From Azolla caroliniana (lineage: Eukaryota > Plantae > Polypodiophyta), in assembly GCA_043228905.1 (NCBI GenBank), contig JBHGNT010000011.1:7502001-7566000 (forward strand): a DNA stretch of 64,000 nt. The letters are read 5' to 3'. The notes below the pieces were generated by a model. The model saw only the letters and a list, made by a program, of their open reading frames with translations, ran no database searches and had not been told where the DNA came from. How positions within the stretch are numbered: position 1 is the first letter of the stretch; every line of letters starts with the position of its first letter. The position numbers and the translations under genes were made by a program. Below are positions 1 through 64,000 of the stretch, piece by piece.

Positions 1-507
1 TGCCTCCGTTTCGGCTCCGGTAAACCCGAACTGGACGGCTTCACCGATTCGGATATGTCGGCTGATGCAGATACCAGCCGGTCCACATCAGGGTATGTGA
101 TGACGTATGCAGGGGGAGCTGTTTCATGGCAGTCGAGGCTGCAGAAGACGGTTGCGTTGTCAACCACGGAGGCGGAGTACATGGTGGCTGTTGAAGCCAG
201 CAAGGAAATAATATGGATGAAGGACTTCATTAGAGAGCTCGGTATCCGGCAAGAGGAGTACCGACTCTACTGCGACAGTCAGAGTGCAATCCACCTTGCG
301 AAGAACGCGGCCTATCACACACGGACGAAGCACATCCAGCGAAGATATCACTGGATCCGGGAAAGGATAGAAGACAAGGAGTTCGTGCTGACGAAGATCC
401 ACACGGACGAGAACGGGTCGGATATGCTGACCAAGGTGCTCACACCCGACAAGCTGGAAGCATGCCGGAAGAGGATCGGATTGGAGAGACATCCCATGCC
501 GAAGTGA
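1..507 (+). mobile_element. Ty1/copia (Tnt1/Tork-like) pol 3' end: RNase H
   Basis: ORF 55-507 carries copia RNase H motifs (RSTSGY, VSWQSRLQKTVALSTTEAEY, YCDSQSAIHLAKN, RTKHI, DMLTK) and is followed directly by the PPT AAGGGGGAG. Confidence 0.95.
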
Positions 508-517
508 AGGGGGAGTT

Positions 518-1124
518 TGTTGGGATTACGGTCCCTTCGGATGGGATGGTCGGATGTCGGAGATGAATGCCGACAAGCCCGGTTTCGGTTCGGAACCGGA
601 TGATGAAGACCCCGATTTCGGAGCCGGATGACGAATGTACCCGGAGAGAGATCCGGATGCGGGGACATATCTGTGAATATGTTTGCCAAGGGCCTTTAAG
701 GCTATAGTTGTAAATAGCCCTAAAGTCATATGTGTATAAATATGACTTAGGGCAAACAGTTTTGTTGTTGCTACTTATTTTTCTGTTTTTCCACTCAAGA
801 GGAGTGAAGGGAGAGAGAGCAGCCGTGAGAGAGATAGAGCGTGAGAAAGGAAGAGGTCGACGCCTCTGTGTAATCCCGCCGCCTGTGGCGAGGACAGCGA
901 GCTCAAGGTCGTCGCCTTGCAGCTCGCCGTTGTACATTTCTCTGTGCATAGTTTTGGTTTGGAGTCTTGTACTCCCGTGGGTTTTTCCCGTACAGGGTTT
1001 TCCACGTTAAATCGTGTGTCCACTCTATTTTTCGCATTTCCCCTTTTTTCTGCAACAACGATTCGTGCGTTCCCTTGGTTGTGGCCAAGAGGTGAAGTTT
1101 GGAAAGTGTGATTAATTTCCATCA
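518..1124 (+). repeat. 3' LTR of the Tnt1-like copia element
   Basis: Starts TGTTGGGA just after the PPT, ends TTCCATCA, contains TATAAATA near 736; a different element's sequence begins after it. Confidence 0.8.
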
Positions 1125-4015
1125 CCTCCAGATGGGAAGGGAGAAGAACAATTCTTCCTCCATAGCGGCGCGCCAATTTGCGTCCTTGGCCGCTTCTACG
1201 TAGCTCTCCGGCTCACGCACTTCCGCAACCTTAGTCATGTACGCATAGTGATGCGCCATGTACTCATTGTACCCATACCGCTTGACGGGATTCTTCTAGC
1301 GGGTGGAACGACGTAACTCACCGTGACCCGGTTTGAGGCCCTTCTTGGCCGGTTCGGTCTTCGTTGCCGAAGATCCGCCATTCTCCTTGTCGGAGTTGGA
1401 TATACACCAATCCGACTCATCGTTGCCAGTTTCGAATTCCGGCATCTTCTTCTTCCCCTTCTCTTTGGGCGTGAACCGTCTCCTCGGTTCCTTGCGCAGG
1501 GAGTGCACGACAGAGTCTCCACTACTCGCCGGTTCCTCATCGGACTGGTCAGATTGACTCAGCCTCTCGTTCAGTCCACTCAACCGGAACGATTCCGGAC
1601 TCTCATCCCGAGTCCACGCTTCATCATCTTCTACCTGGGCCGGTTCAGGCTCACTAGCCTCATCCTCCGGCATCGGGTCAGATTTGGAAGCCGGAATCAG
1701 TAAGGAGTACCATGATGCCGATTCATCAAACTCGACATCTTGACTAACTCGGACCTACCTTGTCCAGGGGTTATAACACTTATAGCCGACTAGGAGGCAT
1801 TTTTCCGATTTTGCATCCAGCTTCCTCCGCTTCTCATCCAGTACATGCACATATGCAATGCTACCGAGGATCTTGAGGTGTCTCAAATTCGGCTTCCGCC
1901 CAAAATACAGCTCGTGAGCTGACAGCTTGTCACCGATCTAGTTCTGGATGTAGACAATCATTCAGACTACCTTCGCCTAGTAGAATTTGGGCATGCTCTT
2001 CTCCTCCAACATTGCCCTTGCCACATCTATAAGCGATCGGTTCTTCCTTTCAGCAACACCGTTCTGTTGCAGTGTGTATCTGCAGTTGAACGCTCGTCGA
2101 ATTCCTGTTTGCTGCAAATAACTGTTGAATTGGCCGGAAAAGTATTCTTTCCCACCATCCGACCGTAGGCATTTGATCTTTCTCTCCAATTCCCGTTCCA
2201 CCATGCTTTGGAGACTCCGGAAACACTCGAAGACTTCACTCTTCCGCTCGATGAGGTAGATCCATGTGTGCCACATATAGTCGTCAATGAAGGAGACGAA
2301 AGATCGACTCCCGCCAACACTAACATTCTGTGTTGGTCCCCACACATCCGAATGGATAAGGTCGAGCTTGTTACGGCTCCAGTTACGTTCGGTCGGGAAT
2401 GGAAGCTGGTGTTGCTTCCCGAGTTGGCAGGCTTCACATACATGGGCCTTCCGGCCACTGAACTTCGGCAAACCGAAAACAACTTGTTTCGTTTGCAGGT
2501 CTTGAAGCCTCCGGTAATTGACGTGGCCTATCAACTTGTGCCACAGGTCGATGTCTGATTCGACCTTCTGTCCTTTTGCAAACAGAGCGGTGCCGATGTC
2601 ATTGGTGTCGAGGATAAACATCCTCCCGTCTTTGCGCCCTTGCGCAATAACCTGGCCCTCTTCCTCGATGAAGCACCCGAGGTGCGTAAACCGCACCTAC
2701 ATCCCCTGGTCGACGATCTGTTCGACCGACACTAGGTTCTTCGTGATTGTCGGAATGTGTAATACATTCATCAGCTTCCCCTTCTGCCCGACGTGGCTCA
2801 AAGGGACTTCTCCGACGTGCACGATTGGGTGAGGAGTGTCGTCTCCGGTTTCGACTACTCCTAGTTGATCTGGTTTCTCCAAAAAGGAGAACCACTCTTT
2901 GTGGCTCGTCATGTTGTTCGACGCACCAAAATCAACATACCACACTTCCTCCGATTTGGAAGTGTTCTTCTTCATCGAGTTTGCCTTGTGCTTCATTACC
3001 AAGGCTGGCCCGTTACCATTCTTGGATCCTCCCGATCCCTTCGCGTAGTGCGAGCTTTGCCGGCCATCCTTGCTGGCCTTGCCGGGTCCGGATTTGTCCA
3101 AATCGGCGCGCTTTCTCCAGCACTCGCTTTCTCTATGGCCCTTCTTGCCACAGTACCAACATTCCGTTGCATATTTTTCTTGCCGGCCTTCGGCACTGCC
3201 TTGACTCCCCCTGCTTGTGGAAGTCTCAGAACTGATGTTAGTACGTGCTCTGTGCCTTCGTTCTTGCTCTTGCCGGCCGCCTCCATTGCTTGCCGACCCG
3301 CCTCGTCCACCATGCCCACGGGATCGATCCGCCTCCGAGTACAACATCCGGTTGTCAGTGGGTGCGCTAGTTGACGCACCGGTGGTTCTCCTCTACAAGG
3401 AGCATCGACTGTAAGTCGAAAAATGACGGCGTATTCTCCCTTGTACACACCGCCGTTCGGAACGCTCTGAACTTAGACGCCAGGCCCCCAAGAGAGACCT
3501 GGACCATCTCGTCTTCCTCTACGGTAAAGTTGATAGAGGCAAGCGAGTCACAGATCTCTTTGATCCGGGCCGTGTAATCCGCCACCGATATGTCCTTCTG
3601 TCGGACATTGCTCAACTCCTGTCGGAGTTGCAGCTTTCGGGCTATAGTGCTCGCAGCGAAAACCTTCTTCAAGTTCCCCCAAGCCTCCTTCGGCGTCTTG
3701 GCGTCTCGCATGTGGCTCAACAACTGGTCTCCGACACTGGACGCAAAGCAGTACATCACTCTACTTGCCGATTGTTCCCACACTGGGAAGTTGTGCTGTT
3801 TCGTTGGCTCCTTCGACGAAACTCCAGTAACCATGCCCAAGCAGGTACTGGTGCATCTTATACGACCAAGATGCATAGTTGGATCTGTCGAGTTTCTCCA
3901 CAGGGAGTGAGCTAGCAAGCCCTCTATCCATCACTTCTCTATCTGCTGTTTTACGACCTGTTAGGGTTTGCTTTCAAGCGTTTGTCGGCTGTAGAGGAGG
4001 TTCTCAACCCTCGCA

Positions 4016-4026
4016 CTCTGATACCA
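4016..4026 (-). promoter_or_regulatory. Primer-binding site (tRNA-iMet)
   Basis: CTCTGATACCA = reverse complement of TGGTATCAGAG, abutting the LTR. Confidence 0.9.
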
Positions 4027-4439
4027 TGTAAATGATTACTTGGGGAACCGTTAGAAAACAGAGAAATTAGGGAATACATAGGTACACGGGAGAGACAGAG
4101 AGAGTAGAATGTAAAATCTATATTCAAAATGATATAATCACTCTGTCACTTATAACTGTGCTCAATAGCACTATTTATACAAGTCCTCATGGGACTGACA
4201 GAAGTACCGCGTACTTCAATGCTCACACGAGCTTCTAACACTTACTACGAGACTATAATTGCCTAGTAGTCTAAACTAATACTAGGCTTCCAGTTACCGA
4301 TTGGATCCGGCTAACCGGCTCGCCAGCTCACCGGCTCTGTTGCTTGTCAGCTCGGTTGCTCACGGCTTACCGATCCGTCTCGCTTGCCGGCTCAGGCTTA
4401 TTCAGTCGATCCGGCTCCAGTTGAGCTTGCTGCTCAACA
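4027..4439 (-). repeat. 5' LTR of copia family A copy 1
   Basis: TG...CA ends; clearly similar to the LTRs at 48896-49326, 54293-54739 and 57057-57581. Confidence 0.88.
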
Positions 4440-4559
4440 GGTGTGACACATGTTGCTTCTCCTCACAATCCACACACTCTTCTTTCTTGTGGGGTCTTGT
4501 GATTGCTCAGACTATTTGTTCCCCGTGCTTCAATAGTCCGCTCTAAAAATCCGAAGATT

Positions 4560-5780
4560 CGCCTCTGAGATTATCTCGATTCCTTTCATGATTGGCTCGC
4601 ACCGTTAGGAATTGGACCGATCTTTGGTTGTCAAGACTCTTTATTCATGTGAAGGTTGCTCCATTATCAAACACTTTGGTCTCCATCCGAGATGATGTGA
4701 TATACGGTTGTCCTAGGATGACAGGATGCGACGCCGATTCTTGCACGAAGAAGTGTTGTCTTCTATGTTGTCATCTATGTACACGATATTTTGTCAGATC
4801 GCCTCTCGAAGGCTCGCGCAATCCCTTCTCATGTGGTCCATGCTATCGCACCACACGCATCTAAAGGGTTCTTTTCCTTTGGGCCCCCGACGATTCATGC
4901 TGGTCTTCGCTAGCTCTTCAATAATGTTGTCATCAATCTTCCTTTCTTCCAGGCTGCTTTGTTTGGGCAGCTCAACTACTTTCGGTTGTCTTGTTTTCTC
5001 CGCAACAATCGATCCCACCAAGTTGGTGTCATCAACCCATTGGCGACGCTTGTCAAGCCTATTGCATGTCCACTTCACCGCGATCCAATCCACTATGAGC
5101 CCATTTGCTTAGGTATCGTCTTCGAGTAGAGTCCCCAACTCCCGTCTATCCTTCATGTCCATGGCCTTCAAGAAGTATAAAGTCTTGTCCTCTTCAAGCA
5201 ACACTTGATCCGTGCTAGGGAGACGACGAAACATCTAGTCGAATTCGTCGTACACCCTCGAGGCGCTCATCTTCTTATTCTTCTTCTTTATCCACTTCAT
5301 CAGGGCATGTCGAGTCATCCTCGTTGGGTCTTCAGTCGTGAACTCCACTAGTATCGTTTTCTCGAACTCGGACCATGTTGTCTTACCTTCTTGCAGTTCG
5401 ATGACGCGTCTTTGGACGTTGTTAGTGACAACTCTCTTGAAGCTTGCAATTTGACGTGCTTCGGACACGTCCCTCTGATTCATCTCCCTTCTATATGTAT
5501 CAAGGACCTTCGTAACATTCCTTCCATCAAATTGACCTTCGAGCTCTACGACACGGTCAACGGTCTTCTCCACGCTCGCATCGTTGTCTCGAGATCTCAT
5601 CATTTGTTCGACGATTAACATCATCCTTTCGAGCTCTCCCACTTGGTTGCTTGAGGACGCCATCTCCAAGTATTAATCTCGGCTTGATCCTTCCGATCGC
5701 CTCTTTCATGTCAGGTTCACCGCTTAATTATATTGTGAAGATCCGTCACTACGCACGGATCGTGAGGCGGAACCGCCGGG
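4560..5780 (-). mobile_element. Ty3/gypsy gag fragment (family B), decayed
   Basis: GQFDGRNVTKVLDTYRREMNQRDV plus knuckle CVWCDSMDHMRRDC; homologous to the gag at 13451 (GRFNEKDVTSYLEAYKAEM). Confidence 0.75.
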
Positions 5781-6320
5781 GTTCTGGACCGGAAGGATTC
5801 GATGTTAGCACAAGTTTTAGCGAGAAAGGAATTAAGATAGGTTGAAAGAGAGAGAGATTGAGAAAAGATAGAACGCTTGATTTTAGATTGAGAGAGAGAT
5901 TAAGAACTCTTGACTTTAGATTTCAAAAACAAGTTACACGATCCATTCGATAACAAATTTTCTTCTTCTTAATTTCATAACCAAAAGAGCCTAACCCTTC
6001 TTCTTTTTCATCCCTCCTTTTATAGATGTTCTCATGCATATGATGCATGAGAGGGTACAAGACATGCATAAAATGCATGTTTTCCATTTGGCGCTCATGT
6101 AATACATGTGGTGCATGATAACCATGTCACTCATTTTAGCTCTCATGTATGTGAATTTACATGTAAAAGTACAATGATAGAAATATAAATTCAACTAAAT
6201 GTCATGGCTTAGTGGTAAGCTTACTAACTCTTAACTAGGAGGTGCAAGGTTCGAATCCTTACTTGCCCTCCTTGTATATATATATGTGATATATATTAAT
6301 TTATTTACTAATTTGGTCGT
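5781..6320 (-). repeat. Probable LTR of gypsy family B (right boundary uncertain)
   Basis: Left edge GTTCTGGACC resembles the reverse complement of the LTR end at 13160; reversed TATA (CCTTTTATAG); same layout as 17101-17850. Confidence 0.5.
6198..6269 (+). pseudogene. tRNA-Lys(CTT)-like module (tRNA-derived, acceptor stem lost)
   Basis: A-box TGGCTTAGTGG, D stem GCTT/AAGC, 7-nt loop CTCTTAA, 5-nt variable loop AGGTG, T arm AAGG-TTCGAAT-CCTT; acceptor stem does not pair. Confidence 0.6.
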
Positions 6321-6833
6321 CGGATGCTGCCGGTTTCCATCGGTTGCCACCGTCGCCGGATGCCGGATTCCGCCTCGCTGGATCACCGGCTCCGTGATCC
6401 GGCTCCGCCACCGCCTCGCCGGCGCATGGCGATCGCCGGTTACCATCCAATTCCGTTTTGGTTGGCCAAAACCTTTATAAGTGGCTAGGCCACCTCCACT
6501 CTTAGTTCAAGTTACCTTGACCTCTCTATGCTCCACACATAGACGCAAAGATAATAACTTTTGCTCTACGTTATATATATTAAGAGCCTTATTCGTCCTA
6601 TCTATGTGGGATATCTCACAATTTTCTCTTTTTCTTTTGCAACTTCTTACCCACATAAGTTGACACTTAGATGTCCGTTTCTTATGTAGTAAAGTCCATC
6701 TCTTTAAGATCTTCGTCTTTTGTACTAAGATATTAAACTTACTTAGAATTAGTATATTCACTATTATTGTTTTATATGATTGACACTTGATTTCGTACGT
6801 CTTATGTGATTTTCACACCATTGTCAAAAATCT

Positions 6834-8597
6834 TCATGACACCGCATATTTCCTTATTGGTGCTTTAATGGGTAATAAGGAGGCTTTCTTCAAATTAACA
6901 TGACCTTGAATATATGGCCTCAGTGTTGTTATTAAGTTACTGCTTGTCTCAATAGCATGTCTGAAGGATTCTAGCTTGCATGAATCCTTCAACAAGTAGT
7001 CTTCGGAGACCATCATCTATCAGACTCCTTTTGTATAGTTGACTAATACAATCAAATTAGTTGAGTCCGCATCTTCATAGTCCAGCCGCTGCACCATCTT
7101 GAGCAAGCATACCATGTCCAGCCAGTCTGGTAACTAATAGTACTACTTTCTTTTTCGAGTCTACATATTGCATTGCCCACTCATATCCAGTTAAGTCTAT
7201 GTCTAACTAGTCCTCACTTCCTCCAACCGCGGCATATGTTTTCTGACTAACCTCGTCAGACGGTTGCCTCACGACTTAGTCTTCAAACATGAGTTTCTTT
7301 CCCTTTTGTGGATATGTCACAACAGGGATCTTTGTGTTGTCTGGAGGTGAGCTTTAATACTTAATCTGAATTCTGTTGAGTGGCCTCTCCTCCTTAGGGT
7401 CAGTCGACCTGCATGATATAATACAACAGATGAACCTAAACCTATAATCTCTCAAATTAAAATGTATTGTAGTCTAGAAAATGCGATAACAAAAAATAGT
7501 TTGGCCTTATGAAGCTCTTGCCTAACCAATAGTGTAGTGGAGAAAGTTTTGTATGGGGTGTCAAATTATATATAGTATGCAGATTGGTAGTATGGAACGC
7601 TAAATTAGCAATCCAATATAGTTATGGATTTGAAACCTGGGGACTGGACAGAGGAAAATGTATATTTAACGTCTCATAGTCCACCAGACACTAAAATTAG
7701 TAAGATTTTGGTATCCCCAACAGTACCTAAATATCAACTTTATTGACCCAATTTGACCGTATTTTGACCTAATTTAGAAGTTTTGAACCTATTTTTACTA
7801 CTTATTTTTGGTCTAATGTGTGTTATGACCCCCAACTCGATACTACATATCGAGTTTAGCCTGGGAGCCACAACTCGATATGCCGTATCAAGTTAAGACC
7901 CCCGCGTATTGAGTTTTAGCACTGGGAGCCACAACTCGATACGGCGTATCAAGTTAAGACGCCTCGATACGCCATATCGAGTTTTAGCCATGGGAGCTAC
8001 AAATCGATACGCCATATCGAGTTAAGACCCTCGTGTATTGAGTTTTAGCATTGGGAGCCACAACTCGATATGTCGTATCGAGCCATAATGAGTTGGGAGG
8101 CATAACTCGATACGACGTATCAAGTTATGTCCCCCAACTCGATACGAAGTATTGAGTTATGTCACCCACCTCGATACGGCGTATCGAGTTATGTCCCCCA
8201 ACTCGATACGGCGTAACGAGTTATGTCCCCCAACTCGATACATCGTATCGAGTTGTAGCCCTATGAGCCACAACTCGATACGACGTATCGAGTTATGTCC
8301 CCCAACTCGATACGACGTATCGAGTTATGTCCCCCAACTCGATACGACGTATTGAGTTGTGACACCTAGGGCAACAACTCAATACAGCGTATCGAGTTGG
8401 GGGACATAACTCAATACGCCGTATCGCATTATCTCTCCGAACTTGTTACGACGTATCTAGTTCTAGCCTTAGGAGCCACTAGATACGAACGTAACGAGTT
8501 CTAATACGAAATATAAAGCACGTAGAGTCATATGTCCGTACAGTTTAGGGTTTAGATCCTACCTAATGTCAGAACGGGCAGTCTTTTTGCTCGACAT
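6834..8597 (-). pseudogene. Putative two-exon gene of unknown function divergent from the transposase (exon 1 8597-8563, exon 2 7408-~6834)
   Basis: ATG at 8597, donor AG|GTAGGA, acceptor TGCAG|G, phase-compatible join (MSSKKTARSDIR-STDPKEERPLN...); five internal stops each one C>T change from a sense codon, one further stop near the frameshift, and one frameshift near 7140. Confidence 0.45.
7830..8500. repeat. Array of ~18 (plus 2 half) copies of the 23-bp palindrome AACTCGATACG-N-CGTATCGAGTT
   Basis: Read directly; linkers recur (ATGTCCCCC giving a 32-bp period, TTAGC(C/A)..GGGAGCCAC, AAGACCC). Confidence 0.95.
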
Positions 8598-9240
8598 GAT
8601 GATCGTGTCGGTTCAGGGATGCATGAGGTATCTTGGGAGTTCTCGCATCTGTGATTTGGCGTTCTGGAGAGTGGTTATGCTCAACTGTGGGGAATGAAAA
8701 AGAGAGGTCGGTTCTATTTATGGGAGGGGAAGGGTCCATAGTTAACAAAGTAACCACGGTTAGAATTAAATGCCAATAGTGCCTTTAGTTATTTATCTTA
8801 GAATTTGTATTTATTATTATCATAACATAATGATTATCTTTATACTTTATGTGTAATATGATCATTATGATCTAGTAGTTATGATTTCATACTTATGTGT
8901 ATTATGATTTAGTACCTATTATGATCTAGTACTTATTATGATTTAATACATGTGCAAGGTTAGTCCAATGATTGAGTATAATTATCTACATTTATGGTAG
9001 TCTAATGATTTTGATTTTGAGAACATTCACTAATTGGGTGAGGATAGTGGTATTATGCAATTATGTCACATGGACACGTGATCAATTTTTATTTATAACT
9101 AATAAAAATATAGAAAAAATTATATAATAAAATATACAAAATACATATATATTTCCTTAGAATTCTATTTGTAGTTTAAGTATGTCTTACAATTTGTATG
9201 CTTAGGGAGTGAAAGATAAAGGATATTAGAACCTCAAACA

Positions 9241-11981
9241 ATGGGAAATAATTCACCCTTTTCTGTTGAGGAATATCAACTGTCATCGGATTCCTCACCT
9301 TCTCTAGGGTTTTCGGTAGAAGAATACCGTTGGTCTCAAGATTCTAATTTCTCCGTTGAGGAGTATATAATCTCCGACAGTTCAGTCAATACGACAAGAT
9401 TCCTTGAATTCTCAATTGAAGACTATGACCCATATGCAAACTCGGGTGAGAATGTAGGTGATTGTCAAAGTCCCGAAAGTATTTCTACCCAGCAACAGAG
9501 AACAAATGTGCACCAAGAGGAGGACACACCAATATCAGCTAAGGATGACAATAAATCAGTGAGCCCCTTATTTTTCAAAAGGGTCTCAAGACGTATTAGT
9601 CGAGAACGATTTGCTTTAGCGACATCTGAGGCTCAACTTACCGTAGATGTTAAAAAGACATGTTGCGCTCGTGGGTGTATGGCGATGATTGGAAAGCAAA
9701 ACTTGCGGTCTTTGAGACATTACTATTTTTCACTCAATGGTGATGAACAAGACATCTATCTTATGACACACTTACAGATGGTGTCAGACAAAGCCTTAGA
9801 TATCTCGATCTCTTTCGAGTATTACCTTTTTACAACACGACAATGTTGTAGAGTGGCATTCAAGATCGCACTTTGTGTTAGCAACATGAGATTACATAGA
9901 GTACAACAAAGAGTTTTAAACGGCAACAATCCCATTGAAGATGATAATTTGCCAAGTATGAAGGGTGCATCAGGTAGAAATGCGATCTGCTGGATGAAGA
10001 CATACTTCAAGTTCAATTGTGAGATAATGCCAACTACCATTAGGTTGCATCTCTTTGACAATTATACACGTCGAGAAGTTTATGATTCCTATAGATTGGA
10101 AATGTCAACTTGTTGCGACAAGTATGTCACCTACAGTCAGTTCACAAGGTTGTGGACATTGCACTTGAGTAATGTTATTATACCTCGTAAAGTACGTATG
10201 GGGTATTGTTCAGTATGTGCAAACCTAAAGAGCGTGTGTAAAGGGGCAAAGATAGCGACAGAGAAGGAGCTAAATAAGAAATTGTTACAAGATCACCGAG
10301 ACGCCCAAGCATTAGAGCAAAAAAGAGCTATGCAACATAGGGAAAAGTCAATAAACAATCCAACTAAGTACATGTGTTTAATGATAGATGGAATGGACCA
10401 AAAGAAGACGTGTCTACCTCATCTTAAACGTCTTCCTAAAGATGTCAACGACGATTGTCTCGTACAGATGCACTTGGTGGGTTGTTTAGCCTATAATGGA
10501 AGTGTGAAGCCTCATGTCTTCGTCACCTACCCAAATGTCCACAATGACCCTAATTTAACAGTCACTGTGATTCAAAAAGTATTGATGTTTTGGGGGTAGT
10601 CTTTGCCGCCGGTTTTATATATTCAACTAGACAATACTGCTCAGGAAAACAAAAATTCTACGGTGTTTGGTTATCTAAGTCTGCTGGTGAACCAAGGAAT
10701 TTTTAGGAAAGTGAAAGTTAACTTTCTATTGGTTGGTCACACACATGACCATATCGATCAGATGTTCAATAACTTCTCTAGGCAGTTATCACGATATGAT
10801 GCTTTTACGTTACCTAAGTTGTTCGACATCATTCGTGATGCATATACGCCACACCCAATCGTGGAACACTTGAAGGAAATATATGATTTCAAGAGATACA
10901 TATTAGATGGTGGTGAGCGAAATTCCAAAGTGTTAGCGCCCTTAAATAATTTAAGTTTCAACCACGTATTCTTAATAAATAAAATTGATCATAGTGGTTG
11001 TACATTATTATATGCAAAGTAGTATTCATCCTCCCCCCAATGGGAGCCTGAAGGCGGGTGTCAGTTTCTACTTCATATACCTTCCACTTTTGTTTATGGT
11101 GTAGGACAAATGCCGATTGAGACTAAGAAAGTTGTCACCAATGTACTAGCTGAAAATCGAAAGGATGTTTGGATGCAAGCGTTGCAAGACAAACGCAAGC
11201 ACATTGACAATGCGAAGAAGTATGTTGGGGAACAAGACACATCATGGTGGGATGTGTTCTTTAAATATCAAGAACAAATTGTTGACAATTGTGTCCTTGG
11301 TACTTGGACCGTGCAAATACCCTTCACCTGGAATATACAATAGTGTCGTAATTCTCAGACTTCTCCTCTTGCACCTAATGCGATTAATGATAGCTTGCTC
11401 CATCCACCACAAAGGGACATATATGTTGGACCCAGACTGACAAAAACAGCAAAAGCAAGGTGGCAAGGGAACTTGCCAGAATTGAAGGTGGGTATGTTAA
11501 TTCCTACACCTATTGATGATAATGAGCTAGGACATCAATTTTGGATTGGTAAGGTTTTAGATGTGGTGATGCATGAGAACCAAAGCCAAATCCAGTCTAT
11601 AAAGGTGCATTGGTACAACACTAAAAGCAAAAATTCCTTTACCGGCAAGTATGCTTTAGAGATGATGGAATGTCCACAGTCAAGGGGGAATGAAATATTC
11701 ATAGCACTTCATGCCTAGACATTGGTGATGTAGATATTATTGTTTACGACTTCACACTAACAAAAGTTGGAGGTCTCAGGAAGTCTACAATAGATATTAT
11801 CAAGGAGAAATTACCTATTCTACAAGGGGTCTCATGTCGAAGGCAAACAAGATCGTCTATACATAACATGGAATGTCAACATCTAGTTTTAGATGAAGAC
11901 AATGCCTTAATAGGTACATCCGAAGATGACGAGGAACAATCTGCATTGTATATTAGTTATAGTAGTGACTATGGACCATGA
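9241..11981 (+). pseudogene. Sola-like DDD transposase (DUF7869-type), ~910 codons, decayed
   Basis: ORFs 9241, 10603, 11110 and 11395 share one frame, separated by single TAG stops, with a frameshift near 11690. Motifs: CCARGC, CRVAF, CSVC, MIDGMDQ, LYIQLDNTAQENKN, FLLVGHTHDHIDQMF. Confidence 0.75.
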
Positions 11982-12363
11982 TATGAGTGATTTTTGTAAA
12001 TTTTACACTCCTCAATGATATTTTGGTATCTAATGTACGAGAGTGTCGTTTGTAATACTCGAAATATGCGTAAGTTATGGTTAGAAATATTATTGCTTTG
12101 TACAGACATTGTTTGTTACAAAATACATTACTTCTTGACTTCTCACTGATAGTGAACATTGTACCATTTCGATTATAGCATAATTTTAGCGTTTTTCCAA
12201 GTTTAGGAAATGATGATTTTTTGAGGTTTTCCAACGACATTTTGAGAACATGTGATACTGGTACCATTACATTTTGTGAATAGAGTATCTAAACCCCAAA
12301 AATTGAGGGAATATTCCTTATCCTTCCATTTTTGCGCGATCCTTCCACTTTTGAACGCGAACG

Positions 12364-13160
12364 TGTTTTAGAGCTGATCCACAGTAACATCTAGGCTGAT
12401 GCCCGAAAGTTCTTTGGGAGGTGCACGATGTTGTGAGGGATTCCAGGCGCACAGAGAAAGGGGAGTCGATTGCGTGCAAATGGGAGTTTCAACCACAAGA
12501 AGGAGAACTCGCCGGTCGCATGTGAATGCGCGGAGGAGGCACAAGAACTAGGCTTATGTGTATATTAAAAACATCGTAAATAACCTAGGAATAATAAGTT
12601 CTAAGAAATATGATTCAGATGGGTACTTTAATATCCCATGAAGGAGAGGAATCAAAGGAGTGTAGGGAGGAAAATGAGGGGAGAATATCTGATAAAATTG
12701 GTTGCCTTTAATGTGATGTAACGGCCTCCCCTTTGTGCTATAAAAGGGAAGGCTTTGAATTGTGGTCTGGATCCATCGTTTTGGAGGGAGAAGTGTTGTC
12801 AGTTTGAGATATGGAGCCCTGTCGTTCTCCCTGGGCCTGTTTTGCTTTGTCTTGATTCAAAAGGACGGTGAGGCCTTTGCTTGCATAGGAAGCCCGTGTG
12901 CTCCCGACCAGAGGCTCATCGTTTTGTGTGTGTGTGTGTGTGTGTGCAAATCTTGAAGCTTTGTTACCGGCCAAGTCCGGTTGTATTTCTCTCTGTTTAA
13001 GTTAATCGATTATCTTTGTTGCTTCCGGATTCTCTGTGTCATCATGTGTCTCTTTGCTTCTACCTATGATCTTCACTCCACTTCCTTCCATTTGCATGCT
13101 TATCTGAGTCTTTGACCCTGCGGACTCATTGTTCTGGTATTCGGCATCAGGTCCGGAACA
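12364..13160 (+). repeat. 5' LTR of a gypsy family B-like element
   Basis: TGTTTTAGAGCTGAT...ATCAGGTCCGGAACA imperfect terminal inverted repeat, CTATAAAAG near 12738, gag follows at 13451. Confidence 0.65.
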
Positions 13161-13450
13161 ATTCACGTATCCGAGCCCGTGCGCTCATTTTCCGGTATCC
13201 GGAAACAAGTCCAAAACCGTTTACGCACGCGAACTTGTTCGTCTGTCATCCGAAGTTCGGCGACAGGCCTGGATCAGTTGTGTGCCTGAACATGTGTGCC
13301 GGTAACAATACCCCGCAAGCAATCCAGAAAGCACCTCTCTCTCTTCTTCCTCTCTATCTGACTTGTTAGTGCAAGACCTCGGCGGTCTCGCCTCGACCCG
13401 ACATACACACGCAGATTTCCGCGACATCTTTTGTGAACCCGATGTGAAAG

Positions 13451-15030
13451 GTGGCGGCAAAGGAGTCTAGAATGAGGGGATGCGAACTTGCAGAGGGAAT
13501 GGTGGTGGTCATCAACTGTCTAGTGAATGTGCGGGAGAGCGCAGGTGGCCTCGACAAGGCCATAGAAACGATAGTCGACATGGTAGGCCGATTTAACGAG
13601 AAAGATGTGACAAGCTATCTAGAGGCCTATAAGGCCGAAATGTTGATGTGAGACATCCTAGAGGACTCACCGCCGATTGGGTAGTGGTCAAAAGGGTTTG
13701 TAGTTGTTTCGACAAACGATGCGAATGGAATGACGCGGGGTCGTCGACGGCCGGCCCGGTTCCGGCAAACGTGATCAAGGGGCCATCCGGGGGCGCGGCT
13801 CTGGAGGAGTTGATGAAGATGGTGCACAATCTCCAGATTGCATAGTCCCGAAGGGAAGGGGGTGGTCAATCACGCAATCAGCACCCACGGATTGACCAGA
13901 GGTGTATATGGTGCGACATTGTAGGTCACATCTAGAGAGTGTGAATCGACTTTTCCGAAGCACTTAAGGGCAATGTCGTGTACCTAGGGAACGACTGGGT
14001 ACACATGAGCAAGACCCGGAAGCCCCTAGAAATAAACATCGGCCGAGGCGGAATGAAAATATTGATGGAGGCTACAACGCGACATGCCGAGACCGTTCAC
14101 TATTCGACGTCGGCAGGGATCCGAGTAGGTGGAGAGAAGGGCACCAGGTTCGGAACTGACATCGGATTTTGGTCGGTGGTGCTTGAAGGCTTCTCCGGGA
14201 AGAAGATAAGGAAGGAGGAGGCGGACCTCACGGAGAGGCAGGTATGGAAGGTCATCAGAGGGGATGATCTGGTAGAAGAGAAACCGGCTTTGTGGAGGTC
14301 GTGTGCCAGAACTACAAGGTTCTGGTGGAGGACAAACGGGTCGGAAAGGCTAGAGGGTCTGGTCCTTTGAATTGGTACGACACCCAGAGCGGCCCAAGTT
14401 TGATGTCGGTTTGGCTGACTGACACGAGAAAGAGAAGATGAAGTTCCCGAGCTTCTGATTGAGCTCAGAGATTGAGAAGACAACAAACGTACATAAGGTC
14501 TTAGAGGAGTGGATCCTCAACATACGAGTGGAGCTCTCATTACGAGAAGTGCTAGGAATTGAGAAGAAAGAGTTCCACGACTCAATCATCGACCTGGTGA
14601 AAAGGAAGTAGCTCTCGATGGAGCCTGAGAACGAGAAGCCTGTCGAGGTAAAGGTGGCACATATTGATGATGTCGATGACGTGAAGGAGCCGGTTGTAGA
14701 ATTGATTGACCATGGATCGGAGATAAACTTAATGTCCATGGAATTCTACAAAAGAGGAAAATGTCTGATCAACTCGAAGCATGGCTGGAAGATACGCACG
14801 GCGATCCGCGCTATAGAAGAGCTTCACGGAGCATGCCCGAATGTCCGGGTGAAGGTCGGAGACGTTGAAATCGACCAACACTTCTTTGTGCAGGAGACGT
14901 CCTCGCACTCGGTTATACTTAGTGAACTATATATCACGACGGCTCGAATGGAGACTAAGGTGTTGGACAACGGTTCAGCTTACGCCCGAGTCAATAGCCA
15001 AGACGGTCGGCATTCCGTCCAGTTTCTGAT
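13451..15030 (+). mobile_element. Gypsy family B gag and aspartic protease, decayed
   Basis: gag homologous to 5235-5669, CIWCD knuckle near 13905, protease LIDHGSEINLMS. Confidence 0.75.
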
Positions 15031-16745
15031 GATGTTATCTCAAGCCCCGGTAGTGCAACCTCCAGATTGGACCAAGGACTTTCACGTTTTCGTAGATGCA
15101 TCAGATGTGGCAATCATACGCGCGTTAATGCACCCTAAACACAAAATCGTACTGGTCAATATATTATGCCAACCAAAAATTTTCTATAGTGGTGCAAAAT
15201 TACTCACGTGGATCACTCTGCCCCTACTCTATTTGGTATCCAAAGCTTCGTTAACAATTCGTTAACAAGAAAATTGACCCGGTGGACCCTATTCGTCCAA
15301 GAATTCAACCTCGATATCTACCACCAACTAAGCTCACAACATGTCGTCGCGGACGACTTAAGCCGGCTGGCTGGACTTGGGGGAAGCAAGAAATGGAGTA
15401 GAAGATGATTTTCCAAATAGTAGAAGAAGAAGCAATCAACACTAGTAATGAGCCAGAGGACAAATGGCTCATGGATATTTCCTTTTTCCTTAGTACAAGA
15501 TTGCCTCCGGACCAATTGAGTTGCGATGAGGAGAAACGGTTGGCGGTAAAAAGTTGGAATTTCTGCTTATTACAAGATTTGCTATATCACAAGGGAGCAA
15601 ACGGAATCTGGAGACGATGTGTCCGGGCAGATGAGAAGCTTGCGGTACTGCAGGAAGCACATTGTGGAATTGTCGATGGGCATTACATCGGAGACATCAC
15701 CACAAAGAAAGTATGGCAAAGTGTTCTCTGGTGGCCAATGACAATAAAGGATGCACTCCAGTATTGTCAGGAATGCGAATTATGCCAACGGATGGGCCAA
15801 CTGACATCTGAAGCGTGGATGCTGCACCAACTGATTCTACCCTTAGAGCCTTTTCAGAAATGGGGAATCGATTTTGTAGGATCGTTCAAGCCGGCAACAA
15901 CACAAACGGGGAACCAATACATAATCATCACAACAAATCACTATACCAAATGGGTGGAAGCCAAAGCATTATGCGACAACACCGCAGCTTCAACAACAAA
16001 ATTTCTATACAAAAACACTTGGTGCCGGTTCGGATGCCCAATCGAACTGATTAGTGATTAGGATGGGCACCACATCAACCAAGTAGTCATAACCTTGACA
16101 ATGTTCTACACCGTCATCCATAAGAGGAGCACTGCGTATTACCCGCAAGCCTAACGATTAGCCAAATCCACCAACAAGACACTACAAAACATTTTAAAGA
16201 ACATTGTCAACGAAACTGGACAGACTGGGACACGAAATTGCAAACCGTGTTGTGGGCGTACAAGACCAGATACAAGACAAGCATACGGTCGACACCATTC
16301 CGGATGGCATTTGGATTGGAGGATGATGCCCATAGAGTTCCAAATTCCGAGTTTACAAGTACAGGTACAATAACGATTAAGCTAATGGGAGTTCGAACAT
16401 ATTCGATTGGAGAAATTTCTAGAACTAGAAGAACATCGGGTACAAAGCTTAATGCACCTAGAGTTGGAACAACGTTCATGGAAAGCGTTCATGGATCGAC
16501 ACTAGAAAGGAAATGAAAAACAGTTCAGAATTGGGAAACCAATGTTAGTATTCCAGACCCGGATGGGTGCCAAACAAACTAAAGTTTCGATGGACAGGAC
16601 CGTACTGGATAATCAAGGAGTTCAATGGGTCATATCAGTTGGGAACCTAAGTCGGGGAAGTGTTCGACAAATGGGTAAATGGGTTCTGGATAAAGCCATA
16701 TGAGGGAACGATGCCGGAAAATCCATTTAAGGACTAGAGGAACAA
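15030..16745 (+). mobile_element. Gypsy family C RNase H-integrase (older host copy), decayed
   Basis: LSQAPVVQPPDW..FHVFVDASD; integrase H..H..C..C, PFQKWGIDFVG, ELISD; colinear with 22790-24580. Confidence 0.9.
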
Positions 16746-17100
16746 GAGTGAGAACAAGTAAGTCGTGGATTAGAGCTCGACAGGCACTGACGAACTGCCG
16801 AAAATTCGGCAAACCAGAACGATGATGGCACGGAACAGGTACCGAAGGTCACTAGGTCGAAGGACTGACAACCACAATGACATCCAGAGTCAACAAATAG
16901 AGCAAGGTGTACGGTCGATAGGCAAATATGTAAATATTAGAAAAATAAATAAAACAAAAAAAAAACCCACGAAACGTTATGATGATCCCATAATTAGCTA
17001 TGAAACGGCATCATTACTCCATAAATAGCCATGACGACTGAGAGCGCTATCGTGCCTTTCAGCGCCAGATTGTTTGCGTGAGTCGGGTGGGAACCACTGG

Positions 17101-17850
17101 GTTATGGACTAGGAAGAGGAAGAATTTGAGGCGATTTTAATTATGTATAGATTATTAGAAGCTTGTGAATCCCACAAGTAGAGTTGTTTTAGTTTGTCTT
17201 AATCATAGTAATAAATTGAAATAGTTTAGAATAGTTTAGAGTAGAAATAGAAAAGAGATCAAACCTTGTGAATCCCACAAGTATTACATTAATCAATAAT
17301 TAATGTAAGAATATGAATTTAGATTGAAAGAGATAGATTATATAAAACTTCGTGAATCCCACGATTATATTAATGGGTGTTTTAGGAAATATATCCAATT
17401 TCCCAAATATTTTTCACACCCATTACATTGTGCTCCTCATCCTTATATAGAGATGAGAGAGTCTTTTCCAACCCATGCGTTTTCTCTAATTATAGACTCC
17501 ATGCTTTTTCTATAGATAGACTATATGCTTTATCTAAAGTGATCATGCTTTTTCTATCTTGTGCGTTTTTTATCAACTATAGCGTTCATGCACGCTAGAT
17601 ATGCATGCGTAGCTTTTTCTTTTAGCATGAGTTTTTCTTTTAACTATCCTACGTGAACTTACCTTTTTTTTTTTATGTGAGACATCTATTTTTTAATATG
17701 AATGAAATGCTAGTGTAATGGTAAGACATTACATTATTAACATGGAAGAGCAAGGTTCGAATCTTGCCCTATGCATGTTATATATATTTTAATGTTTTCT
17801 ACTATTTATTCATATTTATTAAATCGGTACTTTATAAGTTTTTCGCGTAG
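17101..17850 (-). repeat. AT-rich LTR-like insert related to 5781-6320, with a tRNA-like module
   Basis: Begins GTTATGGACTAGGAAG (compare GTTCTGGACCGGAAGG), reversed TATA CCTTATATAG, GCAAGGTTCGAATC at 17750. Confidence 0.45.
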
Positions 17851-18453
17851 TGTACGAAATACACTACGACAGCGCGCCAATCCAGAAAAGGAACATGGCG
17901 ACACATGGACAAGAAGGCATAGAGATGGGAATAGAAAGTCTAAGAATGAACGAAGGCATCTCATTTAGAGATAGAAAATTGTCAAGAGCGCACAGCCAGA
18001 GAGAGAATAATCGCGTGCACAAACAATCAAACACACAGTGCAACATTACCACCGACAAACTCGAGACAGAACTGATGGAGCTTTCTATAGAAGTCAAAGC
18101 ATGGTTGCAACAGCATGACCTTGAAGGATTTATTCATGTCGCTGAAGCTCTGCCACATCCAGAACTGGAGATCATCGCGCAAGCAGCAGTTGTGAAGAAG
18201 GAGAAACAATTACGGGGAAAGGCGGAAGAGGAGAAGAAGAGGCTAGGGGAAGGACACCAAACACTTCAGGAAAGTCTGAAATGGATGAAGGAAGAGAAGG
18301 ACGCATTGCAACAGGAACAGAAAAACTCCGACGGATGGCAAAAACAGAGATCGAATGGTTGCAGGACGAGCTTCGGCAACAAAAGGAGTGGGATGATCGG
18401 TTGTGGGCACAACTCAACCAACGTTTAAAGCACAAGCATGCCAACTTCGAAAA
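17850..18453 (+). pseudogene. Extra 3' ORF of the host gypsy C element, N-terminal part
   Basis: VKAWLQQHDLEGFI matches AKKWLKQHRLEGFL near 24920; coiled-coil segment matches 26340-26560. Confidence 0.75.
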
Positions 18454-18888
18454 TGTTACCGGCCGGCAAAGTAGTTCAGAGTGTGAAACGAAGGAGTTAT
18501 TTAATTATTAAGGAATGGTTGTAAGTAAGCTATTAGTGTGGACGGACGGACCGGAATCGGTATGTTGTTCCGGATCCGGACCAATCCCGAACAGGTGCGG
18601 ATGGCACCATTTTGTACTACAAACCGGAAACCTATTTAAAGGCTCGGATACAATGTAATGAGCAGCGGATAATTAATGAAGCTTAGTGTTTTTATCTCTT
18701 TGTGTTAATTGTCGTTCTACATTCATTGTTATATCTTACGCGTGTGATTATTAAGGACGATCTTGCTAAGTAACCTAATTAAGTCGGATTAATCATTGAG
18801 CCTAATCCTCTTGCCGTAACACCCCTTTGGTGAAGTTTCTTCCGTATACACCATGTGTTAGGCCATTGTCCGGCCCTAAGAGTTAACA
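18454..18888 (+). repeat. 5' LTR, gypsy family C
   Basis: TGTTACC...AGTTAACA; direct repeat of 27596-28030. Confidence 0.97.
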
Positions 18889-18941
18889 CAGTTTTTGGCG
18901 ACCACGATTCCTGTTTTTGCAGCGAACGACGGCACGAATGG

Positions 18942-21900
18942 ATGACTAGATCAACGCACGACCTGGTTACAGATCAAACTCGACGCCTTGCTGAAAGGCA
19001 AAGGAGACGTGAGGCTTTCCAGCAAGCGGCGTCGGAAATTAGAGTGGATCGCTCGTTTTCCAATGTAATCCGGAGAGTAGCGGAAGAGTTCCTCTGGTTA
19101 CAGCAAACATCGCACCCGGACGACGGCAGCAGCCTAAGCAGCCTCCGGGAAACCGAATCCCTTCTCCAGGCGTTGGCAAGCGGAGAAGGCGAAGCAAAAG
19201 CCTTTTCAGCGTATGAATCGGATTCCGAAGGGGGATACAGCGTGCACACAAACTACCGTAGCAGCAACGAAACCCCGGGCAGACCGGAGGACGAAGGATC
19301 AGACACCTTACCGACACTGGAACCGGAAGTGCTAAGGCTGGAACCTCCGGAACCTGAAGCAGAGGAAGAGCGACCTCCGACACCGGAAGTCGAGGAGGAG
19401 AGGCCTCCGTCACCAAAAGAAGAGGAAAGACCACCGACGCCGGAGACAAATCAGGAAAGACCACCAACACCACCAGTCCGCGCACCGATACCGAACGACG
19501 ACATGTCGTTCCAGTACTCCACGTATAGAGATGATCCGGACGCAGAAGCTCATGTTCACGCCTTTGAACAGACATGGGAAGCAAACCATGTGTCCCAGCG
19601 ATTGACCCTGGAGGAAGAGGAACGCTCTAAGATAGCAGAATTTGGCGTCACATTGGAGGGACTGGCAGCAAGATGGCGCTAGACGCAGGACCCGTCTACC
19701 ATCACCACCTTCGCAGATTTAAAAGCTAAATTCTTGCATTTTTTCCAAAAGGAGGTAGACCAGACAGAAATGGTGGGCTTGTTTTATACCATCTGACAAG
19801 AGGCAGGGGAGAGCATTCCCCAGTTTGTCATCCGGTTTCAACGGATGCATAGTCAGCTTGCCCCCGCATCCCCGGAGGAGAAATTATGGACTATATTCCT
19901 AAATGCGCTCCGGGAACCCCTACGCACGGTTTGCACAGTAATTGACTTCCGCACAAGTACCATCGACTAGGTCATTAACCGGGTGAGAGAGATGGAAAAG
20001 ACAAGCTCCTGGCTCACACTGGGAGCACTCCAACGGGCATTACCGTCCGATGAAGACCTCCGGTTTCGGCAAGCAATACAGTGCACAACCTGCTTGAATT
20101 CCGGACACTCGGCACTAGAATGCACTATGAGGACGCAATGTGTAATCTGTCAATCCAAGGGCCATACGACGGATAGGTGCGAGTATAATCTATTGAACCG
20201 GCAAGCACCGCCCATCTGACAAATAGAGCCACGCAGCAGCCGGGATGAAGAAGAGGAACACTGGCGGCGAATGGACCGTGACCGACTGGCACAGGATGTC
20301 CGATATGGCGATCGACGGGAGAATGATGTCTGGTACGGTGATCAGCGGGATAACTACGACCGGTACGATAGATATGATCGGTACCGGGATTACAATAGAC
20401 GATATGAACATTACGACCGAGAGCACTCCCCTGGGTATCGTCAGCAACGGGAGGAATTTGGTAGATATAACGACCAACCTCGTCAAGACTACCGCAATAA
20501 GAAGAACTATAACAAAAAACGGCATTTCAAAAAAGGCGGCCACCCACGGGATCCGGAACAAGGAGCTTCAAGCAGCCAACCGGCCCAAAACCCGGCGCTT
20601 ACCACAGAACCTGCCCTGGGTACAACAAACAATGCCGAATCCAGCAATACCCGGAAAGCCTACTTCTACTACTGCCGACAGGAAGGTCATTATAGTAATC
20701 AATGCTTGGCGAAGAGCTATGACAAACGACCGGCAGTAAATATGGTAGTCCCTGAAGTGGCAGATTTGTAGCAGGTGACCACAAGGTCGAAGGGCATGGC
20801 CAAGGAATGGGAGATGCAGGAGACCATTTGGAAGCAAGCGACGGAATGGGTGAAGAAAGCAAACGAGCAAAACGTAACAGACTTAGAGCAGCAAAAAGAG
20901 AACACCGTAGGGCTTGCCGACGGCAGTCACTCCGAGAACGAGACATGGCAGGCGTTGCAAGAATGCCAAATTACGCTGCCACTAGGAAGACTCCTACAGC
21001 TCGTGCCGAGATTCACGGAAGGACTGAAGACAACCATGACGGCAGGAGAATCATCACCGACACCGATACTCTTCTCGAATCCGGAGGAGGGACCAACGGT
21101 GGTGGACACCAACAGTCCGGTAATTACTGCCATTGTAAAAGGGAAAGAACTCCCCAACACAGTAATAGACGGAGGCTCCGGTGTGAATGTAATAAGCCTC
21201 CGAACGTGTGATGCCCTGGGAATTCACGAGTGGGAGCCGTGTCCGTTCTAGTTACAGATGGCCGATACAAGCTCAGTGTGGCCGACAAGATTAATACGAA
21301 AATTAGAAGTCACCATTGGCGGTCATACATTTCACATCTCGGCAGTAGTGCTACAATTACAAGCACAAGGCGCATACCCGCTATTGCTGGGGCGGCCGTG
21401 GTTGAAAACGGCACATATCAAACAGAATTGGAGGAAAAATATAATTACCTTCCGACGAGGAAAAGCCAAGGTACGTGTACCAACACAGCCAAGGACGAGC
21501 ACTGGCAAGGAATGTACACCGTTGTATGCAGAGTGCGTCAACATGCTAGAAGGGTTAGCTGACGAAGAAGAAGCTCAGTACTTGTAGGAAAACCCGAAGA
21601 TCGTACCCCTCTTCGAAATTGACATTGCCAAAGCAGTAGCACCATACTTACCACAGCCGGAAGAACCGGATAAGGACGCAATCCGAGAGTTACAGCAAGC
21701 GCAAGAAGCGTTGGAACGGGAAATGGTCGTTTCACAGCGCGTAAAAGCGTCGCAACTTGAAGAGGTGAACCTAGGGGCCACGGACAAAGCAACACCGGTG
21801 CACATCGCCAAGGAGATGAAGTCTGAAGACAAAACGGCGATGATCACACTTCTCACGGAATTTCGCGACGTGTTTGCCTGGTCATACGAAGACATGCGAG

Positions 21901-24748
21901 GGCTCGACCCTCAGTTATACCAGCATCAGATTCACTTGAGCAAGGACGCAAAACCAGTGCCACAAAGACGGTACCGGATGAATCCCAATTATGCCGCCAA
22001 AGTCAAGGACGAAATCAACAAACTGCTAAGAGTTGGCTTTATCCGTCCGGTAAAGAAAGCGACATGGCTGAGCCCGATCGTAGTCATACCGAAGAAGAAC
22101 GAAAAAAATCGAGTTTGTGTGGACTACCGGAAACTCAATGCGGCTACGGTAACGGATGCGTTTCCACTTCCGTTCACAGATGGAGTGTTGGATGTCATCG
22201 CCGGCCATGAGGTCTATAGCTTTCTAGACGGATTCAACGAGTACAATCAGATCCGGATGCACCCTGACGACCAAGAGAAAACGGCTTTCGTCACCGAATG
22301 GGGGGTGTTTGTGGCCATGGTGATGATGTTCGGACTCAAAATGGCACCGGCAACATTTCAACGAATCATCATGGAAATCTTTGGTGAATATATCCCAGCT
22401 TTTATGCAGGTTTTCCTTGATGATTTCGTCGTCTATAGCCGGGAAGAGGACCATTTTCAGCACCTCTCTTTGTCTAGAAAAGTGTAGAGCGTACTGGTTA
22501 AGCTTGAATCCAGTGAAGTGTGTATTTGGCGTGTCCAGTGGAACCCTACTAGGACTTATTGTGAGCCAGGAAGGCATTGCAATCAACCCGGACAAAGTGA
22601 AAGCCATATTAGAAGCATCGGCGCCGGCAACGGCAAAGGCATTGAGTCGGTTCTTAGGCCAGATCCGGTGGCACAGCCAGATGCTCCAATACTTGGCCGA
22701 CCTGGCTACACCGTTGCATGCAGCGGTACATCGAACACCATTCCAGTGGACCGACACCGAGGATAGGGCGTATAGGGCCCTCAAGGTACTATTGTCGCAA
22801 GCACCGGTAGTGCAGCCTCCGGATTGGAGTAAAGAATTTCATGTGTTCGTGGACGGCTCCAACATCGCAATCGGAAGCGTACTGATGCAGCTTACGGAGC
22901 CAAAGTGGTACCGGCCAGTGTACTATGCCAGCCGAAAGCTATCCCAAGCGGAACGGAACTACTCTACCACGGAACGGGAAGCTCTAGGGATGATCTACAG
23001 TGTGACAAAGTTTCGGCATTATTTATTGGGAAGGAAGTTTTCCTTCCATGTAGATCATTCGGCACTCCTCTACTTGGTGTCCAAGGCGTCACTCACCGGT
23101 AAGTTGGCCCGGTGAACCTTACTGTTACAGGAATTCGAGTTCGAAATATTCCACCGACCCGGTATACAGCATGCCGTAGCGGATTATTTAAGCCGATTAG
23201 AGTCCGAAGAGACGGGCGACGGAGTAGCAGACGAGTTTCCGGATGCGGAGCTGTTTCGAGTCACTAAGGAAACGGCAGCAGATGAGACGGTGGCACAGGA
23301 AGACAAGTGGCTCACAAATATGCACCCGTTTCTGAGCACAAGACTGCCTCCGGAGGAGATGAATCGGGACGAAAGGAAACGCCTGGCGGTGCAAAGCCGA
23401 CATTTTTGCTTACTGCGAGACACACTTTACCACAAGGGCACGGACGGCATATGGAGACGGGTTGTGCGCAGCGATGAAAAGGACCTCATACTGAGGGAAG
23501 CCCACTGCGGAGTTGCCGGAGGTCACTATGCCGGAGATGCGACGGCCAGGAAAATATGGCAAAGTGGCCTATGGTGGCCAACTACATTAAGAGATGTTGT
23601 ACGGTACGCAAAAGAATGTGACCTATGCCAGCGAATGGGCCAGCCAACGGAGCAAGCTCGGATGCCACACCAGCCTGTACTACCACTCAAACCATTCCAG
23701 AAGTGGGGGCTGGACTTTGTTGGACCGTTCAAACCACCGGCAATGAGAACAGGTAATCGGTACGTCATCGTCGCGACGGATTACTGCACGAAATGGGTGG
23801 AGGCCAAAGCCTTAAGAGACAACACCGCTGCGTCAACGGCAAAATTTCTATACAAATACATCTGGTGCCGTTACGGATGCCCAATTGAATTAATAAGCGA
23901 CCAAGGGGGGCACTTTCTCGACCAAGTAGTTGAAAGCCTGACGACATTCTATGCCGTTGTCCATAAACGGAGCACACCGTACTATCTGCAAGCAAACGGG
24001 TTAGCTGAGTCGACGAACAAAACGCTCCAGAATATCCTCCGGAAGATCGTCAACGAAAACCGAACGGATTGGGATAGCAAGCTACATAGCGTGCTTTGGG
24101 CATACCGGACAACATACAAAACGAGCATCCGAACAGCACCGTTCCGGTTAGCGTTTGGACTAGAGGCGGTCATGCCGGTGGAATTCCAAGTACCAAGCTT
24201 ACGGATCCAGCTACGGGAACGGCTGAACGAGAAGGAGTCGGAGGCAATACGGTTAACAACGTTGTGTGAACTCGAGGAACAACGACTGGCAAGCATCCTG
24301 CACTTAGAATTGGAACAACGGTGACAGAAAGCATTTGTCGACCGGCACAGGAAAGGAAATGCAAAAAATGTTCGAAATCGGCAAGCCGGTCTTAGCATTT
24401 CAGACCCGGATGGGCAAGATGCCGGGTAAACTACGGTTTAGATGGACCGGCCCGTATTGGCTGACACATGAGTATAAAGGGTCCTACCAGTTAGGGACAC
24501 TTGTCGGCGAAGTGCTAGGCAAATGGGTCAATGGATTCAGATTGAAGCCATATAGAGGACCGATGCCCAAGAACCCATTTGAGCAAAGGACCGACACCGG
24601 ATCAGGAACCGGTGCGGAAACGGCAACCTGTGAGGGAAACGGCAACCACCAAGACGGAGGAGACGACAAGCCGGTAACAGGGGAGAATGAGGCGACGGCA
24701 AACCGTAATGAGGCCGGTAAGGGTCCAATAGGACCAACGGACAAGTAA
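18942..24748 (+). pseudogene. gag-pol polyprotein, originally one ORF, with multiple stops and 2 frameshifts
   Basis: CCHC knuckles, protease VIDGGSGVN, RT VCVDYRKLN..FLDGF..VFLDDF, RNase H HVFVDGS..NYSTTEREAL, integrase WGLDFVGP..LISDQG..NGLAESTNK, WTGPY module, no chromodomain. Confidence 0.95.
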
Positions 24749-24857
24749 CCTGACACTACATTTAAAAAAATAAAATAAATAAATAAAAACTAAATAATAA
24801 AAAATAAAAAATAATAAAAATAATAAAAAAATAAAAGAAAAGAAAAGCGAAGTAATC

Positions 24858-27540
24858 ATGCAAAAGCAAGGTATGAACGGACGATAGAGCGAGGAGCGAA
24901 AAGGTACGTAGTGGGAAGCCGCCAAGAAATGGCTAAAGCAACACAGGCTCGAGGGCTTCTTGACGATTATGGAGGTACCGCCACACAAAGAAGCCAACAA
25001 GGTGATCAAAGAAATCGACACAGAGGTCATAACGGCGGAGGCGATCTGTGCGTTAACAGGCCTTCCGGAGGGAGGCATATTCACGATCGACAATCCGACC
25101 TCGGAGCAACTCATCAAGTATTTTGGTGAGTACTCCCTAGCCAGCAAGGGCTACCGAACACAGGGCGGTGGAGATATGTTGTTCTGCGAGATTGCCCGTG
25201 TGCTCCACGAATACGGCCATGTATACCCTAGACCCCCTGTCATGTTGCAGAACCGGGCAGGGATGATCATCGCCACCTATGAAGGGATCAAGGTGGATTG
25301 GTCGGTATTGATCGCAGACGGTTTGTGTGCGGCGATCGAGACCCCAAGGACTGCTTCCAAAAGACAACAGTTGTTGGCCTCTAAGGCCACTAAGGGGAAG
25401 GCGGCGGACGTAGAGCAGGCAGGAAAGGAGAGCGCCAGCCGGAAGCGGCCAACGGATGCGCAGGAGGAACCACCGGTACAGCCCATAAAGATTACACTCC
25501 GCCGACCGGTGAATAGAGAAGCGGACCCCTTGGCGGCAAAACTCAATGTCAGGACTCAGGAAGAGGAAATAGAGGAGGAGCCTATGGAGCACCTCCAGTG
25601 ACGGTCGTCGGCAAGGACCGTTGAAGCAGCCGAGAAACGTTCGGACCCTCAGACGGAGGGAACACCGGCTCCCCATACTGAGACTCCCACGCCAAGGGAG
25701 GAACCAGAACCGGTGCGCATGGCACCACCGGCAAGTCCCATTCTGCCAGAGCCGGAAAGGTCAATGCAGCCTCCCTCAGCCAACCAAGAAGAAGCGCAAG
25801 GGGAACCAGGACAGCAGGGTGGTCCACGGGCAGAAACGGAATTGCAACTCGGCGCAATCAGGCGGGACCACCCACCCACAAGCGAGCCCATCCGTCAAAC
25901 CTCCATGCAAACGCAACAACAATGCACCGGTACCCTGTGGCTCCGGTGGATAGGCGAACAGATTGTCGGAGCAGTGGGGTATATTGAGGCGGAAGAACAA
26001 GCGCAAAGCGAACGGTTGCTCATCACAACCGAACAACTAGAGACAGCCCGGTTCAGAATCCGGTGCCTTGAAAAAGACTTGGATCAGGTCACGGCAGAAA
26101 TGGCCAAAATGGCCAAAATGGCCTTAACGGCAACACAGATCCAATCACCAGTGACTCCGGTAAGTGTAAAGAATAAAGAAACAGACCAACCTGTACATAC
26201 TAATAAGACCCCGGCAATGGAAACCGTTCCAAAGAGAGATGCGGCGCAAGCCCAGGAGCTTGCGGAATTGAGAGATGAACTTGCCGCACAAGAAGCGCTA
26301 AGGAGCCATGAACGGGAATTGAAGACAGTGGCCGAAGCAGAATTAAAGAAGACTGCTGAGAACCTCCGCCGGGCAGAGGAGAGCCTCCGGAAAGGCCATC
26401 AAGCTTACGACTGGCTAAGGGAGGAAAAAGACAAAGTGCTGTAGGAAAAGGACAAGCTACGGAAGACGGCGGAAACGGAAATTGAACGGCTAAAGGAGGA
26501 GCTCCGCCAGCAGAAGGACCGCGAGGACCAGGCCCGTCGACAGATCAACGTACGGCTCAAGCAAAAGACAGATGATTTTGAGCACTTGCACCGGGACTAC
26601 AAACGGCTGGAAACGGAGCATAAGGAACGGATGGCCGAGCTTCAGCAGGAAGTTGATCAGGCCGCGACGGCGCTCGCCGACGAACGAGCGGAAAACACAA
26701 GACGGTTGGACGAGGCGGAGAAAGTCCGGATGGAGCTCTAGAGTCAGCAACAGGAAGAAAGGGAGAGAGCGACAACGGTATTGCAAAAATTACAAAGCAC
26801 ATATCAAAGGCAATTGACGCATTACAAGGAGCAGGCGGAAGACAACGTCAAAATCATCAAGCAATTGAAGGAGGAACGGCAAGCTACGGAGATCAAATCG
26901 CAGATGGGAACGGGCCAGATTCAGTGCATCCTCCGGGCATGGCTGAATCAGACAAAACGCTTGATTGACGAAAGCTCCGTAAGATGGTGGACAAAGTGGG
27001 CACAAAATACGGCGGGAACTCCAATTGCTACGGGCAGACGTGGAAAACCGGCGAAAGGAAGGAGATGATTGTTACACGTTGACTTCCGAGGACTTCACCG
27101 CCATATGGGACGAGCTGGCTGAAGACTTCCAAGTCCTAGCGGATGAACAGTTGGTGCAGGTCCGGCAACTCGTAGCTCAGCTAGACGATGATAGGCTAGA
27201 CGCTCAAATCTAGTTTGAGAGCTACGAGTGGTCCCGGGTTCGTGAAGAAAAAGCACGGGAAGCGGCAACGGTTAACCTTAGTGATGAGGAACCGTCGCCG
27301 GCCGAGGGCCAGGCCGGAACCAGTCAACCGGAGACCACTACGACGGAGGGAACAACGATGGAAACGCCGGTGTCAGAGTAACAAACGGAGGAGCAGCCGC
27401 AGCAGCCACCAAAGGACCAATCACAGCAGCCACCAACGGAGCAGCAACAGCAACCACAACAACAACAACAACAACCAATTCCAGATGAACCATTGGAGAC
27501 TCTCGAACAAAGCATTCTGGATATTTTGGACGAAGAATAG
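24858..27540 (+). pseudogene. Extra sense ORF (~890 codons): plant-transposon-protein/Athila-ORF-like N-terminal domain, acidic Pro-rich linker, long coiled coil
   Basis: ORFs 24960, 25713 and 26781 are in frame with ATG 24858; AICALTGLPEGG and EGIKVDWSVLI motifs; ends SILDILDEE*. Confidence 0.75.
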
Positions 27541-27595
27541 CAAGGGTCGGATGGTGGATTCGACGTACAAGGTACTGTCCCACGGGCGTGCCATG

Positions 27596-28030
27596 TGTTA
27601 CCGGCCGGCAAAGTAGTCCAGAGTGTGAAACGAAGGAGTTATTTAATTATTAAGGAATGGTTATAAGTAAGCTATTAGTGTGGACGGACGGGCCGGAATT
27701 GGTATGCCATTCCGGATCCGGACCGATCCCGAACAGGTGCGGATGGCACCGTTTTGTACTACAAACCGGAAACCTATTTAAAGGCCCAGATACAATGCAA
27801 TGAGCAGCGGATAATTAATGAAGCTTAGTGTTGTTATCTCTCTGTGTTAATTGCCGTTCTGCATTCATTGTTATATCTTACGCGTGTGATTATTAAGGAC
27901 GATCTTACTAAGTAACCTAATTAAGTCGGATTAATCGTTGAGCCTAATCCTCTTGCCGTAACACCCCTTTGGTGAAGTGTCTTCCGTAGACACCTTGTGT
28001 TAGGCCATTGTCCGGCCCTAAGAGTTAACA
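27596..28030 (+). repeat. 3' LTR, gypsy family C
   Basis: Direct repeat of 18454-18888, followed by TSD GAAAA. Confidence 0.97.
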
Positions 28031-28035
28031 GAAAA

Positions 28036-29260
28036 ATCGTATTGGGATCACAAGGAGAAGGAAAGGAGTTCATCCGGTAACAGACGAAGCTCAAAGAGGT
28101 GCAAGAGGAATTGAAGGAAAAGAACGAGGCCTTGTGGTCACATGAGAAATTTTTTGAGGAAACGAAAGAAAAGATGAGAGAAGAAGTTGTCGCGGAAAAG
28201 ACGAAGTTGCTGGAAGATCGGGTCTGGTTGATTGAACGCTCCAAAGAAGTGCTAAGAAATGTCCAAACGACATATCAAACTTAGCTAACGATAGATCAAG
28301 AGGCTGAAACAGGAGAAACAGGCCCATGGAAATAAGATAGAGATGGGCATAAAATGAATCCGGATAATTGTGGAGAACCGGCAAAAGCGGATCACAGAAA
28401 GGCTTGAAGAATGCTCGGTTGCGATATGGAAGGAATGGTTGGCACAGGTGGCAAAATTACAGGTGCTCTGAGCATATGTAGGGAATAGGGCGAAAGTTGA
28501 GGATAATCTCTACAAGATGGATGAAGAAAGCATCATCACAATTTGAGAAGAATTATCCGACGATTTTCAAGCAATGGCCAAAGTACAAACAAACGAAATA
28601 TCTAAGATTTTGGAAGCATTTGAAGATAACTAGCTGCAATTGACACTGGACTTGGAGGCATATAAATGAGAAAGAGTGAAGTAGAGGAAGAAGTAGATTC
28701 GTGAGAACCAAGCTGATTCAGGTGGAACTATGTGATGAAGAATGACCGAAGGACGAAAGGGAGCAAACACAACCGGAACAACCAAGGAAGTAGGAGCCGA
28801 TGCAGCAAAGGATGACTGAGAAGGACGCACCGCAAACCGTAAGAGGTGAACAACAACAGGCGGAGCTTCCGGAAACTCAAGCACAAATGCAACCGCAAAC
28901 GAAAGAGGAGGAATTGGCACAACAGAGTATGCCACTAGACCAAACGGCAGACAATCAATAGAGTATATTGGACATTTTGGAGGAGAACTGAGGGCGTTGT
29001 TCTGACGTGCAAGGCACTATCCCATGGGTGTGCCAGGTGTTGTCTAGTAAAGCTAAGCCGCTGGAGTCAAAGGACGGAGAGTTGAATCCAGACGAACTGT
29101 GAACCGGATAAAATCAAAACCGGAGAATATTATAGAAAAGAAGTAATTAGCAAATGAAACGTTGTAATATATTAAGAAAAGATATTATGAGGTGCCGAAT
29201 ATAGGAAGTTGTACGGATCCAGATAAACATTGTTTTGTATCAAGAACCAGATACCTATAG
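28036..29260 (+). mobile_element. Rest of the host gypsy C element: extra ORF C-terminus and start of its 3' LTR (29038)
   Basis: Coiled-coil remnants ending SILDILEEN* at 28991, the same pre-LTR hairpin as 27571-27592, then TGTT. Confidence 0.7.
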
Positions 29261-29526
29261 AAGAGGTTTGGTGTCGTGGTAATCCACATGTATGTGACGG
29301 AACGGGGCGGGACCACCGGGGTCCTAAATGAAGGAGCCAGTAAGAGAGAGTGAAGGGTTTAACCATACCGTTTCCGGTTAACTTCGTTGGCACATGGGAT
29401 CAAGTGTGTATGCTATCTAGGGACCGGACGTGTCGAGGACCGCGAGCAAGGCATGAAGACACCAAGTGAAGCCGGAAGCAAGGACCTTCAACGACAGACA
29501 CCATGATCCGACCTCAAGTTGAGCTT

Positions 29527-29970
29527 GAGGGGGAGTGTTGAGCGGACAAGCTCAACATGGTCCAGATCAGTTGAATAAGCCACAGCTGGATCGTAATCCA
29601 GAACGAAGAACCAGATCGGTGTCCGGAACGAAGAGCCAGATTTGCATCCAGAACCAAGAGTAGGGTTGGTGTTTGGGATGGAGAGTAGGGTCGGTGTTCG
29701 GATCAGTGCGAACCGGTAGGTTGTTAGAGGCCTACAATCCTAGCCTAATAGATAGGCATATTTTTAGGAGTTAGCAGTAGAGCTCAGTTATGAGCATTGA
29801 AGTACTTGTCAGTACTTCTATCAATCCTTTTAAGGACTTGTATAAAAGTTCTCTCTGAGCACATTCGATGTACAAAGTATTGAGTATTTTTTCAAAATAG
29901 ACGTTGCGTTCTACTCTCTCTCTCTCTCTCTTTCGTAATTAGCTTACTCTAGTGGTAAAGATTGGCATCA
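29527..29970 (+). repeat. PPT and diverged 3' LTR of a copia family A relative (opposite orientation)
   Basis: GAGGGGGAG then TGTTGAGCGG at 29536; matches the reverse complement of 49320-49360; right end uncertain. Confidence 0.75.
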
Positions 29971-30199
29971 TGTAAAGGGAAAGTTGAAGGGGAAATCACT
30001 GACTATGCAAAATAATAGTTTGCCCACTACTCGTCATACTACTTGGCAAGGTACTTGAAGAACAACGGAGGGTCCTCAAAACGTTCCTTTGCAATGACAA
30101 TTGAGGGATAAGGGATTGCTCCTCCAACTTTGATTTGATTCATTGGCTGTAAATTCATCAAACCCTCGTGGTTATCGTCAATTGAGAGGACCTAAACAA

Positions 30200-30960
30200 A
30201 AGTTTTTGGTACACTACCCTAAGGATATGGTGCATGAAAATCCATATGCAGTATTGGAACATGCTTTGACTAGTTTCATGGCATTGGTTACTCTGACAGA
30301 GCAAGTGCACCCATAACATTGTTGATTGAATGAAAGTGGTAACATGGAATGTGAGAGGGGCATGTTCTTCTCATAAGAAGTATATATTATGGTCAACTTT
30401 GTTGAGTAGAGAATGGGATGTATTATTTGCAAAAGGTCTTCATTTGGAGAGTTTTGATTGGGAGGTTGCCTATAGGATTGGATGTAAAGCGATGTGGACT
30501 AGCAATGGGCAATAACTTCTTTTGCATTGTTCAAATGGAAGATAGTACTCATTATTTCATATAATGTCTGATTGATTGGTGTTTATGGGGTCAGACATTG
30601 TTTTTACAAGTGACTAGTAATCTTTTGTATCATTGCTCCGTTGAGTCTCTTCGGTGGATATCACCTAAGGCTGAAGAAGAATGTAAAATACATAACGCTG
30701 ACCATGTATGGTGGTAGGTCTTAAAACATAGTTGGCATTCTAAATTTCCACTAGTAACAAAGGTCTTCATTTGGAGAGTTTTGATTAGGAGGTTGCCTAT
30801 AGGATTGACTCTAAAGCGATGTGGACTAGTAATGGGCAATTACATCTTTTCCATTGTTTAAATGGAAGAGTACTCATCGTTTCATACAATGTCTAATTGC
30901 TTGTCAGATTTGGAGTTACATTTCTCAAATTTGGCAAGTTTTTTATCACACCATTTTTTG
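30200..30960 (+). mobile_element. Degenerate L1-type LINE remnants (ORF1 end, APE endonuclease start, duplicated zf-RVT region)
   Basis: NPYAVLE near 30240, MKVVTWNVRG at 30330, KVFIWRVLI(G/R)RLPIGL at ~30433 and ~30760. Confidence 0.65.
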
Positions 30961-32010
30961 ACACCAAGACAGTGGGTGTTTGCACAATTCACACGTTGAC
31001 CCAAAATCAACGATATTTTCCTATTTCTGAAGTATTGGAGATTGCATCATAATTGGGATATGCGCACTGCTTTTGTTTTTTATGGTAGGCATGGAGTCAA
31101 AGCATATCTAGGAAAGTTGAAGGGAGTTTTGTGACAAATTTCATTATTGGAGCAAGTGGAAATTCTTTCCTCAATGGAGTGTTCGTCTTGCCTATTGGCA
31201 TTCAAAAAGTTTCACTATCCATGTAATTAGTGGATCACCATACTCTATTGTGCTACCCATTGTAAGTAGTGTTTTCCACATACATTTATTAATATAATTG
31301 TGTGTTTTCACCAAAGAGAGAGAGAGAGAGAGAGAGAGTGTGTGTGTGTGTGTGTGTGGAATTGCCTTTGGGTATGCAACTAGACACTAAGTTTAATGTG
31401 AAAGAAAGCTCATTGGCTTATATACGAAATAGTTTAGATTCACTTTTGAGCGATGGTTTTAAGGTTGTGTTTACAATAGAACAAAACATTAAACCATTGT
31501 TTTCTAAGTTTATAAATCGAGATCATGTTGTGTGGTTTGATCCTCAATGAAAAGATTTATGACATCGTCATTGACACTTTTACCACAATATGCAAGAAAA
31601 GGCACCATAACTCTTCAATTTAAAAAGGTAATCGTTTGAAAGGACAAATATATGGGCAAAAGCAAAATAGAATTGGGAGGGGTCAATATGCGGAGAAAAT
31701 TTGAGGGTGGGTATTCTTTAAAGGGCAAATACATAATGGGACGCGGAGAAAATTTGAGATGATGAAGAGTGCAGGGTATTCAATAAAGGGAAAATAAAGG
31801 GACGATATGTATCTACATGAGAAAGATAGAGAGATTTTATTATCAATCGGTCGTCCTGTATGGGAGATAAAAGGTGACGCAAGAAGGAACCAAAGCAAGC
31901 AATGAATCGGAAAAGCTAATGAGTGGGATCGAATAAAAAGGGCAGAAGGCAATGGCAATGGGACATGGGGAAGGGTGAGGGGAGAGATGCTACGCTATGA
32001 AGGGATGTCT

Positions 32011-32043
<33 letters not shown>

Positions 32044-32320
32044 GAAATAGAGCCAAATGAGGTCTAATTGCCCTCGTGTGTGAAGAGGGAAGGCCCACCG
32101 GCCGGCCGGCCGACACAGCCCCTTTCCCCCCGATTTATGTCGGAGTGTGTCCTTGGAGTGGGTGGGGGGGTTTGTTCCAACGACTCATACATGTACATAC
32201 CATACGGTATACCATACATTACATTACGTACATACACATATATATATATGTACATACATAAGCTTTTTCTTTTTTCCTCTTATGTTTGTCTCTTATCACG
32301 TTAGAATTTATCATACATAT

Positions 32321-32355
<35 letters not shown>

Positions 32356-32426
32356 ACTAATGAGCGAGCATAAGGAATCGATCGCGCGCTCCCCCCTGCC
32401 TCCTCCTGCTCGTCTGCTCGTCTGCC

Positions 32427-32533
32427 ATGGCTTCCAAGCGATGGATTTTGCGCCTGAGAGAGGTAATATTGTAATACTACACCATTGCTTTCCACCCTTC
32501 TCTTCTCTTTGTGAACTCCTTTATGTACATATC

Positions 32534-32572
<39 letters not shown>

Positions 32573-35500
32573 TCCGTCGTTCTGCTTCCATCTGCACCTC
32601 CTTGAATTTTAGTTTGTTGCTGTTATTGCCATAGTTCGACTCTGAGTACATGGGTTAATTATGGTGCGGCCTTCTGAAACTCCCTCATTCATAACTAATT
32701 CCATTTATTTTCAATGGAAGCATGCGAGGTTCATGGATTGATCAGATCAGTCGAACAAACAAGCCCCCCTCAAGATAATCCTTGCATATGGTAAATTCTC
32801 ATTTCAAGTGTGAGGATCATGGATCAAGTGGAAACAAGAATGGAGTTCAAGATCATCCTTGAATGTGTAAAAAACTCATTGATTTCCTGGGTAATTGTGA
32901 GGATCAGGGCTTGGCAACCTCAAGCCACTTACCATGTATTAAAACCTCATTTATTTGCTAGGGAGTTGTGAGTATTATGGATTGCTGTTGTAAGGTCACA
33001 CTTACCCTTGTGTTACAATCTCATTGATTTGCTCTGGAAGTGTGAGGATCATGGATCAGTCGAAACTAATGTAATCATTCCTCCCAAGTGTGAAAATCCA
33101 TCTATTTGCATGGGAAATATGAGGATCGTGGAGAACCCCATCTATTTTCTAGTGAACTGTTAGAACCTGAAGATCATATTTATGCACGTGTTTTAGTTTA
33201 TTGATAAATGATGAAAGGATTTTGGTAAAGATGAAAGGTGAGGTGCTTACCATTGGCTGATGCTACACAAACACATTATTCACAACTTTCAAGCATACGC
33301 AATAAGTCCTTCCAAAAGGAGGGTGTGAGAGAAGCTCTTTGAAAGCAGCAACAGAATAGAGTTGAAGGAAAAATAGAGACACAAAGACAAGCATTTGTAT
33401 TGTAGGAACAAATTGAATTGTTTACAAAAAAGGCTAGATAGACAGTTTATACAAAGAGGGGGATGTGGCTATTTTGTAGGATGTGATAGGTGAAGTGGCT
33501 TCTTGGTTATCAAGTGACTGTTGGACTACCATCTGTCACAACCAAGCTTAAAATAAATAGGGAACAAAATCTTACTCGATAATAAATTCTAGAGAGAAAA
33601 TCTGGGAATGTAGAGGCGAGAGAACGCTTTCGAGAGAGACTACAGGTCTGGAGCTCTCACCTTCCTACAAGAGGATGCCTAATAGTAGCTAACAAGCAAA
33701 TGATGGTGAAGGAGATGTAATTGTGAAATAGTGAACATTCATGACAAGGCTAGTTTTTAGATGTGGCTTCACGCATTTCCTCACCTTTAACTAAATTTGT
33801 ATTACATGAGAAATAATTTACAAATGAAAAAGCTGGCTTTTTAGTTGTATTGATATGAATAACTTAAGACTCTTTTGTAAGTGAAACTAACCCATCATTA
33901 ACTCTAAAGTCAATCAGTTAAAACCTTTATATGAACCTCCTATGAAGATTAGGCTCTTGCATAGGTTTGTGTGCCTGTGCTACTATACATGTGCTACGGC
34001 ATTGAAATTTTCCAATAGGAATAATATCAGCTATGCCATGATGTATATTGTGCTACAATGCCATGTCCCATGTATGTTTCTTCTTGTATAACTTCCTATT
34101 AAATTATCGAGTATAAAGCTATTTCTTTTCTTTATAGAGGAGTTGCAGCTGGAAAACTTCAAGCAGGTATCATTGTGAAAGCTCAAGAAACTGGCATACA
34201 GCATCACAAGGGGAAAAATCATATGTATCTAACGAACAAATTTCAACAATATGTCTTTCAAGATACAATATTCAAAATGTGTATGGTCAATCTAGAAGAT
34301 GGGCTTCAACCTCAGTCAAAGAAGCACCATCATTGCAGCTAGAAGAAGATATGCCAGTATCGGACATGCTAGTGGATTCCTTTGGTAGAAGACATACATA
34401 TCTACGGATTTCTGTGACTGAGCATTGTAATCTTCGATGCAACTATTGTATGCCAGCAGAGGGTGTGAACCTCACGCCCAACATGAAGCTTTTATCGAAA
34501 GATGAATTGAATCGTCTCGCAAAGATATTTGTATCCGGAGGTATTGATAAAATTCGTATTACAGGAGGAGAGCCAACAGTTCGCCCCGATATTGAGGATT
34601 TGTGTAGAAGTCTGAGTTCTCTACCTGGATTAAAGACATTAGCGATGACAACTAATGGTCTTGTGTTGGCAAGAAAGCTTCCGCAACTGAGAGCTGCTGG
34701 GTTGGATTCTTTGAACATTAGTCTCGACACTCTGGTGCCTGCAAAGTTTGAATTCATAACACGGAGGAACGGTCATTCTAAGGTTTTAGAGGCTATTGAG
34801 GCAGCTCTAGATGAAGGCTACAGCCCTGTAAAGGTAATTACAACATCCAGTACCTTTTGATTTTTTTAGTTTACATCCTTTATAATATTCTTTTCTCTGT
34901 ATCTTAACATATATCATCATATTTAATTTTCATGGATTACTTGCCTTTTCTTGCATACATAGATGTACCATTTCTTGTACTTCTGAACTGTCTCATAGGC
35001 TAACTTTGGCCTGTGGTAGATATTCAATCTACAAACTAGTGTGTTTTGTTCATATAAAGCTATTGAAGTTTTATCTGATAATTGGATTGACTTATGTTGG
35101 GATATTTTTATGTCTATTTAGGTCAATTGTGTTATCATGCGGGGTTTCAATGAAGATGAGATTTGCGATTTTGTGGAAATGACAAGAGAAAAGGATATTA
35201 ATATTCGCTTCATAGAGTTCATGCCATTTGATGGAAATGTTTGGAATTCAAAAAAGCTTGTTTCTTTTGCAGAAATGAAGGAGATAATAGTATGTTATAT
35301 GACACCCTACTATACTCTCTCCTATGCATGCAGTATTCTTTCTTAATTTCTCTGTTCCAATTTTAGATGAAAAATTTCCCTTCCCTACAACGTCTAAAGG
35401 ATCATCCATCAGATACAGCAAAGAACTATCATATAGATGGTTTTAAGGGCACTGTTTCTTTCATAACTTCCATGACAGAGCATTTTTGTGCGGGCTGTAA

Positions 35501-36539
35501 TCGATTGAGGCTGTTAGCAGATGGGAGTTTCAAGGTCTGCCTTTTTGGTTCCTCAGAGGTACTTATCTTTTGACTGAGTTTTTTTTTCTTATGGATGCAT
35601 GCCTTCCTGTTAGTCAGATGCGAAATTTCATGATGAAGAATTTCAGTGACTTGTCATTCTATTATTACATTATTAATGCATGATGGATTAAAAAATGTGT
35701 GTTCATAACCCTTGACCTTGGAATGAGGATGCTAAAAGTTAGCCAGCTTATTATCGCTCTATATGTGGTAGTAACTCAGGAAACCATAAATTGGTGCAGC
35801 ATATATACTGTATATTGGTAATAATATCATTCGCATACGTACATGAAATTCAGTCTGGAGGATATCGTGAAAAGTTAGCTTGCTCTATCCATGTGGTGAA
35901 GGATACTTAAGAGTGTTTTCTGGATAATGAAAAGGTCCTACAGCATGTCCTTGCTTTCACACTTGTTTTTCTTGGTCTCTATGAAGCTCAAAAGACGTTT
36001 GGCGTTTTTCTCAGCTTTGTAAAATGCTGGATGTAGTTTGGTGTGCTGTATTCAGTCATTGATCCTCTTCGAAGTTTGGGCATTTATGACTTAATAACTT
36101 AAACCTAGAGGACTTTGTGCTTGAAACTTTGAAAAGTTGTGAGGATGTTTTAGGTTTGCTAAGAAATTTCGTAAGCCATTTGTGGAAGCTTATTGTCATC
36201 TTTATATGTATTGATGGATCGGCGATTTCACAGCTTATGGAAATATCTGAATTTTTGAGAATATTAGGATAAGTTTTGGAAAAAATTAGACAGTATGTTA
36301 ATGTTTTGTGAATTTCGGAGAATACTAATATTACATATAATTTCATTGAGGTGGTGAATTCCATGCAAATTGCTAATGCTTGATCTATTGTAACCCCTTT
36401 GCAGTTTCCTGGTCAAAACCTCACTTATATAGGTCTTGATCAATTTGTTGAATGAGGAGTGATGGCATAAACGAAGTTGTGATTGTTCTTTGTTGATGAG
36501 CTTGTGAAGTTTTGTAATGTTGTCCTTAAACAAATTCTC

Positions 36540-36571
<32 letters not shown>

Positions 36572-37133
36572 TTTGATGACAGGTTAGTCTTCGGGACGCA
36601 ATAAGGAAAGGAGAAAATGATGATGCTCTTCGGGAAATCATTTGTGCAGCGGTAAGTGGTATAAATAACATGCATAATTTATGAGCCCTGTATGTCAGCA
36701 ACCCTAAATTTTGTATGAATTAGGGAAAAAACATCATCAATTGATCTCACATCTTATGATTAGGCGGGAGACTATTTCATCAAGCTTATGTCTCTGATGA
36801 ATGCCATAACACTTTCAATTGAATTTGCTTTGACGGTGTGATGATCTTAAATCAGTGTTGCTTTAGTCCTTTCACCTTGTTATGACTTTACTGTTTTGCA
36901 TCTCACAGCTCCGTTCAAATTGTTGTACATATATTATCAAGTATGCCTTTGTTATTTAGCCATGTTCTGCACTGATTTTATGTGGTATAAAGCATTTTGG
37001 TCCAGTCCTATGTTGAGATCTTTTATATCATATAAATTTCATTTTTCAGGTCAAGCGAAAGAAAGCTGCTCATGCAGGAATGCATAAGCTAGCTCAGATA
37101 CCGAATAGGCCTATGATTCACATTGGTGGTTGA
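32427..37133 (+). CDS. CNX2: GTP 3',8-cyclase (molybdenum cofactor biosynthesis, MoaA/CNX2), probably mitochondrial, ~414 aa; join(32427-32462,34138-34833,35122-35289,35367-35558,36583-36651,37050-37133)
   Basis: [25 protein letters not shown] (radical-SAM CX3CX2C), [28 protein letters not shown]...CLF, C-terminal RPMIHIGG*; all introns GT-AG and phase 0. Exon 1 ([12 protein letters not shown]) is the least certain. Confidence 0.95.
32715..33180. repeat. Degenerate ~70-90 bp tandem repeat (~6 units) in CNX2 intron 1
   Basis: TGTGAGGATCATGGATCA-like core recurs at ~32724, 32809, 32897, 32967, 33041 and 33119. Confidence 0.65.
34138..34833 (+). CDS. CNX2: CNX2 exon 2 (radical SAM domain)
   Basis: tttatag| acceptor, CNLRCNYC, ends YSPVK|gtaatt. 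Confidence 0.95.
35122..35289 (+). CDS. CNX2: CNX2 exon 3
   Basis: [13 protein letters not shown]...[10 protein letters not shown], canonical splice sites. Confidence 0.93.
35367..35558 (+). CDS. CNX2: CNX2 exon 4 (second Fe-S motif)
   Basis: [30 protein letters not shown]. Confidence 0.93.
36583..36651 (+). CDS. CNX2: CNX2 exon 5
   Basis: [23 protein letters not shown]|gtaagt. Confidence 0.88.
37050..37133 (+). CDS. CNX2: CNX2 exon 6
   Basis: [11 protein letters not shown]...NRPMIHIGG*. Confidence 0.93.
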   Translation, partial: VKRKKAAHAGMHKLAQIPNRPMIHIGG

Positions 37134-37441
37134 TGTGAAAATAGAGTTCCTTACCCTGACTTTCTTTCTCAGAAAAGAGTATGGGCAACAGTAGGCTTGC
37201 TTACCCAAGTAGAAGTTTTGGTGGTTCTTGCACTGAACTCCTGACAGGAGAAATTCCCATGGATGTAGTCACATATTTAATGAGGTGGTGATTCAACTTC
37301 TATAAAAATGATGCACACCAAATGTAGCACGATAGGGAGCTACTTGTAAATATTCAATGACATGGAGATGGCATTTCTGAATCCATCTTAAAACAATATT
37401 CTGCGTATACAGACATGTAGCAAGATATCAATATTTATGTT

Positions 37442-37565
37442 AGATACTCTTGACATTCATATAAATTTCAGGAAAGTAAAACAGGGAAGCTATGTACCAT
37501 CCACAGATATTCTTGACATTCATATAAATTTCAGGAAAGTAAAACAGGGCAGCTATGTACCATCC
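37442..37565. repeat. 63-bp tandem duplication
   Basis: Two near-identical copies starting 37442 and 37505. Confidence 0.92.
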
Positions 37566-37877
37566 GGTGGGAAAGCTCTGTATTCTTTCTTTTTTTGCTC
37601 TGTGGTATTTCATTTTCATCAGAACAGGAGGGACATGTAGCTCATTCATGATGGTTACCCTTCCCTATTAAATCTCTTTGGAGTAGAATGTTTTTTGTGG
37701 TATGCAATGCTATCATGAAGCTCTTCTATGTTTAACTGAAGTATATCATCTGTCTTTTCTAGCTTATCTTTGCGAATTAAAATATCTGAGGATCTTGAAA
37801 TATTAGGATTGCTTTGGAGGTTTTCAAGTGCTTGTACTTGTATAAAGGAGATAGTAGTATTTGTAAGCAATTCTTCA

Positions 37878-38145
37878 TGAAGTACATATATTCTGGATGT
37901 ATGCAACCCGACGGTAGTTCAGAACACCTTAACTGTATCCTGTTGCAATCAGCAAAAGACTCTCCACTAAATGCCCAAAAGTCTGGTAAAGAAAATGTAG
38001 TGAAACAAGTTGAAGTGCATATATTCTGGATGTATGCAACCCGACGGTAGTTCAGAACACCTTAACTGTATCCTGTTGCAATCAGCAAAAGACTCTCCAC
38101 TAAATGCCCAAAAGTCTGGTAAAGAAAATGTAGTGAAACAAGTTG
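37878..38145. repeat. 133-bp tandem duplication
   Basis: Two near-identical copies starting 37878 and 38011. Confidence 0.92.
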
Positions 38146-38419
38146 ACAACAGAGACCAAGAAACAGAGAAATGCACACAACTCACAATAGAATTTTTGAT
38201 ATGTTGACCTATATACATCCTAATAAATAGTAAGAATTACCTTTTTGGCCTTTCACACTATGTATCAAACTCCCACTAAAGGCCAAAAGAATCGGCAAAA
38301 TTGATGGGAAGATTGTATAAGACTAGAACCTCCTACTTGATGAACATGCTACATAATATACATAAGACAAATTGTGTAACTTGAAGAACTAAGTAATTCC
38401 CATCAAGTGGCAACAATGT

Positions 38420-38680
38420 TTTAGTGCATCATGCAGGAGAGCTTTGGTCAATGCATCTACGACACTTTCCTGAGAAACGACCTTCTCAAGTCTGATGCAA
38501 CCAACAGTAATGCATTCCTAGATGAAATGGTATTGCACTCTAATGTGCTTGGTCCTTGCATGGTATATTGGGTTTTTACCCAATGCAATGACACTCTGAC
38601 TAACAAAAAATAGTACGGGTACAAGCTAAGGTATGCCCGTGTCACAAACTAGACTAGACAGCCACACAACTTCCTTAACA
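38420..38680 (-). mobile_element. Old copia RNase H fragment
   Basis: NPIYHARTKHIRVQYHFI...DALTKAL on the minus strand. Confidence 0.8.
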
Positions 38681-39364
38681 TGCCTCACTAGTTGCAACAA
38701 TCTATACTTCTATAGTAAACAAAGCAACACACTCTTGGAGACGAGATTTCAAAGATATGGCACCTCCTATAATTTGAAAAATATTCCTCGTAGTAGACTT
38801 TTGTAGTAAGAACCAGCAGCATAATCAAAACTTGTATATCCAATAATGGATACATTTTTGCCACCCAAACATAGACACTGTTGGAGGGTGGCAGCTCCAA
38901 ACCTGCACTCTCTTTCACCTTTATTATCTCTATACTACATTCTCTCTCTTCCCAAATTCTTCTCTCCCTAGTATCTGCAACTCTTTAAATGCCTTTTCTC
39001 TCTTCCACTTTTTCCAAGATATTCACTTTTTATTCCTAGTTTATTGTACCTGTTTGGCAGTACAAGAGTCTCTTAACTACCAAACAACCATTCCCGATTT
39101 TGTATAAATAGGCTTATACCAGCCTCTTGTGTAATGAGATTATTTTCTGCTACTACTTACAAACAAGCACAAGCTGTGTCTCTACTCTTTGCAACCATTT
39201 TTCCTACTGCTGTCTAACAGCCTTCTCACAGCTTGGCTATGTCTATTTTGTTATAACTCTTCTGTTGTTGCTATTAACAGCTTTTCTCACAAACACTTAT
39301 ATCTAGTGTCACTCAGATATCTTAGTATCGTTTTAACTACTTTCTAGTGTTTCTTACCAAGGTT

Positions 39365-39550
39365 TCACAAAAATCTGCTCACAACTCCCAATACAAATGC
39401 AATATATGGCCTAGTCTCTATCATACCATACACAAGACTAACAACAACAAACTGGTAATATATTTTTCTCATGAACTCCTTTTCATCATCAGATTTACGA
39501 CATTCATTTTTGCTCAATTTTAAATGCATAGACAATGTTGTGGTCAAAGA
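39365..39550 (-). mobile_element. Old copia RT fragment
   Basis: YQFVVVSLVYGMIETRPYIAFVLGVVSRFL. Confidence 0.75.
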
Positions 39551-39669
39551 TTTTGCACTCTCTTTGACAACGCCTCATCCATCTTCTCAATCAAGACTAT
39601 CTCTTCTCTTCTCTTCTGACTTTTTTTCTCAAGTCACCTCTCAATCATTACGTAACAATATCTAGCGTT

Positions 39670-40830
39670 AATCATGGCATTGATTACAATGAGACTTTTG
39701 CATTTACAGCGAAGATGAGCATTGTTAGAATGCTTATTTCCTTGGCATTGAATAAGGATTGGAAATTACATCAATTAGATATAAAAAATGCATTCCTTCA
39801 TGGAGAGTTGATGGAGGAAGTGTACATGGATATCCCCCAAGGTTTTGGTATAATTCAAATAATAGGCAAGGTTTGCAAACTAAGGAAGTCGCTTTATGGC
39901 CTGAAGTAGTCTTCTTGAGTCTGGTTTGACAGGTTAAGAAGGGCTATGGTGGGTATGGGATACCAGTAGATCAATGCGAACCATACAGTGTTTTCCCGAC
40001 AACACAAGGAGCATACTACATTACTTGTTGTGTATGTGGATGCTATAATTACCACGGATGAAGATGATGGAGAGTTTGCCCAACTGAAGGTGCAACTGGG
40101 TAAAGAGTTTGAGGTGAAAGATCTAGGCTTGCTACGATATTTTCTTGGAATTGAGGTAGCTCGTGGGGCAAAAGGAAATGTTCAATCTTCGCGAAAATAT
40201 GTATTAGATCTTCTAACAGAAACTGGAATGTTGGGTTGTAGGTAGGTTTGTAGCTTCGCCAATTGACCCAAAGATCAAGTTAATTAAACTTGCAAGAGAG
40301 AAAGTTGATCGTCAAGGGTATCAGAGATTGGTAGGTCAGCTGATTTATCTAACTCACACTCGTCCAAATATTTCATTTGCAATAAGTGTGGTAAGTCACT
40401 ACATGCATGATCCAAGGAAAGATCATATGGATGCAATGTACCAAATTCTGAGATATCTCAAAGGTGCGTTGGGGAAGGGATTGATCTTTAGAAAACATGG
40501 TTATTTCAACAGGATACTGCATGTTTGTTGGGGGCAATCTGGTCTCTTGGAAGAGTATGAAACAGTTAGTAGTAGCAAGGTCAAAAACAGAAGGAAAGTA
40601 TAGAGCTATTGTTGTAGGAGTTGCGGAGATGTTGTGGCTGAGAAGTGATTCTGATTGGGCTAGTTGTGCTCATGATAGGAAATCCACATCAGGATACTGC
40701 ATGTTTGTTGGGGGCAATCTGGTCTCTTGGAAGAGTACGAAACAGTTAGTAGTAGCAAGGTCAAAAATAGAAGGAAAGTACAGAGCTATTGTTGTAGGAG
40801 TTGTGGAGATGTTGTGGCTGAGAACTCTCC
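39670..40830 (+). mobile_element. Copia RT-RNase H fragment, rearranged
   Basis: [45 protein letters not shown]...RKSTSGY; 180-bp-period duplication. Confidence 0.9.
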
Positions 40831-40834
40831 TACT

Positions 40835-43519
40835 AAGGATGACACAAGTGGTCGACATGGTGTTGCCCATCTTGGGGACAACTATGCATGTGAAATTGCA
40901 GGTATTGGCACTGTGCAATTACAGTTTCAGCATGGTTCTGCTTTCACACTTCAGCATGTACGGCATGTACCTCAGCTCAAGAAGAGCTTGATTAGCACAG
41001 GACAGCTAGATGACGATGGATTTCACACCATCTTTGGTGATGGGAAATGGAAGATTTGTAAGGGATCTAGAGTTATTGCCAAGGGTAGTAAAAGTGATAC
41101 TTTGTATCCTCCCCATGTATCTAGTGTGAGTGACCATGTTGTTGCCATAACTGAGCAGCCAAGTGTTTCTTTGTAGTATGGCCGGTTGGGACATTCATTC
41201 TTGAGCTTGATTAGCACAGGACAGCTAGATGACGATGGATTTCACGCCATCTTTGGTGATGGGAAATGGAAGATTTGTAAGGGATCTAGAGTTATTGCCA
41301 AGGGTAGTAAAAGTGATACTTTGTATCCCCCCCATGTATCTAGTGTGAGTGACCATGTTGTTGCCATAACCAAGCAGCCAAGTGTTTCTTTGTGGCATGG
41401 CCGGTTGGGACACATGAGTGAAACTGGTATGAAAGTACTTTCTCGTTTGGGTTACTTGCCTTGTCTTTGTTATGCTGATTTTGAGCATTGTAATCATTGC
41501 ATTTATCATGTACAAACATCTCATAAAAAGTCTCTTTCGCTAAAGTCTTCCCCTCTTGAGTTAGTACATTCAGATGTATGTCAGATGCCAGGGCTATCAT
41601 TAGGAGGAAAGAAATACTTAGTCACTTTTGTCGATGATGCTACACGGAAGGTATGGGTTTACCCTATTTGTAGCAAGGATGAAGTGCTCGACAAGTTTCG
41701 AACATTCTTGGCATTAGTTGAGAATCAAATTGATAAGACACTTAAGTGTCTTCGCTCTGACAATCGTGGAATATGTGTCCAAGGCCTTTCAAGCAATTTG
41801 TGAGAGAAAAGGGATAAAGAGGGAACTCACTGCCCCTTATAATCCACCCCAAAATGGAGTTGCAGAGCGTATGAATCGGACTATTCAAGATAAGGTTCGT
41901 ACTATGTTGCCTCATGCTGCGTGACCCCATGGTTTTGGGGCAGAGGCTGTTATGACAGCTGTTCACTTGATTAATCGGTCACCTAACAGGTCTTTGGGAG
42001 GGGTAATACCCCAAGAAGCGTGGTCGGGAAAGCCCCCTTCATATGCTCACTTGAAAGTGTTTGGTTGTGAGGATTTTGTGCACATTTGTAAAGAAGAACG
42101 CAACAAACTTGAGCCAAAGTCCTGCAAATGTATTTTCCTAGGATACGGTGACGACGGTGAAATGGGGTATAGATTGTGGGATCCCGAGAAAAGAAAAATA
42201 GTACACAGCAATGATGTTATCTTCTGGGAAAATCTCATGCATAAACAACCTGAAAAAACCGAGGAAGTACATAGGGTTGTATCCCGAGAAGAAATACCTT
42301 TTAGACAGAAAAATGTGCCCGATGTACAGCAGCAAACACCTGCTGTAAACTTACCTGCAAATGAAGAAAATGAGGCTGGAAATGATCAGCCAGCCTTTGC
42401 CCATAATGATGAGCCACCAAATGTGCAGGAACGGCTAGAACAGCAAGCTGTTAATGCTGATTTGCAGGCTGAAATGCCTGGATAGAAAGTTGAAAATGAT
42501 GATTTACAGGCTCAACAGCTACCAAACTATGAGCATTGGGTTAGGAGATCGTCTAGAGTTACAAGCCAGCCTGACAGATTTGTTCCTGATGCAAACAGTG
42601 TGGCTGATTATGTCATCGTGACTGATTGTGGCGAACCGTCCAGGACAATAAGAAATGGTACAAAGCCATGTTGTCAGAGATGGAATCTCTTGAGAAAAAT
42701 GACACTTGGTATTTGGTGCAGTTGCCTAAAGGGCAGAAAACATTCCATGCAAATGGGTTTACAAAATGAAGGTCATTTCTGATTCCTCACCAAAGTACAA
42801 AGCAAGATTGGTTGCAAAAGGATACGAGCAGGAATATGGAGTTGATTTTGATGAGATCTTCTCGCCTATAGTCAAGATGACTACATTAAGAACCATTTTG
42901 GGCTTAGTTGCAACAGAAGATATGGAGCTTATACAACTAGATGTGAAGACCGCCTTTTTACATGGCGAAACGCAATAAAGACATATATATGCAGCAGCCT
43001 GAAGGTTTTGTGGCTAAAGGCAGAGAGAAGATGGTTTGTAAGCTCAAAAGGAGTTTGTATGGGTTGAAACAAGCACCAAGAGAATGGTATCATAAATTTG
43101 ATACATTTATGCAGTCTCAAGGTTTTCGTAGAAGTCAAGTGGACCACTGCTTGAACACCAAGAAGGCAGGAGATGGCCGCCTGATTATCTTGGTTTTGTA
43201 TGTTGATGATATGTTGATTGCTGGCAAGTATATTCATGCCTTGGATTCATTGAAGCAAATCCTTCATGGCAGCTTTGATATGAAGGATCTTGGTGATGCA
43301 AATCACATCCTTGGCATGCAAATACTCCGAAACCGGTTGAAAGGGATACTCTTTCTATGTCAGCAGGAGTATATCTCTAAGGTTTTGCAGCATTTCAATA
43401 TGGAGGGGGGGGAAACAATTGGGGTTCCATTGCCTCCATATTTGAAACTCAGTGCAGAAGACAGCCCTACATCTGATGATGAGAAGGCTGAAATGGCTAA
43501 GGTTCCATATGCCTTTTAA
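40835..43519 (+). mobile_element. Tnt1/Tork-like copia protease-integrase-RT fragment
   Basis: VRHVPQLKKSLISTGQLDDDG, LWHGRLGHMS, LVHSDV, NGVAERMNRT, YKARLVAKG, LYVDDMLI; 219-bp-period duplication 40984-41415. Confidence 0.92.
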
Positions 43520-44792
43520 AGGGAATAAAGGGCCATCATGCCTTTTATTAGTGCACGAGTGTAAACGCACTCATTGCACATTTTGACTTGTATATACATA
43601 TATATATCTAAAAACCGAAAAAAAGTGGTACACTCTTTGTACCAAGACAGCATGCATCTCTCTCTCTCTCTCCCTTTGTCTCTCACTCAGACTCTCTCTC
43701 TCTCTCTGGTTGACCTAAAACCCTAATCTTCGCGCTGCCCTTCAGCTAGCCAGCCCCAACCGCTAATTAGTCCAACGGCCATATCTTGGCCTTTATAAGG
43801 AGGAGCCTTCTCCTCCTTATGTGAGATAAGCGACCTCTGTATTTTCTACCCTCTGTTGTAACATATATGTATACTCTTGAAAATAAATGAAAGGAGAATG
43901 TTCATTTTGCAATTGCAATACAGCACGATATATTTCAAAACATAAAGAGGGAACATGTCAAAGTAATATATGCATAGGTGACAGTAAGACAGAAGGAAAC
44001 AAGATAAGTTATAATGATATACAGATGCCCAAAAAATCTCATCGAACAATAAGCCAATACGCAATGCTCCAATTACTCACTATCATCATACTATGCAAGC
44101 AAGTGCCCATATCTATTGCTAAAGGCATAATAAAATTTTATTATTTCCTGGAAATGGTTGCGAACTATCAAATTGATGAGCTCTCATTACCTGGTTCATC
44201 TCGAACAGAGTCCAGAAAATAATGAAACTTGGCTCAAAATAAGGATAGTTCAATGATGCCTACCAGGAGCTGGGTCAATTGATAATTGAGTAATCATTAT
44301 GGAAAAGCTGTGAAAGAGTCAAATAGTCTTACAATACTTCTTGAGGATGGTGATTATGGAACAATAAATCTATTCTATATAATGGTGCAGTCACTAGAGC
44401 AAAGATTCTCTACTGGTCAAGAGGAGGTTCTAATGTGTCAAGTACATACACAATTGTATAGACATCCCTATGAAGATGCTGCTAAATGTGAAAGGACAAA
44501 AATACATTCAAATATCACAGGGACAGACAAAATATCTGTTTGTCATTCCAACTATTATCTCATTCACACAGTATTTGGTTCACTGATAGAAAAACATATA
44601 TTCAATCATGTGGTATAATTTTGACCAGAAAAGAGCAAACACGAAACAGAGATCATACCTTTTAATCCTCAGAATCCTTGTTTCATCTTCATCCTAATTG
44701 GTATGGATGCAGGCACAGCTCCCACAGCATTTTGCAACTACATTTACTAGTCTCCAAATATTGGATATATTTTATAATGTCCACCAAATCTC

Positions 44793-44984
44793 TCATGAAC
44801 TTTTGTTGTCAAGGTCATGTATGGAAAGCTCAGGATAGATGGCTGTAGTATAGCAAATGATAGAACTGCTCTTTGTGCGTAATTCCATTCATGATCTTTT
44901 GTTGTCAAGGTCATGCATGGAAAACTCAGGATGGATGGCTGTGGTACTGAAAATGATAGAACTGCTCTTTGTACGTAATCCATC
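44793..44984. repeat. 96-bp tandem duplication
   Basis: Two diverged copies (GTTGTCAAGGTCATG at 44805 and 44901). Confidence 0.88.
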
Positions 44985-45516
44985 CAAAGAGCAGCTCATC
45001 AAGTCCTGACTCTTGCCTCAAATAAATATTTCCATCTGACATGTGATTGAGCTTGAGCAATGTAGTATTCAAGTTGCAGAAAACCCACTACATATGATCT
45101 TCTTTACTGCAGAATATATTCTTGCATATTTAGGTATGTATGGAATTGATCAGCTCTACTTTACACACTAAAATACCCATTGGAATCTATGTTCAACTCA
45201 TTGAGACTACCATTCCACGGAAAGAAGAATCCCTGGGTGGGAGATACCCTAACGAGATTCGACTTGCAATCCTGGACCATTTTTTTTGCCTTATGATTTG
45301 TCATTGATAGTAATGAGGATTGAGCAGATTATTGCCATACCTGCACTGTAGAGTAGCTATTGGAAGGACAGACTTTCCTTGGTATGTCATGCATGCATAT
45401 AGTGCAATATTCATAAATATTTCCTACAATCCATCCTTCACCTTTCATCTCCCCAGATTTCATGCGCGACCAGTGTTTTTTCCTTATATCACATACGTTG
45501 TCAATTGAAAGAGATA

Positions 45517-47853
45517 TCACACGTCTTGACATATGTTTGACATCAGCATGTAGCATGAAGCCTTCTCTGCATCCAGTAACACAGCTTCATGGTAGCATGT
45601 TCTCCCTAACTCATTGTTCCCAAATGTTTTGCAGGCAGTAAGCAGAGTCAACCATCCCGTAACATTTGGCACTCTTGGCATGCTACGGAGAAGCTTTTCA
45701 GCTTCATCCAATCTTCCTACTCGCCCCAGAATATCAATAACACAATTGAAATGTTCCATTCTTGGCATGAGGTCATAGTTATCCCTCATGTTCATAAACA
45801 TGTTATACCCTTTTTCAGCTTGGCCTTCATGACTACAAGCAGCAAGGATGCTCGTAAAAGTCCAACTGTCTGGCTTAAGACCTTGAGATTGCATGTCCTT
45901 TAGGCACTGTAGAGCCAAATTACTATAGCCATGCTGAGAATATCCTGCAATCAAAGCGTTCCATGAAGATGCATCTCTGGTTGGTAACATTTCATGAACA
46001 GCATGTGCCTCCCGTAAACACCCACAATTGCTGTACATATCAATGAGGGTAGTTCCCGTTTCAACATCAGTTACCAAACCAAAGTCAACGATCTGATTAT
46101 GTATCATGCGGCCCTTCATTACAGCTCCTATCATGCCACATGATTTCAAGACCAATAACAAAACAACCCTGTTCGGCTCTTTGCCTTCTTTTTGCATCTT
46201 TTCAAAGAGTTCAAGGGCAAGAAATCCATCATTATTCTTTGCACATCCATCCAGCATTGCTCCCCAAGATACTTCATCTCGAACCGGTAAAGTGTCAAAT
46301 ACCCTCTTCCCTTCATCCAAGGATCCATAATTTGCATACATGTCAATTAGAGCATTTCCAACAGTTATGACTGAATCAAGTCCATTTTTGATGACCTGAT
46401 GTTGAATAAGCCTACCATCACTTATATTACCTGTAGTTATGCATAGTCTCAACAAGCTTAAATAGATAACCTCATTCGGTGTTTTCCCTGTCCGCTGCAT
46501 TTTGAGAAAAAGCTGGAAAGCATAGTCAAACTGTCCATGGGCACCATGGCCTGAAATGATCGCACCCCATGATACTATATTTTGAACATGTAAGCCATCA
46601 AAAACTGCTCGTGCATCTTCCAAGCTCCCACATTTTGCATACATATCAATAAGTGTGTTCTGTATCATTGTGTCTGATCCATCACCAGTTTCTAACAACA
46701 ACGCATGTAACAGCTTGCACTTACACAAAAACCCTAAGCGTGTACATGCTTTGATGATGGACAAGGCCAAAGCTTTTTCCAGACGAACACCAGTTTGTTG
46801 CATCCTCTCAAAAAGCCTAAGTGCATCAACATAATACCCATCATTGACATATCCTGAAATCATCGTATTCCATGATACAGCATCATGTTTAGACATTCCA
46901 ATGAAAGTTCTGAAGGCATCCTCAATGTTTCCACATCTAACATACATGTCAATAAGAGTGTTCCCAGTAATTAAGTCTGTGTGAAGGTTGCTTCTTATTA
47001 CGAGATCATGGATAAACATTCCATATTCTCTTGCTGCCTCACCTCCACAAGATTTCAAAACAACAGAGAACATAACAGGATTTGGATTTATGTCACTTTG
47101 AACCATCTTAGAAAAAAGAGTCAAAACTCGAACAATATGACCTTGGCTGGCATAACCTGCGATTATAGCACCCCATGACACAATGGTTCGATTCTTCAAG
47201 TCATCAAACACCTTTTGTGCTTCCTCCAACATTCCACGTTTTGCATACATGTCAAGAAGAATATTTCCTATCATAATGTCTGATTCCATACTGTCTTTAA
47301 TGATTTGTTGATGTAGAATTCGAAGATTTATTGTGATTCCCGTGTTGTTACATGCTTTTAAGATGGAGGAGTAGGTGACTTTGCATGGTTTGATACCATC
47401 TCGTTGCATCAATTGGAAAAGTTGAAGAGGAACATGGACATGTCCATATTGAGCATAACCAGAAATCAACACATTCCACGATATCACGTCTCTATTTGAC
47501 ATCAAATCAAAAACTCTTTGTGAATCTACCAAAAGACCACATTTGGCATACATATCAATGAGAGTGTTTCCGGTCATCAAATCAGCGTTCATTCCACCTT
47601 CAACAACTTGGCTATGCAAAATCCTGCCTTCTCTATGCTCTTCAGCAATACCACACGCTTTTAACATGGCAAGGAAAAGTGAAACTCTAGGTTTTACATC
47701 ATTTCGTTGTTGGTGCATCATCTTATAGAACAAATCCAGAGCCATACGACCTTCTCGTTGTTTAACACACGAAGAAACCATGGCATACCAAGAATGGGAG
47801 CAAGTGCTATGCATCTGAGAAACCTCTCGTGCTTGGAACAAATTTCCAGACAT
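45517..47853 (-). CDS. PLS-class pentatricopeptide repeat protein (organellar RNA-editing-factor type) with short E extension, no DYW
   Basis: 778-aa uninterrupted ORF with repeating GNTLIDMYAKCG / DVISWNVLISGY / TYSSILKAC triplets, then EHFNCVIDILGRVGRLDEA and WLTLLTACK...YMLMSNI; true start uncertain. Confidence 0.93.
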   Translation of the reverse strand: MSGNLFQAREVSQMHSTCSHSWYAMVSSCVKQREGRMALDLFYKMMHQQRNDVKPRVSLFLAMLKACGIAEEHREGRILHSQVVEGGMNADLMTGNTLIDMYAKCGLLVDSQRVFDLMSNRDVISWNVLISGYAQYGHVHVPLQLFQLMQRDGIKPCKVTYSSILKACNNTGITINLRILHQQIIKDSMESDIMIGNILLDMYAKRGMLEEAQKVFDDLKNRTIVSWGAIIAGYASQGHIVRVLTLFSKMVQSDINPNPVMFSVVLKSCGGEAAREYGMFIHDLVIRSNLHTDLITGNTLIDMYVRCGNIEDAFRTFIGMSKHDAVSWNTMISGYVNDGYYVDALRLFERMQQTGVRLEKALALSIIKACTRLGFLCKCKLLHALLLETGDGSDTMIQNTLIDMYAKCGSLEDARAVFDGLHVQNIVSWGAIISGHGAHGQFDYAFQLFLKMQRTGKTPNEVIYLSLLRLCITTGNISDGRLIQHQVIKNGLDSVITVGNALIDMYANYGSLDEGKRVFDTLPVRDEVSWGAMLDGCAKNNDGFLALELFEKMQKEGKEPNRVVLLLVLKSCGMIGAVMKGRMIHNQIVDFGLVTDVETGTTLIDMYSNCGCLREAHAVHEMLPTRDASSWNALIAGYSQHGYSNLALQCLKDMQSQGLKPDSWTFTSILAACSHEGQAEKGYNMFMNMRDNYDLMPRMEHFNCVIDILGRVGRLDEAEKLLRSMPRVPNVTGWLTLLTACKTFGNNELGRTCYHEAVLLDAEKASCYMLMSNICQDV

Positions 47854-48679
47854 CGCGTAAACGAGTATAAGATGATCTTGGAAGATGGGGACATTGGAGA
47901 ATCCAACTCTGGATCAAAGCTTGGGGGGAATTGTACGTGTTGCCCATGACAATGATTGGGGGGGGGGGGGGGGGGTTCCTCCATTCCTGCACATCATCTG
48001 CGAAGGGTTGTGGAGGAAGGCGGGGGGAATGGGTGGAAATCACTCACTCACTCACTCTGTTAACCCCACTCTTCGACTATGTACTGAGTATGTATGTACA
48101 TATTCGAATGGTAGGTAGGTATGTATGTATGTATGTAGTTGTGCTACATAGTAGCAGGCTGCCAGCACTTCTCATTGAAGGAAGAAGCAAAAGTAAAATG
48201 TTTGTGTGTGTGTACATAGTTTGAGAGTGGACCAACTAACTATCTTTCTTTTAGTGATAGAAGAAGCAATTGTTTTTTTAGTTTTTCTAGCAAGAACGAT
48301 GGGACGATGATGATGAATGATGTTGTTGGATTCGGTCGCTCCATGCCTCTCTCTCTCTCTCTCTCTCTCTCTATGTAGTATGCATGAGAGCGCTTGCTTG
48401 AAGAAACTTGTCATATGCAATCATAGATTGACATACATATTCACATTCATGGGTGGGGCCTCCCCCACGAATGCATACCAAATACATGCAAAAGTATTTG
48501 TTTCCTTTTCTTTTTGACAAAAAAAAAACCGTCTTTTGTTTTTCAATGCTAGCAACGACTGAACAACAAACAGCGAACAACCATCCAAGAAGTTCACCCT
48601 AGATCTTGTGTGTGATGCCCTGTTCTCAGCTTGCAAATTACGGTTTCGGCTGAAAACTCTAATTTTAGTCAAAACCCTA

Positions 48680-48895
48680 ATTTCGACCATATTTCCTCTT
48701 CTTGGCTTGCAAGGAGTACCATGATGCCGTCTCATCAAACTCAACATCTCGGCTTACTCGAACCTGCTTAGTCCGAGGGTTATAGCACTTATATCCCTTT
48801 TGGTCATGCGAGTAGCCGACTAGGATGCACTTCTCTGACTTCCGATTGAGCTTCTTTCGCTTCTCCTTCGGTACATGCACATATGCTATGCTACC
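48680..48895 (-). mobile_element. Copia family A copy 3, integrase C-terminal remnant split off by the nested copy
   Basis: GSIAYVHVPKEKRKKL...KCILVGY...VSRDVEFDE; continues seamlessly from 54745. Confidence 0.9.
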
Positions 48896-48947
48896 TGTGG
48901 AAACGTATGTGCGGAAGCGTAAGACAACAACTTGGCTACGTAGCAGC

Positions 48948-48979
<32 letters not shown>

Positions 48980-51900
48980 TAATACACAGAATACAGAGAG
49001 TACTTGGGATAGACAGAGAGAGTAGAACAATAATCTAAATTCAAAAATTATATCAACACTCTATACATGAAACGTGCTCAACAACACTATTTATACAAGT
49101 CCTGAGAGGACTGACAAAAGTACCGCGTATTTCAATGCTCACTCGAGCGTTGGCCCTGACTACGAGACTGTTAACTCCCTAGTAGTCTAGCTGCTAGTAG
49201 GCTTTCAGTTATTGGTGGATCTGGCTAACCGGCTCCCCAACTCACCGGGTCACTTGCTCACCGGGTCACCGATCCGGCTCAGGCTTATTCAATAGATCCG
49301 GATCTGGTTGAGCCTGCCGCTCAACACTCCCCCTCAAGCTCAACTTGAGGTCAGATCCATGGTAGCCGGTTCTTCCACCTGGCTCCTTTTGGCGTCACTC
49401 CGCCTCACTCGCGCTCCTCGTTCGGTCCGGTCCCGTTTGCCGCAACCCTTCTGTTCCTGCGCACCTCGACCTCCTCGGTCGGCTTGTCTGATCAATAGGC
49501 CCAATTCAGCTCCCTCGCTGTTGTGACTTCGGCTCTTGCCGATTCGCCGATTCCTTCATGTTGGCATCGACTTTCACTGCCTTCTCATCCTCTTGGCCTA
49601 GAATTGATCCGGTTCTTCTGAATCCTGTAGAACCGAATCGGTTGTCTCTGATTCATTCAAGCTCTTGTCTGAATCGGTTGCTCCCGATTCGTCTTCTGGC
49701 TCTAGGCCCTTCACCACATCGGACCATGTCTGGGTCTTGGCCTTCTTCTTCCAGTCGGCTCTGTCCTTCTTGACTCTGCCTCCGCTGCCGCTTGTTCTGA
49801 CTTGTTCGGATGTGTCGACTTCCTTTGTCGACTCGGCTCCTTTCTTCTTCTTGTATCCCCCTTTGTCGATTCTTCCCTCACTGGCACAATTGGCAGCCTC
49901 TTTGTCTTTGCTCGTTCCGGTGTCTTTGCCTGTTCTCCCCCTCAAGTGGGGCACGTCGAGATGTTGAACACCAAGCATTTCAGTGAAGTGCTACAACTTG
50001 TCTGATCCGAGCGGTTTGGTGAAGATGTCAGCAACTTGTCGATCTGTATGAACATACCGAAGTTCGACTTCACCGCTCAGGACACGCTCACGCATGAAGT
50101 GATAGTGCACTTCTATGTGCTTTGTGCGAGCATGGAATACGAGGTTCTTGGCGAGCTGCATGCTGCTCATATTGTCAAAGTAGATCAGGATCGGGGTCGA
50201 TACCTTGATCCGTAGATCCTGCAACAGTTGCCGAAGCCAAATGGCTTCACAGGTGGCAACGATAGCGCCCCGATACTCAGCCTCAGTGCTCGACAGAGCC
50301 AATGTTGGTTGCTTTTTGCTGCTCCACGCAACAACCGCGCTACCTAGGGAAAACATGTATTGGAAGTTGATCGGCGATCTGATGCATCGCCGGCCCAATC
50401 AGCATCAGTGTAACCGACTAGCTCTTCGGTTATACCTCGCCGGTATAACAGTCCCTGGTCCTTTGTGCCGCTCACATACCGCAATATTCGGTGCGTGCAC
50501 TGAAGATGCTCTACAGTCGGCTTTTGCATGAATTGGCTAATCACACCGACCGGATAGCTTATGTCGGGTTGGGTGATGGTCAAATATATAAGGCTTTCGA
50601 CAATTTGTCGGAACCGTTTCTCATCGCAGGCCTGTCCAAAATTGGGACAAAGCTTCTGGTTCCGGTCCAGGGGTGTTGAGATAGGTCGACATTCTGTCAT
50701 GCCGAACTTGTACTGCATATTCAACACATAATGTCTTTGTGAGAGCAATATGTCGTTAGGGGTTCGGATCACCTTGATCCCAAGGAAATAGTGAAGGTCC
50801 CCCAGGTCCATCTCAAATGCGTTCGACAGCTGGGACTTTACTCGGCTGATTTCATCGAGCCCGGGTCTGGTGATGACTAGATCATCAACATACAACAAGA
50901 TGCAAACCGGACCGTCCGGACCTTGCCGGATGAAAAACGAAGAGTCGAACTTGGAGGCCGCAAACCCCATCTTACGCAACCGGTGCGTAATCTTCGCATT
51001 CCATGCTTGGGGGGCTTGCTTCAGGCCATAAAGTGACTTCTTCAGCCGGCATACAGCCGACTTGTTCATCTCCGATTGAAAACCGAGGGGCTGAGTCATA
51101 TAGACTTCTTCTTCAAGATCACCTTGAAGAAACGCATTCTTCACATCCATCTGGTGAAGATGCCACCCCCTTGCTGCTGAAACCGCCAGTACCACACGAA
51201 CTGTCGTCATCTTCGCTACTAGAGCGAAGGTCTCGTCATAGTTGATTCCGTGGGTCTGCGCATATCCCTTCGCCACTAATCGGGCCTTGTACCGGTTAAT
51301 TGAACTGTCAGTGTTGTACTTTACCTTGTACACCCACTTGCATCCGATCGGTTTACAGTGACGAGGAGGGTCAACCAGGTCCCCTGTCTTGTTGGCATCA
51401 AGTTCCTGCATTTCTTCCTCCATAGCGGCACGCCAATTCGCGTCCTTTTCCGCTTCTGCGTAGCTCTCCGACTCACGCACTTCCGCCACCTTGGTCATGT
51501 ACGCATAGTGATGCGCCATGTACTCATTGTACCTGTACCGGATCACGGGGTTCTTCTGGCGGGTTGACCGGTGTAACTCACCGTTACTCGGTTTGAGACC
51601 CTATTTGGCCAGGTCCTTTCCGGAGTCAGATTCGCTCCAATCCGACTCAACGTTGCCGGTATCGTATTCCGGCATCTTCTTCTTCTCCTTCTCTCTTTTG
51701 CAAGTGAACTGTCTCCTTGGTTCCTTGCACGGGGAGAGCACGACAGAGTCTCCACTACTCGCTAGTTCCTCATCTGACTGGTCATCTCGACTCAGCCGCT
51801 CATTCGGTCCACTTAACCGAAAGGAGATCGGATTCTCTTCTAGAGTGCCGACGTCCTCATCTTCGAACTGGACCAATTCAAGCTCACTAGCCTCATCCTC

Positions 51901-54739
51901 CAGTATCGGGTCGGGGCCGAAAGTCGGAGCTGGTAAGGCATACCATGATGCCGTCTTAGCAAACTCAACATCTTGGCTAACTTGGACCTGCTTTGTCCGG
52001 GGGTTATAACATTTATACCCCTTTTGCTCATGCGAGTAACCGACTAGGATGCATTTCTTCGACTTTGCATCCAACTTCCTCCACTTCTCATCTAGTACAT
52101 GCATATATGCAATGCTACTGAATATTCAAAGGTGTCGCAAATTCGGCTTGCGCCCGAAATACAACTCATGCGCAGACACCTTGTCACCGATCCGATTTTG
52201 GATATAGACGGCCGTCCGGACCGCCTCCGCCCAGTAGAAATGGGGCATGCTCTTCTCTTCCAACATTGTCCTTGCCGCGTCGATAAGCGACCAGTTCTTC
52301 CTCTCGGCTACACCGTTCTGTTCCGGTGTGTATCTGCAGCTGAACTCTCGCCGAAATCCTGTTTGTTGCAGATAACTGTTGAATTGGCCGGAAAAATATT
52401 CTTTTCTGCCATCCGACCGCAGACACTTGATCTTTCTCTCCGATTCCCGCTCCACCATTCTTTGGAGGTTCCGGAAACAGTCGAAGACTTCGCTCTTTTG
52501 CTCAATGAGGTAGATCCATGTGTGCCGACTGTAGTCGTCGATGAAGGAGACGAAATATTGACTCCCGCCAAGACTCATGTTCGGTGCCTGTCCCCATACA
52601 TCCAAATGAATAAGGTCGAGCTTGTTACGGCTACGATTTCGTTCGGTGGGGAATGGAAGCCGGTGTTGCTTCCCGAGTTGGCAGGCTTCACATATTTGGG
52701 CCTTCCGGCCACTGAACTTCGGCAAACCGAAAACAACTTGTTTCGTTTGCAGGTCTTGAAGCCTCCGGTAATTGACATGGCCGGTCCGCTTGTGCCACAG
52801 GTCGATGTCAGATTCGACCTTCTGTCCTTTGGCGAACAAAGCGGTGCCGACGTCATTGGTGTTGAGGATGAACATCCTCCCGTCTCTACGCCCTTGTGCA
52901 ATGATTTGGCCCTCTTCCTCGATGAAGCACCCGAGGTGCGTAAACTGCACCTGCATTCCCTAGTTGACAATCTGTCCAACCGACACCAGGTTCTTCGTGA
53001 TAGTCGGAACGTGTAATACGTTCATCAGCTTCCCCCTCTGTCCGACGTGGCTCAAAGGGACTTCGTCAATATGCACGATTGGGTGAGGAGTGTCGTCTCG
53101 GGTTTCGAGAACTCCCAGTTGTTTCGGTTTCTCCAGGAAAGAGAACCACTCTTTGTGGCTCGTCATGTGATTCGATGCACCGGAATCAACATACCATACT
53201 TCCTCCGATTTGGAAGTGGTCTTCTTCATTGAATTTGCCTCGTGCTTCATTACCAAGGCTGGCCCCTTACCGGTCTTCCCGGTTGGGGATCCTTTCGATC
53301 CTTGTGCCGGTTCTCCCGACTGGTTTTGTCGGATCCAGATCTATCAGAACCGGCGCGCTTCTTCCAGCACTCGCTTTCTCTATGGCCCTTTTTGCCATAG
53401 TACTAGCATTCCGTGGTGGATTTGTCTTGCCAGCCTCCAGCGCTGCCTTGACTCCCCTTGCTTGTGGAAGTCCCGGAACTGCTGTCGGCCCGTTCTTTGT
53501 GCCTTCTTTCCTGCTCTTGCCGACCGCTTCCAATGCGTGCCGAGCCACCTTGTCCCCTACGCCCATGGGGCCTATCCGCCTCCGGTTGTCCAATTGAGTG
53601 GTCCTAGACCCACTCGCGTGGTTTTCTTCGACCATCAGCATCGATTGCAAGTCGAAGAAGGTCGGTGGCTTCTCCCGGGTGCAGATCGTTGTCCGGATTG
53701 GCCCCTACCTTTGTGCTAGACCACCAAGGTAGATTTGTACCATTTCTTCTTCGTCCACCGTCACGTTGATGGACCCAAGCGCGTCGCAAATCTCCTTTAT
53801 TTTGGTGGTGTAGTCCGTGACCGACATATCTTTTTGTCAGATGTTGTTCAGCTCTTGCCAGAGCTGCAACTTACGGGTTGTGGTACTTGTGGTGAAAATC
53901 TTACGCAGATTTTCCCAGGCCTCCTTCAACGTTTTTGCATCCTTGATGTAGTTGAGCATCTGGTCATGCACACAGGACGTGAGGCAATATAATACTCGGC
54001 TCGCTCCTTGCTCCCATACCGGGAAGTCCTTGTGTCCAGGCTCTGGTGCTATCTCATTCGTTCCTTCCACGAAACTCCAATACCCATGCCCCAATAGGTA
54101 CTGGTGCATTTTGTATGACTAGGACGCGTAGTTGCTCCGGTCGAGCTTCTCTGTAGGAAGCGAACTCGCCATACCTCTGTCCATATATATTTTTTTTCTC
54201 TGTCTACTGTTCTATTCTCACAACCTGTAGGGTTTGTCTTGCGAAAGCGAATGTCGGCTACAGAGGTCTTCAACCCTCGCGCTCTGATACCATGTGGAAA
54301 CGTATGTGCGGAAGCGTAAGACAACAACTTGGCTGCGTAGCAGCAAAGAGAAAGAGAGAGAGAGAATAATACACAGAATATAGAGAGTACTTGGGAGAGA
54401 CAGAGAGAGTAGAACAATAATCTAAATTCAAAAATTATATCAACACTCTGTACATGAAACGTGCTCAACAACACTATTTATACAAGTCCTGAGAGGATTG
54501 ACAGAAGTACCGCGTACTTCAATGCTCACTCGAGTGTCTAGCCCTGACTACGTGATTGTTAACTCCCTAGTAGTCTAGCTGCTACTAGGCTTCCGGTTAC
54601 TAGTGGATCCGGCTAACCGGCTCCCCAGCTCACCAGCTCACTTGCTCACCGGGTCACCGATCCGGCTCATCCTTCCGGATGCCGATTCGGCTCAGGCTTA
54701 TTCAGCCGATCCGGATCCTATTGAGCTTGCCGTTCAACA
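48896..54739 (-). mobile_element. Full-length Ty1/copia family A copy 2 (5844 bp)
   Basis: LTRs 48896-49326 and 54293-54739, TSD CTACC on both sides, PBS 54281-54292, PPT 49327-49335, gag-PR-INT-RT(LYVDD)-RH with several stops and frameshifts. Confidence 0.97.
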
Positions 54740-54744
54740 CTACC

Positions 54745-57198
54745 GAATATCCGAAGGTGTCTCAAATTCGGCTTCCGCCCGAAATACAACTCATGTGATG
54801 ACACCTTGTCTCCAATCCGGTTTTGGATGTAGACGGCCGTCCATACCGCCTAAGCCCAGTAGAATTGGGGCATGCTCTTCTTCTCCAGCAGTGCCCTTGC
54901 CGCATCGACAATTGACCGGTTCTTCCTTTCGGCCACACTGTTTTGCTCTCTGAATTCCGTTCTGGTGCAGATAACTGTTGAATTGGCCGAAAAAGTATTC
55001 TTTTCCGCCATCCGACCGTAGGCACTTGATCTTCCTCTCAGTTTCCCGTTAGACTAAGCTTTGAAGGTTCAACAACTATCTGCAGCTGAATTCTCTTCGA
55101 ATTCCGTTCTACTGCAGATAACTGTTGAATTGGCCGGAAAAGTATTCTTTTCCGCCATCCGACAACAGACACTTGATCTTCCTCTTAGTTTCCCGTTCGA
55201 CTAACCTTTGAAGGTTTTGGAAACATTTGAAGACTTCACTCTTCCTCTCAATGAGGTAGATCCATGTGTGCCGGTTGTAGTCATCGATGAAGAAGACGAA
55301 GTATCGACTCCCGCCAAGACTAACGTTTTGTGCCGGTCCCCATACATCCGAATGGATTAGATCGAGCTTGTTATGGCTCCGGTTTCGTTCGTTGGGGAAT
55401 GGAAACCAGTGTTGTTTCCTGAGTTGGCAGGCTTCACAAATTTTGGCCTTCCGGCCGCTAAATTTCGGCAAAGCGAAAACAACTTGTTTCGATTGCAAGT
55501 CCCGAAGCCTCCAGTAGTTGACGTGGCCGATCCACTTATGCCAGAGATCGATGTCGGATTCAATCTTCTATCCTGTGGCAAACATGGCAGTGCCGACGTC
55601 ATTAGTGTTGAGGATGAACATCCTCCCTTCCATGTGCCCTTGCGCGATTATCCAGTCTTCTTCCTCGATGAAGCACCCGAGGTGCGTAAACCGCACCTGC
55701 ATCCCCTGGTTGACGATATTGTGCAACCGACACCAGGTTCTTTGTGATAGTCGGAACGTGTAGTACGTTCATCAACTTCCCCTTTTGTTCGACATGGCTT
55801 AAAGGGACTTCTCTGACATGCACAATCAAGTGTGGGGTGTCGTCTCCGGTTTCAACAATTCCTGGTTGTTTCGGTTTCTTCAAAAACAAGAACTACTCTT
55901 CATGACTCGTCATGTGGTTGGATGCTCCGGAATCAACGTACGATACTTCATCCAATCCGGAAGTAGTCTTCTTCATCGAGTTGGCGTTGTGCTTCATCAT
56001 GAAGGTTGGCCCTTTACCGGTCTTTCCGGTTCTGGATCCTTTCGATTCTTCCGCGTAGTGCGAGCTTTGCTAGTTCTCCTGACCAATTTTGCCGGATCCA
56101 GATTTGTCCTAATCGGCGTGCTTCTTCTAGCACTCGCTTTCCCTGTGGCCCTTTTTGCCATAGTACTAGCATTTCGTGTCGGCCTTTTCTTGCTGGTTCC
56201 CGGCGCCGCTTTGACTCCCCTTGCTTGTGGAGGGTCCAGAACTTCTGTCAGCACCACTTCTGTGCCTCTGGTCCTGCTCTTGTCGACCGTCTCCATTGCG
56301 TGCCAACCCACCAAGTCCACCACATCCATGGGGCTCATCCGTCTCTAAGTATAACATCCGGTCATCCAATTGAGAGGTCCTTGATCCACTCGTGTGGTTT
56401 TTCTTCGACCATTAGCATCGATTGCAAGTCGAAGAAAGACAGTGGTTTCTCTCGGATGCAAATCGTTGTCCGGATTGGCCTATACCTTTGTGCTAGACCA
56501 TCAAGGCAGATTTGTACCATCTCGTTTTCGTCTACCGTCACATTGATGAACCTGAGTGCGTTGCAAATCTCCTTTATCTTGGTGGTGTAATCTGTAACCG
56601 ACATGTCTCTTTGCCGGATGTTGCTCAGCTCTTGCCGGAGCTGCAACTTACGGGTTGTGGTACTCGCGGAGAAAATCTTCCTCAGATTTCCCTAGGCGCC
56701 CTTCGACGTCTTTGCATCCTTGATGTAGTCGAGCATCTGATCATGCACACAAGACGTGAGGCAGTACAATACTCATCTTGCTCCTTGCTCCCCATACCGG
56801 GAAGTCATTGTGTGTCGGCTCCGGTGCTACCTCGTTCGTTCATTCCACGAAGCTCCAATATCCATGCCCCAACAGGTACTGGTGCATCTTGTATGACTAG
56901 GACGTGTAGTTGCTTCGGTCGAGCTTCTCTGTTGGAAGTGAACTCGCCATCCCTCTATCCATATTTTCTCTTTGTCTGTTGTTGCTGGGTTCTAGGGTTC
57001 GTCTACGAAAGCAAGTGTCGACCGCAAAGGTTCTCAACCCTCACGCTTTGATACCATGCCAATGTTAACCTGCGGAAGCATTAGACAGAACCGGCTCAGC
57101 CGGATAGCAACAGAGAACAAGATGAAGGTTTAATGGTGAAGCTTAACACACAGAGAGTATACGCGGGAGAGAGAGAGAGAGAGAGAGAGGGAGGGAGG

Positions 57199-57240
<42 letters not shown>

Positions 57241-57581
57241 AGAAGATAAAGTCAATTAAAAAAATCACTCTAAAAACGCTCTATAACTTTGAGTACATAC
57301 AACGTGCTAAACAACACTATTTATACAAATCCATAAAGGATTGAAAAAAGTACAGACAAGCACTTCAATATTCCTACGTGCGACTGACACTATCTACGAG
57401 ACAATGATTACCTAGTAGTCTAGGCTACTACTAGGCTTCCGGTTCCCACTCGAATCCGGCTCTCCAATCCGTCTCCTCGATCCAGTCGGGTGTTTCCGGA
57501 TACTGGCTCATCCTTCCAGATGCCGATCCGGCTCAGGCTTCTTCAGCCGATCCGGATCCGGTTGAGCTTGCTCGCTCAACA
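54745..57581 (-). mobile_element. Copia family A copy 3 (5' LTR 57057-57581, PBS, gag, protease, integrase)
   Basis: Colinear with copies 1 and 2; PBS-like GCTTTGATACCA 57045-57056; long (GA)n in the LTR; internal duplication ~54950-55215. Confidence 0.93.
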
Positions 57582-57729
57582 GAATGTTTGTCTCTCGTGT
57601 TTGGCCTGAGCCCTGCACTATGTGCTCGCTGCTGTCATCTGGACGGACTTCCTACTCCCTCTGGTTGCTTGGTTTGAGACCCCCGTAGTCCTGCCCATTC
57701 TAACACGTACTTGCGGATTTATGCGACAA

Positions 57730-59180
57730 CAGGGTTCTTTGCCAAACTGGATGTTGCTGAGGTTGTCGCAATAGATCGTCGTCAGATCAGACACCTCCAC
57801 TCGCAGATCCTTTAGGAGCCTCTTTAGCCATATGGCCTTGCATTCAACGTCGGTTCTCTACAGTGCTACTATTAGCTGCTTTTTATTGCTCCAGGCAACC
57901 GTGACGCTTCCTAGTGAAAACACATATCCGGATGTAGATCTGCGGTCGCCTACATTTCCGGCCCAATCGGAATCCGTGCAGCCAAGTTGTTTGGCTACAC
58001 CGGTCCAATACAACAACCCCTCACTTTGATCCTCGAGGAAGTAATGAAGGTCCCCAAGATCCTTCATGTCAAACAATGCCACAACTCGGGATTTGACGCG
58101 GTCGATTTTGTCTAGATCGGCGTCGACAATGACTAAATCATCAACATAAAGTAAAATACTAATTGGCCCGTTCCGACCTTGCCTAATGAAGAGAGAAGAG
58201 TCCAATTTCAACGGAGCAAACCCCATCCGACGCAGTCTCTTCGTGATTTTTGCGTTCTAGACACGCGGGGCTTGCTTGAGTCCATAGAGGGAATTCTTCA
58301 ATCGGCATACAACCGATGTGTTCACTCCGAACTGAAATCCAGGGGGTGAACCATAAACACTTGTTCCTTAAGGTCACCTTGGTGGAACACGTTTTTCACA
58401 TCCATCTGATGTATATGCCACCACTTCGCCGCTGCTACCGCAAGCAGTACATGGACGATCGTCATCTTCGCGACCGGCGCGAATGTCTCATCGTAGTCGA
58501 TGCCGTGCTACTGCGCGTAGCCTTTGGCCATTAAGCCGAGCCTTGTAACTATTGACAGAGCCGTCGATGTTGCATTTAACCTTGTATACCCATCTACAAC
58601 CGATCAACTTCACTCCTTTCGGTACGTCCACTAAGTCCCACATCTCATTTTCATTGAGTGCGTGCATCTCTGCCTTCATAGTGGCACGCCAATTTGCGTC
58701 CTTGGCCACTTCTGTGTAGCTCTCTGGCTCACGCACTGTTGTCACCTTCATCATGTACGCATAATGATGCGCCATATACTCATTGTACCAGTACCTCTTC
58801 ATGGGGTTTTTCTGGCGGGTGGATCGGTGCATTTCCTGATTCGCCGATTTCGTGGCCTCCTTGGCCAATTCCGACCTCTTCCTCGGAGGTGCATGTTTGG
58901 TTCTGTTGGAGTCAGATTTTGTTCGATTCGACTTGGCTCGGCTGGTGTCGTACTCCGGCACCTCCTTCTTCCTGTTTTCTTGTCACGTGAACCGTCTCCT
59001 TGGTTCCTAGCATGGGGAGAGCACGACCGAGTCTCCACTAATCGTCGGCTCTTCATCTTAATAGTCATTCTGACTTAGTCACTCATTCGTCTCACTTAGC
59101 CGGAATGAGATCGGACTCTCACCGAGAGTATCAAATCCCTATTCATCTTCTGGCCAAATTGTTTCGGGCTCACTGGTCTA
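57730..59180 (-). mobile_element. Copia family A copy 4: INT-RT linker, RT with internal deletion, partial RNase H
   Basis: YMAHHYAYM..VREPESY, LYVDDLVI, DSDWAG..DRRSTSGY. Confidence 0.9.
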
Positions 59181-59193
59181 AGAGGACGGACTG

Positions 59194-59203
59194 TGTAAGA
59201 CTC

Positions 59204-59246
<43 letters not shown>

Positions 59247-59518
59247 ATGATAACAGATGATATATTATGTGAAGAGTAAGTACAAAATAGCTATAAGGCT
59301 TAAGACTGGTGTTGAACTAATTTGGAATAGTGCCTCTTTTTATAGTGTTCTCAAGAATAGTCCTAAAGCTTCTAGAATGTTCCAGAGAAATCTAGAATAT
59401 ACAATAATATTCTATAGTAACACTTAAATGAAAATAATATCCTACGTATTACAATAGATAATAGAGCTCGACCCATATAACATAAGGTTATGGGTTTGAG
59501 TCTTGCCATATCATAACA
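59194..59518 (-). repeat. 3' LTR of the Tcn1-like element
   Basis: TGTTATGA...TCTTACA on the minus strand, next to the G-run PPT; contains (GA)n. Confidence 0.8.
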
Positions 59519-62500
59519 GTATCCCCCCCTTAAGATGACGAGTGTCACGAGTCGGCGTTGATTGTGGACCGGGTTTGTCCGGATACTTTCAATGGAAATT
59601 AGCAAGAAGATCCTGAGCATTGGCGACATGCTCGATGGATTCCCAAGTACGTTCGCTTGGACTATAACTGAGCCAATCGACCAAATAATAAAGTTTGTTG
59701 CGAACAAACTTGGAGTCGAGGACGACAACAACTTCATACTCCGGGCCAGTGTCCAACTCAAGCGGGGGTGGCGGTGGTGTAACACGATTGGGAATAGTGT
59801 TGGCCCGATAAGGTTCGAGAAGAGAACTATGGAAGATTGGATGTATCTAAAGGTGCGGAGGAAGATCAAGGTGGAAAGTGACATCATTAATCTTGCCGGT
59901 AATATGGAAAGGACGGAGTCGTTGATAATCCAATTTGCACACGGTCAAGTTGTCTTGATGTGACGACGTAAGAGCCATACTCGATCTCCGATGGCAAAAG
60001 AGGAGGGAAGTCTACGATGATCTGCATAAGTCTTCTGAGTGTGTTGAGCATGACGAAGATGAGTAGATAGATCCATTTGAATCTTGCGTACCCTCTCTAG
60101 ATGATCTTCGGCACGAGGATTGGTAGGTAGCTCCGGAGTGTCGATCATAGACCAGCGAGGATGAGAACCGGTATAAGCGTAAAATGGCGAAACCCGAGTC
60201 GAGGAGTGAATAGCGATGTTATATGCAAACTCGGAAAAGTGCAGAATATTAGCCCAATCGTCCTGTTGATAACTCAGAAAACACCAAAGATATTATTTCA
60301 GCATTTGATTCGTTCGTTCCGCTTGCCCATCGGTTAGGGTATGGTAGTTGGAGGAGAGGTTGCAAGAGACCTTGAGCATCTTGAAGAGATGCTTCCAAAA
60401 TTTGGAGACGAATTGAGGTCCTCAGTCACTGATGATATTGTCTGGGAGGCCATGATGCCGAAATACCTCACGCATGACAAGGGCTACGGTTTCCTCATTA
60501 GTGATGGCCTTAGTACAAGGCACAAAATGTGCCATTGTAGTATATCGATCGACGACGGTTAAGATAGAATCAAAACCCTTTGAAACTAGAAGATCTGTGA
60601 TAAAATTAAGACAAATGGACTACCACGGCTTACTTGGAATTGGTAAGGATTCCAACAAGCCATATGGATGATGTCGTGGCATCTTTGCTCGGCAACAAGC
60701 ATCACAGGTTCGAACATAGTCGTCGACAAAACATCGCATATGGGGCCACCAAAAGGATCGTTGAACTAGATCCAATGTCTTAGTACTACCGAAATGTCCA
60801 ACTGTATGGGTGTCGTGACAATTTTGGACGATTTGAAGGCGACAAGAGCAATCGGGAACATACATGAGCTTTTTAAAGAAAAATAAACCATCATGATATT
60901 TGAATTGTCAGTAGTCTATACCTGGTTGTTGAGACTAGGAACAGGATGCCCGAGAGGCATCAATTTGCGCTAGAATGGCTTGAGCAAAACTATCCGTCTT
61001 CAAGTTGGCAAGTATGGCATCGATAATCCGGGAATCCAATGGAGTGTGAAAAATCCGCGTTGTGTGCAAACATGTTGGTCCCAAGATTACTTGCTTTTTA
61101 TTATCAAATGCTGGATCACCCGGACGAGGTGCAAGATATGGACATCGCGATAGTGCATCTGCTTTTCCTTGCTGCTTCCCCGACCGATATGTGATTTTGA
61201 AGTCAAAACACGTGAGGAATTGGGCCCATCGAGCTTGCCATTGATTTAGTACACGAGTGTTTTGGAAGTAACCAAGATTTTTGTGATCACTGAAGACGAT
61301 GACCTGATGAGGAGAGCCCTCTAAGAAGTGCCGCCATTGCACAAACGAATCCACGATGGCTAACAATTCTTTGTCATATATCTCGTAGTTAATTTCCGCG
61401 GCATCAAATTTGCGTGAGTGGAAAGCCAGATGATGTAACTTTTCTTTATGTCCTTGTTGTGAAAGGATGCTACCGAGGGCTAAATATGATGCGTCGGCCT
61501 CCATGATGAATGGTTTGTTTGTATCCACATGAGCTAGAATAGGAGCTGATGTAAAGGCTTACATAAGATGCATAAAAGGCATGTCCGCTTCATTGGACCA
61601 AAGAAATGATTGTCCCTTCTTGGTAAGCTGTGTGAGAGGTAAAAGAATCTTCGAGTAATCTTGTATAAACTTGCGGTAGAAGTTAGCAAAGCCTAGGAAA
61701 CATTGCACATCTCGTAACGAACGTGGAGTTTGCCACTCTAGCACAGTTTGGACTTTAGCTAGATCCATGGAGATGCCTTTTGAGGAGATGACGTAGCCTA
61801 GAAATTCCACTTGCTTGCAGTCAAAGCTACATTTTTCTAGTTTGGCATAAAGACCATGCTCTCGGAGTCATTTTAGTACTAATAGTACATGAGAATGATG
61901 CTCTTCCTGGGTCTTCGAATAAATCAATAGATCATCCAGATAGATGATCAAACAGATATCCAAGAGATCTCTGAATATATCATTTTCCATGTGCTGGAAG
62001 ACTGCGGGCGCATTGGTTAGACCGAACAACATAACGGTATACTCGAAGTGCCCATAACGGTATGCTTGAAAAGTGGTCTTCCATTCGTCTCCCAGTCGGA
62101 TCTACACGAGGTTATATGCTCCTCCTCATAAGTCAATTTTTGTAAAAAACTTGGCACCATTTACACGTTCTAATAGACTTGATATAAGGGGAAGTGCATA
62201 CCTATTCCGAATGGTGACCTTATTCAAGCCACGGTAATCAACGACGAGACGAAGGGATCCATCTTTCTTTTTGACAAAGAAAATGGGTGGACGGGCCGGA
62301 GATTTTGAATGACGAATAAACCCGCTTGCCAAATTCTCTTCTATGTAGGCTCGAAGGACTTCCCACTCGGTTGGTGACAAGTTGTAAATTGGTCCCCACG
62401 GTGGCTTTGTTCCTGGTTGTAAATCGATGGGACAATCATAGGGACGATGATGAGGAAGAGTACCAGCTCTGACCTTGTCAAATACATTAGCATAAGGATG

Positions 62501-64000
62501 ATATTTCACGGGAAGTTGAACTAAGGATTCCTTTTTAATAGTGATCGAAGGATGTACTGATATTGCAAATAGAAACATTGATTCTTTGTGTCCTTCACGT
62601 AATTGATGGAGCGAAATGGTCAAAACTTGATAAGTAGATTCTCGGGGTTATCGATACTAGACTTCTCTTGTTCTCCAATCTATGTCTGGATTATGTACTT
62701 CAAACCAAGGTAATCCCAGGACAATGGGATGCTCTGGACTACTAATTATATTAAATGATACCACACCCACAAAGCTATCTAGGACAACCTGAATGGGTTC
62801 TAACTCTTCTACGATATTCCCAGAAGCAATGGGACGACCATCAATGACTACTACAGATGCGGGGCAAGGAAGTTTTCTTAAGGATATTTGAGAAGCTTGG
62901 GCAAAATTCCGATCCATGAAATAGGAATTGGCTCCAGAATCTCAAAGTGCTAAGACATGTACTAGAGGGGTACTTTTAGTACTAATCATGACTTGGGCTA
63001 AGAACACATTGCTAACTTGCTTAGAGGGAATGGAAACACTAATGGGCTCCATAGATCTAGGGCTGTCCAACCAAACAACTCCTATTTTGGTTGGACTTAG
63101 TTGTTTGACTCTTCCTCTAATTGAGTAAGGATTTCAAATTTGTTTGAGATACTTGGGCTATCATCACTATTAATATTATTAGACACTCCTAAGGGAATTG
63201 ACTCGGGTTTAGTACATGCTAACGATTTGATTTACTTGTCTTCTTAGCCTATGGGGACAGTTGATGGCGATATGCCCTGGTCGACTCCAATAAAGACATA
63301 ATCGATTTGCATGTCGTCGTTTCTTTTCTTCTTCCGATAACGGGCCACGTCGATGCATGGTGTCGATCTCAATCGCCGTCGGAGTATTTGCCTAAGATAC
63401 ATCTCGTGCAACCGGTTTGAAATTGACGTTCCAAACGTCGTTCGAAAAGGAGGTTGTAGCATCGGACTGCTCGACTGATTGCCTTTGTAAGAGATTTTGG
63501 TTCTTCGGGAAAGGTTAAAAATAAATCTTTGACGTCGTTTCGCAGGCCGTAGCGGAACTTGCTCCATTAGTGCTTGATCATCCTAGGGGATATCTGAGGC
63601 AAGTAGATGGAAATCCGTCGCGTAGGCAGAGGCTGCACGATCACCTTGACACAATCATCGGATTTTGTTGATCGTCGTCCTCATGTTGTCGGTATCTCCA
63701 AAGCAGGCTTTAAACCCGCTAATAAAGTCTTCAAAGTTATTAAGCAAGGGAGATTGTTTTTCCAAAAGCGGAGTGAACCATGCCAAGGCTGAGCCGCTGA
63801 GCAACGTGCCTATTAGGCCTACTCGGGATGCATCAGTAGGGTATCGGGAAGGATGCATTTGCATGACTAAGCGTACCTGATTAAGGAATCCTCTGAATTG
63901 TGAGCGTGTTCCATCGAATTTCACAGGAAGACCAATCCTGTGCTCTTTATGAAGTCCTTGGGAACTTGATCCTTGTTGTTGTAACGCTATGATGGTTGCT
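59194..64000 (-). mobile_element. Ty3/gypsy chromovirus (Tcn1-like), decayed, 5' end outside the window
   Basis: gag KFDGTRSQFRGF..ALAWF, RT KKKDGSLRLVVDYRGLN..YLDD, RNase H EADAS..NYEIYDKELLAI, integrase, chromodomain ~59600-59740, PPT 59523-59530, 3' LTR 59194-59518. Confidence 0.93.

What the first reader, a model, noticed from the sequence alone, without database searches (positions are those of the whole stretch)
6834..11981. Candidate undescribed two-gene Sola-like DNA transposon: transposase, divergent partner gene and internal palindrome array
Seen: a ~910-codon frame (9241-11981) with Cys clusters and D..D..D motifs (IDGMD 10387, QLDN 10630, GHTHDHID 10756); an AT-rich ~500-bp spacer; then a head-to-head spliced frame on the minus strand whose intron holds a 23-bp palindrome array. 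Knowledge: these motifs match Sola-type DDD transposases, which I know as single-ORF elements mainly from animals, protists and moss. Accessory genes acting through internal repeats are known in other superfamilies, e.g. VANC anti-silencing proteins of Arabidopsis VANDAL/Mutator elements. Inference: this is one element with a bidirectional promoter, and its second protein or the transposase binds the array, possibly for targeting or anti-silencing. No TIRs or TSD could be identified; both ends abut LTR sequence.
Basis: partly seen in the sequence, partly recalled or inferred. Interest (0 to 1): 0.8.

Follow-up and report, generated by a model that had tools for sequence, protein, structure and literature searches.

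The report
Plant transposon with own DNA methylase
This is a broken copy of a multi-copy cut-and-paste transposon family, likely from a seed-free plant, whose intact relatives carry a second gene for a bacterial-style ParB-like/DNA-methylase protein and a row of regularly spaced palindromes that this protein likely binds in order to put a methyl mark on the element's own DNA, a design already reported in algae.

Summary
The two head-to-head genes and the array are real and form one element, but this copy is dead. The transposase (DUF7869, Sola-type) has three stops and a frameshift. The partner gene is cut at 6841 by a likely LTR.

Intact relatives are ~7.6-8.6 kb elements with 5'-AACA(C/T) TIRs; one clean insertion has a 4-bp TSD. 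Their partner gene is a spliced ~980-aa fusion: unknown N-domain, ParB-like domain, beta-class N6/N4 DNA methyltransferase with intact DIPY and FSGTG motifs, under purifying selection. It accompanies the transposase in 10 of 15 loci with >=3 kb of upstream DNA. The CGATRC-N3-GYATCG array recurs in four subfamilies, and 122 of 133 unit spacings lie near multiples of ~10.3 bp. Homologues occur in ferns, Ginkgo, Riccia and Chara.

Likely mechanism (inferred, untested): the protein binds its own array and methylates the element. The design is published for brown-algal Sola1-1_Ec32, and ParB-plus-inverted-repeat arrays for red-algal Plavaka elements. This scan found it before on other DNA, including three other pieces of this genome. 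I found no land-plant report or helical phasing in print.

The parts
9241..11981 (+). Decayed Sola-type DDD transposase gene (DUF7869); stops at 10597, 11020, 11341; 13-bp deletion near 11692
   Evidence: PF25273 E=2.2e-41 on the 140-aa piece; 88% identical to intact 917-aa proteins; breaks
12332..12367 (-). Right terminal inverted repeat (terminus 5'-AACAC); element's right end
   Evidence: Similarity to relatives stops here; matches left and right ends of L003, L012, L015, L028
8598..9240 (.). AT-rich spacer between the two start codons, the inferred divergent promoter region
   Evidence: 30% GC; promoter activity not tested
8563..8597 (-). Exon 1 of the partner gene (12 codons, phase-2 GT donor at 8562)
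   Evidence: Similar exon and donor in L001, L002, L003, L005, L008
7409..8562 (-). Predicted intron 1 of the partner gene, holding the array
   Evidence: GT donor and AG acceptor in matching phase; splicing of this intron not observed
7834..8462 (.). Array of 17 palindromes (AACTCGATAC-N3-GTATCGAGTT), mostly 32 or 40 bp apart; likely protein-binding sites
   Evidence: 17 matches versus 0 in 100 shuffles; core conserved in 19 related loci; spacing phased
6842..7408 (-). Remnant of partner exon 2: only the N-terminal beta-rich domain of the ParB-like/methyltransferase protein; five stops, 20-bp deletion near 7090
   Evidence: 82% DNA identity to L003 4291-4900; profile hits E=9e-22 and 8e-18; breaks
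5733..6841 (-). Likely LTR of an unrelated retrotransposon inserted into exon 2 (not part of the element)
   Evidence: TG...CA ends and abrupt loss of similarity to L003; far higher summed contig depth than the element; a gag-like frame follows but has no Pfam hit, so LTR identity is inferred

Best explanation
The stretch is a decayed, retrotransposon-interrupted copy of a two-gene Sola-type cut-and-paste transposon family whose second protein, a ParB-like/beta-class DNA amino-methyltransferase fusion, likely binds the palindrome array in its own first intron and likely methylates the element's own DNA. Shown: TIRs, a 4-bp duplication in one clean insertion, the two divergent genes, the domains by profile and predicted fold, intact catalytic motifs, purifying selection, and a conserved array with spacing near whole helical turns. 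Inferred: a dimer of the protein binds each palindrome as ParB binds parS; neighbouring dimers sit on one face of the helix and cooperate; the tethered methylase then writes N6-methyladenine (more likely than N4-methylcytosine) on or near the array and the shared promoter 100-800 bp away. The mark would let the element tell its own copies apart and would regulate transposase expression, possibly by opposing host 5mC silencing. My odds: family architecture 0.95; protein binds the array 0.7; active self-methylation 0.5; net effect is anti-silencing 0.3.
For: Co-occurrence: partner in 10 of 15 loci with >=3 kb upstream of the transposase match, including 9 of 9 of the near clade (transposases ~52-96% identical to the query) and the distant L065. 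Both trees group window with L003, then L004. Methylase: PF01555 E=1.3e-10 to 4.5e-9 in 3 of 3 motif-I exons scanned; ADIPYG invariant in 6 of 6 rows; DLFSG in 5 of 5; model of homologue P0085 matches CcrM at Z 22.6, rmsd 3.3, 224 aligned. ParB-like: 20 of the first 21 listed Foldseek rows are ParB/Noc/KorB/Srx-type (E 0.009-0.25); Z 7.3 (rmsd 2.6, 98 aligned) and Z 9.4 (rmsd 3.3, 100 aligned) to ParB-type domains. Selection: synonymous sites saturated (pS 0.76-0.97) while dN is 0.08-0.13 within one clade, for both domains. Array: core CGATRC-N3-GYATCG in window plus 19 loci, four flank variants; 122 of 133 spacings within 2 bp of n x 10.3 (39% expected); 14 collapsed spacing classes, 0 of 20000 null draws as phased. 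One contig of a run guessed to be RNA skips the predicted 93-bp last intron. Same idea proposed for algal elements.
Against: No binding, methylation or transposition was measured. The window copy lacks both domains. Five of 15 long-flank loci (L042, L052, L059, L060, L064; more distant transposases) show no partner, and L067 and L075 carry other upstream frames, so the transposase family can exist without it. L065 has the protein but with DSMY at motif IV and a different palindrome spaced 67-68 bp, which is not in phase. L012, an intact-looking element, has only one clear unit. The ParB-like domain reads GGSHS where ParB CTPases have GxxR (motif recalled), and no helix-turn-helix was identified. 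ParB matches were below Foldseek's 0.001 cut-off. The partner tree is mostly unresolved (1 of 7 branches starred). The subfamilies are related and the 10-10.6 bp period range was chosen after seeing the data. The spliced contig has depth 3.6 and also lacks 38 exonic bases. This copy shows ordinary 5mC decay (C>T at CG 17/132, CHG 13/91, CHH 17/795), so it was not kept free of host methylation. TSD seen in 1 of 4 two-ended loci.
Confidence: 0.55

Rival explanations
1. The protein binds the array but acts as a structural or transposition accessory (bridging or loading the transpososome, as Harbinger Myb proteins or CACTA TnpA do; recalled). The methylase domain serves for DNA binding or has a minor role.
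For: The distant homologue in L065 keeps the layout and arrays but has DSMY at motif IV. The ParB-like and helical part is the best conserved stretch (dN 0.08-0.24). Phased spacing fits a higher-order complex.
Against: In the plant clade DIPY and FSGTG are invariant and under purifying selection. The array sits beside the promoter, about 3-4 kb from either TIR.
Confidence: 0.22
2. The protein is an autoregulatory repressor. It binds and spreads from the array, as KorB or Noc do, and dampens the shared promoter so that the element limits its own activity; methylation, if any, is a repressive or timing mark.
For: Fold neighbours include KorB and Noc. The array lies in the gene's own first intron next to both start codons.
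Against: No expression data. The CTP-clamp motif needed for spreading is not canonical.
Confidence: 0.15
3. The array is bound by the transposase or a host factor, and the methylase gene is long-retained cargo with no link to it.
For: No direct link between protein and array was shown. Some relatives lack the partner.
Against: Gene and array travel together across four subfamilies and in L065. The five long-flank loci without the partner also show no upstream array of this motif. ParB-like genes lie beside inverted-repeat arrays in unrelated Plavaka elements.
Confidence: 0.08

Closest known systems
Sola1-1_Ec32 of Ectocarpus (PMC12477816; passages and supplement rows read; figures not seen)
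   Same: Sola transposase plus a gene on the opposite strand encoding a ParB-like domain and an N4/N6 DNA methyltransferase; AAC termini (AACCG there, AACAC here); 4-bp TSD biased to end in A (AACA here); self-modification proposed.
   Different: 21.5 kb with 282-bp TIRs there, 7.6-7.7 kb with ~35-bp TIRs here. Brown alga versus streptophyte plants. 'Palindrom' does not occur in that main text. I did not compare the sequences directly.
Plavaka (EnSpm) elements of Bostrychia, PAG2 and PAG3 (bioRxiv 10.1101/2025.02.11.637652; passages read; supplements closed)
   Same: Accessory genes with PF01555 methylase and ParB-like domains; tandem arrays of inverted repeats next to the ParB-like gene; self-binding proposed.
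   Different: Different transposase superfamily. ParB is fused to a 2OG oxygenase and the methylase to SET, in separate genes; here they are one protein.
VANDAL/VANC anti-silencing system of Arabidopsis (recalled; one sentence seen)
   Same: A plant DNA transposon whose accessory protein acts on its own internal repeats.
   Different: Mutator transposase; VANC is not known as a methylase and no homology to it was seen or tested; VANC removes 5mC, whereas this protein would add an amino-methyl mark.
DAM-carrying retrotransposons (bioRxiv 10.64898/2026.05.21.726589; first fifth and passages read)
   Same: Transposons carrying a prokaryote-like adenine methylase.
   Different: Retrotransposons, NPP-motif DAM family, reported absent from Streptophyta.
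Marchantia DN4MT1 and bdelloid N4CMT (bioRxiv 10.1101/2021.02.12.428880, PMC8885841; passages read)
   Same: Beta-class amino-methyltransferases working in eukaryotic nuclei.
   Different: Host genes with an SPPY motif making 4mC; this family has D-x-P-Y and a ParB-like fusion. Relationship not tested.

Membership tests
Sola superfamily | DDD catalytic triad | tested here: met
   DGMDQ, QLDN and GHTHD.IDQMF conserved across the 20-row alignment, with single substitutions in two rows; catalytic role inferred
Sola superfamily | Terminal inverted repeats | tested here: met
   34-37 bp TIRs in L012, L028, L015, L039; 27 ends found by a profile seeded on 8 of them
Sola superfamily | 4-bp target-site duplication | tested here: met
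   AACA on both sides of L015, whose flanks are two halves of one gypsy-type frame with the length expected from a window homologue. Not seen in L012, L028, L039 (possibly collapsed multi-copy assemblies), so 1 of 4
Sola1 (canonical) | AWWT target preference (PMC3845634) | tested here: not met
   TSD is AACA; flanking 4-mers are AT-rich but varied. Sola1-1_Ec32 is also not described as AWWT
Sola1 (canonical) | Profile or tree placement with Repbase Sola1 transposases | not testable with these tools
   No Repbase or Sola profile held; Bao 2009 not held
Sola2 | DF(S/A)ENY, SDG..QYKN, HGK.PCD motifs | tested here: not met
   Compared by eye with the published alignment, part 1 of 2
Sola3 | TTAA target site (recalled) | tested here: not met
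   1 of 27 ends has a TTAA flank
Sola1-1_Ec32-type element | Opposite-strand ParB-like plus N4/N6 methylase gene, AAC termini, 4-bp TSD | tested here: met
   In intact relatives L003, L012, L015; the window copy keeps only the gene's 5' part
Beta-class N6/N4 DNA methyltransferase | Motif IV (D/N/S-x-P-Y) before motif I (FxGxG), and the fold | tested here: met
   DIPY then FSGTG; Z 22.6 to CcrM for homologue P0085
Beta-class N6/N4 DNA methyltransferase | Target base: adenine versus cytosine | tested here: inconclusive
   Best hits are N6-adenine enzymes, but N4-cytosine enzymes score Z 18.5-19.4
Beta-class N6/N4 DNA methyltransferase | Catalytic activity on DNA | not testable with these tools
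   Needs an assay
ParB/Srx superfamily | ParB/Srx fold | tested here: met
   Top structural matches in two models, Z 7.3 and 9.4
ParB CTPase clamp | GxxRxxA arginine patch (recalled) | tested here: not met
   The family has GGSHSxEARR
ParB CTPase clamp | Helix-turn-helix that reads a palindromic parS | tested here: inconclusive
   A helical region follows the domain, with only weak matches (Z <= 3.8)

The most novel reading that the evidence does not exclude
Seed-free land plants and gymnosperms harbour a transposon-encoded, bacterial-style partition-and-modify system. A ParB-like methylase loads cooperatively on helically phased parS-like palindromes and writes N6-methyladenine across its own element as a private anti-silencing mark, in a lineage reported to lack abundant genomic 6mA. 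Each subfamily would have its own site-enzyme pair, giving a natural set of targetable 6mA writers for plants.
Probability: 0.25. Interest if true: 0.85.

Novelty: new member of a known kind. Interest (0 to 1): 0.55.

Why it matters
The algal reports only propose self-modification from domain content. This plant family gives compact (~7.7 kb), intact-looking members with invariant catalytic motifs, a defined 15-bp core site with four natural variants, and annotated homologues in Ceratopteris. That makes the question of whether a eukaryotic DNA transposon marks itself with 6mA or 4mC directly testable. A positive result would add a non-5mC mark to land-plant transposon biology and a counterpart to VANC anti-silencing. 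The window copy itself is inactive.

Tried and rejected
1. A TTAA-GAG left end at 6580 (recalled Sola3 signature): rejected; no matching right end, and it lies inside the inserted repeat.
2. Insertion without TSD between AA and TT, or CAC termini: rejected by the L015 junction.
3. Search for the element's left part in the window: no hit with four profiles or with the loci's DNA.
4. No whole genome was held, so copy number and paired flanks could not be examined.
5. Viral contigs: 0 of 21 pattern matches encoded a relative.
6. No solved structure similar to the transposase by sequence; it was not folded.
7. The N-terminal domain has no Pfam hit, Atlas scores <=0.76 and only weak PH-like fold matches (Z <= 4.4); it stays unidentified.
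8. CpG observed/expected in intact copies was 0.54-0.92 with no control: uninformative.
9. No RNA holder listed for the window stretch; run X23 laid nothing.
10. A dimer prediction for the ParB-like region was not obtained.
11. Paper searches: DUF7869 gave 0 papers; Sola+transposon+methylase+ParB+Chara, 4 of 5 terms, gave 0; adenine methylation+eukaryotes+ParB+transposon+Selaginella gave 0; ParB+transposon+methyltransferase+algae+accessory gave 7, two relevant; one search gave 13, none on this family by listing. Iyer 2011, Bao 2009, Repbase entries (including Sola1-1_PPa) and bioRxiv supplements were not seen and may describe plant members.
Full report
Observation. Its central piece matches DUF7869 (PF25273, E=2.2e-41). 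A protein search returned 52 homologues among 2793 candidates, all with PF25273: intact 917-aa proteins at 88% identity, and named ones from Ceratopteris (52%), Adiantum and Riccia. The host is therefore likely a seed-free plant (inference; no genome was held). The minus-strand gene has a 12-codon exon 1 (8597-8563), a predicted intron (8562-7409) and an exon 2 with five stops and a 20-bp deletion. The array holds 17 units of a 23-bp palindrome, against none in 100 shuffles.

Element ends. A metagenome scan kept 79 loci of 173 confirmed, and stopped after 42 of 64 parts of the collection. Similarity to the closest loci ends at 12367, and the last ~36 bases recur inverted at the far end of L003, L012, L015 and L028. 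A profile seeded on 8 ends found 27, all beginning AACA(C/T), including the window's 12332-12367. L015 is a complete 7724-bp element inside a gypsy-type frame with AACA on both sides; a 4-bp duplication gives the frame the same length as a homologue in the window. L012, L028 and L039 have both ends but unmatched flanks, which may reflect collapsed assemblies. On the left, similarity to L003 stops at 6841, where a 1.1-kb repeat with TG...CA ends begins. I read this as an LTR insertion. The rest of the element is not in the window.

The partner gene. In L003, L012, L015 and L028 the gene continues for about 2.6 kb beyond the window's break, in six predicted exons of about 980 codons in all, with splice sites at matching positions. 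One exon matches N6_N4_Mtase (PF01555, E=1.3e-10 to 4.5e-9 in 3 of 3 loci scanned). Motif IV is ADIPYG in 6 of 6 rows and motif I DLFSG in 5 of 5, in beta-class order. The best solved relatives by sequence are M.RsrI, M.MboIIA and CcrM. A model of the related 789-aa protein P0085 (mean pLDDT 76.7) matches CcrM at Z 22.6 and N4-cytosine enzymes at Z 18.5-19.4. The middle domain has no Pfam hit, but a weaker model (pLDDT 52.8) returns ParB, Noc, KorB and sulfiredoxin as top matches (E 0.009 and weaker; Z 7.3), and the second model gives Z 9.4 to PadC. It lacks the canonical ParB arginine patch (motif recalled). The N-terminal domain, the only part in the window, stays unidentified. Homologues occur in Ceratopteris, Adiantum, Ginkgo gene models, Riccia and Chara; their genomic context was not seen. 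Synonymous sites are saturated while dN is 0.08-0.13 within one clade, so the gene is under purifying selection.

Co-occurrence. Of 15 loci with at least 3 kb upstream of the transposase match, 10 carry the partner. These are all nine of the near clade and L065. L023 is a nested insertion, L028 and L011 are internally deleted, and L004, L013 and L022 end within the gene. L065 is an 8.6-kb TIR element with a 37%-identical transposase, a divergent 929-aa homologue (hhalign 99.3%) with DSMY at motif IV, and arrays of a different palindrome. L042, L052, L059, L060 and L064 show no partner. L061 and L036 carry parts of it downstream. Trees of both proteins group the window with L003 and then L004; the rest of the partner tree is unresolved.

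The array. The core CGATRC-N3-GYATCG occurs as two or more units in the window and 19 loci, with flanks that differ by subfamily (AACT, AATT/GATT, AAGT, AATC). Spacings fall mainly at 31-32, 40-41 and 50-52 bp: 122 of 133 lie within 2 bp of a multiple of 10.3, where 39% is expected, and 14 collapsed classes were more in phase than all 20000 null draws. The subfamilies are related and the period range was chosen after inspection. L012 has a single clear unit and L065 is spaced at 67-68 bp. I read the phasing as selection for cooperative binding on one face of the helix (inference).

State and expression. The window copy shows C-to-T changes at CG (17/132) and CHG (13/91) well above CHH (17/795), the pattern of plant 5mC decay. 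Contigs of run X1, the best holder of the window's DNA, cover the ParB-like and methylase parts of L003 at 80% likeness, so related copies with these domains exist there. One low-depth contig of run X21, guessed to be RNA, skips 93 bases at the predicted last intron but also lacks 38 exonic bases. This is a weak hint of splicing.

Mechanism. I commit to self-targeted methylation: the fusion protein likely binds its intronic palindromes and methylates the element near the shared promoter, probably at adenine. Binding, catalysis and outcome are all inferred. The rivals are a structural accessory role, autorepression, and unrelated cargo.

What is known. Sola1-1_Ec32 of Ectocarpus has an opposite-strand 1104-aa ParB-like/N4-N6-methyltransferase gene, AACCG termini and a 4-bp TSD, with Sola1-1_PPa as best hit, and self-modification is proposed there. 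Bostrychia Plavaka elements have ParB-like genes beside inverted-repeat arrays and a separate PF01555 gene. Section 8 of PMC4738411 lists no transposon-borne plant clade of this class. The family meets the Sola tests I could run, fails the canonical Sola1 AWWT, Sola2 and Sola3 tests, and fits the Sola1-1_Ec32 type. The scan had already reported the family from three other pieces of this genome and from animal and liverwort DNA; those notes are not independent evidence. My paper searches found no land-plant description and no mention of phasing, but Repbase, Bao 2009 and Iyer 2011 were not seen. Verdict: a real, dead copy of a plant member of a recently described kind, made interesting by a testable site-enzyme pair.

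Noticed in passing
L065:11-8596: Distant complete-looking TIR element with the same two genes, a motif-IV variant (DSMY), two arrays of another palindrome at 67-68 bp spacing and a third 273-codon frame between them with no Pfam hit.
   Followed up: partly
L023:230-4040: One family member appears inserted, in reverse, into the transposase gene of another (TIR at 4040).
   Followed up: partly
L075:565-1950 and L067:164-1684: Distant DUF7869 transposases with other divergent upstream frames (462 and 507 codons; coiled-coil or no Pfam hit), suggesting exchangeable cargo.
   Followed up: no
L061:1480-2403; L036:2493-2981: ParB-like part downstream on the same strand, and methylase convergent to the transposase: alternative gene orders.
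   Followed up: no
P0089 (Chara braunii), P0208: A Chara gene model with two tandem ParB-like/methylase units, and a homologue fused to a SAM domain, possibly domesticated.
   Followed up: no
window:8864-8954; L004:2783-2964; L008:1419-1545: A second set of short AT-rich repeats in the spacer between the two start codons, different among subfamilies.
   Followed up: no
window:9241-9430: The transposase N-terminus is made of repeated acidic FSVEEY-like motifs, kept across relatives in varying number.
   Followed up: no
window:1149-4439, 48700-59130: Several diverged copies of one copia-type retrotransposon family, some nested.
   Followed up: no
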